From the UHGV virus genome UHGV-1361067: a stretch of 46,806 nucleotides of DNA; one strand, 5' to 3'. Under the pieces are notes generated by a model. That model was not told the origin of the DNA. It saw only the letters and a program-made list of their open reading frames with translations, and did not search any database. Made by a program: the position numbers and the translations under genes. Numbering within the stretch: the stretch's first letter is position 1; each line of letters starts with the position of its first letter. The stretch comes from a virus. Of this stretch, positions 1 to 46,806 are shown one piece after another.

Positions 1-1
1 G

Positions 2-130
2 TATAGCGCTGAATTTAACCAACTCAGCAAGGCCATCGTTGATGGGGCATACAAAATGACAGACAAGACACCGAAAGAAGTGGCCGCTGTCGCCCGTGAA
101 GTCTGCCTGTCAACGGTGGGCGACAAATAA
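2..130 (+). CDS. 3' end of an upstream rightward gene (hypothetical protein, partial)
   Basis: Open frame from the window edge to TAA at 128-130 (…YSAEFNQLSKAIVDGAYKMTDKTPKEVAAVAREVCLSTVGDK*). It is followed by a terminator hairpin. Confidence 0.3.
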   Translation, partial: YSAEFNQLSKAIVDGAYKMTDKTPKEVAAVAREVCLSTVGDK

Positions 131-312
131 TGTGCCCGCTACTGATGTTTAAGGCCCGCAATCGCTACGTTAGGCTGGTGATGCGCGGAATGGATGAGCA
201 TGCAGCATGGCTGAGCGTGATGGGTGAACTTAGAGAGGTTTATTTAAATGAACAAAATAGAATGGCTTGAGTCTATGCACACCCTTCACAACAAGAAAAG
301 TAATATTTGACA

Positions 313-337
313 GAGGCCGCCATCAGGCGGCTTTCTT
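313..337 (+). terminator. Rho-independent terminator (GGCCGCC-atca-GGCGGC + TTTCTT)
   Basis: GC stem-loop followed by a T-rich run, read directly. It lies in the convergent region with the MuF-like gene. Confidence 0.4.
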
Positions 338-1267
338 GTGTGTATCCTGCCATGCTTCGCGCTGCTTATCGAGTCTTTCCTGCGTCTTCTCAAGTATCAC
401 AGGCTTGCCATCCATCACCAATGCGGGTATCTGAGCGCAGTGGCAGTTGCGGCGGTTTGCACCTTCGCTGTAGAACTCATCAATCTCTTCCGGGGTGTAA
501 TACTTTCCATGACGCGCGGCATGAGTTGCGCGGGTGGTCTTCATCAACGCCGACTGCCAGAGCATGATGGTATCCATCCCCAGCGTGACTTGCGCCTCTT
601 TCACTTCGCGCCTGTTAGCCTCGCGCAGGGTGTTGGTAATTTCAGTCTGAGCGATTGACCGCGCATAACTCCTTGACACGTCCATGCGGTTAACGATGTT
701 TTGCTCAACCACTCCAGGAGCGTCGCCATTTGCAATGCCAGCAGTGATGACCTCTGCCACCTGTTGCCGCGTGTAATCTGAAAGGCCACCCCAATCGTTA
801 TACGTGCGCGTGTACGCAAGCTGAAGTCGGTCGAGATACGGCTGAGAGTACAGTATTTCAGCAAGCGGCCTGCTGTCTTTGTATGCCGACGACAGGTCGC
901 TCAGGTCTGAGTTAGCCTTCTGCGTACCGGCGTACATGGCGTCGCTGACATAGGATGACGCCCACAATCTTCCGTGCGTGAAATCGTCACCCTCCAGCAG
1001 CTGATTATCAAGAATGCGCTGAAGTTCATCAAAGAATGTCGATGCGCGGTAGGCAGAGAAATCATAATAATAATTTCCAGCCTCAGCATTGCCGGTCGCC
1101 ACAGGAATGGTGCGGAACAGCTCGGCAACCTGCGATTTTAGCGTCATATATCTGGCGTCAACATTGCGCACCATCTTATTGACTCGACCCACTGCGCCGA
1201 GTGGGTCTGTCAGGCTCATGCTTAATTTTGGCTGCGGAAGCCGGGCATTAATTTTGAGGAGGCGCAT
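323..1267 (-). CDS. Head morphogenesis protein (Mu gpF / SPP1 gp7 family)
   Basis: 349-aa ORF on the track. It lies immediately downstream of the portal gene and looks F-like in composition and length. Likely start is the ATG at 1267 (MRLLKIN…), overlapping the portal stop. There is no clear SD, so the start is uncertain. Confidence 0.6.
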
Positions 1268-2684
1268 CGGTCTGGCCCTGCTGTTGGTCTTGCTGTTGCT
1301 GCTGACCTTCCTGTAATCCGTCAGGAAGCTGCTCCTCCAGAGGCTCCATGCCAACAATGCCGCGCATTTCATCTGCGGTCATCAGGGCCATCTGTCCTGC
1401 ATCGAATACAGATTTGTTTGCAGTGGCAAGCTTGACCAGCAGGTCTGCTTTGTTCAGCTCGGAAGGTGCAAGCAGGTCATCCCATTTGCAGTAATAACCG
1501 CTCTCTGGCGCTTTATCCAGAATGCCAAAGGAAATCATCCGGTCGATGAACACCGAAATGATGTAGTCCAGCCAGTCTTCGCGGCGCTGTTTGGCGCTCA
1601 TGGCGTCGTCGGTTTTATCCTCATCGGATGCAAGGCGGCCAGTCTGCTGACCAAACAGGATGGTGAATGGCTTCTTGATGGATGCCGCAAACTGGTTGGC
1701 CGCAATTGTCCATGTTGGCCCTGGGTCTGCTGGCGTCACCGAGAGCACTTTGACATCAGCGCCCATCGTGAACATCGCCGCGTCAATTGCCTCATTCAGA
1801 CGCGCTACATCCTCATTGAGCACATCAGCCAGTTCTTCCAGCGGCACGCCCATTTGCTGAGCCAGAGACTGAGCGGAAACGCTGTCTTTATTATAATTAA
1901 CGTTGAGCTGCCGACTGGCATTCTTCAGGAAGCCCTCAGCGCTTGAGCCGGTGACTTTCGCCATGTCGATGAGGTGGTTATACCCAGCACGAAGAAGTGG
2001 GACGCCAGAGTAAATGGAGCCATCCATCGCACCCTCGGCAAATACGATAATGCGATCGGGATGAATGCTCAGGGAGCGCGTTGGTTTTCCGTCGCTGTTG
2101 CAGGCGCCGACTACCGACTCCTGATATTCGTACATCTTCGGCTGACCATAGTCTTCGCTGGATTCGTCATTTTCCCATTCACTGACGCGGAGCTGCTCTT
2201 CCCACGCCGGAATGTAGCGGACAATGGCAGCATCCTTGATGCGTTTTGTTTTCGTGGTGTCTACCGGCTCATTCCACTGCCTTCCATCACGGATTTGCAG
2301 GATAAGGCCGGAGTAGCGGTTGATGAGGTTGCGGCGGTCTGCATCCTTGATGAACGGCGCAGCGCGCTTAAACAGCTTGTTGGCTGCTTTCTCCCACGGG
2401 GTGCTTGCTTTGTCATCGGCGCCTTCTTCGAGGATTTGCGGCGGAGTCTGCCAGCACTTATCGAGTACGCGATTGACGCCAGCGGTTGCCGGTGCATAGC
2501 GCTCATAGGCATAGCGGAACATCTCGGCGGTGATTTCTTCAGGGTAGCCACATTCGACATACAGTCTGGTGTGCTTTTGGTCTATGTTTACACCGCTAAA
2601 CTCCCGACGCTGCCGCTCGATGAGCCTGTTATTGTTCGCCACTCGCTGCTGAATATAGGCGTTTACCGCCTCTAACTTTGACAT
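1248..2684 (-). CDS. Portal protein
   Basis: 478-aa ORF upstream of the MuF-like gene in the packaging/head module. It ends with an acidic Q-rich tail. Position and size are typical of SPP1/Mu-type portals. Confidence 0.75.
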
Positions 2685-2694
2685 TTCGTCACCA

Positions 2695-2722
2695 TAAAAA
2701 ATCCCATCGCATGGATGGGATT
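2695..2722 (-). terminator. Hairpin plus T-run (attenuator) immediately upstream of the portal start
   Basis: On the minus strand: ATCCCATC-catgc-GATGGGAT followed by TTTTT. It sits about 12 nt before the portal ATG. Confidence 0.35.
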
Positions 2723-2733
2723 ATAGCATGGTA

Positions 2734-2934
2734 TCAGTCACCAAAGGCTCTCTCTTGAAGGGCCTGGTCATTGTTATGGAATATAGCAAGCTCTATTCTA
2801 TCCCCAAGAACCAAACCGCGACATTTGGCGTACAATTTATAGCGCTTTCCACTGAGTCCAGGCTTAAACCATATCTCCTCAAACCACTTCCTGCAACCAA
2901 CCGCAACATCATGAATCTGTTTTCTTGTCATCAC
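2734..2934 (-). CDS. Hypothetical small protein
   Basis: 66-aa ORF. It is the last of a chain of five small minus-strand ORFs with ATGA/TGATG overlaps between the TerL cassette and the portal gene. Confidence 0.4.
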   Translation of the reverse strand: MMTRKQIHDVAVGCRKWFEEIWFKPGLSGKRYKLYAKCRGLVLGDRIELAIFHNNDQALQERAFGD

Positions 2935-3116
2935 TTCACCTCAACGCATTGCAAATTGTCAACATTTGGACTTACATCATTCCACGTCCGCTTTTCCTCA
3001 GCGATTTTCATTGCCGTAATGGCCGCCATGCACTGCTCCATGCTTTGCATCGGCACCACCTGCATATTGGACGTGTTGCTTGTGATTACGAATATCAGGA
3101 AGAAATACGACATCAC
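2931..3116 (-). CDS. Hypothetical small protein
   Basis: 61-aa ORF. It is translationally coupled to its neighbours (ATGA overlap). Confidence 0.4.
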   Translation of the reverse strand: MMSYFFLIFVITSNTSNMQVVPMQSMEQCMAAITAMKIAEEKRTWNDVSPNVDNLQCVEVK

Positions 3117-3334
3117 TTCGCCTCATCATCAACCAGCGATCTGAACCATGCTGGCTGCAACTTCGCAGCGAGTTTATAGTCAGCACTCTGAATGTAACGT
3201 GCAGCATCATTCAGCTTGTCGGAAAGATAATAAAGTGACTTCCTTGCTCCAAGAAGCATGGCAGCGAATACCAGCATCACAATCAGGTGCGGATTGATGA
3301 TGCAGAACAGGATTGTTTTGACGGCTTTCATCAC
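3113..3334 (-). CDS. Hypothetical small membrane protein
   Basis: 73-aa ORF with a hydrophobic N-terminal segment (ILFCIINPHLIVMLVFAAMLLGA). Overlaps its neighbours (ATGA). Confidence 0.45.
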   Translation of the reverse strand: MMKAVKTILFCIINPHLIVMLVFAAMLLGARKSLYYLSDKLNDAARYIQSADYKLAAKLQPAWFRSLVDDEAK

Positions 3335-3525
3335 TCAATCTCCTCGCCATCAATCCAGCGTTGCAGGACTTCGATAAGCTGCGCGGCCTGGTGTTTGTCG
3401 ATGCCAATAAATGACTCAACACCGTAGCCATTCACTTGATACAACTCCACGACAGGAGTTCCATCCTCAAGCTCTTGCTCAGTTACGTGCATGTCATATG
3501 CGTTTTCTGTTTCTTCAATAATCAT
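3331..3525 (-). CDS. Hypothetical acidic small protein
   Basis: 64-aa ORF coupled to the flanking ORFs. Confidence 0.4.
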   Translation of the reverse strand: MIIEETENAYDMHVTEQELEDGTPVVELYQVNGYGVESFIGIDKHQAAQLIEVLQRWIDGEEIE

Positions 3526-3761
3526 AAATCACCACCCTCATCGTTATTTAGCTCAACATTCCGAAAGAAATCATTAATCGTCTTCAGGCCACTATAACCA
3601 CGACGCCGCTGCAACTCACACAGCACTTCATCATACATGCGCAGAAGAATAGCCTCATCCACATCGTACCTTTCGCACAGTGCCTCATCCGACACACCAG
3701 CTCTTGCGAGTGAGTATATTTTTTCCTTCTGCTCCCACGAAAAAGATGAGTATGCCTTCAT
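3522..3761 (-). CDS. Hypothetical protein (possible HTH)
   Basis: 79-aa ORF, the first gene of the leftward small-gene chain. The SLARAGVSDEALCERYDV segment is HTH-like. Confidence 0.45.
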   Translation of the reverse strand: MKAYSSFSWEQKEKIYSLARAGVSDEALCERYDVDEAILLRMYDEVLCELQRRRGYSGLKTINDFFRNVELNNDEGGDL

Positions 3762-3772
3762 GATGCCCCTGG

Positions 3773-3824
3773 TGATGTAGTTATGTCAATGCGCCTTGAC
3801 GTAGATTCTAGCATGGCGTAGATT
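3773..3824 (+). promoter_or_regulatory. Rightward sigma70-like promoter with three copies of the TGAYGTAGATT motif
   Basis: TTGACG (3796-3801), 17-nt spacer, TAGATT (3819-3824). Motif copies: TGATGTAGTT at 3773, TGACGTAGATT at 3797, TGGCGTAGATT at 3814. The region is divergent with the leftward small-gene operon. Confidence 0.55.
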
Positions 3825-3850
3825 AAAATGAAACCTCTCGGAGAAATCTT

Positions 3851-4141
3851 ATGAAATGTGTCATTTTCGAGCTTGATGGCGTGCTGCGCGATGCTGAGGG
3901 TAATGCCATTGCTGGCAACGTTGCGCTGGCTAAGTCGCTCTACTCTGCCGGGCACGACGTCCTAATCATGAGGGCAAAGCATGCGTATGAGTGGCTGCAT
4001 GCTAACGATGTTTTCTATGATGACATTATGGCTTCGCACCAGCAGATTGACGCTGAAAGGGTGGCAATGGCGGTCGTGTCTGATGACGTGATTTATGCTG
4101 CCATGCGAAATGCGGGGATTCATTGCTGGCTTTACAAATAA
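3851..4141 (+). CDS. Hypothetical protein with a HAD-like N-terminal motif (VIFELDGVL)
   Basis: 96-aa ORF. GGAG lies 8 nt upstream of the ATG. The N-terminus resembles HAD motif I but with Glu in place of the first Asp. Confidence 0.5.
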   Translation: MKCVIFELDGVLRDAEGNAIAGNVALAKSLYSAGHDVLIMRAKHAYEWLHANDVFYDDIMASHQQIDAERVAMAVVSDDVIYAAMRNAGIHCWLYK

Positions 4142-4154
4142 TTTATTATAAATG

Positions 4155-4183
4155 TTGACGTGGATTCATGGTTGATGTAGATT
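4155..4183 (+). promoter_or_regulatory. Rightward promoter TTGACG-N17-TAGATT
   Basis: TTGACGTGGATT at 4155 and TTGATGTAGATT at 4172. It is preceded by AT-rich ATTTATTATAAAT. Confidence 0.5.
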
Positions 4184-4227
4184 GTAGTCATTGAGGCGGC
4201 CGGGGCCGAAATGAATGAGGTGCAAAA

Positions 4228-4560
4228 ATGCAATATCAAGAACGTACTACTGAATTACAAAACTTATATGCGGTTCGCGTAATAAATATGGTTTTAATGG
4301 GGATTGAGGTTAGTAAGTCGTCATACGTTGATCGCTTTATTCACTCACTCTACAACGGCGTTAAATCTAATTGGAATGAAGATTGCACATGGACTGAGCA
4401 CTTTGTTGAAAAACTTAACGAGGAGCGTGAGTCAATAAAAAATGGCTCTTATTGGAAGATGGGGGATTTTTTTAGATTAATTGCTGCTGAAGATAAGGAG
4501 TTCTGGGAGGCGATAGGTGTCCCATTTAAAACATGGAAAAGCATTCAGCTTTGCAATTGA
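4228..4560 (+). CDS. Hypothetical protein (AT-rich, moron-like)
   Basis: 110-aa ORF with a GAGGTG SD. Its GC content is markedly lower than the flanking genes. Confidence 0.5.
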   Translation: MQYQERTTELQNLYAVRVINMVLMGIEVSKSSYVDRFIHSLYNGVKSNWNEDCTWTEHFVEKLNEERESIKNGSYWKMGDFFRLIAAEDKEFWEAIGVPFKTWKSIQLCN

Positions 4561-4568
4561 TTACAGCC

Positions 4569-4592
4569 AGGCCCCGCAACGGGGCTTTTTCT
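4569..4592 (+). terminator. Rho-independent terminator GCCCCG-caa-CGGGGC + T5
   Basis: Perfect GC hairpin and T-run. The same hairpin core recurs at 37610. Confidence 0.6.
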
Positions 4593-7126
4593 TATCTCCT
4601 GCTCCTTCTAATCCATCCAGAGCCACGCTGTACGATGTGATCGTTGCATGCATATCTGATTGCGTCAATGAAGTGGTTCCACGCATCCACAATATTTGTG
4701 AGCACGTTACCCGTCAGCTTGTCCACCTTGTAACTGTACATAGTGAACTCTTCCTGAGTCTGTGTGCAGCGGTCATGAATGATGATGCTGTCGCAACCCC
4801 TGAGCCAGGTTACACCCTCCTCCACGCTCCCGGGCCACTTATTGCATGGATGGATATCAAATCCTGCGCGTTTGATGTGACTGATTGTTTCTGGCCGAGA
4901 GCAGTCCCCATACCATCTTGCCTTCCTGGAGAGTGGGAATGATTGCTCCATCGCTGTAGGTGTGTCGGTAATCTCAAGGCCTACACGGCCGTATTCGCGC
5001 GCGACGTAAAGGTTGCGGCGGTCATCAGGAAGTTTCTCAATGTAAACCTCAACCATCGCCGTTGCGTCCTGCGAGAATCCAAAGTCGATGCCAAAGTAAG
5101 GCCCATGCCATTCCGGCTTAACCTCGAAATCAGCAACGCGCCACTTACCGCCAAATACCTGCTCATCATTACGCTTATTAAAGCGCCCACCCCACACCCA
5201 TTGATAGCGGTCGAAGTCGGTCTCTTTCATGCGTTGCATTTGGCTTGGGAGCGGAGTATCCCAGAACCACGGATTGTCTGAGTAATTACACTCCATAATC
5301 AGGTTTTCATCATCCTCATAGATGCCGCCATTTTCGCGCAATTTATTATAAAAAGGCTCAACCCATATTTTCCACGTCGGGTCATGCTCTTTATTTGGGT
5401 TGAAAGTCACCCATATCTCTGACCCTTCAGCGCGGACTGTTGGGGTGAGGATTTCCCAGCTTGTCTGGCTGACGTTTTCCGCCTCCTCGACCCAAGCTAC
5501 TGTAATGCCAGCGAAGCCTTTTACGGTCGTCTGGTTGCGATACAGGCCTTTAAAGCGGAACTTTGCTTTCGTTACCTTGTGTGTTATTTCGTTGTTGATG
5601 ACGCGAAACTCTTTTGTCTCGCCCTTCCTGTCAATCTCGTCTTTCAGCTCCTGATATGAACTATCCTCAATAGACTGCTGAATCTCACGAAAACAAGCTA
5701 TCCTGTCAGGCTTAAAGCGTGCACGCTCCGTAAGTATTGTTGTTACTGTCCTTGTTTTTCCGCTGTTGTGTGTAACCGTGCCATCAGCAAGCAGGAAAAG
5801 ATGATCGCCATCAATAGTGAACCCAGCGTATTCACCATGCCCGACATAAGACAATGACACCTCAGACATCTTTCCACGGGTTGACTTGGTTTTCTCTGCT
5901 ATCTTCCTTTTTACTCGGCATGGGATTGTATGAAGGTCACCACTAACGAACACCTCCCATACGTCCTTTTCGTATATTCTTTTCTCACCTTTATATTCAA
6001 AGGTGACATCAGTCTTTTTGATTATGCTTGACTTGAAGCCAAGCGATCTTGCCACATCCATCAAAGAGAAGGCCATTTCTTTATTTATTGATGTGAAAGA
6101 ATAGCTTTTCTTTTTCTGGTCATAATGCGAATCAGTATCCAATAGCCCAGCCAGAATCTGAAGTCTTACCTCTCTGCTGTTTTTGATATAGCAGTCAGGT
6201 ATGTGTTTATTATTAATCACCCCAAGCTGCTGCATTTTAGTTAGTAACGGGTTGGTGTTCTTCCCCATGCCAGCAGCTCGACCATTAGTTATCGCATAGA
6301 CAGGGCATCTATCATCGTCGCGAACCTTTACCTGCATCCCGTATTGGCTTGCCACGTTGTGAATGTAGTCAACTATCTCTGGATCAGGCGTGCACACTTC
6401 AACACCACGAGATGAACCATCACCTAACCATAAACCAAGAAAGTACGGGTCAACTGGGACGCTTTGGTCATTAAAATCCCATCCTGTTCGCCACCCTTTA
6501 AAGACATGGCGGAACTTTTTTGAAGTTGCGCGCGACAAATATTCTGAAACACCAATATTCAGTATTTCAGGTTCATTCGGGTAATAACGATAAATTCTTT
6601 TACCATCCGGTGTTTTTGTCTCGTCACTGATAGCAGATGGAATCTTTCGTAATGACAGTATGTGACTTGAGTTGACAGTGTAGTCATCAGCATATTTTTG
6701 ATGAACCGTATACATGTCATCAAACCCCCGACAGATGTTTAAAACATTTCGTGGTTTACTGTCTGGACCCATAACCTTATCGCCAACAACGATATCCTCT
6801 ACGCGTTTTAGGCTACCATCAAACATCCTCACCATCGTGCCGATGGCTAAGCATCCGCGCCCGCCAAACACAATCTTATTACGCTTGGGGTAAAGTAGCT
6901 TTTCCAGCTTTTCTGGTATCAGGTGATCAACGCCAATATCAGAGTCGCTAACGTCATCAACTCCGCTTTGCGTCATTTTTAGTTTGCGAACAATCTGCTT
7001 ATCTGTATTAACAACACCGAACACCGCAGATTCAGGCGCATCAATCACGCCATCGCCAATAATCTCTTCGAGTTTTTCAATTGCTGGTGCTGAGAGTCTT
7101 TTGCGTGCCATATATAGATTCCTCAT
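4592..7126 (-). CDS. Terminase large subunit, interrupted by an in-frame intein
   Basis: 844-aa ORF. The N-extein ends …KIVFGGRG, and the C-extein begins SGKTRTV…, so the junction reconstitutes the Walker A motif FGGRGSGKT. Walker B-like VAWVEEAE lies downstream. Without the intein the protein is about 481 aa. Confidence 0.8.
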   Translation of the reverse strand: MRNLYMARKRLSAPAIEKLEEIIGDGVIDAPESAVFGVVNTDKQIVRKLKMTQSGVDDVSDSDIGVDHLIPEKLEKLLYPKRNKIVFGGRGCLAIGTMVRMFDGSLKRVEDIVVGDKVMGPDSKPRNVLNICRGFDDMYTVHQKYADDYTVNSSHILSLRKIPSAISDETKTPDGKRIYRYYPNEPEILNIGVSEYLSRATSKKFRHVFKGWRTGWDFNDQSVPVDPYFLGLWLGDGSSRGVEVCTPDPEIVDYIHNVASQYGMQVKVRDDDRCPVYAITNGRAAGMGKNTNPLLTKMQQLGVINNKHIPDCYIKNSREVRLQILAGLLDTDSHYDQKKKSYSFTSINKEMAFSLMDVARSLGFKSSIIKKTDVTFEYKGEKRIYEKDVWEVFVSGDLHTIPCRVKRKIAEKTKSTRGKMSEVSLSYVGHGEYAGFTIDGDHLFLLADGTVTHNSGKTRTVTTILTERARFKPDRIACFREIQQSIEDSSYQELKDEIDRKGETKEFRVINNEITHKVTKAKFRFKGLYRNQTTVKGFAGITVAWVEEAENVSQTSWEILTPTVRAEGSEIWVTFNPNKEHDPTWKIWVEPFYNKLRENGGIYEDDENLIMECNYSDNPWFWDTPLPSQMQRMKETDFDRYQWVWGGRFNKRNDEQVFGGKWRVADFEVKPEWHGPYFGIDFGFSQDATAMVEVYIEKLPDDRRNLYVAREYGRVGLEITDTPTAMEQSFPLSRKARWYGDCSRPETISHIKRAGFDIHPCNKWPGSVEEGVTWLRGCDSIIIHDRCTQTQEEFTMYSYKVDKLTGNVLTNIVDAWNHFIDAIRYACNDHIVQRGSGWIRRSRR
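5765..6853 (-). mobile_element. Intein (363 aa) with a double-LAGLIDADG homing endonuclease, in the terminase P-loop
   Basis: Begins with Cys (CLAIGTMV…) right after GGRG. Ends …LLADGTVTHN, followed by the +1 Ser (SGKT). Internal LGLWLGDGS and LAGLLDTDS motifs match LAGLIDADG. Boundary codons were verified on the sequence (gca at 6851-6853 is Cys; gtt at 5765-5767 is Asn). Confidence 0.75.
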
Positions 7127-7210
7127 CAGGGCATCATTGAAGTGAATGCGGCAGGCGGTGATGAGTCGCTTTTCGGGTGCCCCCTAGCCGCATTGATTAT
7201 TATAAATCAG

Positions 7211-7651
7211 TTACTGTTGCTGCTCCAGTAATTTCTCCAGTCGCTCAAGGCGTGCGGCGAGCTCTGTTACTTCTTCGATATCAAGCCCAGCCTTCAGAAT
7301 GTCTGCCATCATCTTGCCAATGTCGGCTGGAACAACGCCAGTAGAGACGCCCTTGATAATCGCATCCATCTTCTGTACAGGTGTGCCGTCGGCAGGGAAA
7401 TCAAACTCAACAGGAGGCGCTACAGGTTTTGGAATTGGGTTCAGTCGCAGGAATATTTCGCGCAGCATGCCGGTAGCCTGAGCATCTTCGCATGTCATCG
7501 CCTTGTTGATGTAGTACGTGACGAATTCAATCTCATTCATCGGCGTATTTGCAGCGCGCAATGCTTCAAGAAGCACTGTTCTGTAGCTTTTTCCTCTTGG
7601 TGGCGGCTGATTACTGGATGAAAATTTGTGCTTAGGGTTCGGATTTGCCAT
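7211..7651 (-). CDS. Putative terminase small subunit
   Basis: ORF immediately upstream of TerL. Likely start is the ATG at 7651 (MANPNPKHKF…), with an AAGGAC SD 9 nt upstream. It has a basic N-terminus and an acidic coiled C-terminus. The call rests on position only. Confidence 0.45.
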   Translation of the reverse strand: MANPNPKHKFSSSNQPPPRGKSYRTVLLEALRAANTPMNEIEFVTYYINKAMTCEDAQATGMLREIFLRLNPIPKPVAPPVEFDFPADGTPVQKMDAIIKGVSTGVVPADIGKMMADILKAGLDIEEVTELAARLERLEKLLEQQQ

Positions 7652-7768
7652 TTTATATGTGTCCTTTAAGTAACTCACATAGGACATATCTTACCACATG
7701 GCGCAGATAAAAAAGAAGCCAGCGCAATGCTGGCTTAAAGGGTGGTGAGGTGATGATCGATGAAACTA

Positions 7769-8254
7769 TCATACACCATGATTATCGTGAAACCCATACT
7801 CTTCTTCTGCTTTCTTTCTTGCCAGCTCCGCATCAAGTATGTCGTTGAAATATCCAAGATGTATGAACTTCTTGTTAACCCTTATTTTTGCTTGCCACTT
7901 TCGCTTATCCTTCCTCCAGTGTACCCCAGTTACTCCACTACTATTGCTAGAGTACTTAGATTTGTTTTTTAGATTCCCTCCCCTATTTGTCAGCCTGAGA
8001 TTTTCAATCCTGTTATCACCAGGGTTATGGTTTATATGGTCAATTTCCAATCCGCCAGTTATAGGGCCATTATGCATTTCCCATATGATTCTGTGCGCAA
8101 AGTATTTTCGTCCAGAGCACCAAATAGATGTATATCCTTTTGACCCTGAGTGGCCTGCAACCTTACCTTTTCTTGCCTTGCGGCCATCATCCTCGCGCCA
8201 TATCAGGTTTCCGTTGTTGTATTCAAACAGCTCATTCCAGTCTATTCTTTTCAT
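7769..8254 (-). CDS. HNH homing endonuclease with AP2 DNA-binding domain
   Basis: HNH_3 motif EIDHINHNPGDNRIENLRL and AP2-like SGVTGVHWRKDKRKWQAKI…LGYF. Likely start is MKRIDWNELF at 8254, with GGAG upstream. It is a paralog of the genes at 16738 and 17730. Confidence 0.75.
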   Translation of the reverse strand: MKRIDWNELFEYNNGNLIWREDDGRKARKGKVAGHSGSKGYTSIWCSGRKYFAHRIIWEMHNGPITGGLEIDHINHNPGDNRIENLRLTNRGGNLKNKSKYSSNSSGVTGVHWRKDKRKWQAKIRVNKKFIHLGYFNDILDAELARKKAEEEYGFHDNHGV

Positions 8255-8411
8255 CACACTTACCGCTCCTGCACCACAAATCATTGCGTGGGGATTTAAC
8301 ATGAACCACCTCAATCGCATCAGGAAAGGCCTTGGCGATTGCTGCTATAAAGTGGTCGACGCCTTCAATCTGCGCGGACTGCCACACCTCTTGCTTTGAT
8401 TTTTGCGGCAT
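8232..8411 (-). CDS. Hypothetical small protein
   Basis: ORF on the track. Likely start is MPQKSKQ. It overlaps the HNH start by about 23 nt. Confidence 0.3.
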   Translation of the reverse strand: MPQKSKQEVWQSAQIEGVDHFIAAIAKAFPDAIEVVHVKSPRNDLWCRSGKCDEKNRLE

Positions 8412-8661
8412 CACTGATACCTCGTAGTTGAGTACATATGCCGAAGCATACTGTTATGCTCAACCACCATCATCATGCTGCCAACCTGAATTACGGCATG
8501 ATGCTTTCCGGTATCCTCATAAAGAAAATCAGCCTCTTCGCATGCTGCCTGAATATCGCTCCACAGCATAAATCACCTCACGATAAAGTAGACAGCTAAC
8601 GCAGCAGCAATCCAGAATGCCAGCAGTGATGCGGCAATCAGTCTTCGGATGATGTAGGGTT

Positions 8662-9363
8662 TCATTGTTTCCCCTCCTGCGGGGCGGCTGCAATCATCGC
8701 TCGATAAGCCGTGGGGCTATACACAGCCGCTTCACGATAGGAAGCCTGTAGCATTTCCTCCGTAGGCTCCTTCGGGACCATCACGTAACCATCCGGCACT
8801 ACCGGCGCTGGCTGCATTTCATCTTGCTCTGCGCGCAAATCCTCCAATTCCTCACCCAATTTCAAAATATACTCGATGACATGAGAGTGAATACCATGGC
8901 AGTTATCCTTGAATAGCTGCTCAGATACCCCCTCATAACATTTCACCGTGGGGTTGCTTTTGCTTTTGATGAAGGAAACGATAGCGTCAAGAGCGTTTTT
9001 GCTTCCGATATGATTTTCCACCGGCTCGCTGTCCATTGCGGCCAGCTGGCGCTCAGCCAATTCCGCGCGAGCATCGAGCGTCACGTTAGCTGCACAGAGT
9101 TTTTGCTCTGCGTCTTCCAGTTCGGCGATCCGCTGCTGCGCCTTCTCCAGTGCCTCTACCAGCGTGCCAATAACCTTTGCAGCTTGCCCGCACTCATCGA
9201 CGATAGAAACGTTGGTGCCGGTATCTCGGCCATCTACCTCAAACCGCAAATCAACGTCATCGGAGTCGATATCAGCAGGCTCAAACTGCGAGATATATTC
9301 CAGGGTAAATACAGACGCTTTAGCTTTACTGACGAGTAGCGCCAGTTCGGTGATATCAGTCAT
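8662..9363 (-). CDS. Hypothetical coiled-coil protein (Ead/Ea22-like?)
   Basis: Likely start is MTDITELALL at 9363. The central coiled coil (EALEKAQQRIAELEDAEQKL) resembles Ea22-family early proteins of enterobacterial phages. Recalled from memory. Confidence 0.4.
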   Translation of the reverse strand: MTDITELALLVSKAKASVFTLEYISQFEPADIDSDDVDLRFEVDGRDTGTNVSIVDECGQAAKVIGTLVEALEKAQQRIAELEDAEQKLCAANVTLDARAELAERQLAAMDSEPVENHIGSKNALDAIVSFIKSKSNPTVKCYEGVSEQLFKDNCHGIHSHVIEYILKLGEELEDLRAEQDEMQPAPVVPDGYVMVPKEPTEEMLQASYREAAVYSPTAYRAMIAAAPQEGKQ

Positions 9364-9802
9364 GATTAGCCCCCTCGCGCAGCTGCTTGGCGAAGTCGTC
9401 AGCAGAAAGTGCAACCCCTTTTGCTAAAGCGTCAAAAAACTGGTCATCACCAGGGATTCGAAGTTTTGCCGCGAACTTCTCAACTCCGCGCGCCTCGGCT
9501 TCGGCCATGATGCGATCGGTAGCTGGGGTTTCCGGCGCATGCATAATTGCGACAAGCATTGCATCATGCATGCAATCCGCATCAGAGCATCCAAGCGCCT
9601 CTGCTGTTTTAAACTCCCGGTACATGTTTTTGAATGCATCCGTTTTGCACCATGCGTTGATGTCCTTCAGCGCCACATTCTCCGCAGCCAGCTGCGCACA
9701 CAGCTTTGCAACATTGAGGTATTTTTCCTCTTTGATTGAGAGTTCACCACCGCTCTCAAGATTTTTAATAATTTCCTGAACTTCGTTGATTTCGATATCC
9801 AT
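9356..9802 (-). CDS. Hypothetical protein
   Basis: 148-aa ORF in the leftward early operon. Confidence 0.5.
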   Translation of the reverse strand: MDIEINEVQEIIKNLESGGELSIKEEKYLNVAKLCAQLAAENVALKDINAWCKTDAFKNMYREFKTAEALGCSDADCMHDAMLVAIMHAPETPATDRIMAEAEARGVEKFAAKLRIPGDDQFFDALAKGVALSADDFAKQLREGANHD

Positions 9803-9808
9803 AAATCC

Positions 9809-10087
9809 TCACTTAACTGCCTGCAAGCGCTCAAGCTCACGCATCAGTGCAGATACACGGCGTTGCCGCAAAGTCTCTGCATGCTCTTTTGCCTGCTGCT
9901 CATCAAGCCAGTATTCACCACGTTTAAAGTAAACATCGCCAACCACAGCAACCTGCCCATCAGCAAACAACTGTGCGCTTTCGTACTTCTGAATGCCACG
10001 GGTTAGTGCGTACTTCGTGACCCATATTGTTTCAGCGCTTGCCGCGTTAGCGATAACCAGTAAAACCACTGCCAGTAATTTATTCAT
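9809..10087 (-). CDS. Hypothetical secreted protein (signal peptide)
   Basis: N-terminus MNKLLAVVLLVIANAASA-ET is a typical Sec signal. Confidence 0.55.
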   Translation of the reverse strand: MNKLLAVVLLVIANAASAETIWVTKYALTRGIQKYESAQLFADGQVAVVGDVYFKRGEYWLDEQQAKEHAETLRQRRVSALMRELERLQAVK

Positions 10088-10102
10088 CGTTGCTAAACCG
10101 GT

Positions 10103-10288
10103 TTAGTTTCCACCAGATGACACGATAACCTGCTCAAGCACTCTCTGCTTGCCTTCGCCACTAAAAACTCGACAGACGCGCTTACCGTTGCTGTATGAAT
10201 GCATTGCCTGCGCCATCATAAAGTCTTGCGCTTTCACTGCGCCCATTTCTGGTTCCAGTTGAGTGCGCGTGTAGATTGCTTTGGTCAT
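10103..10288 (-). CDS. Hypothetical protein (first gene of the leftward early operon)
   Basis: 61-aa ORF. A GAGG SD precedes the ATG on the minus strand. Confidence 0.45.
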   Translation of the reverse strand: MTKAIYTRTQLEPEMGAVKAQDFMMAQAMHSYSNGKRVCRVFSGEGKQRVLEQVIVSSGGN

Positions 10289-10319
10289 TCTTCATCACCT
10301 CTTTGTTGTTGGTGTGGTA

Positions 10320-10348
10320 ACTATACGATGGCGCTCAATCTACGTCAA
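10320..10348 (-). promoter_or_regulatory. Leftward promoter TTGACG-N17-TATAGT containing TTGACGTAGATT
   Basis: The minus-strand sequence tattgacgtagattgagcgccatcgtatagt has the same architecture as the rightward promoter at 35399. A second GTGTAGATT copy lies at 10270-10279 on the plus strand. Confidence 0.5.
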
Positions 10349-10388
10349 TATGATGGTGAAAATAAATATAATACTGTACATTCATTCA

Positions 10389-10657
10389 GTGTTCCCACAA
10401 TTCCCAGCCGTTCCCGGACTAGTTCCCCGAATTTATTGTTATATATCAACGAGTTCCCGAGTTCCCAGCTTTTCCCTTAGAAATGAATTTTCCCAAAAAT
10501 CAGAAATTCCATTTTTAATAATAAAAACAACAACATATATTAAAGGTATATATTACTTTTTTACTAGAGGAATTCCCCGGGAACTCGGGAACTCCTCTGC
10601 AAGCCTTGGTGTGAGCGGCCTGCGAGTTCCCAAATGCGCGGGAACTCTTGGGAACTG
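10389..10657. repeat. Iteron array: GAGTTCCC / GGGAACTC direct and inverted repeats flanking an AT-rich element
   Basis: Plus orientation: GTTCCC-type copies at 10391, 10400, 10410, 10421, tandem GAGTTCCC at 10451 and 10459, and GAGTTCCC at 10624. Minus orientation: tandem GGGAACTC at 10579 and 10587, 10640, and GGGAACTG at 10650. A palindromic pair GAGTTCCC-N8-GGGAACTC lies at 10624-10647. An AT-rich stretch at about 10495-10565 lies between the arrays. Confidence 0.7.
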
Positions 10658-10717
10658 GTTAAAAAGTGACCATTGCACATATTGCGTCGATGCTGGGTGT
10701 TTATGTCGATTAAATGG

Positions 10718-10747
10718 TTTGCGTGAGTGCAGATTGTTCAGTACAAT
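10718..10747 (+). promoter_or_regulatory. Putative rightward early promoter TTGCGT-N17-TACAAT
   Basis: Hexamers at 10719-10724 and 10742-10747. It is followed by a strong AAGGAGGAAG SD for the gene at 10774. Confidence 0.4.
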
Positions 10748-10773
10748 TTGCACAACGCAAGAAGGAGGAAGTG

Positions 10774-11052
10774 ATGCACGCAGAAGGCTCAAAGATGAAG
10801 TTCGTTTATGACCACCTTGCCACCATGAATAGCGGGGAGGTGATATCCGTCCATTTCGAAAATGATTTATCAGATTCAGTGGTCAGGGGTTACAAAGAGG
10901 AGTGCGGCGTATCTGATATCCCGCCAGAGTACAGAATGAACAGAAACATGTTCCGATCTTATGCTGCAAAGATTGCCATTGCGCATAACATGAACATCAA
11001 GACCAAAAACGGCCCGATGGGTAAATTCCTGTACATCTGGAAGGTTTGCTGA
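10774..11052 (+). CDS. Hypothetical protein
   Basis: Starts at the ATG at 10774 (MHAEGSKMKF…) after an AAGGAGGAAG SD. Its stop overlaps the next start (TGATG). Confidence 0.55.
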   Translation: MHAEGSKMKFVYDHLATMNSGEVISVHFENDLSDSVVRGYKEECGVSDIPPEYRMNRNMFRSYAAKIAIAHNMNIKTKNGPMGKFLYIWKVC

Positions 11053-12701
11053 TGAATACATACGAAATTATCGCCATGAAAAAATCCGTCTGGAAATCGG
11101 ATTCATCAACAGACCCGCTCGATGAGGCTGACATTCCTGAGTTCAGGGAGAAATACAAGATTCCACCAGGATCACTTGGTGAGTTCATCCAGGAGATAGA
11201 AAAAAACTTCGAGCGCCGTGATGATGGCGAAAAGTATCGACTTGTTGGCGCGCTTGGTCTTGCTCAGATAATGGCGGGCAGATTTATTATCGGCCCCACA
11301 GGAAGTAAGTGCTCAACTGGCATTTTCCTCGTGGCGAGGTCTGGAGCAGGGAAGCAGGCTCCGGTAAATTTCATAAAGCAATATGCCGAAGCTCTCATGA
11401 TAAGTGACCGTCTTTGCACTACTACTGCGACATCACTAAAGCAAATACAGACCAGCATGATTGAAGGTGATGGCTCCCTGCTTTACGTGGTAAACGATGA
11501 CAAGCAGCACATTGACTCATGGAACGACCCGCGCAGCGCATATCTTGGAGGAACAGCTCCGTGGTATCGCGGATTATCTGATGAGGGTGGATGGGTGCCG
11601 ACAAGGACAATAATCAGGGATATTGAGGAGAATATGGCTAAAGCCATGAACCCCAAGACGATAGTTAGTGTTGCTATGGCGGAAGGCTGGATTGTTCCGC
11701 GTATTGGCGGTGCGCAGGATGGGATGATTGACTATAAAAGATTGGCGCAGATGGATCACAGTGTTGGCAGAAACCTGAAAAAAGTTATGGCTGAGCATGA
11801 ATTATGCACGCGCGATGGAGGCATTGAGAACGCGAGATTTATTCCACTCATCACTGTAACTCCGGTTCAGGGTATTGATGCAGTCAGGTCATGGCAGAAG
11901 GATGGCGGCATGGGCAGGACGTTGTTCATTCTTGGTCATGGCGATGATGAGGAAATGCCATTGCTCAAAAGAGAGCAGCCGACAGGTGAGGTAAACAGGA
12001 GGATAGTAAATGAATGGAAGCAAAGAATCCTGCGCTCAATAACCCGAGTTGAATTTGAAAGCGAAAAGGTAAACGACAGGCGTTATGAGCTTACGTGCCA
12101 CCTTGAGAAGTGTCTTGGAAATGTGGATGGTGTAATTGGAGATGTTGTCCCACGTGCCGGGCAGATGATTGTGGACCTTGCCTCGATATGCGCATTTGCA
12201 GACCTTTCGAGTCGCAATGGAATGACGCCAGTTTTGTGCGACCGGCATCTTGAATGGGCTTATATGACAGTGATAAACCACCTGCGCTCACTTCGTGATT
12301 ATATAGAAGGTGACGTTGCATTTAGTGGCCTTGAAGAGGATGAGTGGGAAAACATCATAGCCAAAATGAGAAAGGTGATGGCAGGTAAGAAATTCATTAA
12401 TAAGCCTTACACGTCTGTACTGAAAAGCGGGTTGTGCCGTGGACGAATTGAGACGATCATTAAGGCAGCAAATTCAAATCATCTACAGGTGACGCCTGAC
12501 AGGTTCATTTCTGAGGTTCTGGTTTCCATTACAGAGAACCGACACTCACCTATCGACATTGAGGCTTCTGCTGTTAACGGTGGGTCAAAAATCGTCTTCA
12601 GGGATGAGGGGTCATGGTCTGGGCTGCGAATGAATGCCTCGGTGAGAAACATACTTTCAGCCGCCGTTAACAGGATGAAATTTATGAGAGGTCTGAAATG
12701 A
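11052..12701 (+). CDS. Putative replication-associated NTPase (degenerate P-loop)
   Basis: About 549 aa from the ATG at 11052. Contains P-loop-like IGPTGSKCSTGIFLVARSGAGKQ. It lies adjacent to the iteron region and could be an initiator, helicase loader or primase-associated ATPase. The function is inferred. Confidence 0.4.
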   Translation: MNTYEIIAMKKSVWKSDSSTDPLDEADIPEFREKYKIPPGSLGEFIQEIEKNFERRDDGEKYRLVGALGLAQIMAGRFIIGPTGSKCSTGIFLVARSGAGKQAPVNFIKQYAEALMISDRLCTTTATSLKQIQTSMIEGDGSLLYVVNDDKQHIDSWNDPRSAYLGGTAPWYRGLSDEGGWVPTRTIIRDIEENMAKAMNPKTIVSVAMAEGWIVPRIGGAQDGMIDYKRLAQMDHSVGRNLKKVMAEHELCTRDGGIENARFIPLITVTPVQGIDAVRSWQKDGGMGRTLFILGHGDDEEMPLLKREQPTGEVNRRIVNEWKQRILRSITRVEFESEKVNDRRYELTCHLEKCLGNVDGVIGDVVPRAGQMIVDLASICAFADLSSRNGMTPVLCDRHLEWAYMTVINHLRSLRDYIEGDVAFSGLEEDEWENIIAKMRKVMAGKKFINKPYTSVLKSGLCRGRIETIIKAANSNHLQVTPDRFISEVLVSITENRHSPIDIEASAVNGGSKIVFRDEGSWSGLRMNASVRNILSAAVNRMKFMRGLK

Positions 12702-12751
12702 ATTTTAACACTCGCATCACTTCCACCGCCAAAAAATGCAATCTTGAGTAA

Positions 12752-12782
12752 CAAAAACCCTCCATCAGGAGGGTTTATTTTT
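12752..12782. terminator. Bidirectional terminator AACCCTCC-atca-GGAGGGTT flanked by A/T runs
   Basis: Hairpin between the convergent 11052-12701 (+) and primase (-) genes. It overlaps the primase stop. Confidence 0.55.
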
Positions 12783-13658
12783 TAGTGCTTCAAATAGCTC
12801 TTCTGGTTTATGCAGCCTTTTTCTGATGGCGCCGCTGTAACGAATATCCTGCCCGTCATCAGTAATGAGTATCGGCAGACCTGCATTCTCGGCAGCGCAT
12901 ACCTCATCGAAATTATTATTAATGATGCAACGCAGTTTAGTGCGCTGCTCATAGTTAACATTGCGCACAACTTCCCACATGTTTTCCGGCGACCAGCAAC
13001 ACCAGACATGTGCGCCGGTAAGCCTGTGTGCTCGCCAGGCATCGAAGTAATCCGCAACCAGGTATGTCCACTCTGTTTTTTCACCAATCGGTGTCACTGC
13101 GCCTCGCGTAAGTCTTCCGCGAGTGTACTCATGGCTAAAACCTGCGCGAAATGACACGCTTTCATAGTCTGCCAGAAAAGCTACATTGCATGGCGTCATG
13201 GTTCCAGCCATATAGAGCGGTATCGCCACCAGTTCACCAGTTTTACCTGTTATGGTGTCATTGCCTGCTTTTTTCATGATCGCCTCTACTTCTTCTGGAG
13301 TAAGGCAGTCCGATGCACCATTGACTTTTGGCAACTGCTTTCTAATCGCCTCAAGTTTTTCGCGTGGATGCATGTTCAGGAATCCTCCTAGCGCCTCAAG
13401 TGCTTCTGGGAAGCTCATGCCAGAGAGTTTCATCAGCCAGTTCATGCCGCTGCCGGAACCGCACTGATTGCAGATTGCGCCGCCATCGCCTTTCGTTTCG
13501 AAGTTGTCATCAAAGCGATACCTGTCTTTGCCAAGGCATGATGGGCATGGCTGGTGCTTTCCGTTGAAAACTCTGCTATCCACATTGACGATAGACATGA
13601 TGGCAGCCTGCCAATTTCCAAGCATTTTTGGCTCAATGTCTTTCCAGTCGTATCTCAT
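12765..13658 (-). CDS. DNA primase (Zn-ribbon + TOPRIM type)
   Basis: Primase Zn-ribbon motif HQPCPSCLGKDRYRF…CNQCGSG near the N-terminus. The TOPRIM-like C-terminal half includes ILITDDGQD. Likely start is MRYDWKD at 13658, with an AGGAAG SD. Confidence 0.7.
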   Translation of the reverse strand: MRYDWKDIEPKMLGNWQAAIMSIVNVDSRVFNGKHQPCPSCLGKDRYRFDDNFETKGDGGAICNQCGSGSGMNWLMKLSGMSFPEALEALGGFLNMHPREKLEAIRKQLPKVNGASDCLTPEEVEAIMKKAGNDTITGKTGELVAIPLYMAGTMTPCNVAFLADYESVSFRAGFSHEYTRGRLTRGAVTPIGEKTEWTYLVADYFDAWRAHRLTGAHVWCCWSPENMWEVVRNVNYEQRTKLRCIINNNFDEVCAAENAGLPILITDDGQDIRYSGAIRKRLHKPEELFEALKNKPS

Positions 13659-13670
13659 AAAATCTTCCTG

Positions 13671-13699
13671 TTGACGATGATGTAGATTCATTGTAATTT
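13671..13699 (+). promoter_or_regulatory. Rightward promoter TTGACG-N17-TAATTT with TGATGTAGATT in the spacer
   Basis: First element of the duplicated module; compare 17664-17692. Confidence 0.5.
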
Positions 13700-13730
13700 A
13701 CTCGTATGAAACAATCAATCGTTACTTGCA

Positions 13731-14807
13731 ATGAAACAATTAATCGTTACAATAGAGGATAAGAAATGGCTATCACCGTCAAGAAGTGCGAGGTTTGCGG
13801 AAATGAGTTTATCGGAACTGCAAAAGCAAAATGTTGCTCAGGAAAGTGCAGGGTTAAAAAATGCAGGAACCAAAAGAAAGTCACACATTTCACAGGAGAG
13901 GCTAAGGGAGGTTCTTGATTACAACCCAGATACTGGGATATTCACACGTAAGATAAAGACAGGTTCTCGTGTTAAAGTCGGAGATATTGCTGGCTGTCTT
14001 GATGTTAGTGGTTATCTGAGAATTAGCATAGATGGCAATCAATATTGGGCGCAAAGACTCGCATGGATTTATGTTAATGGAGATAATATTGGGAATGCGA
14101 AAATTGAGCACATAAACAAAAATCGCGCTGACAACAGGATATGCAACCTCAGGCTTTCAACTGAAGTTTTAAATGAGAAAATGTGCTCAAAATGCAGGTC
14201 CGTTCTTCCAGCTACAAGCGAATACTTTTATGCAGATAAAAGTATGAAACTTGGCTTTAGTTCCATATGCAAGAAGTGCTCTGGTAATAAAGGGAAGAGA
14301 GCAAGATACCTTGGTAATGGATTGAAGATTTGCTCTAAGTGTAAATCTGTTCTTGAGGCGAACGAAGAAAACTTTAATAAAAATAAATCATCTCTTGATG
14401 GACTACGTCCTGATTGCAAAAAATGTCAGGCTGAGTTCAGGAAAAATATTTATAAATTAAAAAAGGCAGAGATAAATGAAAAATCAAAACGTTATTACGA
14501 TAAAAACAAGGAAAAGCATAACGAGAAGTCAAAGCAGTGGAGACAGAAAAACAAGGGTGTTGTTAGATATCATCAGCGTAAATATAAGTATCTTAAAAGA
14601 CGGGCGATACCATCATGGTTTGAACATGAAAGGGTTTTAATTGAAAAGGTTTATGAGATGGCTGGCGTTCTTGGTATGCAGGTTGATCACATAGTGCCAA
14701 TAAATAGCAAATTGGTTTGTGGCCTTCACTGCTGGCATAACTTGCAATTACTTGCACCAAGTGAGAACAGATCTAAAAGCAACTCTTATTGGCCTGACAT
14801 GCCATAG
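13731..14807 (+). CDS. Double-HNH endonuclease (N-terminal HNH_3, two Zn-ribbon repeats, C-terminal canonical HNH)
   Basis: IEHINKNRADNRICNLRL (HNH_3), CSKCRS…CKKC twice, and C-terminal VDHIVPINSKLVCGLHCWHNLQLLAPSENRSK. The conserved body starts at about 13900. The N-terminal about 55 codons overlap the Zn-ribbon ORF in another frame, so the real start is uncertain. Confidence 0.6.
   Translation: MKQLIVTIEDKKWLSPSRSARFAEMSLSELQKQNVAQESAGLKNAGTKRKSHISQERLREVLDYNPDTGIFTRKIKTGSRVKVGDIAGCLDVSGYLRISIDGNQYWAQRLAWIYVNGDNIGNAKIEHINKNRADNRICNLRLSTEVLNEKMCSKCRSVLPATSEYFYADKSMKLGFSSICKKCSGNKGKRARYLGNGLKICSKCKSVLEANEENFNKNKSSLDGLRPDCKKCQAEFRKNIYKLKKAEINEKSKRYYDKNKEKHNEKSKQWRQKNKGVVRYHQRKYKYLKRRAIPSWFEHERVLIEKVYEMAGVLGMQVDHIVPINSKLVCGLHCWHNLQLLAPSENRSKSNSYWPDMP
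13766..13918 (+). CDS. Small zinc-ribbon protein (50 aa, CxxC…CxxxC)
   Basis: MAITVKKCEVCGNEFIGTAKAKCCSGKCR…. Has a good SD (AGAGGATAAG). Differences from the paralog at 17753 are mostly synonymous in this frame. Confidence 0.55.
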   Translation: MAITVKKCEVCGNEFIGTAKAKCCSGKCRVKKCRNQKKVTHFTGEAKGGS

Positions 14808-14815
14808 GTGATGAA

Positions 14816-16741
14816 ATGCACAAAATAGACAAAATGATTTCAGAGATTGATATAGATAGATTAAAGCAATCAATAAAAATAGGTTCCATAGAGCCGTATG
14901 ATTACCAATGGCTTGTTTACGCAAAGTGCGCTGAGGTTATTCGTAATTTTGGCAAGAAACCTGAACCAAGCTATGTTACAGCGTCTGTTTCATCAGGGAA
15001 GACCGTGATGATTTCAATGCTTTGCAGTAGATTTCAGGATATGGGGTGGGATGGCCTTGTAATCTCAAGGCAGGGCGAGATAGCTGAGCAGAATGCTGAA
15101 ATGATGTGGGAGTGTGGTGTAAAAAACTCTCTTTATAGCGCATCTCTTGGCAGGAAAAGTACAGCATACCCTATTATATGCGGTACTGAAGGATCAATCG
15201 CGAACGCACTTTTTGATAAAAAAGATGAATCAAATGGTGACGTCAAGAAAGGGGGATTGAGTAATTTTACCCCAAGATTTTGCCTGATCGATGAGTCCCA
15301 CCAAGCTCCATGGCAGGATATTATTAGTGATAATCCAACAACACAATATGGCGTAATACTTACTGAACTTAACAGGCGCTGCAAGGCAAGATATGGTCAT
15401 GAAATGATAACAATTGGATTCACCGGTAGCCCATTCCGTGGTACTGAATCAATGAAAGGTGCGTACTGGAAAAATGAAATAATAAACATTGATACAAAGT
15501 ACATGGTAGATCGCGGTTTTGTTGTGCCAACAATCTTTGGTCTTCATGATGTTGATGATTTGAAATATGACTTGCATAACTTCCATGGTTCAGATGTTGA
15601 CGGCACACAGGACTTCACTTCCGAGCAGCTCAAGCAGATGCAGAAAGAAATACTTGAGCAAGGAACACTAACGCAGAAAATCATGCTCAAGGTTATGGAG
15701 TTGACTAAAAACAGGAACGGAGTGCTGATCACATGCGCTGGTAAAAAACACTGTCAGGAAGCGGCTAAATATTTACCCGAAGGAAGTTATGCTATCGTCA
15801 CCGAGGATATGGGGCAGAAAGCCAGACGCAAGGCGTTAAAAGACGCATACACTGGCAAGATTAAATATGTTTTCCAGATTGGTTGTTTGACGACTGGCGT
15901 CAACATCCCGCTTTGGGATACAAGCGTCATATTGCGAAAAATAATGTCACTCACTCTTCTTGTGCAGCTTCTTGGTCGCGGAATGCGCCTGCTGAAGAAA
16001 GAACAAATTGATGCCGGGTATCATAAAGAAGACCATCTGGTTCTTGATTTCTCAGGCACGATGTTTGAGCTTGGTCAGCTATATGAAGACCCAATCCTTG
16101 AAGAGGCTGAAGCGCAACGTTCAAAACGCAGTGGTGAACAAGTTCCGTGCCCGAAATGCGGGGCAATGAATAGCCCATATGCGCGTCGCTGCATCGGCAA
16201 AGATGCATTGTCGCCAGATGGTCGTTGCGAGGAGTTTTTCAGTTACATTCGTTGCGGTTTCGACAAGCATGGCATCCGTATTTTTGATGATGGATGCGGC
16301 ACTAAAAACGACCCCACTGCGCGTTATTGCCGACATTGCGATCATGTTTTGCGCGACCCGAATGCGGCACTTAATGAGCGTGCGTATACCGATAATGAGT
16401 GGACTGATGTTAAAGACTTCAAGATTGAATTAACGAAAGATGAAAAGGGTGTCGTTTATCGTTATTTCATCACGAAAGAGAATGGCAAAGATGGGTGGGC
16501 TAATGAGGTCTTTTATCCTTTTGGGAGACAAGAGAAGTATCTGAAAAATCAGTTCAAGATTAAAGGTTTATTGAATCACGTATCAGACAGGAATCTAATT
16601 GATAACCTTATGAATTGCCACAGTGCAAAAGCATTCATGGCATTTACTGGACTTATTCGCGCACCTAAACGCATCACGCATCGATTTAACGATAAAGGCC
16701 GCGATATCATCCACAGAAAAGAATTCGGACAAAAAAAATGA
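14816..16741 (+). CDS. SF2 DNA helicase (DEAH-type) with C-terminal zinc fingers
   Basis: Motif I ASVSSGKT, motif II LIDESHQ, motif VI QLLGRGMR. C-terminal CPKCG…RRC and CRHCDH. Confidence 0.75.
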   Translation: MHKIDKMISEIDIDRLKQSIKIGSIEPYDYQWLVYAKCAEVIRNFGKKPEPSYVTASVSSGKTVMISMLCSRFQDMGWDGLVISRQGEIAEQNAEMMWECGVKNSLYSASLGRKSTAYPIICGTEGSIANALFDKKDESNGDVKKGGLSNFTPRFCLIDESHQAPWQDIISDNPTTQYGVILTELNRRCKARYGHEMITIGFTGSPFRGTESMKGAYWKNEIINIDTKYMVDRGFVVPTIFGLHDVDDLKYDLHNFHGSDVDGTQDFTSEQLKQMQKEILEQGTLTQKIMLKVMELTKNRNGVLITCAGKKHCQEAAKYLPEGSYAIVTEDMGQKARRKALKDAYTGKIKYVFQIGCLTTGVNIPLWDTSVILRKIMSLTLLVQLLGRGMRLLKKEQIDAGYHKEDHLVLDFSGTMFELGQLYEDPILEEAEAQRSKRSGEQVPCPKCGAMNSPYARRCIGKDALSPDGRCEEFFSYIRCGFDKHGIRIFDDGCGTKNDPTARYCRHCDHVLRDPNAALNERAYTDNEWTDVKDFKIELTKDEKGVVYRYFITKENGKDGWANEVFYPFGRQEKYLKNQFKIKGLLNHVSDRNLIDNLMNCHSAKAFMAFTGLIRAPKRITHRFNDKGRDIIHRKEFGQKK

Positions 16742-17262
16742 ACTGGCATGATTATTTTTACTATGAAAATGGCCTTCTTATATGGAAGGAAAGAGATGTT
16801 TCAACTTTTAAAACGAAGAGGTCAGCAGCCACTTGGAATACCAGGTTTGCACATAAAACGGCAGGTAACAAGTGCCCAAGGTTTGGTTATGTAATGGTCA
16901 GAATTGGCAGGGGTCTTTATCGTGCACATAGAATCATATGGGAAATGCATAACGGTCAAATACAAGGAGATATGCAGATTGATCATATCAACCATGTTCG
17001 TGATGACAATCGAATAGAAAATCTCAGGCTAGTTAATAATCTTGGGAATGGCATGAATCAAAGTATCGCAGCCAATAACACCTCTGGAGTTACTGGTGTG
17101 ACATGGAACTCAGACAGGAAGAAATGGATGGCTCAAATAAAAGTAAAGGGTAAAAACATTTATCTTGGGCTATTTGTTGATTTTAATAATGCAGCAAAAG
17201 CAAGAGCGGAAGCCGAGGTTAAGCACGGATTCCATCAAAACCACGGTAGGAGAACAAATTGA
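16738..17262 (+). CDS. HNH homing endonuclease with AP2 domain
   Basis: HRIIWEMHNGQIQGDMQIDHINHVRDDNRIENLRL plus SGVTGVTWNSDRKKWMAQIKV. ATGA overlap with the helicase stop. Confidence 0.75.
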   Translation: MNWHDYFYYENGLLIWKERDVSTFKTKRSAATWNTRFAHKTAGNKCPRFGYVMVRIGRGLYRAHRIIWEMHNGQIQGDMQIDHINHVRDDNRIENLRLVNNLGNGMNQSIAANNTSGVTGVTWNSDRKKWMAQIKVKGKNIYLGLFVDFNNAAKARAEAEVKHGFHQNHGRRTN

Positions 17263-17684
17263 AGCAGCTTGATAGTGGAATATGGGTATTTGATAGCGGT
17301 TATCGCGGAGAATGCCCAAAGGAGGAGACTGACCAGATGGGTTACGGCACATGGATGCAACACCGCTTCCCTGATGTTCTGTGGTTTCATGTACCAAACG
17401 AAACTGGCACATCAAGCATGGTGCAGTTTGTGCTGAAGCGCCAGAAGATGGGGGTTAAGGCTGGGATAGGCGATAACGTGATAATGACGCCAGGGGTAAA
17501 TCACAGTTGCGGGATGATTGAAGCAAAGCGCCGCGATAAAAGCAAAAGCAGGGTTAGCAAAGAGCAATCCGCTGTGTTAACTGAGATGTGCAGGCTTGGT
17601 CATTATGCCGCCATCGCTTACGGTCTTGATGAACTAAAAAAAGCCACACTTTTCTATTTTGGCTTGCTGAATGATGTAGATTGA
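17259..17684 (+). CDS. VRR-NUC domain nuclease
   Basis: GVKAGIGDNVIM…GMIEAKRRDKSKSRVSKEQ matches the VRR-NUC (PD-(D/E)xK) signature. TTG start with an AGGAG SD. An alternative ATG lies at 17337. Confidence 0.6.
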   Translation: MKQLDSGIWVFDSGYRGECPKEETDQMGYGTWMQHRFPDVLWFHVPNETGTSSMVQFVLKRQKMGVKAGIGDNVIMTPGVNHSCGMIEAKRRDKSKSRVSKEQSAVLTEMCRLGHYAAIAYGLDELKKATLFYFGLLNDVD

Positions 17685-17692
17685 TGTATTGT
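17664..17692 (+). promoter_or_regulatory. Rightward promoter TTGCTG-N17-TATTGT with ATGATGTAGATTGATG in the spacer
   Basis: Homologous to the promoter at 13671. Confidence 0.45.
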
Positions 17693-17729
17693 TAGTAACA
17701 AATAAAAGTTACTTGCAATGTAACGGTAA

Positions 17730-18356
17730 ATGATTACAATAGAGGTTAAGAAATGGCTATCACCGTTAAGAAGTGCGAGGTTTGCGGAAATGAGTTTATC
17801 GGAACTGCAAAAGCAAGATTTTGCTCTGGGAAATGCAGAGTCAAACACCATAGGTGGAAGAAAAAGAATACCACGTGATGTTGTTTTGGATAGCTTAAAT
17901 TACAACCATGAAACAGGGGTTTTCATTAGAAATAAGACAGGTGGAGGTGTAAAAAAGGGTAGTGTTGCTGGCAGGAAAAAACATAACGGATACATAGAGA
18001 TAAGCATAAGCAATAAAAGATACTACGCGCATCGCTTGGCATGGTTGATTTATCATGGTTTCTGGCCTGAAGGTCAAATTGATCACATTAATGGTGTGCG
18101 TGACGATAACAGGATTTGCAACTTAAGAATCGCAACAAATATGCAGAATCAGTATAACGCTAAAAAGCCAAAAAATAACACATCAGGAGTTAAAGGTGTG
18201 TATTGGCAAAAACAGGTTAAAAAGTGGCAGGCTTACTGTGATGTTAACGGGAAAAGATACCATCTTGGGTTATTCAGTGATATTGAGAGAGCGCGGTTGT
18301 CTGTGATGAAATTCAGAGAAAAGATGCATAAAGAATTCTGTAACCACGGAGAGTGA
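17730..18356 (+). CDS. HNH homing endonuclease with AP2 domain (start uncertain)
   Basis: QIDHINGVRDDNRICNLRI plus SGVKGVYWQKQVKKWQAYCDV…LGLF. The N-terminal extension overlaps the Zn-ribbon ORF. An in-frame TTG at about 17890 (LDSLNYNHETG…) is an alternative start. Confidence 0.65.
   Translation: MITIEVKKWLSPLRSARFAEMSLSELQKQDFALGNAESNTIGGRKRIPRDVVLDSLNYNHETGVFIRNKTGGGVKKGSVAGRKKHNGYIEISISNKRYYAHRLAWLIYHGFWPEGQIDHINGVRDDNRICNLRIATNMQNQYNAKKPKNNTSGVKGVYWQKQVKKWQAYCDVNGKRYHLGLFSDIERARLSVMKFREKMHKEFCNHGE
17753..17878 (+). CDS. Small zinc-ribbon protein (41 aa), paralog of 13766-13918
   Basis: MAITVKKCEVCGNEFIGTAKARFCSGKCRVKHHRWKKKNTT*. The SD is conserved. Confidence 0.5.
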   Translation: MAITVKKCEVCGNEFIGTAKARFCSGKCRVKHHRWKKKNTT

Positions 18357-19315
18357 TGATGAGAGTTTATTTCAACAATGAGTTAAGCAATCAGGATTAT
18401 CATGCTGACAAAGAGCACATTAATGGTTCTGGGTTATGGAATATACTTGACAGATGCCCGGCAGCATGGCGCTATAAAGACGAAGAAGACGAGCAGTCAA
18501 AGGCGCTTGTTTTCGGCACCGGTAGCCATACCGCTCTGCTTGAGCCTGAGCGCTTCGAAGCAGAATATGCCCGCATGCCAGTTGTCGAAGATTTTCCAAA
18601 AGACAAAGATGGCAATCGCACGGTGCTGGTGACAGCTTCCGACATGAACTCATGGGCGAAAGAGCGCGGCATTAAAGGGCTTTCAGGTAAGACTAAAGCC
18701 GAAGTGATTAAAATTATTCAGGCCACTGGCGATACAGCGCAGATTTACGATGTTATCCGTGAAGAAGCAGAGAAGGCCGCTACTGGTAAATCAATGCTGG
18801 AAGGTGATGACTATGACGCCATCATGCAGATGCGCGCCGTAATCCATGCGAACAGCTATTACAGCAGCCTTCTTTCTGGTGCTTATTCCGAGGTGTCAAT
18901 TCTCGGTGATTTGCTTGGCGAACCATCAAAGGTGCGATTTGACTGCCTTACTCGCGGTGGCGACATCATCGACTACAAAACAGCGGTGAGCGCAAAGCCT
19001 GATGAGTTTTTCCGCCATGCAGCGCAGCTAGGGTACTTTATGAAGATGGCGATGCAACACGACATGTTTGTCGAGGCTTATGGGCATGCACCTCGCTCGG
19101 TAAATCTTCTGGTGCAGGAGAAGAAATCGCCATTCATCCCTGCGTTGATTCGTCTGACTGATGAACAGTTACGCATTGGTCGCATTCAACTGCGCAGCGC
19201 GATGGAAATCTATAAGGCATGCAAAAAAGCCAATTCATGGCCAGGTTACTCAATGGGTAATCCGGTCATCGAAATGGAAACTCCGGAATGGTTCAAAAAG
19301 CAATTTAACCTGTAA
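18353..19315 (+). CDS. PD-(D/E)xK recombination exonuclease (YqaJ/lambda-Exo-like)
   Basis: GGDIIDYKT motif. Sits upstream of ERF and SSB, in the position typical of recombination modules. Three consecutive ATGs (18353, 18356, 18359) could serve as the start. Confidence 0.55.
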   Translation: MMMRVYFNNELSNQDYHADKEHINGSGLWNILDRCPAAWRYKDEEDEQSKALVFGTGSHTALLEPERFEAEYARMPVVEDFPKDKDGNRTVLVTASDMNSWAKERGIKGLSGKTKAEVIKIIQATGDTAQIYDVIREEAEKAATGKSMLEGDDYDAIMQMRAVIHANSYYSSLLSGAYSEVSILGDLLGEPSKVRFDCLTRGGDIIDYKTAVSAKPDEFFRHAAQLGYFMKMAMQHDMFVEAYGHAPRSVNLLVQEKKSPFIPALIRLTDEQLRIGRIQLRSAMEIYKACKKANSWPGYSMGNPVIEMETPEWFKKQFNL

Positions 19316-19335
19316 TTTATAGTAAATGAGGTGAA

Positions 19336-19998
19336 GTGATGAAATTTTCAGAACAGAAAGCAAACCTGATTAAGGCTCTGGTAGAAGCGCGAAAGGTGAT
19401 GAGCAGCAGCGCTAAAAAGAACGCGCAAAACCCGCACCTTAAAAGCAACTACGCTAACCTTGAGTCATTCCTGAATGCCATCAGGCCAGCGCTTGAGGCT
19501 AACGGTCTTATCATTATCCAGAACGCCATTGAGAGCGATACGGTTGATGTTTTGAAGCTGGAAACAACAATCATGCATGAGTCTGGTGAATACATGTCTT
19601 CAGTTATGCCAATGCCAGTTGCCAAGAAAGACGCACAGGGCTATGGCTCTGCAATGACTTATGCGCGCCGCTACTCTATTGCGTCTATGTTCGGTATTGC
19701 GCAGGCTGATGACGATGGCAATGCCGCGCGGAAGTCTCCTAAAGATGCGGCCGCACTCATTCGTTCAGCAGCAAACATGGATGAGCTTACTGCCATTTAT
19801 GGTGAAGAATACAAATCATTTCGTGGTGATGACGCTGCCACTCGCGTAATCGTCGGCGCATACCAGGAAATGAAAGCGAAATTCATTGCTGGCGGCAGTG
19901 ATTTTAACCCGGCCAAACTCCAGAAAGCAGATGCGCCTGTGTCATCTGCAAACGAAGAGAAGCCATCAACATCTCAACAGAACATCGAAAACTTTTAA
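19336..19998 (+). CDS. ERF-family single-strand annealing protein
   Basis: ERF signatures: KSNYANLESFLNAIRPALEANGL and MTYARRYSIASMFGI. Confidence 0.75.
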   Translation: MMKFSEQKANLIKALVEARKVMSSSAKKNAQNPHLKSNYANLESFLNAIRPALEANGLIIIQNAIESDTVDVLKLETTIMHESGEYMSSVMPMPVAKKDAQGYGSAMTYARRYSIASMFGIAQADDDGNAARKSPKDAAALIRSAANMDELTAIYGEEYKSFRGDDAATRVIVGAYQEMKAKFIAGGSDFNPAKLQKADAPVSSANEEKPSTSQQNIENF

Positions 19999-20007
19999 GG
20001 GTAAATT

Positions 20008-20481
20008 ATGGCGACTCGCGGCGTAAACGAATGCACAATTATGGGGACACTCGGTAAGGATGCCGAGTTGAAAGAAATTAATGATAAATTTAACGTTATC
20101 AGACTTTCTCTGGCAGTAAATGAAACATGGAAGGATAAGCAATCAGGTCAGGACAAAGAAAAAACAGAATGGATACCTGTAGAAATCCATAACAGAAAAG
20201 GTCTGGTTCCTTACTTGCTGCGCGGGGCAAAAATCATGGTGCGTGGGCAGTTCACTACGCGCCAGTATGAAAAAGACGGGCAGACGCACTATGCATCATG
20301 CGTTACTGTTGGCATGTATGGTGATGTGCAATTCTGTGGTGGGAACCAACAATCACAGCAACGGCAACAGTCAGGAAGTAATCAGCAATCAGGATGGGGC
20401 AAACCCCAGCAACCATCAAACACATCAAAACCACCGGCAAACGAGCCGCCGATGGATTTTGATGATGATATTCCTTTTTGA
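20008..20481 (+). CDS. ssb: Single-stranded DNA-binding protein
   Basis: OB-fold N-terminal region, a Q/G-rich linker and an acidic C-terminal tip DFDDDIPF. Confidence 0.85.
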   Translation: MATRGVNECTIMGTLGKDAELKEINDKFNVIRLSLAVNETWKDKQSGQDKEKTEWIPVEIHNRKGLVPYLLRGAKIMVRGQFTTRQYEKDGQTHYASCVTVGMYGDVQFCGGNQQSQQRQQSGSNQQSGWGKPQQPSNTSKPPANEPPMDFDDDIPF

Positions 20482-20485
20482 TGAA

Positions 20486-20510
20486 GAAAGGGCCTTGCGG
20501 CCCTTTTTAA
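20486..20510. terminator. Bidirectional terminator AAGGGCC-ttgc-GGCCCTT + T-run
   Basis: Hairpin between convergent ssb (+) and the 84-aa ORF (-). Confidence 0.6.
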
Positions 20511-20765
20511 TTATATTTCAGAAACGCCATTATCTTTTCGCAGGGCGTTTATCGACTCCAGTAATTCAGGATATCGGACGCATAAGCCCCGTATGTAGTC
20601 GTAGAAAAAATCATTTCGTCCTTTATTCTCGCCTTTTATGCTCTGGAAAGCAGAAAAAACATCATCCTTACTATTTCCAGACAAAAAAGCGGTGACAATA
20701 TCATCAACGCTGAATCCGGAGTAACCCGCTATTGGTAAAACAAAATTAATATTCATGACGTCCAC
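20511..20765 (-). CDS. Hypothetical protein (last gene of the late operon)
   Basis: 84-aa ORF downstream of the tail-fibre gene. Confidence 0.4.
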   Translation of the reverse strand: MDVMNINFVLPIAGYSGFSVDDIVTAFLSGNSKDDVFSAFQSIKGENKGRNDFFYDYIRGLCVRYPELLESINALRKDNGVSEI

Positions 20766-23017
20766 CTTGCAAAAATCTGAATAGACCGGTTTACTGCTGC
20801 CGTGAGTTTCAAAGCCGGAGCTGAGTTAGCTGGCCAAGTCATTGCCAAAGTTTCGCTAGATATGGCATGTGATGCGCTATACGCCACAACTTTCAACGCG
20901 TCAGCGGAAGCGACCGTGCCCTTTAACACCTTAGTTGAGAATTTAGTCCCTTGATAACTCGCCCCATCCGCGAGTCTTAAACCCGCGTCGATCTCAATAA
21001 CGCCATGGAAAGGGGACAAGCCACGGCTAATACCTATTTGATACGCTACACCAGGAGTGCAATTAAGCAGGATCTCAGACCACATATATGTACCTTGTGA
21101 ATAAGTAAGACCGGTGCCTAATGGGCCAGATTTTTCCCCGAAAGATAGTGTGTTAAAACGAGGTACTGATGGCCTGAAATCGTGCGATGAAATATCATTC
21201 TCAAGAGTCACCTCACCGGCAGCAAAAGACCCGCTCGCGGTAAGCTTTAAACCGGTATAAGTGCCGACGTTGCCAAGAGATAGCCGTCTAAGATCGTTTA
21301 ATCCATACTCAAAAACGCCAGCAGACGCCGGGGCGCTGTTATTTTCAACGCGGACCGCGTGAGCTTTAGTATCTGTCTGGTCGCCATGTAGGCAAAATAT
21401 CGCGCGGAAATTGGAGGCAAGGTTGCCGTTTACAGTACCAATCTCGGAGTCATACACCGAGCAAGTGGGGCCGCAAACAAAAGCATACCGGTTTCCTGAA
21501 ATAATCATAGGACCTATCTGGGTCCTTGCAAATGAGTTTTGCCCGGTATTAGCACCACTTATGTATTCGCGATTGAATCGAATAGCTTCGCGGTTATTAG
21601 CGGACTTAAGCATAAGTATACGGTTATTCTCTGACCATACAGCCATATTAAGCATATGTACCGCTGGGCCGTAAAAACCATCAATTCCGGTCACGCCAGC
21701 TAACAGCGCGTGGTTAAGGTCTTCGCAGCGCAGACCGCCAAAAGCATTCGAATTTTTGTTTACTATACGAAGGTTGTTAACGATTAAGCTGCCGTGGGTT
21801 ATCGCGGTCCCCGCCTGCTTAAACAATATAGGGTAAAACGCCTCTCGAATATCAACCTCTTTAACAACGCAAGCGGTCGGCGTCACCGAATACGTATCAT
21901 CCCTTAACTCCAAAACGTGGCTGGTAGCCGTGGCTGTAAATGCTGCATACCTTGCAGAGGGACCGGATTCATTGGAATTCGATATCGCCACACCGTCAAT
22001 CCGCACGCGAAGAGTACCGGTCGAGGTATACGTTTCAGAAACAACGCTAACCGCGTATTTTTTCCCTACAGTCAGCCCGGTTAATGTTATGCTGGCGGAT
22101 GCTTGCGCGGCAGTAGTACCAGCAAAAACAAGCGTCGACCCCGATAAAGTCACCCCATTAACCAGGTTCCATCCGGAAAATGCCGTGTCATTTAAAATCA
22201 GAGATCCGCCATAAGACATAATCTCGGCGCCACTAAAATCGATATATTTATTAGCCTCATTCTCGCTGGCCGTCTTATTCACGGTCACTGTTGCGTTGAG
22301 TGCGTACTGTCCCCTACCACCCATTGACATCCCGGCAGCGCCGCGGGTGACCATCTCATTAACACATCTCTGAAAAGCCGCGTAATCTATGGATTGCGTT
22401 AATGATGTTACAAACGGGTAATCTACCTGAGCAAGTGCAAGCGAGGCGTATCTTTCAGACAATGGATGCACCGTGCCGTCGGCAATAGCTCCGAAATCGT
22501 AAGGAGTCATCTGGAAATTCAGCTTATAACCTACGGTGCCGCGGTTAAATGCCTGTAAAATGCTGTAACCGATAAGCCCTGGCCCCGTAACCGCGGCCAT
22601 TTCCTGCCGTAGTGCTGCATCCCCTACGCTTACGAAATGCAGTGAGTCCGCGGCCCATGTTGTGGAGTTGGTGCCCGTCGTGGTGAAAGGCGGCGTGGTT
22701 GATGCATTCAGCCGCCACAATTCACCATTGTAGCGTAAGACTTGATTAATGGACGATAGCGTTATAATCCCGGAGGTATAATCCCCCATAAATTGATAAC
22801 CAGAACTCAAAATGAATTGATTAAAAGAATTCTGTTGGTTGGTCATCTGAGTTTCAAAATGATTATTCCTGCCTGTATTCGTCAGCCTCTGCGCGCTGAA
22901 TCGGTCAGTGTAGTAATCAGCACTGCCATTGACTTCTTCATCAATCTTCCCGGCGTTAAACTTCAGGTCACGCGGGTCTTCAGAAGGAATTGGATTGTTA
23001 GTTGGGGTAGTAGCCAT
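20753..23017 (-). CDS. Tail fibre / tailspike protein
   Basis: About 754 aa from the ATG at 23017 (MATTPTNNPIPSEDPRDLKFNAGK…). Conserved fibre N-terminal anchor. The G/S/T/N-rich beta-rich body is typical of receptor-binding proteins. Confidence 0.7.
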   Translation of the reverse strand: MATTPTNNPIPSEDPRDLKFNAGKIDEEVNGSADYYTDRFSAQRLTNTGRNNHFETQMTNQQNSFNQFILSSGYQFMGDYTSGIITLSSINQVLRYNGELWRLNASTTPPFTTTGTNSTTWAADSLHFVSVGDAALRQEMAAVTGPGLIGYSILQAFNRGTVGYKLNFQMTPYDFGAIADGTVHPLSERYASLALAQVDYPFVTSLTQSIDYAAFQRCVNEMVTRGAAGMSMGGRGQYALNATVTVNKTASENEANKYIDFSGAEIMSYGGSLILNDTAFSGWNLVNGVTLSGSTLVFAGTTAAQASASITLTGLTVGKKYAVSVVSETYTSTGTLRVRIDGVAISNSNESGPSARYAAFTATATSHVLELRDDTYSVTPTACVVKEVDIREAFYPILFKQAGTAITHGSLIVNNLRIVNKNSNAFGGLRCEDLNHALLAGVTGIDGFYGPAVHMLNMAVWSENNRILMLKSANNREAIRFNREYISGANTGQNSFARTQIGPMIISGNRYAFVCGPTCSVYDSEIGTVNGNLASNFRAIFCLHGDQTDTKAHAVRVENNSAPASAGVFEYGLNDLRRLSLGNVGTYTGLKLTASGSFAAGEVTLENDISSHDFRPSVPRFNTLSFGEKSGPLGTGLTYSQGTYMWSEILLNCTPGVAYQIGISRGLSPFHGVIEIDAGLRLADGASYQGTKFSTKVLKGTVASADALKVVAYSASHAISSETLAMTWPANSAPALKLTAAVNRSIQIFARWTS

Positions 23018-23055
23018 CGGCTGCAATCTCCGCAATTATTGATTGCCCTATTGTA

Positions 23056-25536
23056 TCATGCAACAGGGTTGGTGTAGGCGTACATGGCATCGCTGTATTC
23101 GGTTACGGTGAGAGAAACTGTGCCATCTGTGCCTGGAGTTTTCTGGCTGACTGTCCATAACGTTGAGTCAAGCTCAACCTCTGTGGAGATGGCATATCTT
23201 GATTCTGACTGAACATTAACACCATCAAAAATGTTTAACTCGAAGTCAGATGGTAATGCACACTCGAATGTATTCAATCCAGTAACGGTGCAAGCGAGAC
23301 GCTCTGACACACTCCCGTTTGCGCCGGTGATAACCACAAAAAGGCTACTTCCTGCCGTGAGCTGTTCACTGGTTGTAAATACGTTTCCAGACCTTGAGCG
23401 GATAACACCTGTTTGTTGTACTGAATCATAAATGTCGACAACGGAAATCATATCGCCAACGTTTACCCACTCGCCATCAGCAAGCGCCTTTATCTCCATT
23501 CCGCGACGTGAGTACATGAGGCGATTGCACTCAAGCATGGCCCGATCTGTTGCCTGATACAGATTTCGAACATATAACATGTCGAATTTTTTCGGCTTAG
23601 TCGGTTCTCCCGGTTCGATACCAGATGTTCCAACTTTATAATAAACGTAAGCCTGTTTGTTGGTGTTTGGGTCGCGGTATTGAACACTTACGCCATCATA
23701 TGACCCTGGCAAAGTCATATCATAAGACATTTTATAGCCATCGGCCTGCGTATTTCTGGTATTGAACACGGTTTCAGGAGTTGATTTTTGCTCATCCCTT
23801 GAGAAAGACAAGACGCCATCATCCCAAAACACGGTTACACGCGCTGCATCACATATGGTCTGAATTCGTTCACCGATCGATTTATCCTCATCGTCAAATG
23901 TGTAATCAAAATACCCAAGACGCTCATCAGGCAGTGCGTCAGCTATTTCATAGAGTCTTACCACGTCAATAGTGCTTTCAGGTTGACCAGCAGTAATAAT
24001 CCAGTTATGCAGCACTGAATCCGCAAAACTTCTCGATGGTCTTAACGCATAGTCGACTGCCCCCGTTGTTCTGTTATATCCAATAGTCCAGCGGGTAATC
24101 AGCGCATTATATTTGCGCTCAGTGACTGATGTGGGCTGAAGCGTGGCCTTTACCGTCACTTTAACAAGGGTGTCATCAGGATAAACCACATTCTCGCGGA
24201 TGTTGATGGCGTGCGCTGCCTGCAACGTTACGCGGTTGCCAGAGTTTGAGTTATTTGTCCTTTCAATGCTGATGGCGTACTTCGCCACCCCATAAGCTGG
24301 AGTAAACTTATACGTGCGATAGTAGGTTTTTGTTGTCTGAGTAAATGGGTTGTCAATGCTGTCTGCGAGCTGCTCCTCAGTTCCTGGAATGGCATCCCCA
24401 TTATCATCAACCGCCCATACCTTGATCAGATAATCTGCCGTGCCACTGGTAGGGCCAAGCTCAGACTGAACGTGAACCCAAACCTGCGTAGACTCCACGG
24501 CTCCAACATATGGGCCAACAACAAGCGCCTCATTATCCACAATCTGGAAATAAGTATTATTGATGGTTGCGCCGCTCAGGTTTCCAAGATTTGCGCCAGT
24601 CAGGTTATTGAAGGTGAAATTATAAAAATACTGAATATCAGGCGCAGTTCCTGTCTCAGTTTCCTCGGCGGAAATGATGTTGCCGCTAAGCTCAATGTTT
24701 TTGGTTACAGTACCTGACGTTGTGCTGTAAGTTATATTTATTGTTAATGTTACTGAATGAGGAAGAGACAGCCCCATAAAGTAATCGAAATCGGTGTTTT
24801 TTGGTATGACCATCAACAGCTGACCGCCAGCATAATCACCACTGGTAACAGATGTTGTGGTCGCTGTCTCTATCGGGGTATCTTCTGATTCGTTCAGTCC
24901 TGGAACCTCCTGACCATCAAGCCCGTCGAACTGGTAAGGCTCAATGATTTGTCCAATCACGTCACCTGGATTGTAGATGACGTGCGTCGCCCCGGGCAGA
25001 GAGCCGAGGTTGGTTTCCGCGTAGCGAACCGAAGAAATGGTGTATTTCCCAAGGCCAAAGTTCATGAACTCAGTGACGTACTTCAGATCGTCAATGTATT
25101 CAAAAAGCGATTCCTGAATCAGGTCAGGGAATGCCCTTATCTGACCGAAGTTGTCAGGTCTTGCCTCTCCATTTCGCGCAATATTGGTTTGAGATTTCAG
25201 GCTGTTATTGGGTGATTCAACCGTAGCACCAGTGCTGGTTGATGGCGTTGATGCTTTTGGCAGCAGAAAAGAAAGAACCTTAGTTACAGGCTTGAGTATC
25301 GTGCTGATAAGGTCGCCAATGGCGCCGCGAGGCTGGCAGTAAATGTTAACAATATCGTTTTGCTTTAACGATATCGACAATTCATCATCAGGGCCAAAAA
25401 TGCGGCCATTCAGTGCAATCCTGATGTCAGATGGAAGACCGGAATTCTCCAGCCATCTCCACAGATTAGTGCCAGCAGGAACATTACCCGTCTCTTTTGG
25501 AACTCCTGGCATCTTCTGAATGTGAATAACCGGCAT
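23056..25536 (-). CDS. Tail tip / host-specificity protein (lambda J-like)
   Basis: 826-aa ORF following the K/L/M-like genes in lambda order. Confidence 0.6.
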
Positions 25537-25942
25537 AAGTCAGGAACCTTAATTTTGTTGATAATTTTTCGAGTGTTTTAAGGCGGTCTGTCTTGACTGC
25601 CGTTTTCTCTCGCGCATGCAGTATTTTATCACGACCCCACCATAGCGCGACATGTACCGGGTGACTCCCGCGATAGGCAACCACCACATCGCCAGTTTTG
25701 GGATGGTCGGTGTCTTTCCAGAATGAAACTTCCCCATTGAAGCAAGTGGCAAAATCTCCGCCATTTGAATATGAATCATCATGATGGACATTAACATTCA
25801 TGCAAAGACGATAGAAAAGCACCACCAGACCCCAGCAGTCAACTGCATCAACGTGACAGCATCTGTCAACGTATGGCTTGCCAGACATCATTCTTTCAAA
25901 ATCGTCAAACGGTACGCAGTCCGGGAAATTCTGTGATGTCAT
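25484..25942 (-). CDS. Tail assembly protein K-like (NlpC/P60 peptidase)
   Basis: Catalytic Cys context [10 protein letters not shown] and a downstream His, typical of NlpC/P60. Lambda gene order L-K-J. Confidence 0.55.
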
Positions 25943-26375
25943 AAAGTTTTGCCACGTTGCCATTGATTGGGTTTTTTATAGATATGGAGACAGTTACATC
26001 AGACTGATCAAGCGTCACATCGTTAACATAAAGCGTATATGGTTTTAATGGTGTGTTTTTGTCAGTCTCGTCAAAACGCTGGTATAACGCAGTGATAGGC
26101 TCAATGCGTCCAGAACCTGACCATAACTTTAAATATTGCTTAAAGTCATTTGCCAGTCTCGCAAACTTCAGCGTGGCATTGATTACCGGCGTGTTCGATT
26201 GCTGGCTTCTGGTTACATCCATACGCACTGGCTGGTAAGTCTGACCGCCAAGTACAATATCAGAAAACTCATTGCCAACTAGCCGGACATAACCAAATGA
26301 AGAATGATAAAAGGTTATGGTGTCATACAGCTTCCAGTTTGGCCTTTTTGACTGGTATTCACGCAATGTTGGCAT
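25905..26375 (-). CDS. Minor tail protein L-like
   Basis: 156 aa, between the M-like and K-like genes. Called by position. Confidence 0.5.
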
Positions 26376-26845
26376 TATGGATACTCCGGCAAATCCCTGT
26401 TAACGACTTCATCAAGCCATGAATACCATCTCTCATCAAGCTCAACAAGCACATCATCAAACTCATCCATGGAGTTATTGAGGGTTTTACAGATGACATT
26501 TCCAGTCCATGTGACGATGCCGCCATTAATGCTTGTCTGCACGGGGTAATCAGTAAAGTGCAAAGTCTGATTCTGTAATCCGCTGCCACCAAGATCGATA
26601 TCCATCGTGAACCATTCATTGCAATGGTTTAGGTAGTTTGGGCTCCTCAACCACTGGATAAATGCTCTCTCCTGCCTGAGTGTAAGGACCCACGTAAGGC
26701 TCCATGTTACCGCGACGTCTGTCGTTAACTTTTGAAAAATCGGCGCCCCAACCGCAGGCTGATCACTGCGGAATGGGGTTTGAGTAGTCATGTTCTTGCT
26801 GGCACGCTGCGCAAGCGGTAGCCATGATGGGTAAGCTATAGCCAT
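26375..26845 (-). CDS. Minor tail protein M-like
   Basis: Immediately downstream of the tape measure (TAATG overlap). Called by position. Confidence 0.45.
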
Positions 26846-29800
26846 TATTCTGTCGCCCTTCTGGTTGCAGTGGTGTGACTGGTAATCGCGTTTGAGATCG
26901 GGCCTCCAGCCTCGATATCTGCCACAATCGTCTCAATTGTAACAGACCCGTCACCATTATCTCTCGCTGTTGATGATGCTGTTGCTCCGCTGCTGTTATT
27001 GATGACATTATTATTAATCACAATACCACCGCCGCTGCCGGTAAGGTCTTTGTTGCTGATAACCCTCCCTGAATCTCCAGGAATCATGTATTGATGTCCA
27101 TTTGAAGCCTGGAATATCTCAGGTAGGTTGTTCTCGCCAACTCTGTACATTGATCCAGCCTGCGCAGGGCCACCATTCTTTAATGCCCCGGCAACAGACA
27201 TTGCTTTAGCCACACCAACCGTAGAAGCAATACCAGCCTGAGCTGGGATTGCGTTAGCTCCAGATGTAGCAAGCGAGGTCATCGCTGCTGCTGGCGCCAT
27301 AGCCGCTGCTATTCCTGCCGCCTGAGCGGCGGTTGCGGCAGATGCTGCTGCCATTCCTGCCTGTCCCATGATTACTGATTTAAGCCACTCCACGCCCATC
27401 TGAACGAATGAGTTAATCACGGCGTTTAACACAGTGCTGCCAATTGACTGTAGCGCCTCGCTAACAGACATTGAACCAGTCAGGATGCCAGTTAAGGCAT
27501 TACTTGCAGTTTGTCCAAAAGCATCAAATGCAGCAGCAGCCGCCTGCGTAGCCGCATTCTGCTGACTCCACTCCTGCCACATGGCATCAAGGCGCTGCTG
27601 GCGGTATTGCTCCTCAATTGCTGCTCTGGCCTGCTCAACCTCCGCTATCTTTTGCGGGTAAGCTACTGCGTAAGCATTAAGCGCTGCTAAATCCTTCTGA
27701 TAGTTTGTTTCAACGGCAAACATTGGTGATGTCTGCGATTTTAATGCAGCGAATCCTTTTACAGCTTCGACCCTTTGTTTCTCCGCCTCTGCCTGAGCCT
27801 TTATCGCGTTGGCATTATCCCATGCCTTAGCCTTGTACTCTCCAGCGAGCCTTATTTGCTCCTCTGTGGCGCCTTTTCCTAATGATTGTTGTGCCTGTAG
27901 TATTGCTTGCTCTCGACTTAGCTCTCTTGTGCTATCTGCTGTTAGCAATGATTCTTGCCGCAGTTGCTCAAGTTTGTTGGCGATATTCTCCTGCTCTGTG
28001 GCGGCTTTTTGGGCCGCTGATTGAGAATCATTTTGCGCTTTTTCTCTTGCTTTCTCAGCCTCAGTTAAATCATATATCTGACCTGCAAGCTCAGCAGCTC
28101 TGGCTATCTGATTGGGGTTATCAGTTACCTTAGCTGCCTCCATTCTCGCCTTTGTTACTGCCCTTTGTCTTTCATCCTGTATTTTTAAAAGTTGGTTTTG
28201 CTCCTCAAGATTGAGGATTATCTTGTCAGCTTCTTCTGTTGGGGGCGACACTTGCAAGGATTTTGGGTTGAAGTTTTGGCCTGCCTGATTTGCTCGGTTT
28301 ATCTCATCGGCAGTCAGGCCAAATGCTCTTGCTACAGCGCCCTGCACCCTTTCAAGCGTTGATCCCTTCTCAATCAGGCTGTCATGCACACCCATAGACG
28401 TGAGCATGTTGTTTGTAAGGGTTCTGCGTGCTTCAGATGCGGCTTCCTGAGTTCTTGCTAGTTTTTCCTTGGCGTTCGCAAGGTCGCGCGATTTTTGATT
28501 CAGTTCATCAGTTTTATCTGATGCGATTTTTAGTAACCCGTTTCCTTGCTCTATTGTTGTTCCGAATAGCTTTCCTCTTGCGGTATAGTCATCAATCTCA
28601 CCTTTAAGTTTATCAATGCTGTCTTCAAGATCCCTTACATATTCCTCTTGTGCCTGAATAGACTTATTAGCGTCGGCAATTACCCCCCTTAGCTGGGTGT
28701 TATTCATCGCCTTCATTGACTCGTTAACTTGATCCAAGCTATCAGCAAAGCGAATGGATTCTTCTCTGGCCTGCTGCGCTTTTTGCCAGAAGTAGAAAAT
28801 TGCCCCCGCTGCTAACGTCGCCGCTCCTGCTGGGCCGCCTATCAATGAAAGCGCCCCTCTGGCAAGGCCAACCCCTACCGAAGCTGCTCTGGCCGCAGAT
28901 GCCGCTCTCGCTGATGCCGCGGCCTGTGCGTTTTCAGCTTGCGCCAAAGACAATGATGCGGCGCTCGCTCTGGACTTTGCAGCTATAAGAGCATCAAGAG
29001 CCAGCGCCTCGGCTGCACTGCCTTTTGCTACGTTATATTCAGCCTGGGCAAGTGCGACAGATGATAGTGCCGCCTCTTTATCAGCGAAAGCTTTTCTCTG
29101 GGTGGCATTGGCGGCAAAGAGTGCAGATTGTGCCTGCTGATTCTCAGCTATTAATTGCTGTCTTGATGCCGCTATATCTGATATTTTCGCGGCAGTGGAC
29201 ATTGCCAGCGCGCCAACATACCGACTTCCCATTATGCCAGCTACAATGATAAGGGCGCCGCTCAGCGTCTCAAGGTTCTCACTTATTGTGATGACAGAGT
29301 CTCGGAACCCTGCTGCAAATGATTTAACCGTCGAGTTTTCGCCAAAGAACTTCGTTACGTTGTTACCGGCTACCTGCAATCCCTTGGCGATTGAGACGGT
29401 GGTGTTGGCAAATTCTTTGCCGATTGCATCCCCTTGTGACAGAAGCCCCTTAACTACAACGTCTGTTGTTAGCTGCCCCTGAGCGGCCATAGCCCTCAAC
29501 TGACCGATAGAAACACCCATCGAATCAGCCAGAGCTACCATGAGGCGGCTGCCTTGCTCTGACACTGAGTTAAACTCCTCGCCGCGCAGAACGCCGGAAG
29601 CGATACCCTGTGATAGCTGAATGATTGCGTTCTCAGCTTCCTGAGCTGTTGCACCGGATACTGCAAACCCCTGGTTGATAATAGTGGTCAGGCGGACTAA
29701 ATCTTCCGCGCTGGTGTTGTACGCCCTGGTTCCTCGCTCAAGTCTGGCGTAAAGAGTCGCCGTGCCGTTAAGGGATGACTGGGTTGCTTGTGAAACATCA

Positions 29801-30126
29801 AAGATCCGCTGCATAACTTCGGTCTGCGTCTCTCCAGTACGAACCGAGTTAGCTACCTTGTTATTTAGTTCAGTCCAGGCATCGGCGTAACTCGCAACCT
29901 GTTGCACAGAAAGCGCCGCGAACAATCCCTTGGCAACGCCAGAAAGGCTGGACATTGTTCGTTCCATCGATCCAATAGAGCGCTCTGTCCTGTTTACACT
30001 GGCCTCAAGTCGCCCCATGTTCCCGCTAAGTCCATTTAGCATTGACTGCAATTCACGACTGCCAGCCACTAGCTGGGATGTGTCAATGCCAACCTCATAG
30101 ATAATGCCGCCAACTGTTTCTGCCAT
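26845..30126 (-). CDS. Tail tape measure protein
   Basis: 1093 aa, strongly A/Q/E-rich coiled coil, with a C-terminal G/S-rich region. Confidence 0.85.
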   Translation of the reverse strand: MAETVGGIIYEVGIDTSQLVAGSRELQSMLNGLSGNMGRLEASVNRTERSIGSMERTMSSLSGVAKGLFAALSVQQVASYADAWTELNNKVANSVRTGETQTEVMQRIFDVSQATQSSLNGTATLYARLERGTRAYNTSAEDLVRLTTIINQGFAVSGATAQEAENAIIQLSQGIASGVLRGEEFNSVSEQGSRLMVALADSMGVSIGQLRAMAAQGQLTTDVVVKGLLSQGDAIGKEFANTTVSIAKGLQVAGNNVTKFFGENSTVKSFAAGFRDSVITISENLETLSGALIIVAGIMGSRYVGALAMSTAAKISDIAASRQQLIAENQQAQSALFAANATQRKAFADKEAALSSVALAQAEYNVAKGSAAEALALDALIAAKSRASAASLSLAQAENAQAAASARAASAARAASVGVGLARGALSLIGGPAGAATLAAGAIFYFWQKAQQAREESIRFADSLDQVNESMKAMNNTQLRGVIADANKSIQAQEEYVRDLEDSIDKLKGEIDDYTARGKLFGTTIEQGNGLLKIASDKTDELNQKSRDLANAKEKLARTQEAASEARRTLTNNMLTSMGVHDSLIEKGSTLERVQGAVARAFGLTADEINRANQAGQNFNPKSLQVSPPTEEADKIILNLEEQNQLLKIQDERQRAVTKARMEAAKVTDNPNQIARAAELAGQIYDLTEAEKAREKAQNDSQSAAQKAATEQENIANKLEQLRQESLLTADSTRELSREQAILQAQQSLGKGATEEQIRLAGEYKAKAWDNANAIKAQAEAEKQRVEAVKGFAALKSQTSPMFAVETNYQKDLAALNAYAVAYPQKIAEVEQARAAIEEQYRQQRLDAMWQEWSQQNAATQAAAAAFDAFGQTASNALTGILTGSMSVSEALQSIGSTVLNAVINSFVQMGVEWLKSVIMGQAGMAAASAATAAQAAGIAAAMAPAAAMTSLATSGANAIPAQAGIASTVGVAKAMSVAGALKNGGPAQAGSMYRVGENNLPEIFQASNGHQYMIPGDSGRVISNKDLTGSGGGIVINNNVINNSSGATASSTARDNGDGSVTIETIVADIEAGGPISNAITSHTTATRRATE

Positions 30127-30833
30127 TATTTTGCTCCTTTGCTTTTAGCGGCCTTTCTGGCGGCTTTCTCTTTCAGTTTCTGTTTATTCAGCTTAACCCG
30201 CTCATAAGACGCATCATACTGCTCGCGCGTCATGCCTTCCGGTTCCGGGTATTTTGATTTTATCATCTGCTGATACTCGGTCATGGTCAGGTCTTCCGCT
30301 TCCTCACGGGTGATTCCGAAGTGAGTGCGAGCAGAGATGATGTAATCCGACATTCTCAACTCACTGGTTGTGCGCTTTTGGTTTTCCGAGCGCTGAGGAA
30401 CCTTGAGCGGAGACTTGCCGATGATGCCATGCTCCATCAGGTTTCGAGCAATAATAATAATGTCATTTACTGGCATTCTTCCGGTGACGTACTTTACACC
30501 GCGCGGAGTTGGCTTCCATGACCCAATGAGCACCGAGATATCATCATCGCAACAAGACTGCATGATGAGACAGGCGGCGCTGAGCACTTTCTTGCCATAA
30601 ACAGGACGTGACAGGATTTTTGCAATCTGAATCTGCGCGCCATACGGCATTGACTGAATGGCGCCGAGTATGGCAGCGTATTCATACCCATTAAGCGTAG
30701 CGTACAGCTCGACAATCTCTTTCGGTGAGCCAAGCTCATTCATCGCCGCAAATGATGGTTTGAAGAAAAAAGACTTGTCATCCAGGGAGATGCGCATCTC
30801 TCCTATTTCTGTTAGCGGTGTGCGTTGTCTCAT
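30126..30833 (-). CDS. Putative tail assembly chaperone
   Basis: 235-aa ORF immediately upstream of the TMP (overlapping stop/start). Has a basic C-terminal tail. Called by position only. Confidence 0.4.
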   Translation of the reverse strand: MRQRTPLTEIGEMRISLDDKSFFFKPSFAAMNELGSPKEIVELYATLNGYEYAAILGAIQSMPYGAQIQIAKILSRPVYGKKVLSAACLIMQSCCDDDISVLIGSWKPTPRGVKYVTGRMPVNDIIIIARNLMEHGIIGKSPLKVPQRSENQKRTTSELRMSDYIISARTHFGITREEAEDLTMTEYQQMIKSKYPEPEGMTREQYDASYERVKLNKQKLKEKAARKAAKSKGAK

Positions 30834-30868
30834 GTCTAAATCCTGTTTTCATAATGACGTAATTATAC

Positions 30869-30898
30869 CATTGACAGGTGGCGCAAAACTGACGTAGA
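30869..30898 (+). promoter_or_regulatory. Rightward promoter TTGACA-N18-TAGATT with a TGACGTAGATT motif
   Basis: A near-palindrome TAATGACGTAATTA lies upstream at 30851-30864. Confidence 0.5.
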
Positions 30899-30929
30899 TT
30901 GAAAGCATAAGGTGATTGAGGGTTTGACA

Positions 30930-31067
30930 TATGAACGAGACTGATGCTGATTTGAGGTTTTACATCGACCTTTACATTGACCAGGGATACACCTATGAAG
31001 AGGCCCGCGTAAAGGCGATTTTGTTGCTGGCTAAGATTGGCGTAGTGGTGGAGGATAAGAGATGAGC
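30930..31067 (+). CDS. Hypothetical small protein (45 aa)
   Basis: MNETDADLRFYIDLYIDQGYTYEEARVKAILLLAKIGVVVEDKR. Stop overlaps the next start. Confidence 0.35.
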
Positions 31068-31451
31068 ACTGATTACAGCAAGATGAGTGATTTTGAAATT
31101 AACAAGCTGGTATCTTTGGCCTCTGGCAAGAATATAAAATTAATCAGTGTTGATGCTGATGATAATGAGATTGGTGTAATTGTTGGGCAAAAATGCACTC
31201 GTCAGAGACTTCCATTTGACCCTTGCAACAGCCCAGCGGATGCATGGCCGATTATTGTTGGCAACAAGATTAGCATCGTATCACTCGATAACAAATGGAT
31301 TGCGGCGCCGGTTGATACAGTAATTGATGGCATCACCGGAGATTCTGAAGTTTGTTTTTATGCAAGCTCTGATGCCGTCTTTGATGTAAATCCACTCCGC
31401 GCCGCCATGATTGTCTTCCTCATGATGCAGGAGTCCAAGAATGCCAGTTAA
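31062..31451 (+). CDS. Hypothetical protein (DUF2591/NinX-like?)
   Basis: 129-aa ORF with a GGAGGATAAGAG SD. The N-terminus MSDFEINKLVSLASG resembles a phage family of unknown function. Recalled, low certainty. Confidence 0.5.
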   Translation: MSTDYSKMSDFEINKLVSLASGKNIKLISVDADDNEIGVIVGQKCTRQRLPFDPCNSPADAWPIIVGNKISIVSLDNKWIAAPVDTVIDGITGDSEVCFYASSDAVFDVNPLRAAMIVFLMMQESKNAS

Positions 31452-31596
31452 CAAAGATGACGAAGATGTGATATCTGCATATGCAGGCCAGCGCATAGAC
31501 ATAAACTATGCGATAGCAATTCACCTGAGACGATCTGAGTTTGTTGCCAATCTGATTTTGTGGGGCATCAAGAACAAGACGAGGAAGGCGTGATGA
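31441..31596 (+). CDS. Hypothetical small protein (51 aa)
   Basis: An AGGAG SD precedes ATGCCAGTT. Overlaps both neighbours. Confidence 0.35.
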
Positions 31597-31829
31597 CAAG
31601 GAGGAAATATAAAAAATATGAATTCTGGTTTTGCGGAAACAAAATGTACAGCTGCGAAACATTAAAGCGCGTGAGATGGTACAACAAACTGTTTTATCTT
31701 TCTTCGCACATTATCTTGTGGCGATGCTCGATTGTTACCGATCTCGGATATGATGAAGCTATTGAGATGGCAAAATGCTATCTTAATGAAGATGGGTTTT
31801 ATGAGCAAATCATGGGACAGAAATTATAA
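31593..31829 (+). CDS. Hypothetical Cys-containing small protein
   Basis: Starts at MTRRKYKKYEFWFCGN after an AGGAAGG SD. 78 aa. Confidence 0.45.
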   Translation: MTRRKYKKYEFWFCGNKMYSCETLKRVRWYNKLFYLSSHIILWRCSIVTDLGYDEAIEMAKCYLNEDGFYEQIMGQKL

Positions 31830-31853
31830 ACCCCCTTTCGGGGGTTTTTTTAT
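31828..31853. terminator. Bidirectional terminator AAACCCCC-tttc-GGGGG + T7
   Basis: Perfect hairpin between the rightward cassette and the minus-strand major tail gene. Confidence 0.65.
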
Positions 31854-32605
31854 TGCGTGACGGTAACAACACACTTGGTGGAGTCAACGTAATCAGGACT
31901 GGTTGCCGAATCCATCACTCGGCAGAAGTACGTACCAGCATCACCTGCGGCAGCATCGTCCTTGGTGAACGTGTCGGTAGTAGCACTGCCGATCGGCGTG
32001 GTGCCTTTATACCATTGGTAGGTATAAGGCTTGACACCGCCAGCTGCAACTACCGGGCCGAGCGTCAGAGCGTCGTTAGTGGCAACGCTTTTGTCTTTAC
32101 TGATATCAGTAGTCAGCGTCAAATCTTCGATGCTGGACACGTCAACAGTAGAGCCATCATAAGGCTTGAATTCAACTGAGCCGGTGATAATGTCGTTGGT
32201 GCCGCCATCGTAGCTCAGAGCGGTAATGTTGCAGTAGGCAACAACAACGGTATTACCGGTGGTCTGACGCACCCACAGCGAAGGCTGACGACGAGCTTTT
32301 ACTTCGGTGACAAAGTATTTGATGAGATTATGCACGCCATACTCATCAGCCTTGTCAGCCTTACGAACTTCAAAATCACCGGAAATGGTGAGGTCTGCGG
32401 TAGTGACCAGCGTCGCGACAAAGCCATCGCCATCATCAGCCTCTGAGGTAGTGGTGCTTGGGCTGAAGTCGACGCCTTTTGAGGTCATGGGAGCAAAAAA
32501 CTTCCAGTCTTCCTCTGCTGGCACAGCATCCCAGCAGCCATCAGCCAGCTCGATGAGCGACTGGCGACCTGTGATGATGCCGTTATCATTTGCACAAATA
32601 GCCAT
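31850..32605 (-). CDS. Major tail (tube) protein with C-terminal Ig-like domain (lambda V-like)
   Basis: 251 aa. The C-terminal segment DAGTYFCRVMDS…TVTQ is Ig/Big_2-like. Position matches the tube gene. Confidence 0.6.
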   Translation of the reverse strand: MAICANDNGIITGRQSLIELADGCWDAVPAEEDWKFFAPMTSKGVDFSPSTTTSEADDGDGFVATLVTTADLTISGDFEVRKADKADEYGVHNLIKYFVTEVKARRQPSLWVRQTTGNTVVVAYCNITALSYDGGTNDIITGSVEFKPYDGSTVDVSSIEDLTLTTDISKDKSVATNDALTLGPVVAAGGVKPYTYQWYKGTTPIGSATTDTFTKDDAAAGDAGTYFCRVMDSATSPDYVDSTKCVVTVTQ

Positions 32606-32650
32606 GTTTAGAATCCTCTCTGTTTAGCTAAACAATCGCATTATATCATG

Positions 32651-32679
32651 TTGACAGGTTTTGATTGGTGGTGTAGATT
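32651..32679 (+). promoter_or_regulatory. Rightward promoter TTGACA-N17-TAGATT (GTGTAGATT variant)
   Basis: Hexamers at 32651-32656 and 32674-32679. Confidence 0.5.
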
Positions 32680-33107
32680 AAATGGCAGATAGTTTTCGTA
32701 AGCGACTTTGCGGGTTTTTAGAAACTGACCACAAAGATAAATGCAAACGAAGAAATGTATCTGGCAGTAGCCTAACGGCCAAACACCAGCAAGGTCTTCC
32801 GACTCCTTGTCAATGAATTCGGCGCACTGGCCCGGTGTGATTAATAATGGGCACACAACAGGTAAGAGCATTGTCAGGTAGCTTCAGGGGACACGCCCGC
32901 ACTGGTGACGACCTATGCGCAAAAGTACGTGTGGTAAGTCCTGGAGTGCTCTTTCCGTTGTGGTAATGCGGCTATGCGCACGTGGCAAGGTAGAAATATG
33001 CTCCTTTTGTGGGTATGCCTGCTGGATTTACCGACCAGCAACCTGGAGGCACCAGGGCCACAACAATAATTCGAATCCTGTCGCGGGAACCATATTCGGT
33101 GAGCGCA

Positions 33108-33293
33108 ATGATACAAATCCAAAAAATCCACGATGATTACTGGCGCATAGCTGACAAAAATAACAGCAGGATTGCTGGTATATCAAAGGTCGGGAAGTGG
33201 TATGTTGTCGCAAATGCTAATGGGCGATATGATGCCCGATTCGAATATCTTGGCGATGCCATTGATTATTTATTATGTAGTAATGACTACTAA
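33108..33293 (+). CDS. Hypothetical small protein (61 aa)
   Basis: MIQIQKIHDDYWRIADK…. Sits about 430 nt downstream of the promoter and is followed by a terminator. An alternative longer frame begins at 33009. Confidence 0.4.
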   Translation: MIQIQKIHDDYWRIADKNNSRIAGISKVGKWYVVANANGRYDARFEYLGDAIDYLLCSNDY

Positions 33294-33318
33294 AAGCCGC
33301 TCATCAGCGGCCTTTTCT
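33293..33318 (+). terminator. Rho-independent terminator GCCGCT-catc-AGCGGC + CTTTTCT
   Basis: Hairpin directly after the small ORF. Confidence 0.5.
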
Positions 33319-33700
33319 ATTCACCAAAAACAACCCTCAGCAACAATTCATAAACCGGTCTCTGCTCCGTTGTGAGCGTCGGGCGTCCAAGCGGAGCCTG
33401 CAACTGAATCATGCCAATGCAACTATCAACGGGATGCTCCTTGATATATGAGATGACATCAAGCGCTTTTGCTTTTGTCTCCTCGATGTTGTACTGACCC
33501 TGTTGGCCGACAACATAGAGCGAAAAATAATAATCATTGCTGAGGTCTTTGCTTACGTTCGTACCGCCATTGGATTGCAGCACCATAAACCGGTCTGTGC
33601 CAACTTCGGTATCGTTCCAGAACTCAAGCTGAGAAGTCCACCCATCATAAAGACCGGCATCGCTAAGGTACTGGTCAACAAGCTCAAGCATATCTCTCAT
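33317..33700 (-). CDS. Tail terminator / tail completion protein (lambda U-like position)
   Basis: 127 aa, between the gp10-like gene and the tube gene. Called by position. Confidence 0.4.
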   Translation of the reverse strand: MRDMLELVDQYLSDAGLYDGWTSQLEFWNDTEVGTDRFMVLQSNGGTNVSKDLSNDYYFSLYVVGQQGQYNIEETKAKALDVISYIKEHPVDSCIGMIQLQAPLGRPTLTTEQRPVYELLLRVVFGE

Positions 33701-34113
33701 TTTAGCGTCATCTCTTTTTTGATTACCTGATCGACAAGCTCGCGTGTGTTTTCGCCAGCCTTGAGAAGGAATTTAGGCTCGCCGCTCTTATCCCATACAT
33801 TTCCCTTTCCTTTAAGTCTCCCTGTGCGCGGAGTATTCGTGCCAAGCAATTTACCTGGTGCATTATGGACATACAGGGCGTAATTAGCGGAATACCCAAT
33901 CTTGCCAGTTATGCGAGTGCCATTAACCTCAACGGTGTCATACTGGCTATTTATCAGCGTTGACGTGGCTACTGGCGTCATGGAGGCCGATTCAGTCCTG
34001 ATGATGTGGTTGGCGGCTTTTATTGCTGATACCGCCTTCTCACCAGTAATCTCACCGACTATCTGCTGGGTACGCTTAATCGCCTGCTGGATACCTCTCA
34101 TTTTGGCGGCCAT
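33697..34113 (-). CDS. HK97 gp10-like head-tail joining protein
   Basis: 138 aa. Motif GKGNVWDKSGEPKFLLKAG is typical of the HK97 gp10 family. Confidence 0.5.
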   Translation of the reverse strand: MAAKMRGIQQAIKRTQQIVGEITGEKAVSAIKAANHIIRTESASMTPVATSTLINSQYDTVEVNGTRITGKIGYSANYALYVHNAPGKLLGTNTPRTGRLKGKGNVWDKSGEPKFLLKAGENTRELVDQVIKKEMTLK

Positions 34114-34116
34114 ACA

Positions 34117-34461
34117 TTACCCCGTTACCAGCGCAAAATCAGGAAGGTCGTTGCGATTTAGTGTATTGCCGTAATTCACGACGCTTCTAATCTGGTCAGC
34201 TCCGGCAGCCAAAGGGTCAGCACTGGTAATGGTGCCAAGCATGATGAAGTCGCCAACAGACGCATCCTGGTATTCCGTCCAGAATGTGTTTTTCTGTGCA
34301 ATCTCATTGCCAGCTGTGCCGGTGGTCAGATTCTTATCGAAGCCATAATCACACATGATGGGCTCTGGCGCGGCGAATGTTGGCTTGCCATACTTATCCT
34401 TGCCAGTAAGCCGCCAGATTGTGCATGGCTGCGTATAGCTCCATCTCGCTATCGCTGACAT
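34117..34461 (-). CDS. Head closure / head-tail adaptor protein
   Basis: 114 aa in the connector-gene series. Called by position. Confidence 0.4.
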   Translation of the reverse strand: MSAIARWSYTQPCTIWRLTGKDKYGKPTFAAPEPIMCDYGFDKNLTTGTAGNEIAQKNTFWTEYQDASVGDFIMLGTITSADPLAAGADQIRSVVNYGNTLNRNDLPDFALVTG

Positions 34462-34579
34462 GGTGCGGCCTCAAGAGTATAAATCCAGCGCGGAACAGGA
34501 AGGCGCAGCAATACCAGAATAACCAGCAGCGGCATGCACCATTTACGGATTGCGATATTTACAGTTAATGTTGACGTTT

Positions 34580-34972
34580 TCATCTGCACTTACTCCCGGT
34601 GACAACACGAAACCACGGCTTTGCTGCCCCATCAGGCTCTTCCACAAGGTCGCCTGTGCAGTCTGCCGTATCGAGTAGCTTCATCTGATTGTAAAGGGCC
34701 ATCCACGGCTTACTGCCATAGCCAAATGACTGCGACGCACCAGATGGCGCCCGGTGGCTGGTTATGTATCTTCCGGCTGTATTTGAGGCGATAAGGATTG
34801 AGGCCCATAGCAGAATTGCATCCTGCCTACATGTGTCTTCAGGGTAATTAAGCTCAAGACACTCTGTGATGCTCGCCACCAGACACAGGATTCCCGTTGC
34901 GTCTGCTGTGGTGATAGTCACGCCTCTTGACGCCATGGCGGCGACAAGTTCACTTGCTGTCGGTGCTGCCAT
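34580..34972 (-). CDS. Head-tail connector protein (gp6-like)
   Basis: Likely start is MAAPTASELVAAMA at 34972. About 130 aa. Confidence 0.4.
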   Translation of the reverse strand: MAAPTASELVAAMASRGVTITTADATGILCLVASITECLELNYPEDTCRQDAILLWASILIASNTAGRYITSHRAPSGASQSFGYGSKPWMALYNQMKLLDTADCTGDLVEEPDGAAKPWFRVVTGSKCR

Positions 34973-35237
34973 TCTTTTTGCTCTCCCGAATCTTCCACCA
35001 CATCTCAAAAAGGTTTTTTGCCACCAGTGACAGCGCGCCAAGTATAGAGGCTACCGCTGCCCACTCGGTAATCGAATGGGGGATCATTGAGGCAATGTAT
35101 GATTGTGCGACCGGCGTCTGCTCTGCCACCTTCAGGCCAAGACCCGTGCCGATGGAGGTATAACCGGCTTTGTCGATTACCTGGCCGACAGTGCCACTAA
35201 TTATCTGGTTTGCGGCGTGCTGAAGCGCGTCTCTCAT
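34950..35237 (-). CDS. Hypothetical small membrane protein
   Basis: 95 aa with a hydrophobic segment WAAVASILGALSLVAKNLF. Confidence 0.4.
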   Translation of the reverse strand: MRDALQHAANQIISGTVGQVIDKAGYTSIGTGLGLKVAEQTPVAQSYIASMIPHSITEWAAVASILGALSLVAKNLFEMWWKIRESKKNGSTDSK

Positions 35238-35398
35238 TAATTATTCTCCGAATGATGAACTTCCAGCATCTGTACACCTGAACCAGCGAAAGCGCCATGA
35301 CGATAACGCCGATTGCTATATCCAATTTCGCCGCCTTACGTTTTTCAGCACGGAACAGCGCGGGTTGAGTGTTGTTGGTTTAATTTTATCATAAAGTG

Positions 35399-35427
35399 TT
35401 GACGTAGATTGAGGGTGTCGCTATAGT
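35399..35427 (+). promoter_or_regulatory. Strong rightward promoter TTGACG-N17-TATAGT with TTGACGTAGATT
   Basis: A second TGACGTAGAAA copy lies at 35429-35439, around +1. Confidence 0.6.
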
Positions 35428-35467
35428 GATGACGTAGAAACAACAATAAATGTTAGAGGTGATGAGG

Positions 35468-35761
35468 ATGAATGAATTCAAAGGTACGCCGGGGCCGTGG
35501 TTTGGAGATAACAGCAGGGCAATAGGGCCAAAATCAACAGATGACGACCAGTCTTATGGAGTGATTATTCCTGTCGGCTGGGTTGAGTTTGACCCTGAAG
35601 TTGAGGTTCAAGTTGCCAACCAACGAATGATGGCCGCTGCGCCGGAATTGCTGGAGGCTCTGGAGATGCTTGTAGTCTTCACTACGCCAACAAAAAGGAA
35701 TGCCACTGCCTTGAGCAAGGCCTATGCCGCAATCGCAAAAGCACTCGGAGAACCCCAATGA
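35468..35761 (+). CDS. Hypothetical protein
   Basis: Start ATG at 35468 (MNEFKGTPGPW…) after a GAGGTGATGAGG SD. Confidence 0.5.
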   Translation: MNEFKGTPGPWFGDNSRAIGPKSTDDDQSYGVIIPVGWVEFDPEVEVQVANQRMMAAAPELLEALEMLVVFTTPTKRNATALSKAYAAIAKALGEPQ

Positions 35762-35881
35762 TCCGCCACGAAATACGAAAAGAAGACCTGAAGGCGTGGG
35801 GCAAGTTCAAAATCAAGCTGGCATTAATTGTTATCGGATTCGCTATTGCCAGTGCAATCTGTTTATCAAAGTGAGGAAAAG

Positions 35882-36697
35882 ATGACATCTCTCGGAAAAA
35901 TTTACTCAGACAAAGAAACTCGCGGCGGAATCGTGGTCAACAAAGGTTATCAGGTTCCTGTCGATCAGCTTTATCTTGAGCCGGGATACAACATCCGCGA
36001 AGCCGATGAGCAGCACGTTGAATACTTCGCGCAGTGCTGGGAATCAGGCCAACCAATCCCGGCGTTAACTGTTATTCCTGATGCTGACGGAAAGAGAATC
36101 AAGATTCTTGACGGCCAGCATCGTTATCTTGGCGCACTGCGCGCCATTGAGCGCGGCGTACCAATTGTGCGCATTGAGTGCAAAGACTTCACCGGCGATG
36201 AAGCGGATAAAATCGCCTTCATGGTGTCATCCAGTCAGGGTAAGCAACTCGACCCGCTTGAGCGTGCAAAGGCTTATGTGCGCCTGAAGGGGTTCGGATG
36301 GACGAATGAAGAAATCGCCAAAAAAGTAGGCCGCTCAGTTTCTGATGTGCAGATGCATCTGTCACTTGGTGATGTGCCTGATGCTATCAAGCAACGCATC
36401 AATGCAGGCCAAATCAGCTATGCCAACGCCGTTGCAGTCGCACGTGAGCATGGCGATGATGCCGTTAACGTTATTGATGCTGCTGTTGAGGAAGCGAAAG
36501 CGCAGGGCAAAGATAAGGTGACGGCGAAAACGCTCAAGGCCAAAAAAGTTAAGCCGATTGACCGCCTGATTCAGTTGCTGAAAGAAGCAGATCACATGGT
36601 TGTTGCTGAGGGTCACGTGGCACAGGAAACAGAAGAATTTTTGCGCCTTCCCTCTGCTGAACTGAATGAAGTGCTGGCGATTCTGGAGAAGCTGTGA
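35882..36697 (+). CDS. ParB-like protein (ParB/Srx N-terminal domain + HTH)
   Basis: KILDGQHRYLGALRA (ParB GxxR box) and an HTH TNEEIAKKVGRSVSDVQMHLSL. GAGGAAAAG SD. Confidence 0.65.
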   Translation: MTSLGKIYSDKETRGGIVVNKGYQVPVDQLYLEPGYNIREADEQHVEYFAQCWESGQPIPALTVIPDADGKRIKILDGQHRYLGALRAIERGVPIVRIECKDFTGDEADKIAFMVSSSQGKQLDPLERAKAYVRLKGFGWTNEEIAKKVGRSVSDVQMHLSLGDVPDAIKQRINAGQISYANAVAVAREHGDDAVNVIDAAVEEAKAQGKDKVTAKTLKAKKVKPIDRLIQLLKEADHMVVAEGHVAQETEEFLRLPSAELNEVLAILEKL

Positions 36698-36891
36698 TGA
36701 TTACAATTGGCACTGTTGCAAAAAACATAAAAGAAGGCGATCACATCCTAATGCGAGACGGCGTGGCTCGCCAGGTGGAGAAAATTCACTATCAGGAGGA
36801 CATAATCGCATTTGAAATGAAGCGTTACGAAGAAAAAACAAGGCATTTCTTATTTTATGATGAATGCGCAAATGTGGTGGAGAGTTGGTAA
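36694..36891 (+). CDS. Hypothetical small protein
   Basis: 65-aa ORF coupled to its neighbours (ATGA / TAATG). Confidence 0.4.
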   Translation: MMITIGTVAKNIKEGDHILMRDGVARQVEKIHYQEDIIAFEMKRYEEKTRHFLFYDECANVVESW

Positions 36892-37064
36892 TGAAACCCG
36901 AGCAATTCATAGAGAAAAACCTGCGCGAAAAACTGCCAGGCATCGACAACTCGGCTATAGAGGCCGCAATTACCCACTACAGGAGCAACCAGAGTGAAAA
37001 GAATGGCAAGATTTTCGATGAATGCCTGAAGGTTGCAAAACAACACATGATAAAGGTGAAGTGA
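36891..37064 (+). CDS. Hypothetical small protein
   Basis: 57 aa, MKPEQFIEKNLREKL…. TAATG overlap upstream and TGATG overlap downstream. Confidence 0.4.
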   Translation: MKPEQFIEKNLREKLPGIDNSAIEAAITHYRSNQSEKNGKIFDECLKVAKQHMIKVK

Positions 37065-37600
37065 TGAAACTAAAAATCAGCAAACTATTACTTGAATCAG
37101 CGTTAATATTTCAGGCGCGCAATGATGTTCGTTACTACCTGAACGGTATCTGCTTTATGCCAGATGGTCGCATTACATCAACTGACGGTCATCGAGCATT
37201 CATTGGTGGCAATCATGAAAATAAGTTGACGGAAAATGTGATCATCAAGATTGGCAAACCTCCAACAAAACGCTATGACTACGCCATCATTGATACCAAG
37301 TCGAAAATTGCAACGTATCATGATGAAGCTGGCGTGATGGTTGGCGCTGGCATCTGCGAAGAGATTGACGGCAGATTCCCTGACATTGACTGCGTGATAC
37401 CAAAGGAAATGAAAGCAGCAGAGGAAATTGGCTTCAATGCTGGCTATCTGGTTGACGTTGAGAAAGTGGCCAGGCTGTTTAATCCTAAATTCTGTGGCGT
37501 TAAGTTTGAATTGAATGGGAATACAAATGCCGCAGTTTGCTGTCTTAGTGCGCCATCTGGCGAGAATGCGAAGATTGTTGTTATGCCTATGCGTCTGTAG
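37064..37600 (+). CDS. Truncated beta sliding-clamp (DnaN)-like protein: domain II plus C-terminal strands
   Basis: 178 aa. DnaN motifs seen in order: DVRYYLNG, TDGHRA, DGRFPD, EIGFNAGYLVDV, and C-terminal IVVMPMRL*. E. coli DnaN ends …YVVMPMRL (recalled from memory). AGGTGA SD. Confidence 0.7.
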   Translation: MKLKISKLLLESALIFQARNDVRYYLNGICFMPDGRITSTDGHRAFIGGNHENKLTENVIIKIGKPPTKRYDYAIIDTKSKIATYHDEAGVMVGAGICEEIDGRFPDIDCVIPKEMKAAEEIGFNAGYLVDVEKVARLFNPKFCGVKFELNGNTNAAVCCLSAPSGENAKIVVMPMRL

Positions 37601-37605
37601 AAATC

Positions 37606-37634
37606 AAAAGCCCCGCAACGGGGTTTTTCTTTTA
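37606..37634 (+). terminator. Rho-independent terminator GCCCCG-caa-CGGGG + T-run
   Basis: Same hairpin core as the terminator at 4571. Confidence 0.6.
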
Positions 37635-37656
37635 TCTTACAGCCATAGAAACCCCC

Positions 37657-37690
37657 AATAAAAAACCCGCATAATGCGGGTTTAGTTTAC
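37657..37690. terminator. Bidirectional terminator A6-CCCGCA-taa-TGCGGG-TTTAGTTT
   Basis: Lies between the rightward cassette and the minus-strand 65-aa gene downstream of the MCP gene. Confidence 0.5.
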
Positions 37691-37884
37691 TCTGCTTTCT
37701 TTTTCTTTGTCGTCTTTTCTTGCGGGGTTGCGACTTCGAAAGACTTTTCCAGTTCTGGCATGACGCGCAGTTTTGACATCAGATGTTCAGCAGGTTCCGT
37801 GATAACCTCGCCAAGCTGCAATTCACGAATCTTGCCTTTCTCTTTAACAAAGATTCCGCGTGCGATGACTTCGTACTTAGCCAT
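37687..37884 (-). CDS. Hypothetical small protein (downstream of MCP)
   Basis: 65-aa ORF with a lysine-rich C-terminus. Confidence 0.4.
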   Translation of the reverse strand: MAKYEVIARGIFVKEKGKIRELQLGEVITEPAEHLMSKLRVMPELEKSFEVATPQEKTTKKKKAE

Positions 37885-37900
37885 TATTCACCTCAAATTC

Positions 37901-37926
37901 ACAAAGGGGCTTTCGCCCCTTTCTAT
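37901..37926. terminator. Bidirectional hairpin AAAGGGGC-tttc-GCCCCTTT
   Basis: Perfect palindrome immediately 3' of the major capsid gene. Confidence 0.55.
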
Positions 37927-38996
37927 TACAGCGGAGTTTGTGTGCCGTAGCCGTTGAACACTCTGGACTTGCCGGTAGCATCCTTACGAATCTGCAGACC
38001 AAAAGCAGACCACACGAGGAAGTTAAAGTTATCGTGCGGGTTGGTGCGGGCTGCCGCATAGGTGGAAACAGGCTGAGCAACACGCGGACGGATGTACATG
38101 TCGTTGCGAACGTAGCCAACGAAATGGTTACCAGTCAGCAGGAAGTTGGTGCCAATCTTGCCGATACGACCATTGCCGAACTGCGTGATGTACTGCTCAA
38201 CCGTGCCGCCTTTGAAACCTGCCGCATCAGAATACGGACGCATGAAACTACGGCGCACTGCCGGGGAAACCCACAGAGTCACTTGCTCAAATACGTTCTG
38301 CGCATCCAGAATAGCCTGGAAATCCTGATTGAAGAACTTCACGATTTTGTCTGGCGTTGCGGTTTGCAGGTCGATATTCAGGCCATCGGAATCGTTCAGG
38401 TTAACCTGAACAGTGTTCGGGTGGTTAGTGATACCGTAGCCAGTGTAAACGCCGTTCACGTTCAGAGTCTGGTCGCCAGTCAGCAGATACTGCGCCATAT
38501 CGGAACGCAGGTTGAAGGTGACGTTAGCCTGATCGTCCAGCAGTGGGTCAAAACCTTCGGACTGCATACCCAGCAGTTCGCGCCATTCGCGGCTGTAGCC
38601 AGTTTTGAAGATTGGAATCACATCGCCAGTGTAATCGTAGCGAGTTTTATCCAAATCTTCCGGCTCCTGACCAGACAGGGTGCGGACAACCTTACCAGCA
38701 TCAGAAGCAATGCGGCTGATTGCCACAGTCTTACCGATATTGATGTTTGCCGCAATGCCCATCAGGTCAGCCATCATATCCTGACCAGCTTCGTTGCGGA
38801 AAACGCGGGTGGTGACGTTATCCACGTCGCGCCAGTAATCTTTCGTTACCAGTGCGGTGGCGTTCACACCGTATGTTTTCGCCAGTTCAGCTTCTGCGTT
38901 GCAGAACACCTTACGGTCGATGGTCAGATGTTTCCACTGGTCAGCCACTACTGCGGAGTTGGCTACCAAATCTTTGGTAAAAATAATCTTTTCCAT
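37926..38996 (-). CDS. Major capsid protein
   Basis: 356 aa. Sits after the scaffold and decoration genes and is followed by a strong terminator. Size and composition are typical of HK97-fold MCPs. Confidence 0.7.
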   Translation of the reverse strand: MEKIIFTKDLVANSAVVADQWKHLTIDRKVFCNAEAELAKTYGVNATALVTKDYWRDVDNVTTRVFRNEAGQDMMADLMGIAANINIGKTVAISRIASDAGKVVRTLSGQEPEDLDKTRYDYTGDVIPIFKTGYSREWRELLGMQSEGFDPLLDDQANVTFNLRSDMAQYLLTGDQTLNVNGVYTGYGITNHPNTVQVNLNDSDGLNIDLQTATPDKIVKFFNQDFQAILDAQNVFEQVTLWVSPAVRRSFMRPYSDAAGFKGGTVEQYITQFGNGRIGKIGTNFLLTGNHFVGYVRNDMYIRPRVAQPVSTYAAARTNPHDNFNFLVWSAFGLQIRKDATGKSRVFNGYGTQTPL

Positions 38997-39469
38997 TACA
39001 GTTCTCCAGCAGGCATGGAAGCATTGCCAGCGCGACGAACTGCAACCAGCTCAGCGCCATCAGAGGCAACGGTATAAGTTTCATCGGAATAGAACAGGAT
39101 ATTTTCCTTATTAGCGGCAACTTTCAGCGCACCAGTGCCATCACTTGCCAGCGGAGTGCCTTTCTTCAGTTCGGAAGATTTAGCAACCAGTGCGTGATAG
39201 GTGACGCCAAATTCACACTGCACAGCCATGCCAGTAGCGCCAGCGGGAACATCTTCAGATACATCACCACCACCGAGGTAGTTATGCTGGAGCACATAAG
39301 GGAAACCCTGACCACCATCGGTAGCGTGTGCGATGATTTTGTCATCGGCAGTATCGAAGTCAACCAGTGCGCCCGGCTTCAACGCTGCCTTCATGATGCC
39401 TTCACGAATCTGCGGGTCATTTTTGCGGGCCGGGCCGCCGATGATGGTGCCATAACGGATAGTAGCCAT
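38996..39469 (-). CDS. Head decoration / accessory capsid protein
   Basis: 157 aa, G-rich, between the scaffold and MCP genes. Confidence 0.4.
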
Positions 39470-40743
39470 TATTCAGGTGCCTCCATATCAAAATCTTCTT
39501 CGGCGCGGTTCGGCTGGAACCCGCCGGAAATCGGAGCCGCTTTACTGGTGAGTGCATAGGTTTCACGCAGTGCTTCGCCAGTCAGCGCATTAACAGCAGA
39601 TTCCGGCAACTTCAACTCAGCCATAATGGCGGCGCGCATTGCGGTCTCTTCTTGCGCAGCATTGGCTTGCAGCTGGTCGCGTAGGGTTTTGTTTTGCGCC
39701 TCCACATCGGCCAGTTTCTGGTTGACTGCGGTCAACGATTCCTGAACCGGTTTGAGGGCTTCAGCGAGTACCGCCTGTAATTCCTCGTTCGTCATTGAGA
39801 TTTCCCCTTGAGTTGTTTTTACCGGTTCAAGCTCTGTCTTATAAACAGCCTTAACCCGTTCACCGACTAATTCTACCATATCCTCACGGACGATGTAGGA
39901 CTGCATATAAATGGTGCCGTCAATCTCAACGCCGAAGTAATTATCATAAACGGCGACGATATAAGGCCACGAGTCGGCTGGCATCTCGGCCTTGATGATA
40001 TTGCGGAGCTGCTCGGTAATATCGGTGAATGACAGTTGATTGCCAGTCAGGCGATTGATGGCGCGCTGCCACCATTTGATTTTGTTTGCACTTTCGTCTG
40101 GAATAGCCGATTCCTCAAGGTTAACCACGACGCGCTCAATGTCTTCGCCATTGGTGGCAAAAATGCCAACACCATCTTCTGGTGTTCCAGCCCCTGGCAC
40201 GCCCGGAGGAAGAATGGCGAGGTGATCCCATTCCATATTCCTGGCAATCCACGTGTATTTCTTGCCTTTGCTTGTTCCTTCCGCTGCTTCACGGTTAAGC
40301 AATAGGCCAGTGGATACATGAATTGGCTCTGCACTATCGGCAGAATTCATTAGCGCCTCAATGCGACCAAGTAACTCCCGACCTTTCTCTGAGCGACCAG
40401 CGATAACTTTGTTTACCTTTAGGTCAACAAGCACCTTTCCGCCATCGTGTGACGCGTTCTCGATCCATGAGCCGACATGGTACTGGTTCACGGCGCGAAT
40501 ATTGTGAGCGGACACATAAGAACCGTCTACCACCGGGTGATTGTACGGCGCCGGATTTCCATTCAGACCATTATATGACTTCTTGATTTCGTCAGATGGA
40601 TACATCCCGCCATTCATCACTACATCATCGACAAGAGGAACAACATTCTTTATAATGTAATGCATGTCTCCATCAATAACCTGCTCGCTAATGTTGCTTG
40701 CGCTATTGATGGTGGTCAAGACGTTAACTTGTAACCTTTTCAT
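39469..40743 (-). CDS. Prohead protease / scaffolding protein (DUF2213-like)
   Basis: 424 aa with a C-terminal coiled coil ([38 protein letters not shown]) and an acidic tail. Position upstream of decoration and MCP. Confidence 0.5.
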
Positions 40744-40769
40744 GTTAACTCCGAGTGTTTTTTTGATAT

Positions 40770-42179
40770 GTGGATTATATCATGCCGAAGAAGATGACGA
40801 TTGATGAACTCAAAGAAAAGCTGCGTAGCGTTCATGGCGAGACGTATGAGTATGATTTTTATACCTTCCATGGCTGCCACTCACCAATGAAAATAGTATG
40901 CAAAAAGCATGGGGAATTCTGGCAAAAGCCATCCAAACACCTTCATGGTCAGGGGTGTGCAAAGTGCCAAAAGGGCGTCATTTCTGTCGATGATTTTAAA
41001 TCAATGGCTTCCGCTGTTCACAGAGGAAAATATGACTATAGCAAGGTTTTTTTTGAAACGTTTTCTCGGGAAAAGGTAACAATCGGATGCCCGATCCATG
41101 GGTGGTTTGAGCAAGGAGCCTACATTCACCTGAAACGTGGTAATGGATGCCCAAGGTGCGGGGATGAGAGTTCGAGGAAAGCAAAGATCAAAATGTTCGG
41201 TGATTTTGTTGATGATGCGAAATGCATCCATGGAGATAAATATGAGTATTCACCGAATGGGTTTACTGGTTCCCGAGGCAAGATTAATATCTTATGCCCT
41301 GTGCATGGGGAGTTTACTCAGGGTGCAGCAAATCATCTTGCTGGGAATGGGTGCCCATCGTGCGCTGGAGTAATGTCAAACGCAGAAGCCGATATCCTTG
41401 CATTTGTTAAGTCACTAGACCCATATGCAATCAGTAGGGATAGAGCGACGATAGCGCCATATGAACTTGATATAGTCTCAAAATCCAAATCATTAGCCAT
41501 AGAGGTAAACGGCGTGTACTGGCACTCGGAGAAGGTCGGGAAAGATAGGCTTTATCACAGAATGAAGAGGGAGAGGGTTGAAGCGTCTGGAATGAGATTA
41601 ATAAGCATAAGAAGCGATATCTGGAGAGATAAAGAAGATTTGGTCAAATTAATAATAATGAATGCCATGGGCTGTAGGCCTAATGAAAACATAAACGCAA
41701 GAGAATGCGTCGTTAAAGAAGTATCAAGTCGTGATTCTAGGGATTTTCTTGATGCACATCACGTGATGGGTGGAAAGAACGCCAGCAGGCATTTCGGGCT
41801 GTTCAATGGTGATGATTTAGTTTCAGTTATGACTTTCACGATAAAATCAGGCGCAACAGAGCTTGTGAGGTTTGCGTCGAAGTGCAACGTTAGAGGCGGG
41901 CTTACCAAGATGCTAAAAAACTGCTCTTCAATCATCGGGTTTGACAGGTGCTTTAGTTATGTTGATCTTGATTTGTTTACTGGCAAGTCATACATAGCGG
42001 CAGGATTTAAACCAGTTAGCATAAAGCCAGGATTTGGCATAGTTAATGGCAGTAATGTAGAGTCAAGACAGAAATGGAACAAGGCGCCGAAAGGTATGAC
42101 CCAAACAGAATGGTACGAATCTGAGGGTGTTAGCAGGATATGGGACAGCGGACAGATGAGAATAGAGTGGAGTAGATAA
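40770..42179 (+). CDS. Homing-endonuclease-like protein: four tandem zinc-ribbon repeats + Vsr/DUF559-like PD-(D/E)xK nuclease domain
   Basis: Repeats of C-x2-HG-x-F…G-x-GC-x2-C, four times (CKKHGEFW…GCAKCQ; CPIHGWFE…GCPRCG; CIHGDK…; CPVHGEFT…GCPSCA). Then DIVSKSKSLAIEVNGVYWHSE, like Vsr-type AIFIDGCFWHGH. Confidence 0.5.
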   Translation: MDYIMPKKMTIDELKEKLRSVHGETYEYDFYTFHGCHSPMKIVCKKHGEFWQKPSKHLHGQGCAKCQKGVISVDDFKSMASAVHRGKYDYSKVFFETFSREKVTIGCPIHGWFEQGAYIHLKRGNGCPRCGDESSRKAKIKMFGDFVDDAKCIHGDKYEYSPNGFTGSRGKINILCPVHGEFTQGAANHLAGNGCPSCAGVMSNAEADILAFVKSLDPYAISRDRATIAPYELDIVSKSKSLAIEVNGVYWHSEKVGKDRLYHRMKRERVEASGMRLISIRSDIWRDKEDLVKLIIMNAMGCRPNENINARECVVKEVSSRDSRDFLDAHHVMGGKNASRHFGLFNGDDLVSVMTFTIKSGATELVRFASKCNVRGGLTKMLKNCSSIIGFDRCFSYVDLDLFTGKSYIAAGFKPVSIKPGFGIVNGSNVESRQKWNKAPKGMTQTEWYESEGVSRIWDSGQMRIEWSR

Positions 42180-42181
42180 AC

Positions 42182-42212
42182 AAATAAAAGGCGTCATGTG
42201 GCGCCTTTTTTA
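42182..42212 (+). terminator. Rho-independent terminator AAGGCG-tcatgtgg-CGCCTT + T6
   Basis: Lies after the gene at 40770-42179. Confidence 0.5.
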
Positions 42213-42316
42213 TATCTAGCAGCAATAAAGCACCACGAAACGGACGCAAGAAGGTAAAGCGGAGATGCGGTAAAAGCGAAAAGAGTAGCAAAGAATGATA
42301 TCAGTATGATTGGCAT
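42194..42316 (-). CDS. Small hydrophobic peptide (40 aa, single TM + basic tail)
   Basis: AGGAGG SD 6 nt before the ATG. MPIILISFFATLFAFTASPLYLLASVSWCFIAARYKKGAT. A 10-bp inverted repeat GGCTGCTACC/GGTAGCAGCC spans the RBS and start. Confidence 0.35.
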   Translation of the reverse strand: MPIILISFFATLFAFTASPLYLLASVSWCFIAARYKKGAT

Positions 42317-42360
42317 GGCTGCTACCTCCTGAATGCAAGGTAGCAGCCAATGATGAAGAT

Positions 42361-42705
42361 TTATTGAGGACTATTCTTATTTAGCATTCCGCAGTTAATT
42401 TTTGCGCGGTTTACTGCATCCATGAATTTCCCGATGGGCATCGTTTTGCGGATTTCAGCCAGAATAGCGCCGTGCAACATTCTTTCCTCACCGTAGTAGA
42501 GCTTATCAAGACGGGTGCGAACCAGCGCGCGGGTGCGCTGCATATGTCCCTTCGCCTTCATGGCCTTCTCTTTCCATACCCTGCCTGCATCATGATTCCC
42601 GGAGAGCTGGCGCTCGATAGCTTCGATTTCAAAGGCAAGCATCATATCCCATGAGTCAAGCTCGCTAATTGTTGCTTCCATGATTTCGTTAAGTTGTAGT
42701 TTCAT
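42361..42705 (-). CDS. Hypothetical protein
   Basis: 114-aa ORF. Confidence 0.45.
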   Translation of the reverse strand: MKLQLNEIMEATISELDSWDMMLAFEIEAIERQLSGNHDAGRVWKEKAMKAKGHMQRTRALVRTRLDKLYYGEERMLHGAILAEIRKTMPIGKFMDAVNRAKINCGMLNKNSPQ

Positions 42706-42996
42706 TTACGACTCCACATCCAAATGTTTGACTTCGCCATCTTTGTATAACCTCCAGGGGATGCAAACGATGCATCCACCAATATTCATTTCAATGGAGT
42801 GCTCACCCTCTCTGAATGAATCTGCATGCCACTGGCTAACTGTGTCGTCGTGCCATGTAATTTTAATTAATGCGCTTTTTGGTTTGCTCACATTCACCTC
42901 CTCCACTATCCATCCCATCTCTCTACGATTATTGGCTGTGCGTTCACAGTTGGTGACAAACAGCACGGTTCCTGATTTATGCTTTACCGCCCACAT
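42706..42996 (-). CDS. Hypothetical protein
   Basis: 96-aa ORF. Confidence 0.45.
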   Translation of the reverse strand: MWAVKHKSGTVLFVTNCERTANNRREMGWIVEEVNVSKPKSALIKITWHDDTVSQWHADSFREGEHSIEMNIGGCIVCIPWRLYKDGEVKHLDVES

Positions 42997-43454
42997 GACT
43001 GGCGCGCCCCGGCAAGCAACTTTTCAAACATCATCCTGTCACGGCTCATGCCAAACGGGATGATCTCCTGCCAGTAATATTTCCATGCGCCGCCGGGAAG
43101 CATTTCACGATCAACCTGACCAATGCTTGCCAGGTAGCGCATGCGTGCCTTGAGGATGGTGTAGTTGACGCCGACAGCCTCCGCTATCTGCTTGCTCTTG
43201 CGCCCGGGATTCGCCTCAAGATAGGTCTGAATTGCCAGGTCAAGCGCAGTATTATCGGGATTGAGGAAATACTTAAAGCAGCGCCTGCCATGGCTTACGC
43301 TTTCCTCTTTAATAATAAATCCCATGCCCTCAAGCTCAATCAGATAACCAGTAACGCTGGCTCGGTTTGTCATGCCAGTCTGCTTGCGTATCATGGCATT
43401 GGTTGCGCCGCCGCAGCGCTCTATCACCGTGAGTATTTGCGTTTTAAAGTCCAT
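42984..43454 (-). CDS. Putative DNA-binding protein with two winged-helix domains
   Basis: Likely start is MDFKTQIL at 43454. Two wHTH-like segments: ILTVIERCGGATNAMIRKQTGMTNRASVTGYLIELEGMGFI and IQTYLEANPGRKSKQIAEAVGVNYTILKARMRYLASIGQV. Confidence 0.45.
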   Translation of the reverse strand: MDFKTQILTVIERCGGATNAMIRKQTGMTNRASVTGYLIELEGMGFIIKEESVSHGRRCFKYFLNPDNTALDLAIQTYLEANPGRKSKQIAEAVGVNYTILKARMRYLASIGQVDREMLPGGAWKYYWQEIIPFGMSRDRMMFEKLLAGARQSCGR

Positions 43455-43680
43455 TTGCGCGCTCCATTGCATCCCGTTTGTAGTCGTCAGCGGTGTAGAG
43501 ATGGCCATTTCTGGTATTCCATCTCCTGCGCATCAATTCGTCATTTCGATATTCTGCCGTTCGCATTTCACATTCGCCGCATTCAATGTATCGCCACCCA
43601 TCATCAGTTTCAATTCCGACATCCATCGAGCCGCAGTGGGCGCACTCCAGCAACCCCTCATCATTCATCATTGGCTTCAT
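43444..43680 (-). CDS. Lar-family (restriction alleviation-like) zinc-ribbon protein
   Basis: LECAHCGS…YIECGECEMRTAEYRNDELMRRRWNTR matches the Lar family pattern (CxxCG…C..C…WNTR). Confidence 0.55.
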   Translation of the reverse strand: MKPMMNDEGLLECAHCGSMDVGIETDDGWRYIECGECEMRTAEYRNDELMRRRWNTRNGHLYTADDYKRDAMERANGL

Positions 43681-43912
43681 TTATCGCCTCCTTAATCATA
43701 AATTTCATCTGAATACCACATAGTTTAAGCAACACCTTATCCCTGCGATAATCTCGCTTTCTGTTTGGCCTTCTGCGCTTAGGATGTAGCTTTTGCTTCA
43801 ATGTTCGGCGGTCAGGCTGGTTTCGCTGCCATCTGGCCCTTGCGTTGTTTTCCCTGATATCAGCCATGATTAACTGATGCAGGGTGCTGGCCTTGCTCAT
43901 TTCGCCACCCAT
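43661..43912 (-). CDS. Hypothetical basic protein
   Basis: 83-aa ORF, Arg/Lys-rich. Confidence 0.4.
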   Translation of the reverse strand: MGGEMSKASTLHQLIMADIRENNARARWQRNQPDRRTLKQKLHPKRRRPNRKRDYRRDKVLLKLCGIQMKFMIKEAINEANDE

Positions 43913-44088
43913 TCACCAATATTGCTGAAATGCGGGCGCCCTTCGCGCCACTCGATAATTTCGCGGTTAACCTGCCGCTGCATGCGGTTGCGAACTTCGC
44001 GCAATTCGCTTTCAACCCAGGCGCGAGTACGGTCGAGTTCCTCCAGCTTGTTCAACAACTCTTTTTCGTACACCTGATCAGTATTCAT
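43897..44088 (-). CDS. Hypothetical coiled-coil protein
   Basis: 63-aa ORF. Confidence 0.4.
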   Translation of the reverse strand: MNTDQVYEKELLNKLEELDRTRAWVESELREVRNRMQRQVNREIIEWREGRPHFSNIGEWVAK

Positions 44089-44254
44089 TTTTTCTCTCCA
44101 TCAGCACTTTGTAGTGAACGCCATAATATTTGAGCACCTGACTATGGTTGTGCAGATACCCGTCATCATCTTCAATCGGTAGTCTTACCACAATGTAAAA
44201 CGCCCGGTAGAGTTCTGTCCATCCATGACAACATTTGCGCTTCCTCGGCTTCAT
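44078..44254 (-). CDS. Hypothetical small protein
   Basis: 58 aa from MKPRKRK…. It overlaps the upstream gene by about 80 nt in another frame, so confidence is low. Confidence 0.25.
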   Translation of the reverse strand: MKPRKRKCCHGWTELYRAFYIVVRLPIEDDDGYLHNHSQVLKYYGVHYKVLMERKNEY

Positions 44255-44387
44255 GGGCGGCCTCCATAGCAGCCAGATCAATGCGCTGCTCGATAGATTT
44301 AATGATTGACTCTGGCACATTAAGCATTTGCAGAGTCTCCCGGCAATCGCGCTTATGAACCTCTGTCACCTCCTGCCATTTCTTCAT
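44172..44387 (-). CDS. Hypothetical protein (first gene of the leftward operon)
   Basis: Start MKKWQEV at 44387, with a GAGGAG SD. Confidence 0.45.
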   Translation of the reverse strand: MKKWQEVTEVHKRDCRETLQMLNVPESIIKSIEQRIDLAAMEAAHEAEEAQMLSWMDRTLPGVLHCGKTTD

Positions 44388-44433
44388 TCCACACCACTCC
44401 TCATCACTGTGATATAATCTACACCATCTAGTA

Positions 44434-44459
44434 TTGACTAATTGACGTAGATTAGTCAA
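44434..44459. promoter_or_regulatory. 26-bp palindromic operator TTGACTAAT-TGACGTAG-ATTAGTCAA in a divergent promoter region
   Basis: Perfect 9-bp inverted arms around an ACGT core. It contains the TTGACGTAGATT motif. A TATAAT lies at 44413-44418, and GTGTAGATT sits on the minus strand at 44416-44424. Confidence 0.6.
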
Positions 44460-44483
44460 GATGGTTTTCACAGGAGAGCGACA

Positions 44484-44684
44484 ATGGCGAGACAACGCAA
44501 AGAACCACTGGAAGTACTGACTGAGATTATCGCTAAGCGCCAGCCGTTAAGCCTGCGAGATGTCAGATATTACGCGCACTGCTATGTAGCAATGCGGGAA
44601 TGGAGCGCTGAAGAAATGTATGCGTTTGTGCGTGAGCACTTCAGCGTGGATGAGAAAAACAAAGTTACGTTGAGGGTGGAGTGA
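44484..44684 (+). CDS. Hypothetical protein
   Basis: 66-aa ORF with a GGAGAG SD. Confidence 0.5.
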   Translation: MARQRKEPLEVLTEIIAKRQPLSLRDVRYYAHCYVAMREWSAEEMYAFVREHFSVDEKNKVTLRVE

Positions 44685-45154
44685 TGAAATACAAATACCT
44701 GAAAGGAAGTGCTGATTATTTTAATGGTCATGAAGATGCCGTTCTTGCTGTGAAGTCAGCAACCAGTGGCAAAATCCACTACCTCAGTGCGGATTATGCA
44801 GGGCGAGATAAGGATATCGAAAAGGCTGGCGATATTGTTATCGCCCATCGTGAGCCAGTAACTGATGATGACTTGAATTGGCGCACCATCTCAACAGAAG
44901 CCCTCATCACCGAGCGCGGCAACCGTTATGGCAAATTCAAAGACGGCGCAGAAATCATGCGATCTCTGAAACGAGTTATGCATGACGCGGAGGGCTGGAA
45001 TAACCTGACGGCGAGCCAGAAGGAAGCGCTCGACATGATTCAGCATAAAATTGGTCGCATCCTGAATGGCGACCCGACATACGACGATAGCTGGAAAGAC
45101 ATCGCTGGCTATGCAACATTAATTGTTAATGAACTGAATGGGGAGGTGAAGTGA
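44681..45154 (+). CDS. Hypothetical protein (possibly MazG/DUF550-like)
   Basis: 157-aa ORF. ATGA overlap with the upstream gene. Confidence 0.45.
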   Translation: MMKYKYLKGSADYFNGHEDAVLAVKSATSGKIHYLSADYAGRDKDIEKAGDIVIAHREPVTDDDLNWRTISTEALITERGNRYGKFKDGAEIMRSLKRVMHDAEGWNNLTASQKEALDMIQHKIGRILNGDPTYDDSWKDIAGYATLIVNELNGEVK

Positions 45155-45366
45155 TGCCAATACAAGACCCCGTGCCACGCATTGAAATCGACATGGTGGA
45201 GTTACACGAACCTGCCCGGCGCGATTATCATGTCCCGAGGCTTGGAGAACCAGCAGCCTACATCATCACCAGCAATCGTGGTCGCCGTTATCTGGCATTT
45301 GCTGGTAGTGTTGAGCATCAGAATGCGACCATGTTTGGGTACAAAATGGAGGCGCTTTATGCGTGA
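45151..45366 (+). CDS. Hypothetical protein
   Basis: 71-aa ORF. ATGA overlap. Confidence 0.4.
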   Translation: MMPIQDPVPRIEIDMVELHEPARRDYHVPRLGEPAAYIITSNRGRRYLAFAGSVEHQNATMFGYKMEALYA

Positions 45367-45386
45367 GATTGACCTTGGCATTTTCT

Positions 45387-45417
45387 AAAACAAAGCCCCT
45401 TACGGGGCTTTTTTATT
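45387..45417. terminator. Bidirectional terminator AAAGCCCC-ttac-GGGGCTTTTTT
   Basis: Hairpin between the rightward 3-gene cassette and the convergent lysis cassette. Confidence 0.6.
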
Positions 45418-45658
45418 GGAAGTTATCGCGATACCAATCCTGCCAGTCGTAAATCGTCATCTTTCTTTTTGTGGCGCACTCCGTGTTCTGGTTCTCCATA
45501 ACGATACTTTCGTCGCTATTTTTTGGCGCCACTTTCGATAATTCGCACACCTGACCTAGCATCTCTGCTGACGGAGGCGTCGGCGTCGAGTGATTGTTGG
45601 CGCAACCGCTGATAGTTGTCATCAAAAACACACACATTACGATTCGGGTCGGAGACAT
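45413..45658 (-). CDS. o-spanin (Rz1-like outer-membrane lipoprotein)
   Basis: Lipobox …TISG|C. Pro-rich (TPTPPS) mature region. Lies in the +1 frame overlapping the 3' part of the i-spanin gene. Confidence 0.65.
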   Translation of the reverse strand: MSPTRIVMCVFLMTTISGCANNHSTPTPPSAEMLGQVCELSKVAPKNSDESIVMENQNTECATKRKMTIYDWQDWYRDNFQ

Positions 45659-45896
45659 ATTTCACCACGTCGCGGTAAATGGTTTTGTATTTGGTTTCAG
45701 TCACAACGCGCACCTGCTGAGATTGCTCCGTGGACTTAGCCTGCTTGCTTTGCACCTCCTGCCTGCGCTTTTCTGCGTCACGATTAACTTTTTCGCTGTG
45801 CGCATACCATCCCTTCATGTATCCAGCGCCATAACCAGATGCAGCAATGATTACCGCGACGCCTATGGCGATTAGAATTAACTTAATTCTGGTCAT
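45516..45896 (-). CDS. i-spanin (Rz-like)
   Basis: N-terminal TM (LILIAIGVAVIIAASGYGAG), then a charged coiled coil. Confidence 0.65.
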   Translation of the reverse strand: MTRIKLILIAIGVAVIIAASGYGAGYMKGWYAHSEKVNRDAEKRRQEVQSKQAKSTEQSQQVRVVTETKYKTIYRDVVKYVSDPNRNVCVFDDNYQRLRQQSLDADASVSRDARSGVRIIESGAKK

Positions 45897-46116
45897 TTTT
45901 CAGCGCCTTAATCTCTTTCTTCATGTCGTGCATTTTTCCAAACAGCGAGGCAAGAAGGATGCTGTAGCTGATCGCCTTTACCGCAATCGGCGGAATGGCA
46001 GACCTGAGGTCTTCAGGCATGAAAGCCCACACATGAACCATGGCGTCAGGCCAGAGCTGAATCAGCGAGCAGAATGATGCCCAAATGCCGATAAGCCAGT
46101 TACTGATGCGCTTCAT
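45883..46116 (-). CDS. Putative holin (2 TMDs)
   Basis: Start MKRISNWL at 46116 (ATGA overlap with the endolysin stop). Two hydrophobic helices and a charged C-terminus. Confidence 0.45.
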   Translation of the reverse strand: MKRISNWLIGIWASFCSLIQLWPDAMVHVWAFMPEDLRSAIPPIAVKAISYSILLASLFGKMHDMKKEIKALKNDQN

Positions 46117-46547
46117 GACATGTAGACCTGACGTTCTGCCGCCCTGCGCTTGGTCAGTCCGTTCATGACTTTGCCATTGGCGCGATTCCATACCCGGAAC
46201 TGGTCGGCGGCGCAGGTGTAGCAGCGGGCATTATGCTTTTTCAGCAGAGTTGATTTGCCAAAGTTACCAAGGCCAATGTTGTAGGCCAGCGACACCATTG
46301 CATCAAACTGGCCCTGAGTGGTTGGGGCAGTGACGAGTGACGAGACGCCGCTTTCAAACTTTGCCACGTCGTCACGCAGCATCTTTTCAGCTTTCTCTGC
46401 GGTGATAACCATGCCTGGCTTAACGCCATTGGTTGTGCCATATCCGATAGTCCACGGCGCTCCGCCAGTTGCCGGGTCTGGATATGCCTTCGAGCTGTAA
46501 CCCTCGAATTGTTTAATTAAATCAATGCCACGCTGCGATAGTTTCAT
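46113..46547 (-). CDS. Endolysin (GH24 lysozyme, T4 E / lambda R family)
   Basis: GIDLIKQFEGYSSKAYPDPATGGAPWTIGYGTT is the classic GH24 catalytic region. GGAGG SD. Confidence 0.85.
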   Translation of the reverse strand: MKLSQRGIDLIKQFEGYSSKAYPDPATGGAPWTIGYGTTNGVKPGMVITAEKAEKMLRDDVAKFESGVSSLVTAPTTQGQFDAMVSLAYNIGLGNFGKSTLLKKHNARCYTCAADQFRVWNRANGKVMNGLTKRRAAERQVYMS

Positions 46548-46587
46548 TTTTACCTCCGGTGATGCAGATTATTTTATCACAATAGTC

Positions 46588-46623
46588 TTGACGTAGATTG
46601 AATCGTAAGCGATGATGTAGATA
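46588..46623 (+). promoter_or_regulatory. Rightward promoter region with TTGACGTAGATT + TGATGTAGATA
   Basis: Motif copies lie 24 bp apart. The same segment on the minus strand probably carries the lysis-cassette promoter (TTCAAT…TGATAAAAT). Confidence 0.45.
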
Positions 46624-46645
46624 CACAAACACAGGAGAGTAAAAA

Positions 46646-46806
46646 ATGAAAAAATTAATCGCAGCAGCAGTATTCGCAATGGCTTCATTTGGTGCGTCGG
46701 CTGGCGAGTTTTGCAATGCAGTTGGTGAGTTCGGTGAAGCGGCAGCAGAAGCCCGTGATGCTGGCGTATCAAAGCAGCTAGCGCTGATTGTTTCTTTTGG
46801 AGGCCA
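46646..46806 (+). CDS. Secreted protein (signal peptide), 5' partial
   Basis: CAGGAGAG SD. MKKLIAAAVFAMASFGASA-GEF… Continues beyond the window. Confidence 0.5.
   Translation, partial: MKKLIAAAVFAMASFGASAGEFCNAVGEFGEAAAEARDAGVSKQLALIVSFGG

Follow-up and report, generated by a model that had tools for sequence, protein, structure and literature searches.

A 1.5-domain phage homolog of the bacterial beta sliding clamp with a conserved clamp-binding-motif pocket

Background

The pocket of the beta sliding clamp is the central docking hub of bacterial replication and repair and an antibiotic target; polymerases, the clamp loader subunit delta, Hda, MutS/MutL, RecB and other clients dock there via a clamp-binding motif. 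In the virus genome UHGV-1361067 (the window, i.e., the whole analysed stretch of 46,806 nucleotides), a gene for a protein of only 178 aa carries motifs of this clamp (DnaN). The locus thus raises the question of whether a clamp homolog this short is real, which parts of beta it keeps, and what a phage could use it for.

Results

Organization of the gene and its cassette

The ORF list places the gene exactly where an earlier interpretation of the letters alone (the sequence-only reading) had located it, with an ATG at 37064 and a TAG stop at 37598-37600 (Table 1). An alternative in-frame ATG is situated upstream at 37022; the start at 37064 is preferred because of its AAGGTG Shine-Dalgarno motif, the TGATG overlap with the stop of the preceding ORF, and the family-wide conserved Met1. 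The gene is under selection (dN/dS of 0.07-0.15 against relatives), which, together with the translational coupling, the promoter-like site and the terminator in the sequence, suggests that it is functional.

The sequence-only reading had also described a cassette running from promoter to terminator, containing a ParB-like protein and inserted between head and connector genes, and this arrangement is indeed found. The cassette includes four translationally coupled genes, that of the ParB-like protein among them, and is encoded on the other strand than the capsid and neck genes that flank it; the second hairpin stands between it and the converging minus-strand head genes. The promoter-like site is a candidate only, since such sites are not more frequent in this region than expected from shuffling. 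The ParB-like protein, whose ATG is preceded by the Shine-Dalgarno sequence GAGGAAAA, matches PF17762 HTH_ParB (4.1e-11) and KorB (2.4e-06) in Pfam as well as phrog_1033 (1.4e-87); its match to TIGR00180 parB_part (5.7e-12) is below the cutoff, and that to DGQHR is weak. The first cassette protein has no match in Pfam or among the defence models, and the 65-aa ORF has no family match in Pfam or PHROG. In relatives, genes for a C-5 methylase and for endonuclease VII take the slot of the 65-aa ORF, and the phrog_4439 ORF directly adjoins the clamp gene in KpV2811 as well. Neither the short clamp nor the other four cassette proteins match any PADLOC-DB defence model, and a defence or anti-defence label for the short clamp was therefore rejected.

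Table 1. Features of the short clamp and its cassette (nucleotide positions in the window, residues of the 178-aa protein)
Feature	Residues	Position	Strand	Remarks
Promoter-like site TTGACG-17-TATAGT		35399..35427	+	Consensus scan, 10/12 consensus matches; candidate preceding the cassette
Cassette gene 1, 103 aa, phrog_1273		35450..35761	+	PHROG E=4.9e-22
ParB-like DNA-binding protein, 272 aa		35879..36697	+	From ATG 35879; Pfam, PHROG
Small ORF, 65 aa		36694..36891	+	ORF list; start overlaps ParB-like stop (TGATG)
Small ORF, 57 aa, phrog_4439		36891..37064	+	PHROG E=1.4e-20; overlaps both neighbours (TAATG, TGATG)
Short clamp gene	1-178	37064..37600	+	178 aa, PHROG 3007, 1.5-domain DnaN homolog
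N-terminal half of DnaN domain II	1-56	37064..37231	+	Strand, inner helix, three strands
Motif DVRYYLNG	21-28	37124-37147	+	
Motif TDGHR	40-44	37181-37195	+	
Diverged all-beta middle unit	57-101	37232..37366	+	Replaces C-terminal half of domain II
Inter-domain connector DGRFPDIDCVIP	102-113	37367..37402	+	Alignments
Motif DGRFPD	102-107		+	
C-terminal half of DnaN domain III	116-178	37409..37597	+	Strand, inner helix 126-139, three strands
Motif EIGFNxxY	121-128	37424-37447	+	
Motif VVMPMRL	172-178	37577-37597	+	Terminal motif
Intrinsic terminator, strong		37606..37628	+	10-bp stem, 5 GC pairs, T-run; directly 3' of clamp gene
Terminator-like hairpin, bidirectional		37663..37683	.	9-bp stem scored on both strands

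Homology to DnaN

All five DnaN motifs that the sequence-only reading had listed are present, and in the order it gave. The similarity to E. coli DnaN is far above chance and not of the low-complexity kind (phmmer against the PDB entry, E about 1e-10; BLASTP, 2e-11; family profile against PDB, 6e-26; hhalign, 99.5% probability, E=2.7e-22 over 161 columns), and the hhalign alignment covers DnaN 137-253 and 313-366 with one clean deletion, 254-312. The AlphaFold model of the protein alone, built from an alignment of 103 sequences (15 close relatives gave a pLDDT of only 38), is a compact monomer of high confidence (pLDDT 96.4, pTM 0.91) and has the DnaN fold with its beta-alpha-beta-beta-beta units. 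The curated DnaN threshold is not reached (TIGR00663, 32.7 bits against a cutoff of 137.65), the Pfam domains PF02768 (17.1 bits) and PF02767 (16.0 bits) score below their cutoff of 27 bits, and PF00712, i.e., domain I, has no Pfam match in the protein. The short clamp is a genuine, truncated homolog of DnaN that shares its fold, derived from the bacterial beta sliding clamp and reduced to a compact 1.5 domains.

Retained and lost parts

The N-terminal unit scores 55.7 bits against E. coli 123-186 in sub-profile comparison and contains the pocket residues R23, L26, T40, G42, H43 and R44. In place of the second inner helix, domain II has a short loop, KPPTKRYD. The connector contributes P106 (P242 in E. 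coli), C110 (at the position of R246) and V111 (V247), and the C-terminal unit contributes N125, Y128, V172, M174, P175, M176 and R177. BLAST and HMMER suggested that this last unit corresponds to the first half of domain III; this assignment was rejected, as the unit scores higher against E. coli 311-366 (33.0 bits) than against 251-310 (9.7 bits), and hhalign places residues 118-178 on DnaN 313-366.

Concerning the extent of the truncation, the loss of domain I was correctly recognized in the sequence-only reading, whereas the alleged loss of most of domain III amounts to about half of it, namely the N-terminal beta-alpha-beta-beta-beta unit (E. coli 254-312). Instead of three complete domains of ~120 aa each (~366 aa), the short clamp comprises 178 aa, and its model contains two helices versus six in DnaN. 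In the beta dimer, domain I (I78, F106) contacts the N-terminal half of domain III (I272, L273, E298, E304) (PMC11139829), and all six residues are situated in deleted segments of the short clamp. Since domain I is missing and domain III has lost its N-terminal half, the protein should be unable to close a ring in the manner of beta. A split clamp was rejected, since neither the window nor 80 related loci contain a second DnaN-like ORF that might supply the missing parts.

The clamp-binding-motif pocket

Among the 18 residues listed for subsites I and II of the E. coli pocket (PMC11139829), 15 are identical in the short clamp, the differences being L177 to A45, R246 to C110, and V344 to T154. 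The equivalent of R246 is R or K in 93 of 103 family sequences, and the cysteine of the window phage could weaken subsite I. In the same alignment (n=103), which has a mean column identity of 19%, the equivalents of G174 and P363 are invariant (103/103 each), and those of P242 (102), R152 and M362 (101 each), H175 (99), Y323 and R365 (94 each) nearly so. After removal of four close relatives (99 sequences), pocket positions average 3.26 bits and all others 1.59 (p=9e-8), and the pocket supplies 10 of the 13 most conserved positions; this conservation is partly to be expected because the homologs were gathered with a profile dominated by pocket motifs. Across unrelated phage lineages, no surface other than the pocket is conserved. 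The proposal that the kept residues line the pocket thus agrees both with their identity to E. coli and with their rank among the most constrained positions of the family; judged from these alignments, the pocket architecture is retained.

Distribution and labels of the family

The short clamp matches PHROG 3007 over its full length (E=6e-62, residues 1-178 on profile positions 1-186 of 190). This family occurs in 282 phage records and in well over 100 clusters at 50% identity, it is represented by many BFVD models, and depositors have already labelled members "DNA polymerase III beta subunit" or "putative beta-clamp protein" in GenBank. Contrary to what had been supposed, a mini-clamp of this type is therefore not unusual, and the protein of the window phage is an ordinary, conserved member of its family. 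A member in a Xenorhabdus prophage matches PHROG 3007 as well (E=6.9e-53). A search of genome contigs retrieved mostly full-length chromosomal dnaN and few short forms, the latter in prophages or integrative elements. In BFVD, phage clamp homologs form a size series of about 180-210, 237-266 and 345-400 aa. Short clamp genes are usually found in replication/recombination modules or in an opposite-strand islet amid structural genes, in many lineages directly upstream of helicase or initiator genes; the neighbour orders seen include cI-CII-clamp-initiator-DnaB, ParB-clamp-SF2 helicase, and helicase-VRR-NUC-clamp.

PHROG 3007 itself carries the label "RusA-like Holliday junction resolvase", from which RefSeq records take theirs. 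The annotation problem is widespread: "DNA polymerase III beta subunit" goes beyond what such a protein can be, and "RusA-like resolvase" is backed by no test. The literature search yielded no functional study of short phage clamps.

Dependence on the host and possible ligands

The window phage, KpV2811 and Eta possess no polymerase of their own. The window phage must therefore rely on host Pol III with beta, and, as its SSB ends in a host-type tail (...DFDDDIPF), it evidently plugs into the host replisome. The sequence-only reading had considered a host shut-off; a blanket one, of host replication, does not fit a phage that needs host Pol III and beta. That carriers generally lack a polymerase was rejected as a rule by Dhillonvirus AV129, which encodes a PolA of 1062 aa; because some carriers such as Dhillonvirus have their own polymerase, one explanation may not fit all lineages.

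The scan of phage proteins for clamp-binding motifs produced 2 matches versus 4.4 expected. One motif, QMHLSL, is located in the HTH helix of the ParB-like protein, where other lineages do not conserve it; none was found in the Dhillonvirus replication proteins, polymerase and helicases included. A phage-encoded ligand was rejected for want of a convincing motif, and this shortage of motifs, together with the pocket being the sole surface that unrelated lineages conserve, suggests that the ligand is probably a host protein.

Discussion

Comparison with known clamps and clamp ligands

Compared to E. coli DnaN (366 aa; PDB 1MMI; TIGR00663; PF00712/PF02767/PF02768), the phage-encoded short clamp (178 aa) is without domain I, its domain II has lost the second helix, and the segment 254-312 is missing, including the dimer interface. 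The two also differ in charge: the family is basic (median pI 8.3), whereas cellular beta is acidic (5.2), with the window protein at pI 7.6.

A natural shortened form, the UV-inducible beta*, was reportedly described by Skaliter et al. and Paz-Elizur et al. (J Biol Chem 1996) as the product of an internal dnaN start near Met135, with domains II and III complete, and is said to assemble and to stimulate Pol III. It has nearly the same N-terminal boundary as the short clamp (residue 7 of which corresponds to K136), and the pocket is found in both; unlike beta*, the short clamp has also lost one of the domain II helices along with half of domain III, and it constitutes a separate gene family. 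The best experimental analogue of a natural pocket-only clamp would be the monomeric beta I272A/L273A (crystallised with delta, PDB 1JQL), which keeps the pocket and does not close a ring, as expected of the short clamp as well, but is a laboratory point mutant with all three domains, whereas the short clamp lacks the interface helix and domain I.

The non-ring processivity factors of herpesviruses (HSV UL42, HCMV UL44, EBV BMRF1, KSHV PF-8) join a clamp fold to a basic face that binds DNA without encircling it; of these, the fold is found in the short clamp, and a basic face might be in line with the charge of the family, though less so with the pI of the window protein. They consist of two complete domains without sequence relationship to the short clamp, and their partner is the polymerase of the virus itself, while the pocket kept in the short clamp is that for the motif of the bacterial host. 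The longer phage clamps (phrog_947; T4 gp45; the BFVD models of 237-266 and 345-400 aa) belong to the same fold family, but have two or three complete domains, and some adjoin a phage polymerase, e.g., gp27/gp28 of Burkholderia phage KL1; the short form is a separate PHROG, often in polymerase-less phages. Twort Gp168 (PDB 7EVP) and Mu MuC (with two clamp-binding motifs, PMC12867686) address the same hub, the interaction between clamp and clients; they bind the host clamp, whereas the short clamp imitates it and would bind the clients.

Possible functions

That the short clamp is a soluble, non-ring mimic of the docking site of the host clamp, binding host clamp-binding motifs, is the explanation we prefer, and we give it about an even chance. 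Produced from an early or independently transcribed cassette, it would bind these motifs and thereby compete with, or substitute for, host beta. As the retained conserved residues line the pocket, the decoy for host clamp clients proposed in the sequence-only reading is a reasonable hypothesis; a strong decoy for alpha or delta, however, would harm the phage, because the window phage and several relatives need host Pol III and beta. The preferred outcome would thus be a selective capture of weakly, monovalently bound accessory clients (candidates are Hda, mismatch-repair proteins, translesion polymerases and RecB), which would spare the multivalent, DNA-loaded Pol III holoenzyme needed by the phage. 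This selectivity is something we infer, as are peptide binding, the monomeric state, the identity of the ligand and the benefit to the phage. Engineered monomeric beta I272A/L273A binds delta ~50-fold tighter than the dimer does (PMC11139829), and an occupied clamp pocket perturbs Hda/RIDA, as shown by overexpression of MuC (PMC12867686).

Alternatively, the protein might be a DNA-bound tether independent of the clamp loader, a putative basic face, in which the two retained channel helices would take part, binding DNA without encircling it while the pocket recruits enzymes. This possibility was absent from the sequence-only reading, and it is plausible because of the basic charge of the family (median pI 8.27 versus 5.25 for E. 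coli DnaN), although we consider it rather unlikely. By analogy with UL42, the recruited enzymes may be the host Pol III core, or Pol I or ligase, at replication or recombination intermediates of the phage, which we likewise regard as possible rather than likely. Basic residues are conserved at R19 and R23, equivalents of the 148-152 loop, and at K134, R137 and K142, on or after the retained inner helix; together with the family charge, such Lys/Arg on a channel helix would be easier to reconcile with a protein bound to DNA than with a decoy that is purely soluble. That helicase or initiator genes directly follow the gene in many lineages points in the same direction, as does the need of the window phage, KpV2811 and Eta, all without a polymerase, to recruit host Pol III. 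However, of the four channel helices in domains II and III the short clamp keeps just two, the window protein is nearly neutral (net charge +1), the infected cell already supplies host beta and the loader, such that a tether would offer little obvious advantage, and the essential motif of alpha would have to be shared between beta and its mimic.

A true ring-shaped processivity clamp would require a new kind of oligomerisation, for example four 1.5-domain subunits or swaps of half-domains. Four times 1.5 gives six domains, so that a ring is arithmetically possible, the size series of phage clamp homologs in BFVD could be read in its favour, and beta*, the C-terminal two-thirds of E. coli beta, is said to assemble and to work with Pol III. 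The canonical interface elements, though, are deleted, a ring of short clamps would have 8 channel helices instead of 12 because the second helix of domain II is missing, AlphaFold predicts a compact and confident monomer, and no partner fragment is encoded nearby; we hold a ring to be very improbable. Still less credible is a poison subunit forming mixed, non-functional dimers with host beta, which the sequence-only reading had also envisaged: the short clamp is structurally close to domains II and III of beta, but nothing is left of the head-to-tail interface on either side, since domain I is deleted and so are E298/E304 and the helix of domain III that bears I272/L273. The RusA-like Holliday junction resolvase of the PHROG 3007 label can be dismissed almost entirely, as this database label alone speaks for it, sequence, profile and fold comparisons all lead to DnaN, GenBank depositors chose beta subunit or beta clamp, and RusA (PF05866) was ruled out by the lack of any RusA Pfam match even at E<=1.

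Implications

Returning to the soluble mimic, it may be asked whether short clamps represent a new class of takeover factors acting by clamp mimicry, in which a soluble, monovalent pocket selectively strips accessory clients and leaves the Pol III holoenzyme unharmed. We find this wider proposal doubtful; if true, capture of RecB, whose clamp-binding motif is required for full DNA degradation, would blunt the attack of RecBCD on phage DNA ends, and capture of MutS/MutL would relieve the mismatch-repair barrier to recombination of the Erf/Bet type, with Hda as another candidate. The hub would then be imitated rather than bound, a mode of which the literature search found no description, and, as a pocket-only clamp, the short clamp would be without natural precedent and could serve as a ready probe for the clamp interactome. 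The family offers a natural, stable protein of ~180 residues in which the pocket has been preserved and the ring discarded; it defines a minimal structural unit carrying the pocket, useful in peptide or inhibitor screens and in pull-downs of clamp clients.

Homology and architecture

The short clamp, the 178-aa product of the ORF listed in the table below, is a compact, probably non-ring fragment of the beta clamp (DnaN), no surface of which is conserved across lineages except the pocket that receives the clamp-binding motifs of client proteins. Against PDB sequences, phmmer retrieves beta clamps only (E. coli DnaN at about 1e-10), and a profile of the 103-sequence short-clamp family reaches 6e-26. 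Pairwise BLASTP with E. coli DnaN gives 2e-11, and hhalign a probability of 99.5% (E=2.7e-22, 161 aligned columns), such that the homology proposed in an earlier sequence-only reading holds under alignment; the five DnaN motifs listed there are all present in the order described, and the ORF limits agree exactly. TIGR00663 scores 32.7 bits (cutoff 137.65), the central and C-terminal DnaN domains of Pfam 16.0 and 17.1 bits (cutoff 27), and the Pfam search finds no match to domain I; curated DnaN models register the similarity yet refuse membership. The short clamp is a DnaN homolog that departs from DnaN in score thresholds, domain count and interface, and agrees with it in fold and pocket.

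Concerning the start codon, use of an alternative in-frame ATG, at 37022, would lengthen the product by 14 residues; the downstream ATG is the better start because it is preceded by AAGGTG, overlaps the stop of the preceding ORF (TGATG), and encodes a Met1 that is among the most conserved columns of the family.

In the hhalign alignment, residues 8-117 pair with E. coli DnaN 137-253 and residues 118-178 with 313-366; a single gap, spanning E. coli 254-312, separates the two blocks. Sub-profiles were scored separately against the DnaN half-domains, because some alignments by BLAST and HMMER paired the C-terminal part with the first half of domain III instead. Residues 116-178 match the C-terminal half of domain III best (E. 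coli 311-366; 33.0 bits versus 9.7 for 251-310), as do residues 116-165, without the terminal strand (16.0 versus 3.3 bits), so that both sub-profiles and hhalign oppose the alternative assignment. Residues 1-56 correspond best to the N-terminal half of domain II (E. coli 123-186; 55.7 bits), and the sub-profile of residues 57-101 resembles no DnaN half-domain detectably. In the AlphaFold model from a deep alignment (pLDDT 96.4, pTM 0.91), a strand, a helix and three strands are followed by four strands, with the short loop KPPTKRYD replacing the second inner helix of domain II, and, after the DGRFPD connector, by one strand-helix-three-strand unit. Three parts of beta are missing from the short clamp: domain I, a single helix in domain II, and the N-terminal half of domain III; the sequence-only reading was correct about domain I and in the rest of its description, and overstated the loss as "most of domain III". 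A split clamp is not supported, since no further ORF resembling any part of DnaN is present in the window or, in 80 related viral loci, within 6 kb of the gene.

Binding pocket, dimer interface and selection

In E. coli beta (PMC11139829), subsite I of the pocket comprises R152, L155, T172, G174, H175, R176, L177, P242, R246, V247, V360 and M362, subsite II H175, N320, Y323, V344, M362, P363, M364 and R365, and the dimer interface I78, F106, I272 and L273, with R103, E298 and E304. When these positions are transferred by alignment, the window protein has the E. coli residue at 15 of the 18 pocket positions, the substitutions being L177 to A45, R246 to C110 and V344 to T154. Across the 103 family members (mean column identity 19%), equivalents of G174 and P363 occur in all, P242 in 102, R152 and M362 in 101, H175 in 99, L155, Y323 and R365 in 94, and T172 and R/K246 in 93. 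With the four closest relatives left out (99 sequences), pocket positions carry 3.26 bits versus 1.59 elsewhere (Mann-Whitney p=9e-8) and make up 10 of the 13 most conserved positions, figures to be read with the caveat that the collecting profile is weighted heavily by these same motifs. The pocket residues seen as retained in the sequence-only reading are thus confirmed as the most conserved part of the family. All dimer-interface residues fall within the deleted segments.

Compared with 22 relatives, dN/dS is 0.07-0.15, and the gene is, to judge from its sequence, functional. At the R246-equivalent position, codon 110 (37391-37393) is TGC (Cys), a single C-to-T change from the CGC (Arg) found in 20 of 24 close relatives; one sister phage shares Cys110, so that the change is a variant of this lineage and cannot be put down to error. 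The variant might alter subsite I.

Cassette and replication genes

The cassette consists of a promoter-like site, a 103-aa ORF, the ParB-like gene, a 65-aa ORF (orf65), orf57 and the short clamp, the last four genes being coupled by one-base stop/start overlaps. As the sequence-only reading had described, it runs from promoter-like site to terminator between head and connector genes; its strand is opposite to that of the major capsid, decoration and prohead genes on one side and the Neck1/tail-completion genes on the other. Back-to-back hairpin terminators (37606-37683) stand between the cassette, on the plus strand, and the head genes that converge on it from the minus strand. The cassette is polymorphic: the Klebsiella phages ZX4, KpV2811 and YX3973 carry C-5 cytosine methylase and endonuclease VII genes between the ParB-like gene and orf57, where the window has orf65, an ORF that matches no family.

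Features of the window and corresponding loci
Feature	Position	Strand	Remark
HNH endonuclease paralog	13731-14807		phrog_99
HNH endonuclease paralog	16738-17262		phrog_99
HNH endonuclease paralog	17730-18356		phrog_99
SSB	20008-20481		ends ...PPMDFDDDIPF
Opposite-strand islet (cassette)	35399-37628
Promoter-like site	35399-35427		upstream of cassette
ParB-like gene	35879-36697
65-aa ORF (orf65)	36694-36891
orf57	36891-37064		phrog_4439
Short clamp	37064-37600	+	ATG 37064; TAG stop ending 37600
Strong terminator	37606-37628		unidirectional
Second hairpin	37663-37683	both	bidirectional
Polymorphic segment, KpV2811	24343-25780
Islet, Dhillonvirus AV129	2682-3194
Islet, Gorganvirus PM-CJR	5028-5489

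The ParB-like protein carries, besides an HTH_ParB/KorB domain, the N-terminal motif ILDGQHRY (a weak DGQHR-domain match); with no ParA partner adjoining its gene, it is unlikely to be a partition protein of the classical kind. The phage has genes for two primase-like proteins, a helicase, exonuclease VIII, Erf and SSB, and none for a DNA polymerase, which implies that it would need the host Pol III holoenzyme. The SSB tail is of the acidic type with which host SSB recruits partners, and fits a phage relying on host replisome components. The three HNH paralogs, situated among helicase and recombination genes, suggest that homing endonucleases have invaded the replication module repeatedly.

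Distribution and genomic neighbourhood

The window, a siphovirus of around 46 kb, is near ZX4, KpV2811, YX3973 and the Salmonella Skate/Seszw group. By tblastn, the short clamp is found in 282 phage records, with hosts including Salmonella, Escherichia, Vibrio, Klebsiella, Proteus, Burkholderia and Pantoea; when 1.84 billion representative proteins were searched exhaustively, 462 matched at E<=1e-10, the best 150 of which are nearly all 170-210 aa long, one being full length. Its match to PHROG 3007 covers the full length (E=6e-62). The gene, which "looks unusual" in the sequence-only reading, is therefore not rare; the observation itself stands, the interpretation in part. In bacterial genomes, the short form is confined to prophage-like contexts, where a gene for a CI repressor, an anti-repressor or an integrase lies close by.

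Submitters of the phage records have annotated it as "DNA polymerase III beta subunit", "putative beta-clamp protein" or "DNA clamp protein", whereas PHROG-derived RefSeq records (e.g., NC_054654.1, NC_054653.1) name it "RusA-like Holliday junction resolvase", a label that has spread from PHROG 3007 into many RefSeq phage annotations. Neither sequence nor fold comparison supports a RusA-like identity.

BFVD contains many short viral homologs from independent predictions (178-210 aa, TM 0.8-0.89) and, in addition, phage clamp homologs of about 237-266 aa (e.g., Q6UYL9, 237 aa; A0A0A0RQG5, 246 aa; G9FGZ4, 266 aa) and about 345-400 aa. These three or more size classes hint at stepwise domain loss, and the 237-266-aa class could be two-domain and PCNA-like.

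Among 20 lineages (<70% mutual identity) to which the 80 viral loci were reduced, genes within 5 kb include an upstream CI/LexA-type repressor in seven, a downstream DnaB-type helicase in five, a ParB-like protein in four, an SF2 helicase in four, and CII, an initiator-like ORF and a DUF2800 PD-(D/E)XK nuclease in three each. Typical orders are cI, CII, short clamp, initiator, DnaB in temperate phages; ParB-like, short clamp, SF2 helicase in Serratia phage Eta; helicase, VRR-NUC, short clamp in Pantoea phage LIET2; and, in Vibrio phage R20L, RdgC and exonuclease, short clamp, Dam methylase, SSB. In three unrelated virulent siphovirus groups (Skate-like phages, Dhillonvirus, Gorganvirus), the gene lies in an opposite-strand islet within structural genes, a moron-like placement that seems to have arisen independently in each; the Dhillonvirus depositor remarks "possible moron". 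No polymerase is encoded by Eta and KpV2811, but Dhillonvirus AV129 encodes PolA, such that dependence on host Pol III is frequent, not universal.

Possible function

The short clamp is under strong selection in a replication/recombination context, and the simplest reading is that it would bind clamp-binding motifs. A scan of the proteins of this phage and of Dhillonvirus revealed no convincing motif, and the motif is, to our knowledge, universal in host clamp clients, so that the ligands would be host proteins. Engineered monomeric beta binds delta around 50-fold tighter than the dimer (PMC11139829); pocket function thus needs no ring.

The main rival explanation is a DNA-bound, loader-independent tether, with which several features agree: the family is basic (median pI 8.27 versus 5.25 for DnaN), Lys/Arg residues are conserved both on the channel helix that remains and in the loop corresponding to 148-152, and the gene often precedes helicase genes. 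With the interface deleted and a helix missing, a ring formed through a new oligomerisation mode and the poisoning of host beta dimers, the latter envisaged in the sequence-only reading, are both disfavoured.

The nearest counterparts in function are engineered monomeric beta, the herpesvirus processivity factors that form no ring, and E. coli beta*, which is truncated at almost the same N-terminal position and yet keeps domains II and III whole. The phage proteins Twort Gp168 and Mu MuC target the same clamp-client hub from the opposite direction. Databases already contain the gene family, so the object itself is not new; papers naming it use it as annotation or phylogenetic marker, and the literature search found no functional study of short phage clamps. 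Its architecture, selective pocket retention and implied non-ring function appear undescribed in the literature searched.

As a binder of clamp-binding motifs, the short clamp would selectively capture weak, monovalent host clients, which is favoured because a strong alpha/delta block would halt replication of a phage without its own polymerase. Candidate clients would be Hda, since competition for the clamp pocket derails RIDA, MutS/MutL and translesion polymerases, and RecB, whose newly reported motif QVEMEF is required for full RecBCD DNA degradation.

Follow-up and report, generated by a model that had tools for sequence, protein, structure and literature searches.

Two opposed -35 hexamers form a palindrome around a repeated, asymmetric 11-bp element in a Klebsiella siphophage: a probable docking site of a phage regulator

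The divergent promoter region

The stretch of DNA analysed here (the window, 46,806 nucleotides of UHGV virus genome UHGV-1361067) comes from a virulent Klebsiella siphophage of the ZX4/KpV2811/pIS4-A group. Near its right end, a 96-bp gap (44388-44483) separates a leftward operon, starting at 44387, from a rightward three-gene cassette, starting at 44484. The original prediction placed a palindromic element in this gap, at a divergent promoter, and assigned a Lar-like protein and a winged helix-turn-helix (wHTH) protein to the leftward operon. The context, the promoter setting and the gene content are all as it described. The features of the gap and its flanks are as follows.

42984..43454, minus strand: dual (w)HTH or MarR-like protein of the leftward operon, the binder put forward by the original prediction
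44172..44387, minus strand: first gene of the leftward operon, 71 aa, without a family match
44408..44418, plus strand: promoter P_R1, an extended -10 element TGTGATATAAT of the form TGnTAnAAT
44416..44426, minus strand: second 11-mer, TGGTGTAGATT, 16.5 bits
44430..44435, minus strand: -10 hexamer AATACT of promoter P_L (promoter scan)
44434-44459, no strand: 26-bp element TTGACTAATTGACGTAGATTAGTCAA, 9-bp inverted arms around TGACGTAG
44434..44439, plus strand: -35 hexamer TTGACT of promoter P_R2, the left arm of the palindrome (read from the sequence)
44443..44453, plus strand: central 11-mer, TGACGTAGATT, 18.8 bits, the maximum score
44454..44459, minus strand: -35 hexamer TTGACT of P_L, the right arm of the palindrome (promoter scan)
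44457..44462, plus strand: candidate -10 hexamer CAAGAT of P_R2, after a 17-bp spacer
44484..44684, plus strand: gene for the 66-aa protein at the head of the rightward cassette, a candidate for binding the 11-mer

Three promoters can be read in the gap. The promoter scan gives P_L as TTGACT-N18-AATACT, which matches 9 of 12 consensus positions, with a predicted start near 44423, 36 nt ahead of the ATG at 44387. P_R1 is predicted to start near 44425, which would place the palindrome inside a 59-nt leader. Both have the features of sigma-70 promoters, namely the -35/-10 spacing of P_L and the TGnTATAAT-type extended -10 of P_R1. P_R2 is weak (8 of 12 positions, under the threshold of the scan); its -10 element in relatives reads AATACT, AATAAT or AACAAT, shifted one base further on. 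The generic scan is not enriched in total (28 hits in the window vs 24.4 in shuffles), and only its top-scoring intergenic hits were used. The central 11-mer falls in the spacer common to P_L and P_R2, and the second 11-mer overlies the predicted +1 of P_L and the -10/+1 of P_R1. The divergent promoter region very probably carries a regulator-binding site.

Symmetry of the 26-bp element

The arms of the element, TTGACTAAT and ATTAGTCAA, are complementary at nine of nine positions, as had been claimed, and the embedded motif TTGACGTAGATT is real and highly non-random. The description of the whole as a perfect 26-bp palindrome is wrong: 11 of its 13 pairs (22 of 26 bases) are symmetric, and the self-complementary part of the 8-bp centre is ACGT only. 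Of dinucleotide shuffles, 47% contain a comparable 26-mer, with at least 11 of 13 symmetric pairs (mean 0.57 per shuffle; two observed in the window), so the symmetry by itself is not beyond chance. In this sense the palindrome at 44434-44459 is ordinary. A second near-palindrome, TAATGACGTAATTA, had been reported at 30851-30864; it exists and is self-complementary at 12 of 14 positions, and its coordinates are 30852-30865, one base further on.

The window holds six perfect inverted repeats whose arms are 9 bp long and whose loop is at most 10, with 1.9 expected. At least three of these six resemble GC-rich terminator-type hairpins.

An asymmetric 11-mer at promoters across the window

The element that recurs lies inside the palindrome. 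TGACGTAGATT has seven exact occurrences in the window, and its consensus, TGRYGTAGATT, has 12 against 0.10 expected, a count reached in none of 100 shuffles. When up to two mismatches are allowed, there are 26 hits (10.7 +/- 3.3 expected). About 18 sites are strong (at least 13 bits), and almost all of them are intergenic, in the core of promoters that serve non-structural genes. The 11-mer has no dyad symmetry. Outside the gap, the sites and the features associated with them are the following.

3797..3824, plus strand: tandem 11-mers, 17 bp apart, TTGACG-N17-TAGATT, upstream of a small gene
3805-3813, minus strand: opposed extended -10 element TGCTAGAAT, overlapping the tandem 11-mers at 3797..3824
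4156..4183, plus strand: tandem 11-mers, 17 bp apart, TTGACG-N17-TAGATT
10337..10347, minus strand: 11-mer at the -35 of TTGACG-N17-TATAGT
13678..13688, plus strand: 11-mer in the spacer of TTGACG-N17-TAATTT, upstream of replication genes
17672..17682, plus strand: 11-mer upstream of recombination genes
30852..30865, no strand: degenerate 11-mer TGACGTA-ATTA, the second near-palindrome described above
30890..30900, plus strand: 11-mer at the -10 of TTGACA-N18-TAGATT
32669..32679, plus strand: 11-mer at the -10 of TTGACA-N17-TAGATT
35400..35440, plus strand: 11-mer at the -35 of TTGACG-N17-TATAGT and a copy at +1, promoter of the ParB-like operon
35882..36697, plus strand: ParB/KorB-family HTH protein, the best-conserved candidate binder of the 11-mer
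46560..46623, plus strand: three 11-mers

Placement relative to the promoter ranges from -35 to +8. Five copies coincide with a -35 hexamer (3797, 4156, 10337, 35400 and 46589) and four with a -10 hexamer (3814, 4173, 30890 and 32669), and the promoters concerned match 9-10 of 12 consensus positions. Six further copies lie in the spacer or at +1 (13678, 17672, 35430, 44416, 44443 and 46613); at 13678, 17672, 44416 and 46613 the partner hexamer is poor. The only copies between co-directional genes are 4156/4173 and 17672, and these too have promoter geometry. All strong intergenic copies in the window but one are co-oriented with a nearby non-structural gene, as would be expected of a directional promoter element. 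The 11-mer is partly -35-like (TGAC) and partly -10-like (TAGATT), so some of its conservation may come from promoter selection alone. The needs of sigma-70 leave unexplained the conserved GTAGATT after the -35 and the conserved TGRYG before the -10.

The structural and lysis operons are preceded by promoters of another kind, extended -10 promoters of the P_R1 type, which stand back-to-back with 11-mer-bearing promoters. The degenerate copy at 30852..30865 overlaps the -10 of TGGTATAAT (30870->30862), the leftward extended -10 promoter that serves the tail operon. In 46560..46623, the first copy overlaps the +1 of TGATAAAAT (46579->46571), the leftward extended -10 promoter that serves the lysis genes, and the remaining copies there lie at the -35 and near the +1 of a rightward promoter.

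Literature searches with the motif strings returned unrelated primer matches only, and searches by phage and genus name brought up nothing about promoters, operators or MarR for KlebP_265 or ZCKp20p. The regulon behind the palindrome looks undescribed.

Conservation in related phages

The locus was compared across 54 distinct homologous loci in a protein-anchored set. This set superseded an earlier IMG/VR pattern scan for AGTATTGAC-N16-GTCAA, whose 14 specified bases are too few; its matches were mostly due to chance, and about 15 true relatives were left after filtering. The parts conserved across the 54 loci are only TTGAC-N16-GTCAA (52 of 54), both 11-mer copies, AGTATT and the extended -10 TGnTAnAAT of P_R1 (53 of 54); AGTATTGAC, in the -10 region of P_L, is present in 50. 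In an alignment of 12 relatives, AATCTAC..CA (the second 11-mer), AGTATTGAC and GTCAA are invariant. Distant relatives align to the query only in the intergenic block 44408-44469, and their flanking genes have no match.

The 11-mer is found genome-wide in ZX4, Vi II-E1 (Macdonaldcampvirus), Sf11 (Cedarrivervirus), ECO95 and SEzh_1 (Skatevirus); each of the 69 IMG/VR loci with a ParB homologue at least 80% identical has it as well. At the 17672 site, ZX4 and Vi II-E1 carry a second copy that overlaps by one helical turn. Across genera, the bases of the 11-mer outside the hexamers are as conserved as those within. Its orientation can change: the central copy (44443..44453) is inverted in K1M/SEzh_1 and L250/L254, the left copy (44416..44426) in L043 and a +1 copy in Sf11, and convergent pairs occur in the L201/L202 lineage only. 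These in-place inversions and convergent pairs are more readily explained by a bound protein than by a directional promoter element. The 11-mer, repeated at nearly all early-gene promoters of this Klebsiella/Salmonella phage group, is probably the docking site of a phage regulator.

Candidate binding proteins

We infer a ranking of possible binders in which the ParB/KorB-like protein comes first, the 66-aa winged helix second and the dual-wHTH protein last. The ParB-like protein belongs to an operon whose own promoter bears two 11-mer copies. It matches HTH_ParB (4e-11) and KorB (2.4e-06) in Pfam, both above the cut-offs, and its PDB hits include Spo0J (6e-12), Noc and KorB (1e-4). Its HTH stretch is nearly invariant in all 11-mer-bearing phages, down to 68% overall identity, the sole change being G-to-A in L202. 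In homologues at 43-45% identity the HTH stretch is altered, and their loci are without the 11-mer. This tie between the protein and the motif, seen in sequence comparison, is only a correlation. The GERRxRA arginine patch reads GQHRYLGA in this protein, which makes CTP-clamp behaviour uncertain. Moreover, the sites of ParB-family proteins are usually palindromic and the 11-mer is not; it does not have the form of a palindromic KorB/ParB operator or a parS-like site.

The 66-aa protein is present in six of the six genomes compared. Its AF2 model (pLDDT 83) has the topology H-S-H-H-S-S, and its best fold matches are winged-helix domains, with TM of 0.6-0.7 though weak E-values (at least 0.35); it is predicted to be a stand-alone winged helix. 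Both this protein and the ParB-like protein are encoded in every 11-mer-bearing genome examined, and co-occurrence does not separate them.

The dual-wHTH protein does have the fold described for it, MarR-like with a second HTH. Its suggested role as the binder is disfavoured: it is the worst conserved of the three candidates, with 34-38% identity between phages in which the motif is unchanged, and phage ECO95 has an unrelated 123-aa protein in its place.

A model of the control region

The 26-bp element is made up of two opposed -35 hexamers with one copy of the 11-mer, and is not a symmetric protein-binding site. We favour, with moderate confidence, a reading of the 96-bp gap as a compact two-way control region with three promoters and two asymmetric operator copies, most likely served by a phage repressor. 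We infer here that the promoters are active and where they start, that a protein binds, which protein this is and whether it represses or activates. Two sigma-70 -35 hexamers (TTGACT ... AGTCAA) face each other with 14 bp between them, where the 11-mer sits, its final ATT pairing by chance with the AAT just after the left hexamer. Combined with AATACT at 18 bp, the right hexamer would drive the Lar/wHTH operon leftward. The left hexamer together with CAAGAT at 17 bp would make a weak rightward promoter, and TGTGATATAAT would be a second rightward promoter, better conserved than P_R2. A phage-encoded DNA-binding protein would read one 11-mer per DNA-binding domain. Bound at the -35, spacer, -10 or +1, it would block RNA polymerase and thereby shut off or autoregulate early transcription; with both 11-mers occupied (44416-44426 and 44443-44453), both directions would be silenced together. 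As the extended -10 promoters of the structural and lysis operons stand back-to-back with 11-mer-bearing promoters, shutting down the early promoter of such a pair could in turn release the late one.

A wider reading, which we offer tentatively and hold to be distinctly less probable, is that of a genome-wide early-to-late switch in a virulent siphophage group. It would consist of some ten back-to-back promoter pairs governed through one 11-bp operator by the ParB/KorB-family protein or the 66-aa winged helix. Each pair would combine an 11-mer-bearing sigma-70 early promoter with an extended -10 late promoter, and the 11-mer would serve at the same time as a -35 or -10 hexamer, whichever way round it lies. 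The timing itself, early vs late, is an assumption drawn from gene content.

Alternative explanations

An improbable alternative dispenses with a dedicated regulator. The 11-mer would be a preferred strong-promoter module, a fusion of -35-like and -10-like sequence that selection for promoter strength would maintain and that duplication or gene conversion would spread; the palindrome would be a by-product. Consistent with this, the 11-mer supplies TTGACG as -35 or TAGATT as -10 in nine correctly spaced promoters, Vi II-E1 carries duplicates of whole promoter cassettes (at 2228 and 42191), and the window copies are co-oriented with transcription. However, at least six strong copies sit in the spacer or at +1 and serve as neither -35 nor -10, inversion of orthologous copies in place has left their sequence intact, convergent pairs occur in L201/L202, and the non-hexamer bases are equally conserved across genera.

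The original prediction, that the 26-bp dyad is a symmetric operator for a dimeric repressor or activator (e.g. the dual-wHTH protein) with one subunit on each 9-bp arm, is unlikely. It could draw on the 9/9 arms in the window and a few close relatives, on the invariance of TTGAC-N16-GTCAA in the aligned relatives, on DNA-binding proteins encoded on both sides and on the overlap with the promoter core, the arms coinciding with the -35 hexamers of P_L and P_R2. The dyad, however, is neither statistically unusual nor maintained in homologues, and the 26-bp dyad is not the selected unit. Full 9-bp arm complementarity is found in 8 of 54 loci, and 5-7 of 9 in 29. Pair counting over 11 distinct sequences leaves the inner four arm pairs (positions 6-9) unpaired in 6-7 of them, and arm covariation is no better than in shuffles, with no compensatory change. 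The ACGT core is variable (ATGT in many relatives). Even with up to three mismatches allowed, no second copy of the arm pair is present in the window, which holds no further TTGAC-N16-GTCAA either. The element that does recur is the asymmetric 11-mer, which stands alone or in tandem and in both orientations, a pattern unlike that of a simple symmetric dimer operator. The conserved TTGAC and GTCAA are fully accounted for, being placed exactly as -35 hexamers for conserved -10 elements at 17-18 bp on both strands. Even the longer symmetric form in RSU-F4K5 and L020, AGTATTGACTAG...TAGTCAATACT, which might seem to favour an operator, is exactly -10 plus -35 on both strands.

We give equally little credence to the 11-mer as a positive element, that is, the box of a phage activator or sigma-appropriating factor (T4 MotA-like) or of a phage-modified polymerase. 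Such a role would suit the co-orientation of copies with downstream genes, the sites without a good partner hexamer (13678, 17672, 44416 and 46613) and the -10-like TAGATT. On the other hand, placement varies from -35 to +8, unlike that of activator boxes, orientation is flipped in relatives, and several carriers are near-consensus sigma-70 promoters (10 of 12) at which activation should be unneeded. No MotA/AsiA-like or sigma-like gene was noticed among the ORFs screened.

It is very improbable that the binder is a host transcription factor conserved in Enterobacteriaceae. Klebsiella, Salmonella, Shigella, Escherichia and Citrobacter, the hosts of the 11-mer-bearing phages, have most regulators in common, yet the 11-mer vanishes in loci with a diverged ParB homologue, and we know of no enterobacterial regulator whose consensus matches it.

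Least probable of all is an RNA hairpin in the P_R1 leader acting on stability, processing or translation: the upstream extended -10 promoter is conserved and the predicted 66-nt leader folds stably in the window (-17.7 kcal/mol, z = -2.97; the arms form a stem of 9 bp), but comparative support is absent, since no arm pair shows a compensatory change, most relatives have a broken stem, ZX4 and the other relatives examined lack the outer CAUCU/AGAUG pairing, and the locus has no Rfam match at the gathering threshold. A tmRNA search of the plus strand (ARAGORN, also with lowered thresholds) found nothing credible.

Relevance for phage biology and engineering

ZX4, KpV2811, BUCT541/610, Vi II-E1, Sf11 and their relatives are phages under development for therapy and typing, and their gene regulation is unannotated. 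In this context, an 11-bp site at essentially every early promoter provides a ready map of transcription units, a testable candidate for a master regulator and an engineering handle for promoter swaps and reporter phages. If a ParB-family protein does bind the site, KorB-type global silencing would extend from plasmids to lytic phages; if the early-to-late switch is true, a lytic phage would have a KorB-like or stoperator-like global regulon. There is also a general warning, namely that a striking palindrome at a divergent promoter can stem from two opposed -35 boxes rather than from a dimer-binding site.

Comparison with known systems

Several well-studied systems resemble parts of this arrangement. 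At lambda OR (PR/PRM), as here, tight divergent promoters share operators through which one protein controls both directions, and the first gene on one side encodes a small protein with a DNA-binding fold. The lambda operators are 17-bp dyads bound by dimers, whereas the repeated unit here is asymmetric, and the dyad is built from two -35 boxes; furthermore, the site is genome-wide here and confined to two loci in lambda.

The middle promoters of T4 likewise combine a phage-specific box with a host-type -10 at many promoters of one temporal class. The MotA box is fixed near -30 and replaces the -35 element. Here, in contrast, there is no fixed position (placement runs from -35 to +8), and the promoters have good -35 hexamers of their own. 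The Omega repressor of plasmid pSM19035 also uses a short non-palindromic unit, direct or inverted and in variable numbers, at several promoters. Omega is a ribbon-helix-helix (RHH) protein that needs contiguous 7-bp heptads; the units here, by contrast, are 11 bp long and spaced 10 to 30 bp apart, and no RHH protein was identified.

The operator of KorB from plasmid RK2 is a 13-bp palindrome, and the site here is asymmetric. RK2 resembles the present system in that the element itself encodes a ParB/KorB-family HTH protein and in that one short site lies at many promoters of the same replicon (PMC11790492). By analogy, this suggests that one protein may coordinate many operons, as in the RK2 KorB regulon.

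The repressor of mycobacteriophage L5 binds as a monomer to more than 20 asymmetric 13-mers (PMC9283540). The operators and 'stoperators' of L5 and TipsytheTRex are likewise short asymmetric sites (13 bp; here 11 bp) in about 20 copies in a siphophage genome, some overlapping a -35 hexamer and with an orientation that largely follows transcription (PMC9283540). The 12 exact and roughly 18 strong copies described above fit this pattern of genome-wide repetition. The L5 site is read by a monomer and not by a symmetric dimer (PMC9283540), and monomer reading would apply here too. There are also differences: the L5-type phages are temperate and use their sites to maintain lysogeny (PMC9283540), whereas the relatives here are described as lytic, a term taken from the titles of papers, and L5 sites lie mostly in short within-operon gaps where they stop elongation (PMC9283540), whereas nearly all copies here are in promoter cores. 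In the window, almost all strong copies follow the direction of transcription. Reversing the orientation abolishes repression in L5 (PMC9283540), whereas here copies are flipped at orthologous positions in K1M/SEzh_1, L043, Sf11 and L250/L254.

Anatomy of the divergent promoter

The 96-bp gap at 44388-44483 lies between a leftward operon (a 71-aa gene, a 63-aa gene, a DUF7301 protein, a Lar-like protein, a wHTH protein and two unknowns) and a rightward cassette with genes of 66, 157 and 71 aa. Our gene calls thus agree with the context first described for this site, that is, a leftward operon with Lar-like and wHTH proteins opposite a three-gene cassette. In itself, the palindrome reported there is an unremarkable by-product of a two-way promoter; the site contains a probable operator of a family-wide regulon. 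The gap holds the following elements:

44459->44454, leftward: TTGACT, -35 of the sigma-70 promoter P_L
44435->44430, leftward: AATACT, -10 of P_L, with an 18-bp spacer
44408-44418, rightward: TGTGATATAAT, extended -10 of P_R1, predicted start near 44425
44434-44439 and 44457-44462, rightward: TTGACT-N17-CAAGAT, weak promoter P_R2 (8/12)
44443-44453, + strand: central 11-mer, in the shared spacer
44426->44416, - strand: second 11-mer, over the start sites and the P_R1 -10

P_L was called by the promoter scan, with a predicted start near 44423. Given this layout, the palindrome consists of two opposed -35 hexamers and the central 11-mer, whose terminal ATT pairs by accident with the AAT following the left -35 hexamer. 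TTGACTAATTGACGTAGATTAGTCAA is located at 44434-44459, and its arms are 9/9 complementary as predicted. It is not a perfect 26-bp palindrome, however, since the 8-bp centre is symmetric at ACGT only and 22/26 bases pair. A 26-mer of equal or greater symmetry was found in 47% of dinucleotide shuffles, and about 1.9 perfect inverted repeats with 9-bp arms are expected by chance. No second copy of the arm pair was found in the window with up to three mismatches allowed, and TTGAC-N16-GTCAA occurs once. The related near-palindrome placed at 30851-30864 does exist (12/14 symmetric), but one base off, at 30852-30865; it is a degenerate 11-mer covering the -10 of the tail-operon promoter TGGTATAAT.

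A recurrent 11-mer at promoters

The non-random signal at the palindrome is its inner 11-mer, TGACGTAGATT, which occurs exactly seven times in the window and, with at most two mismatches, 26 times versus 10.7 +/- 3.3 in shuffles. The consensus TGRYGTAGATT has 12 exact occurrences versus 0.10 expected, and a weight matrix (at least 13 bits) gives about 18 strong sites. Except for 9249 and 42351, these are intergenic and upstream of non-structural genes:

3797/3814 and 4156/4173: pairs 17 bp apart, with TTGACG from the first copy and TAGATT from the second at a 17-bp spacer
10337 (-) and 35400: single copies at the -35, followed 17 bp on by a canonical -10 (TTGACG-N17-TATAGT)
30890 and 32669: single copies at the -10, with a canonical -35 (TTGACA-N18/17-TAGATT); best intergenic scores of a generic promoter scan (10/12)
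13678, 17672 and 44443: copies in spacers
35430, 44416 (-) and 46613: copies over +1
9249 (-), 42351, 46560 and 46589: further strong sites

Recognition by sigma-70 does not account for the retention of GTAGATT after a -35 or of TGRYG before a -10, which argues for another reader of the whole 11-mer.

Conservation across relatives

The region has close matches (~89-95% identity) in the Klebsiella siphophages ZX4, KpV2811, YX3973 and BUCT541/610 and in the Aeromonas/Vibrio phages pIS4-A/pYD38-A. More remotely related are phages of Salmonella, Shigella, Escherichia and Citrobacter that belong to the genera Macdonaldcampvirus, Cedarrivervirus, Skatevirus, Saltrevirus and Swiduovirus. Against a 261-nt query, the distant phages Sf11, Vi II-E1, ZCEC08 and ST1UNAM match across 44408-44469 only; that is, the control region is conserved better than its flanking genes. 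Across 12 aligned sequences there is no variation in AATCTAC..CA, AGTATTGAC, GTCAA or the T..TG.TA scaffold of the extended -10.

The original prediction read the inverted arms as the geometry of an operator for a dimeric protein, and pair counting does not support this. Of 11 distinct sequences, 6-7 fail to pair at the four inner arm positions and four have U:G in place of the central C:G; the five outer pairs are invariant. Covariation is no different from shuffles. A further, independent set of loci was collected through the 66-aa gene downstream and comprises 75 loci with 54 distinct upstream regions. It keeps TGnTAnAAT in 53/54, TTGAC-N16-GTCAA in 52/54 and AGTATTGAC in 50/54, with arm complementarity of 9/9 in 8 regions, 8/9 in 15, 7/9 in 18 and 5-6/9 in 11. 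RSU-F4K5 and the related locus L020 carry a fully symmetric AGTATTGACTAG..TAGTCAATACT, which forms a -10 and a -35 on both strands.

The 11-mer itself can be turned around. The central copy is inverted in place in K1M/SEzh_1 (with TTGACGTAGATA as the P_L -35) and in loci L250/L254, the left copy in L043, and a +1 copy in Sf11 at the promoter orthologous to 46589. Retention of the same bases in either orientation is the pattern of a protein-binding site, unlike a directional promoter hexamer. In the L201/L202 lineage, whose ParB homologue is 68% identical, 11-mers form convergent pairs such as TGTCGTAGATAATAATCTACTCCA, a palindromised half-site (L201: 9959-9982, 13095-13119 and 15448-15487; L202 likewise).

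A promoter cassette of ~40 bp, tgtTGACGTAGAATcatcatTGATGTAGTTTgaactcat, occurs twice in Vi II-E1, at 2228(-) and 42191(+), which suggests promoter duplication or transfer.

Back-to-back promoters of structural operons

With the ZX4 annotation mapped onto the window, the - strand holds nearly all structural and lysis genes, and the + strand mostly replication, recombination and many small genes, as blocks scattered among the structural operons. The extended -10 TGnTAnAAT has 14 matches, 13 on the - strand, and nine lie 25-60 nt upstream of operon starts. It is found ahead of every structural or lysis operon and once ahead of the rightward cassette:

2720, 3805, 23050, 30862, 32640, 35383, 40774 and 46571, - strand: ahead of eight operons (portal, hyp02, tail fibre, tape-measure operon, major tail, head-tail genes, scaffold/capsid, endolysin)
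44410, + strand: within the 96-bp gap, ahead of the rightward cassette

Five gaps (3762-3850, 30834-30930, 32606-32680, 35238-35467 and 46548-46646) contain such a promoter back-to-back with one that bears the motif. At several sites the 11-mer's reverse complement starts within the last three bases of the extended -10, giving a composite TAnAAT-CTACRYCA (3813->3797 and 44410-44426 (+); variants 30870->30855 and 46579->46560).

Candidate binders

Six full genomes that share the motif were compared. There are three DNA-binding candidates:

35882-36697: ParB/KorB-family protein; Pfam HTH_ParB and KorB both above cut-offs
44484-44684: 66-aa protein, first rightward gene; in 6/6 genomes at 53-62% identity
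42984-43454: dual-wHTH protein; model pLDDT 73.5, a confident wHTH followed by a three-helix HTH, MarR-family matches

All are putative, and we rank them as candidates in this order. The ParB-like protein matches Spo0J, ParB, Noc and KorB in the PDB and is ~81% identical across genera, and all motif-bearing phages have its HTH stretch GWTNEEIAKKVGRSVSDVQMHLSL with hardly any change. The L201/L202 homologues keep this stretch, with one G-to-A change in L202. In the 43-45% identical homologues of L206-L210, whose loci lack the motif, the putative recognition helix differs at four to five positions. The promoter of the ParB-like protein's own operon bears two 11-mers. Against it count that ParB sites are normally palindromic and that its GERR patch reads GQHR. 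The 66-aa protein has an AlphaFold2 model (pLDDT 83) of H-S-H-H-S-S topology, whose top fold matches are all winged-helix domains (TM 0.6-0.7, weak E-values), and its wing and helix 2 are strongly conserved. Between phages carrying the same motif, the dual-wHTH protein reaches only 34-38% identity, and ECO95 has an unrelated 123-aa protein in its place.

Possible mechanism and known systems

A phage protein would recognise 11-mers singly, with one DNA-binding domain on each and no fixed orientation or spacing. Occupancy would occlude RNA polymerase at the promoters of non-structural genes, and two occupied 11-mers at this locus would shut both directions. Several of the motif-bearing promoters are near consensus, which makes repression likelier than activation. 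As presumed early and late promoters are paired back-to-back, repression may also ease competition on the late partner.

In function, the nearest analogue is the L5-type repressor, which has asymmetric operators and stoperators (PMC9283540), but site location and lifestyle differ and membership is not supported. The KorB regulon of RK2 (PMC11790492) is the nearest protein-family analogue. The 11-mer lacks the symmetry of KorB operators, and membership in this type is likewise not supported. Our literature search found no paper describing the motif, and the family-wide regulon appears to be undescribed in the literature searched.

Other features of the window

Directly downstream of the promoter TTGACA-N17-TAGATT (32651-32679) lies a ~420-nt stretch with few ORFs (32680-33100, +). 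Its Rfam matches are weak, to tmRNA and to tmRNA_permuted; the latter scores 24.9 bits (E 0.0037), short of the gathering score of 47. Positions 32743-32775 read GCA AAC GAA GAA ATG TAT CTG GCA GTA GCC TAA, or ANEEMYLAVA-stop, which we take to resemble the SsrA tag ANDENYALAA, and the 3' end, ...ttcgaatcctgtcgcgggaacca, resembles a T-arm followed by CCA. ARAGORN found nothing on the + strand of this stretch. It is identical in ZX4 and 76-79% conserved in SEzh_1 and in Sf11, where tRNA genes follow.

The large-terminase ORF (4592-7126, -) encodes 844 aa. Its alignment with the 474-aa ZX4 TerL is confined to residues 88-474 of the latter (61% identity) and to the C-terminal half of the ORF (4595-5764); the N-terminal ~450 aa are additional and may represent a fusion, an intein or a replaced module. 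Just upstream is an int-alpA RNA Rfam match (7131-7194, -; 42.6 bits versus a gathering score of 35.8).

The 13-mer GTTACTTGCAATG occurs at 13721-13733 and 17708-17720 (+), directly ahead of where two HNH endonuclease genes begin (13731-14807 and 17730-18356, +), and is probably an upstream region common to mobile homing-endonuclease cassettes. A 469-aa ORF at 40770-42179 (+), flanked by the scaffold gene and the early operon, is probably an inserted homing endonuclease; it has repeated Cys-pair motifs, is missing in ZX4 and is 37% identical to a region of Vi II-E1. Finally, a 12-bp perfect hairpin at 42316-42349 (region 42194-42349, -) contains the ribosome-binding site of a 40-aa hydrophobic ORF at the end of the leftward operon, which is followed by a two-way terminator (42186-42209).
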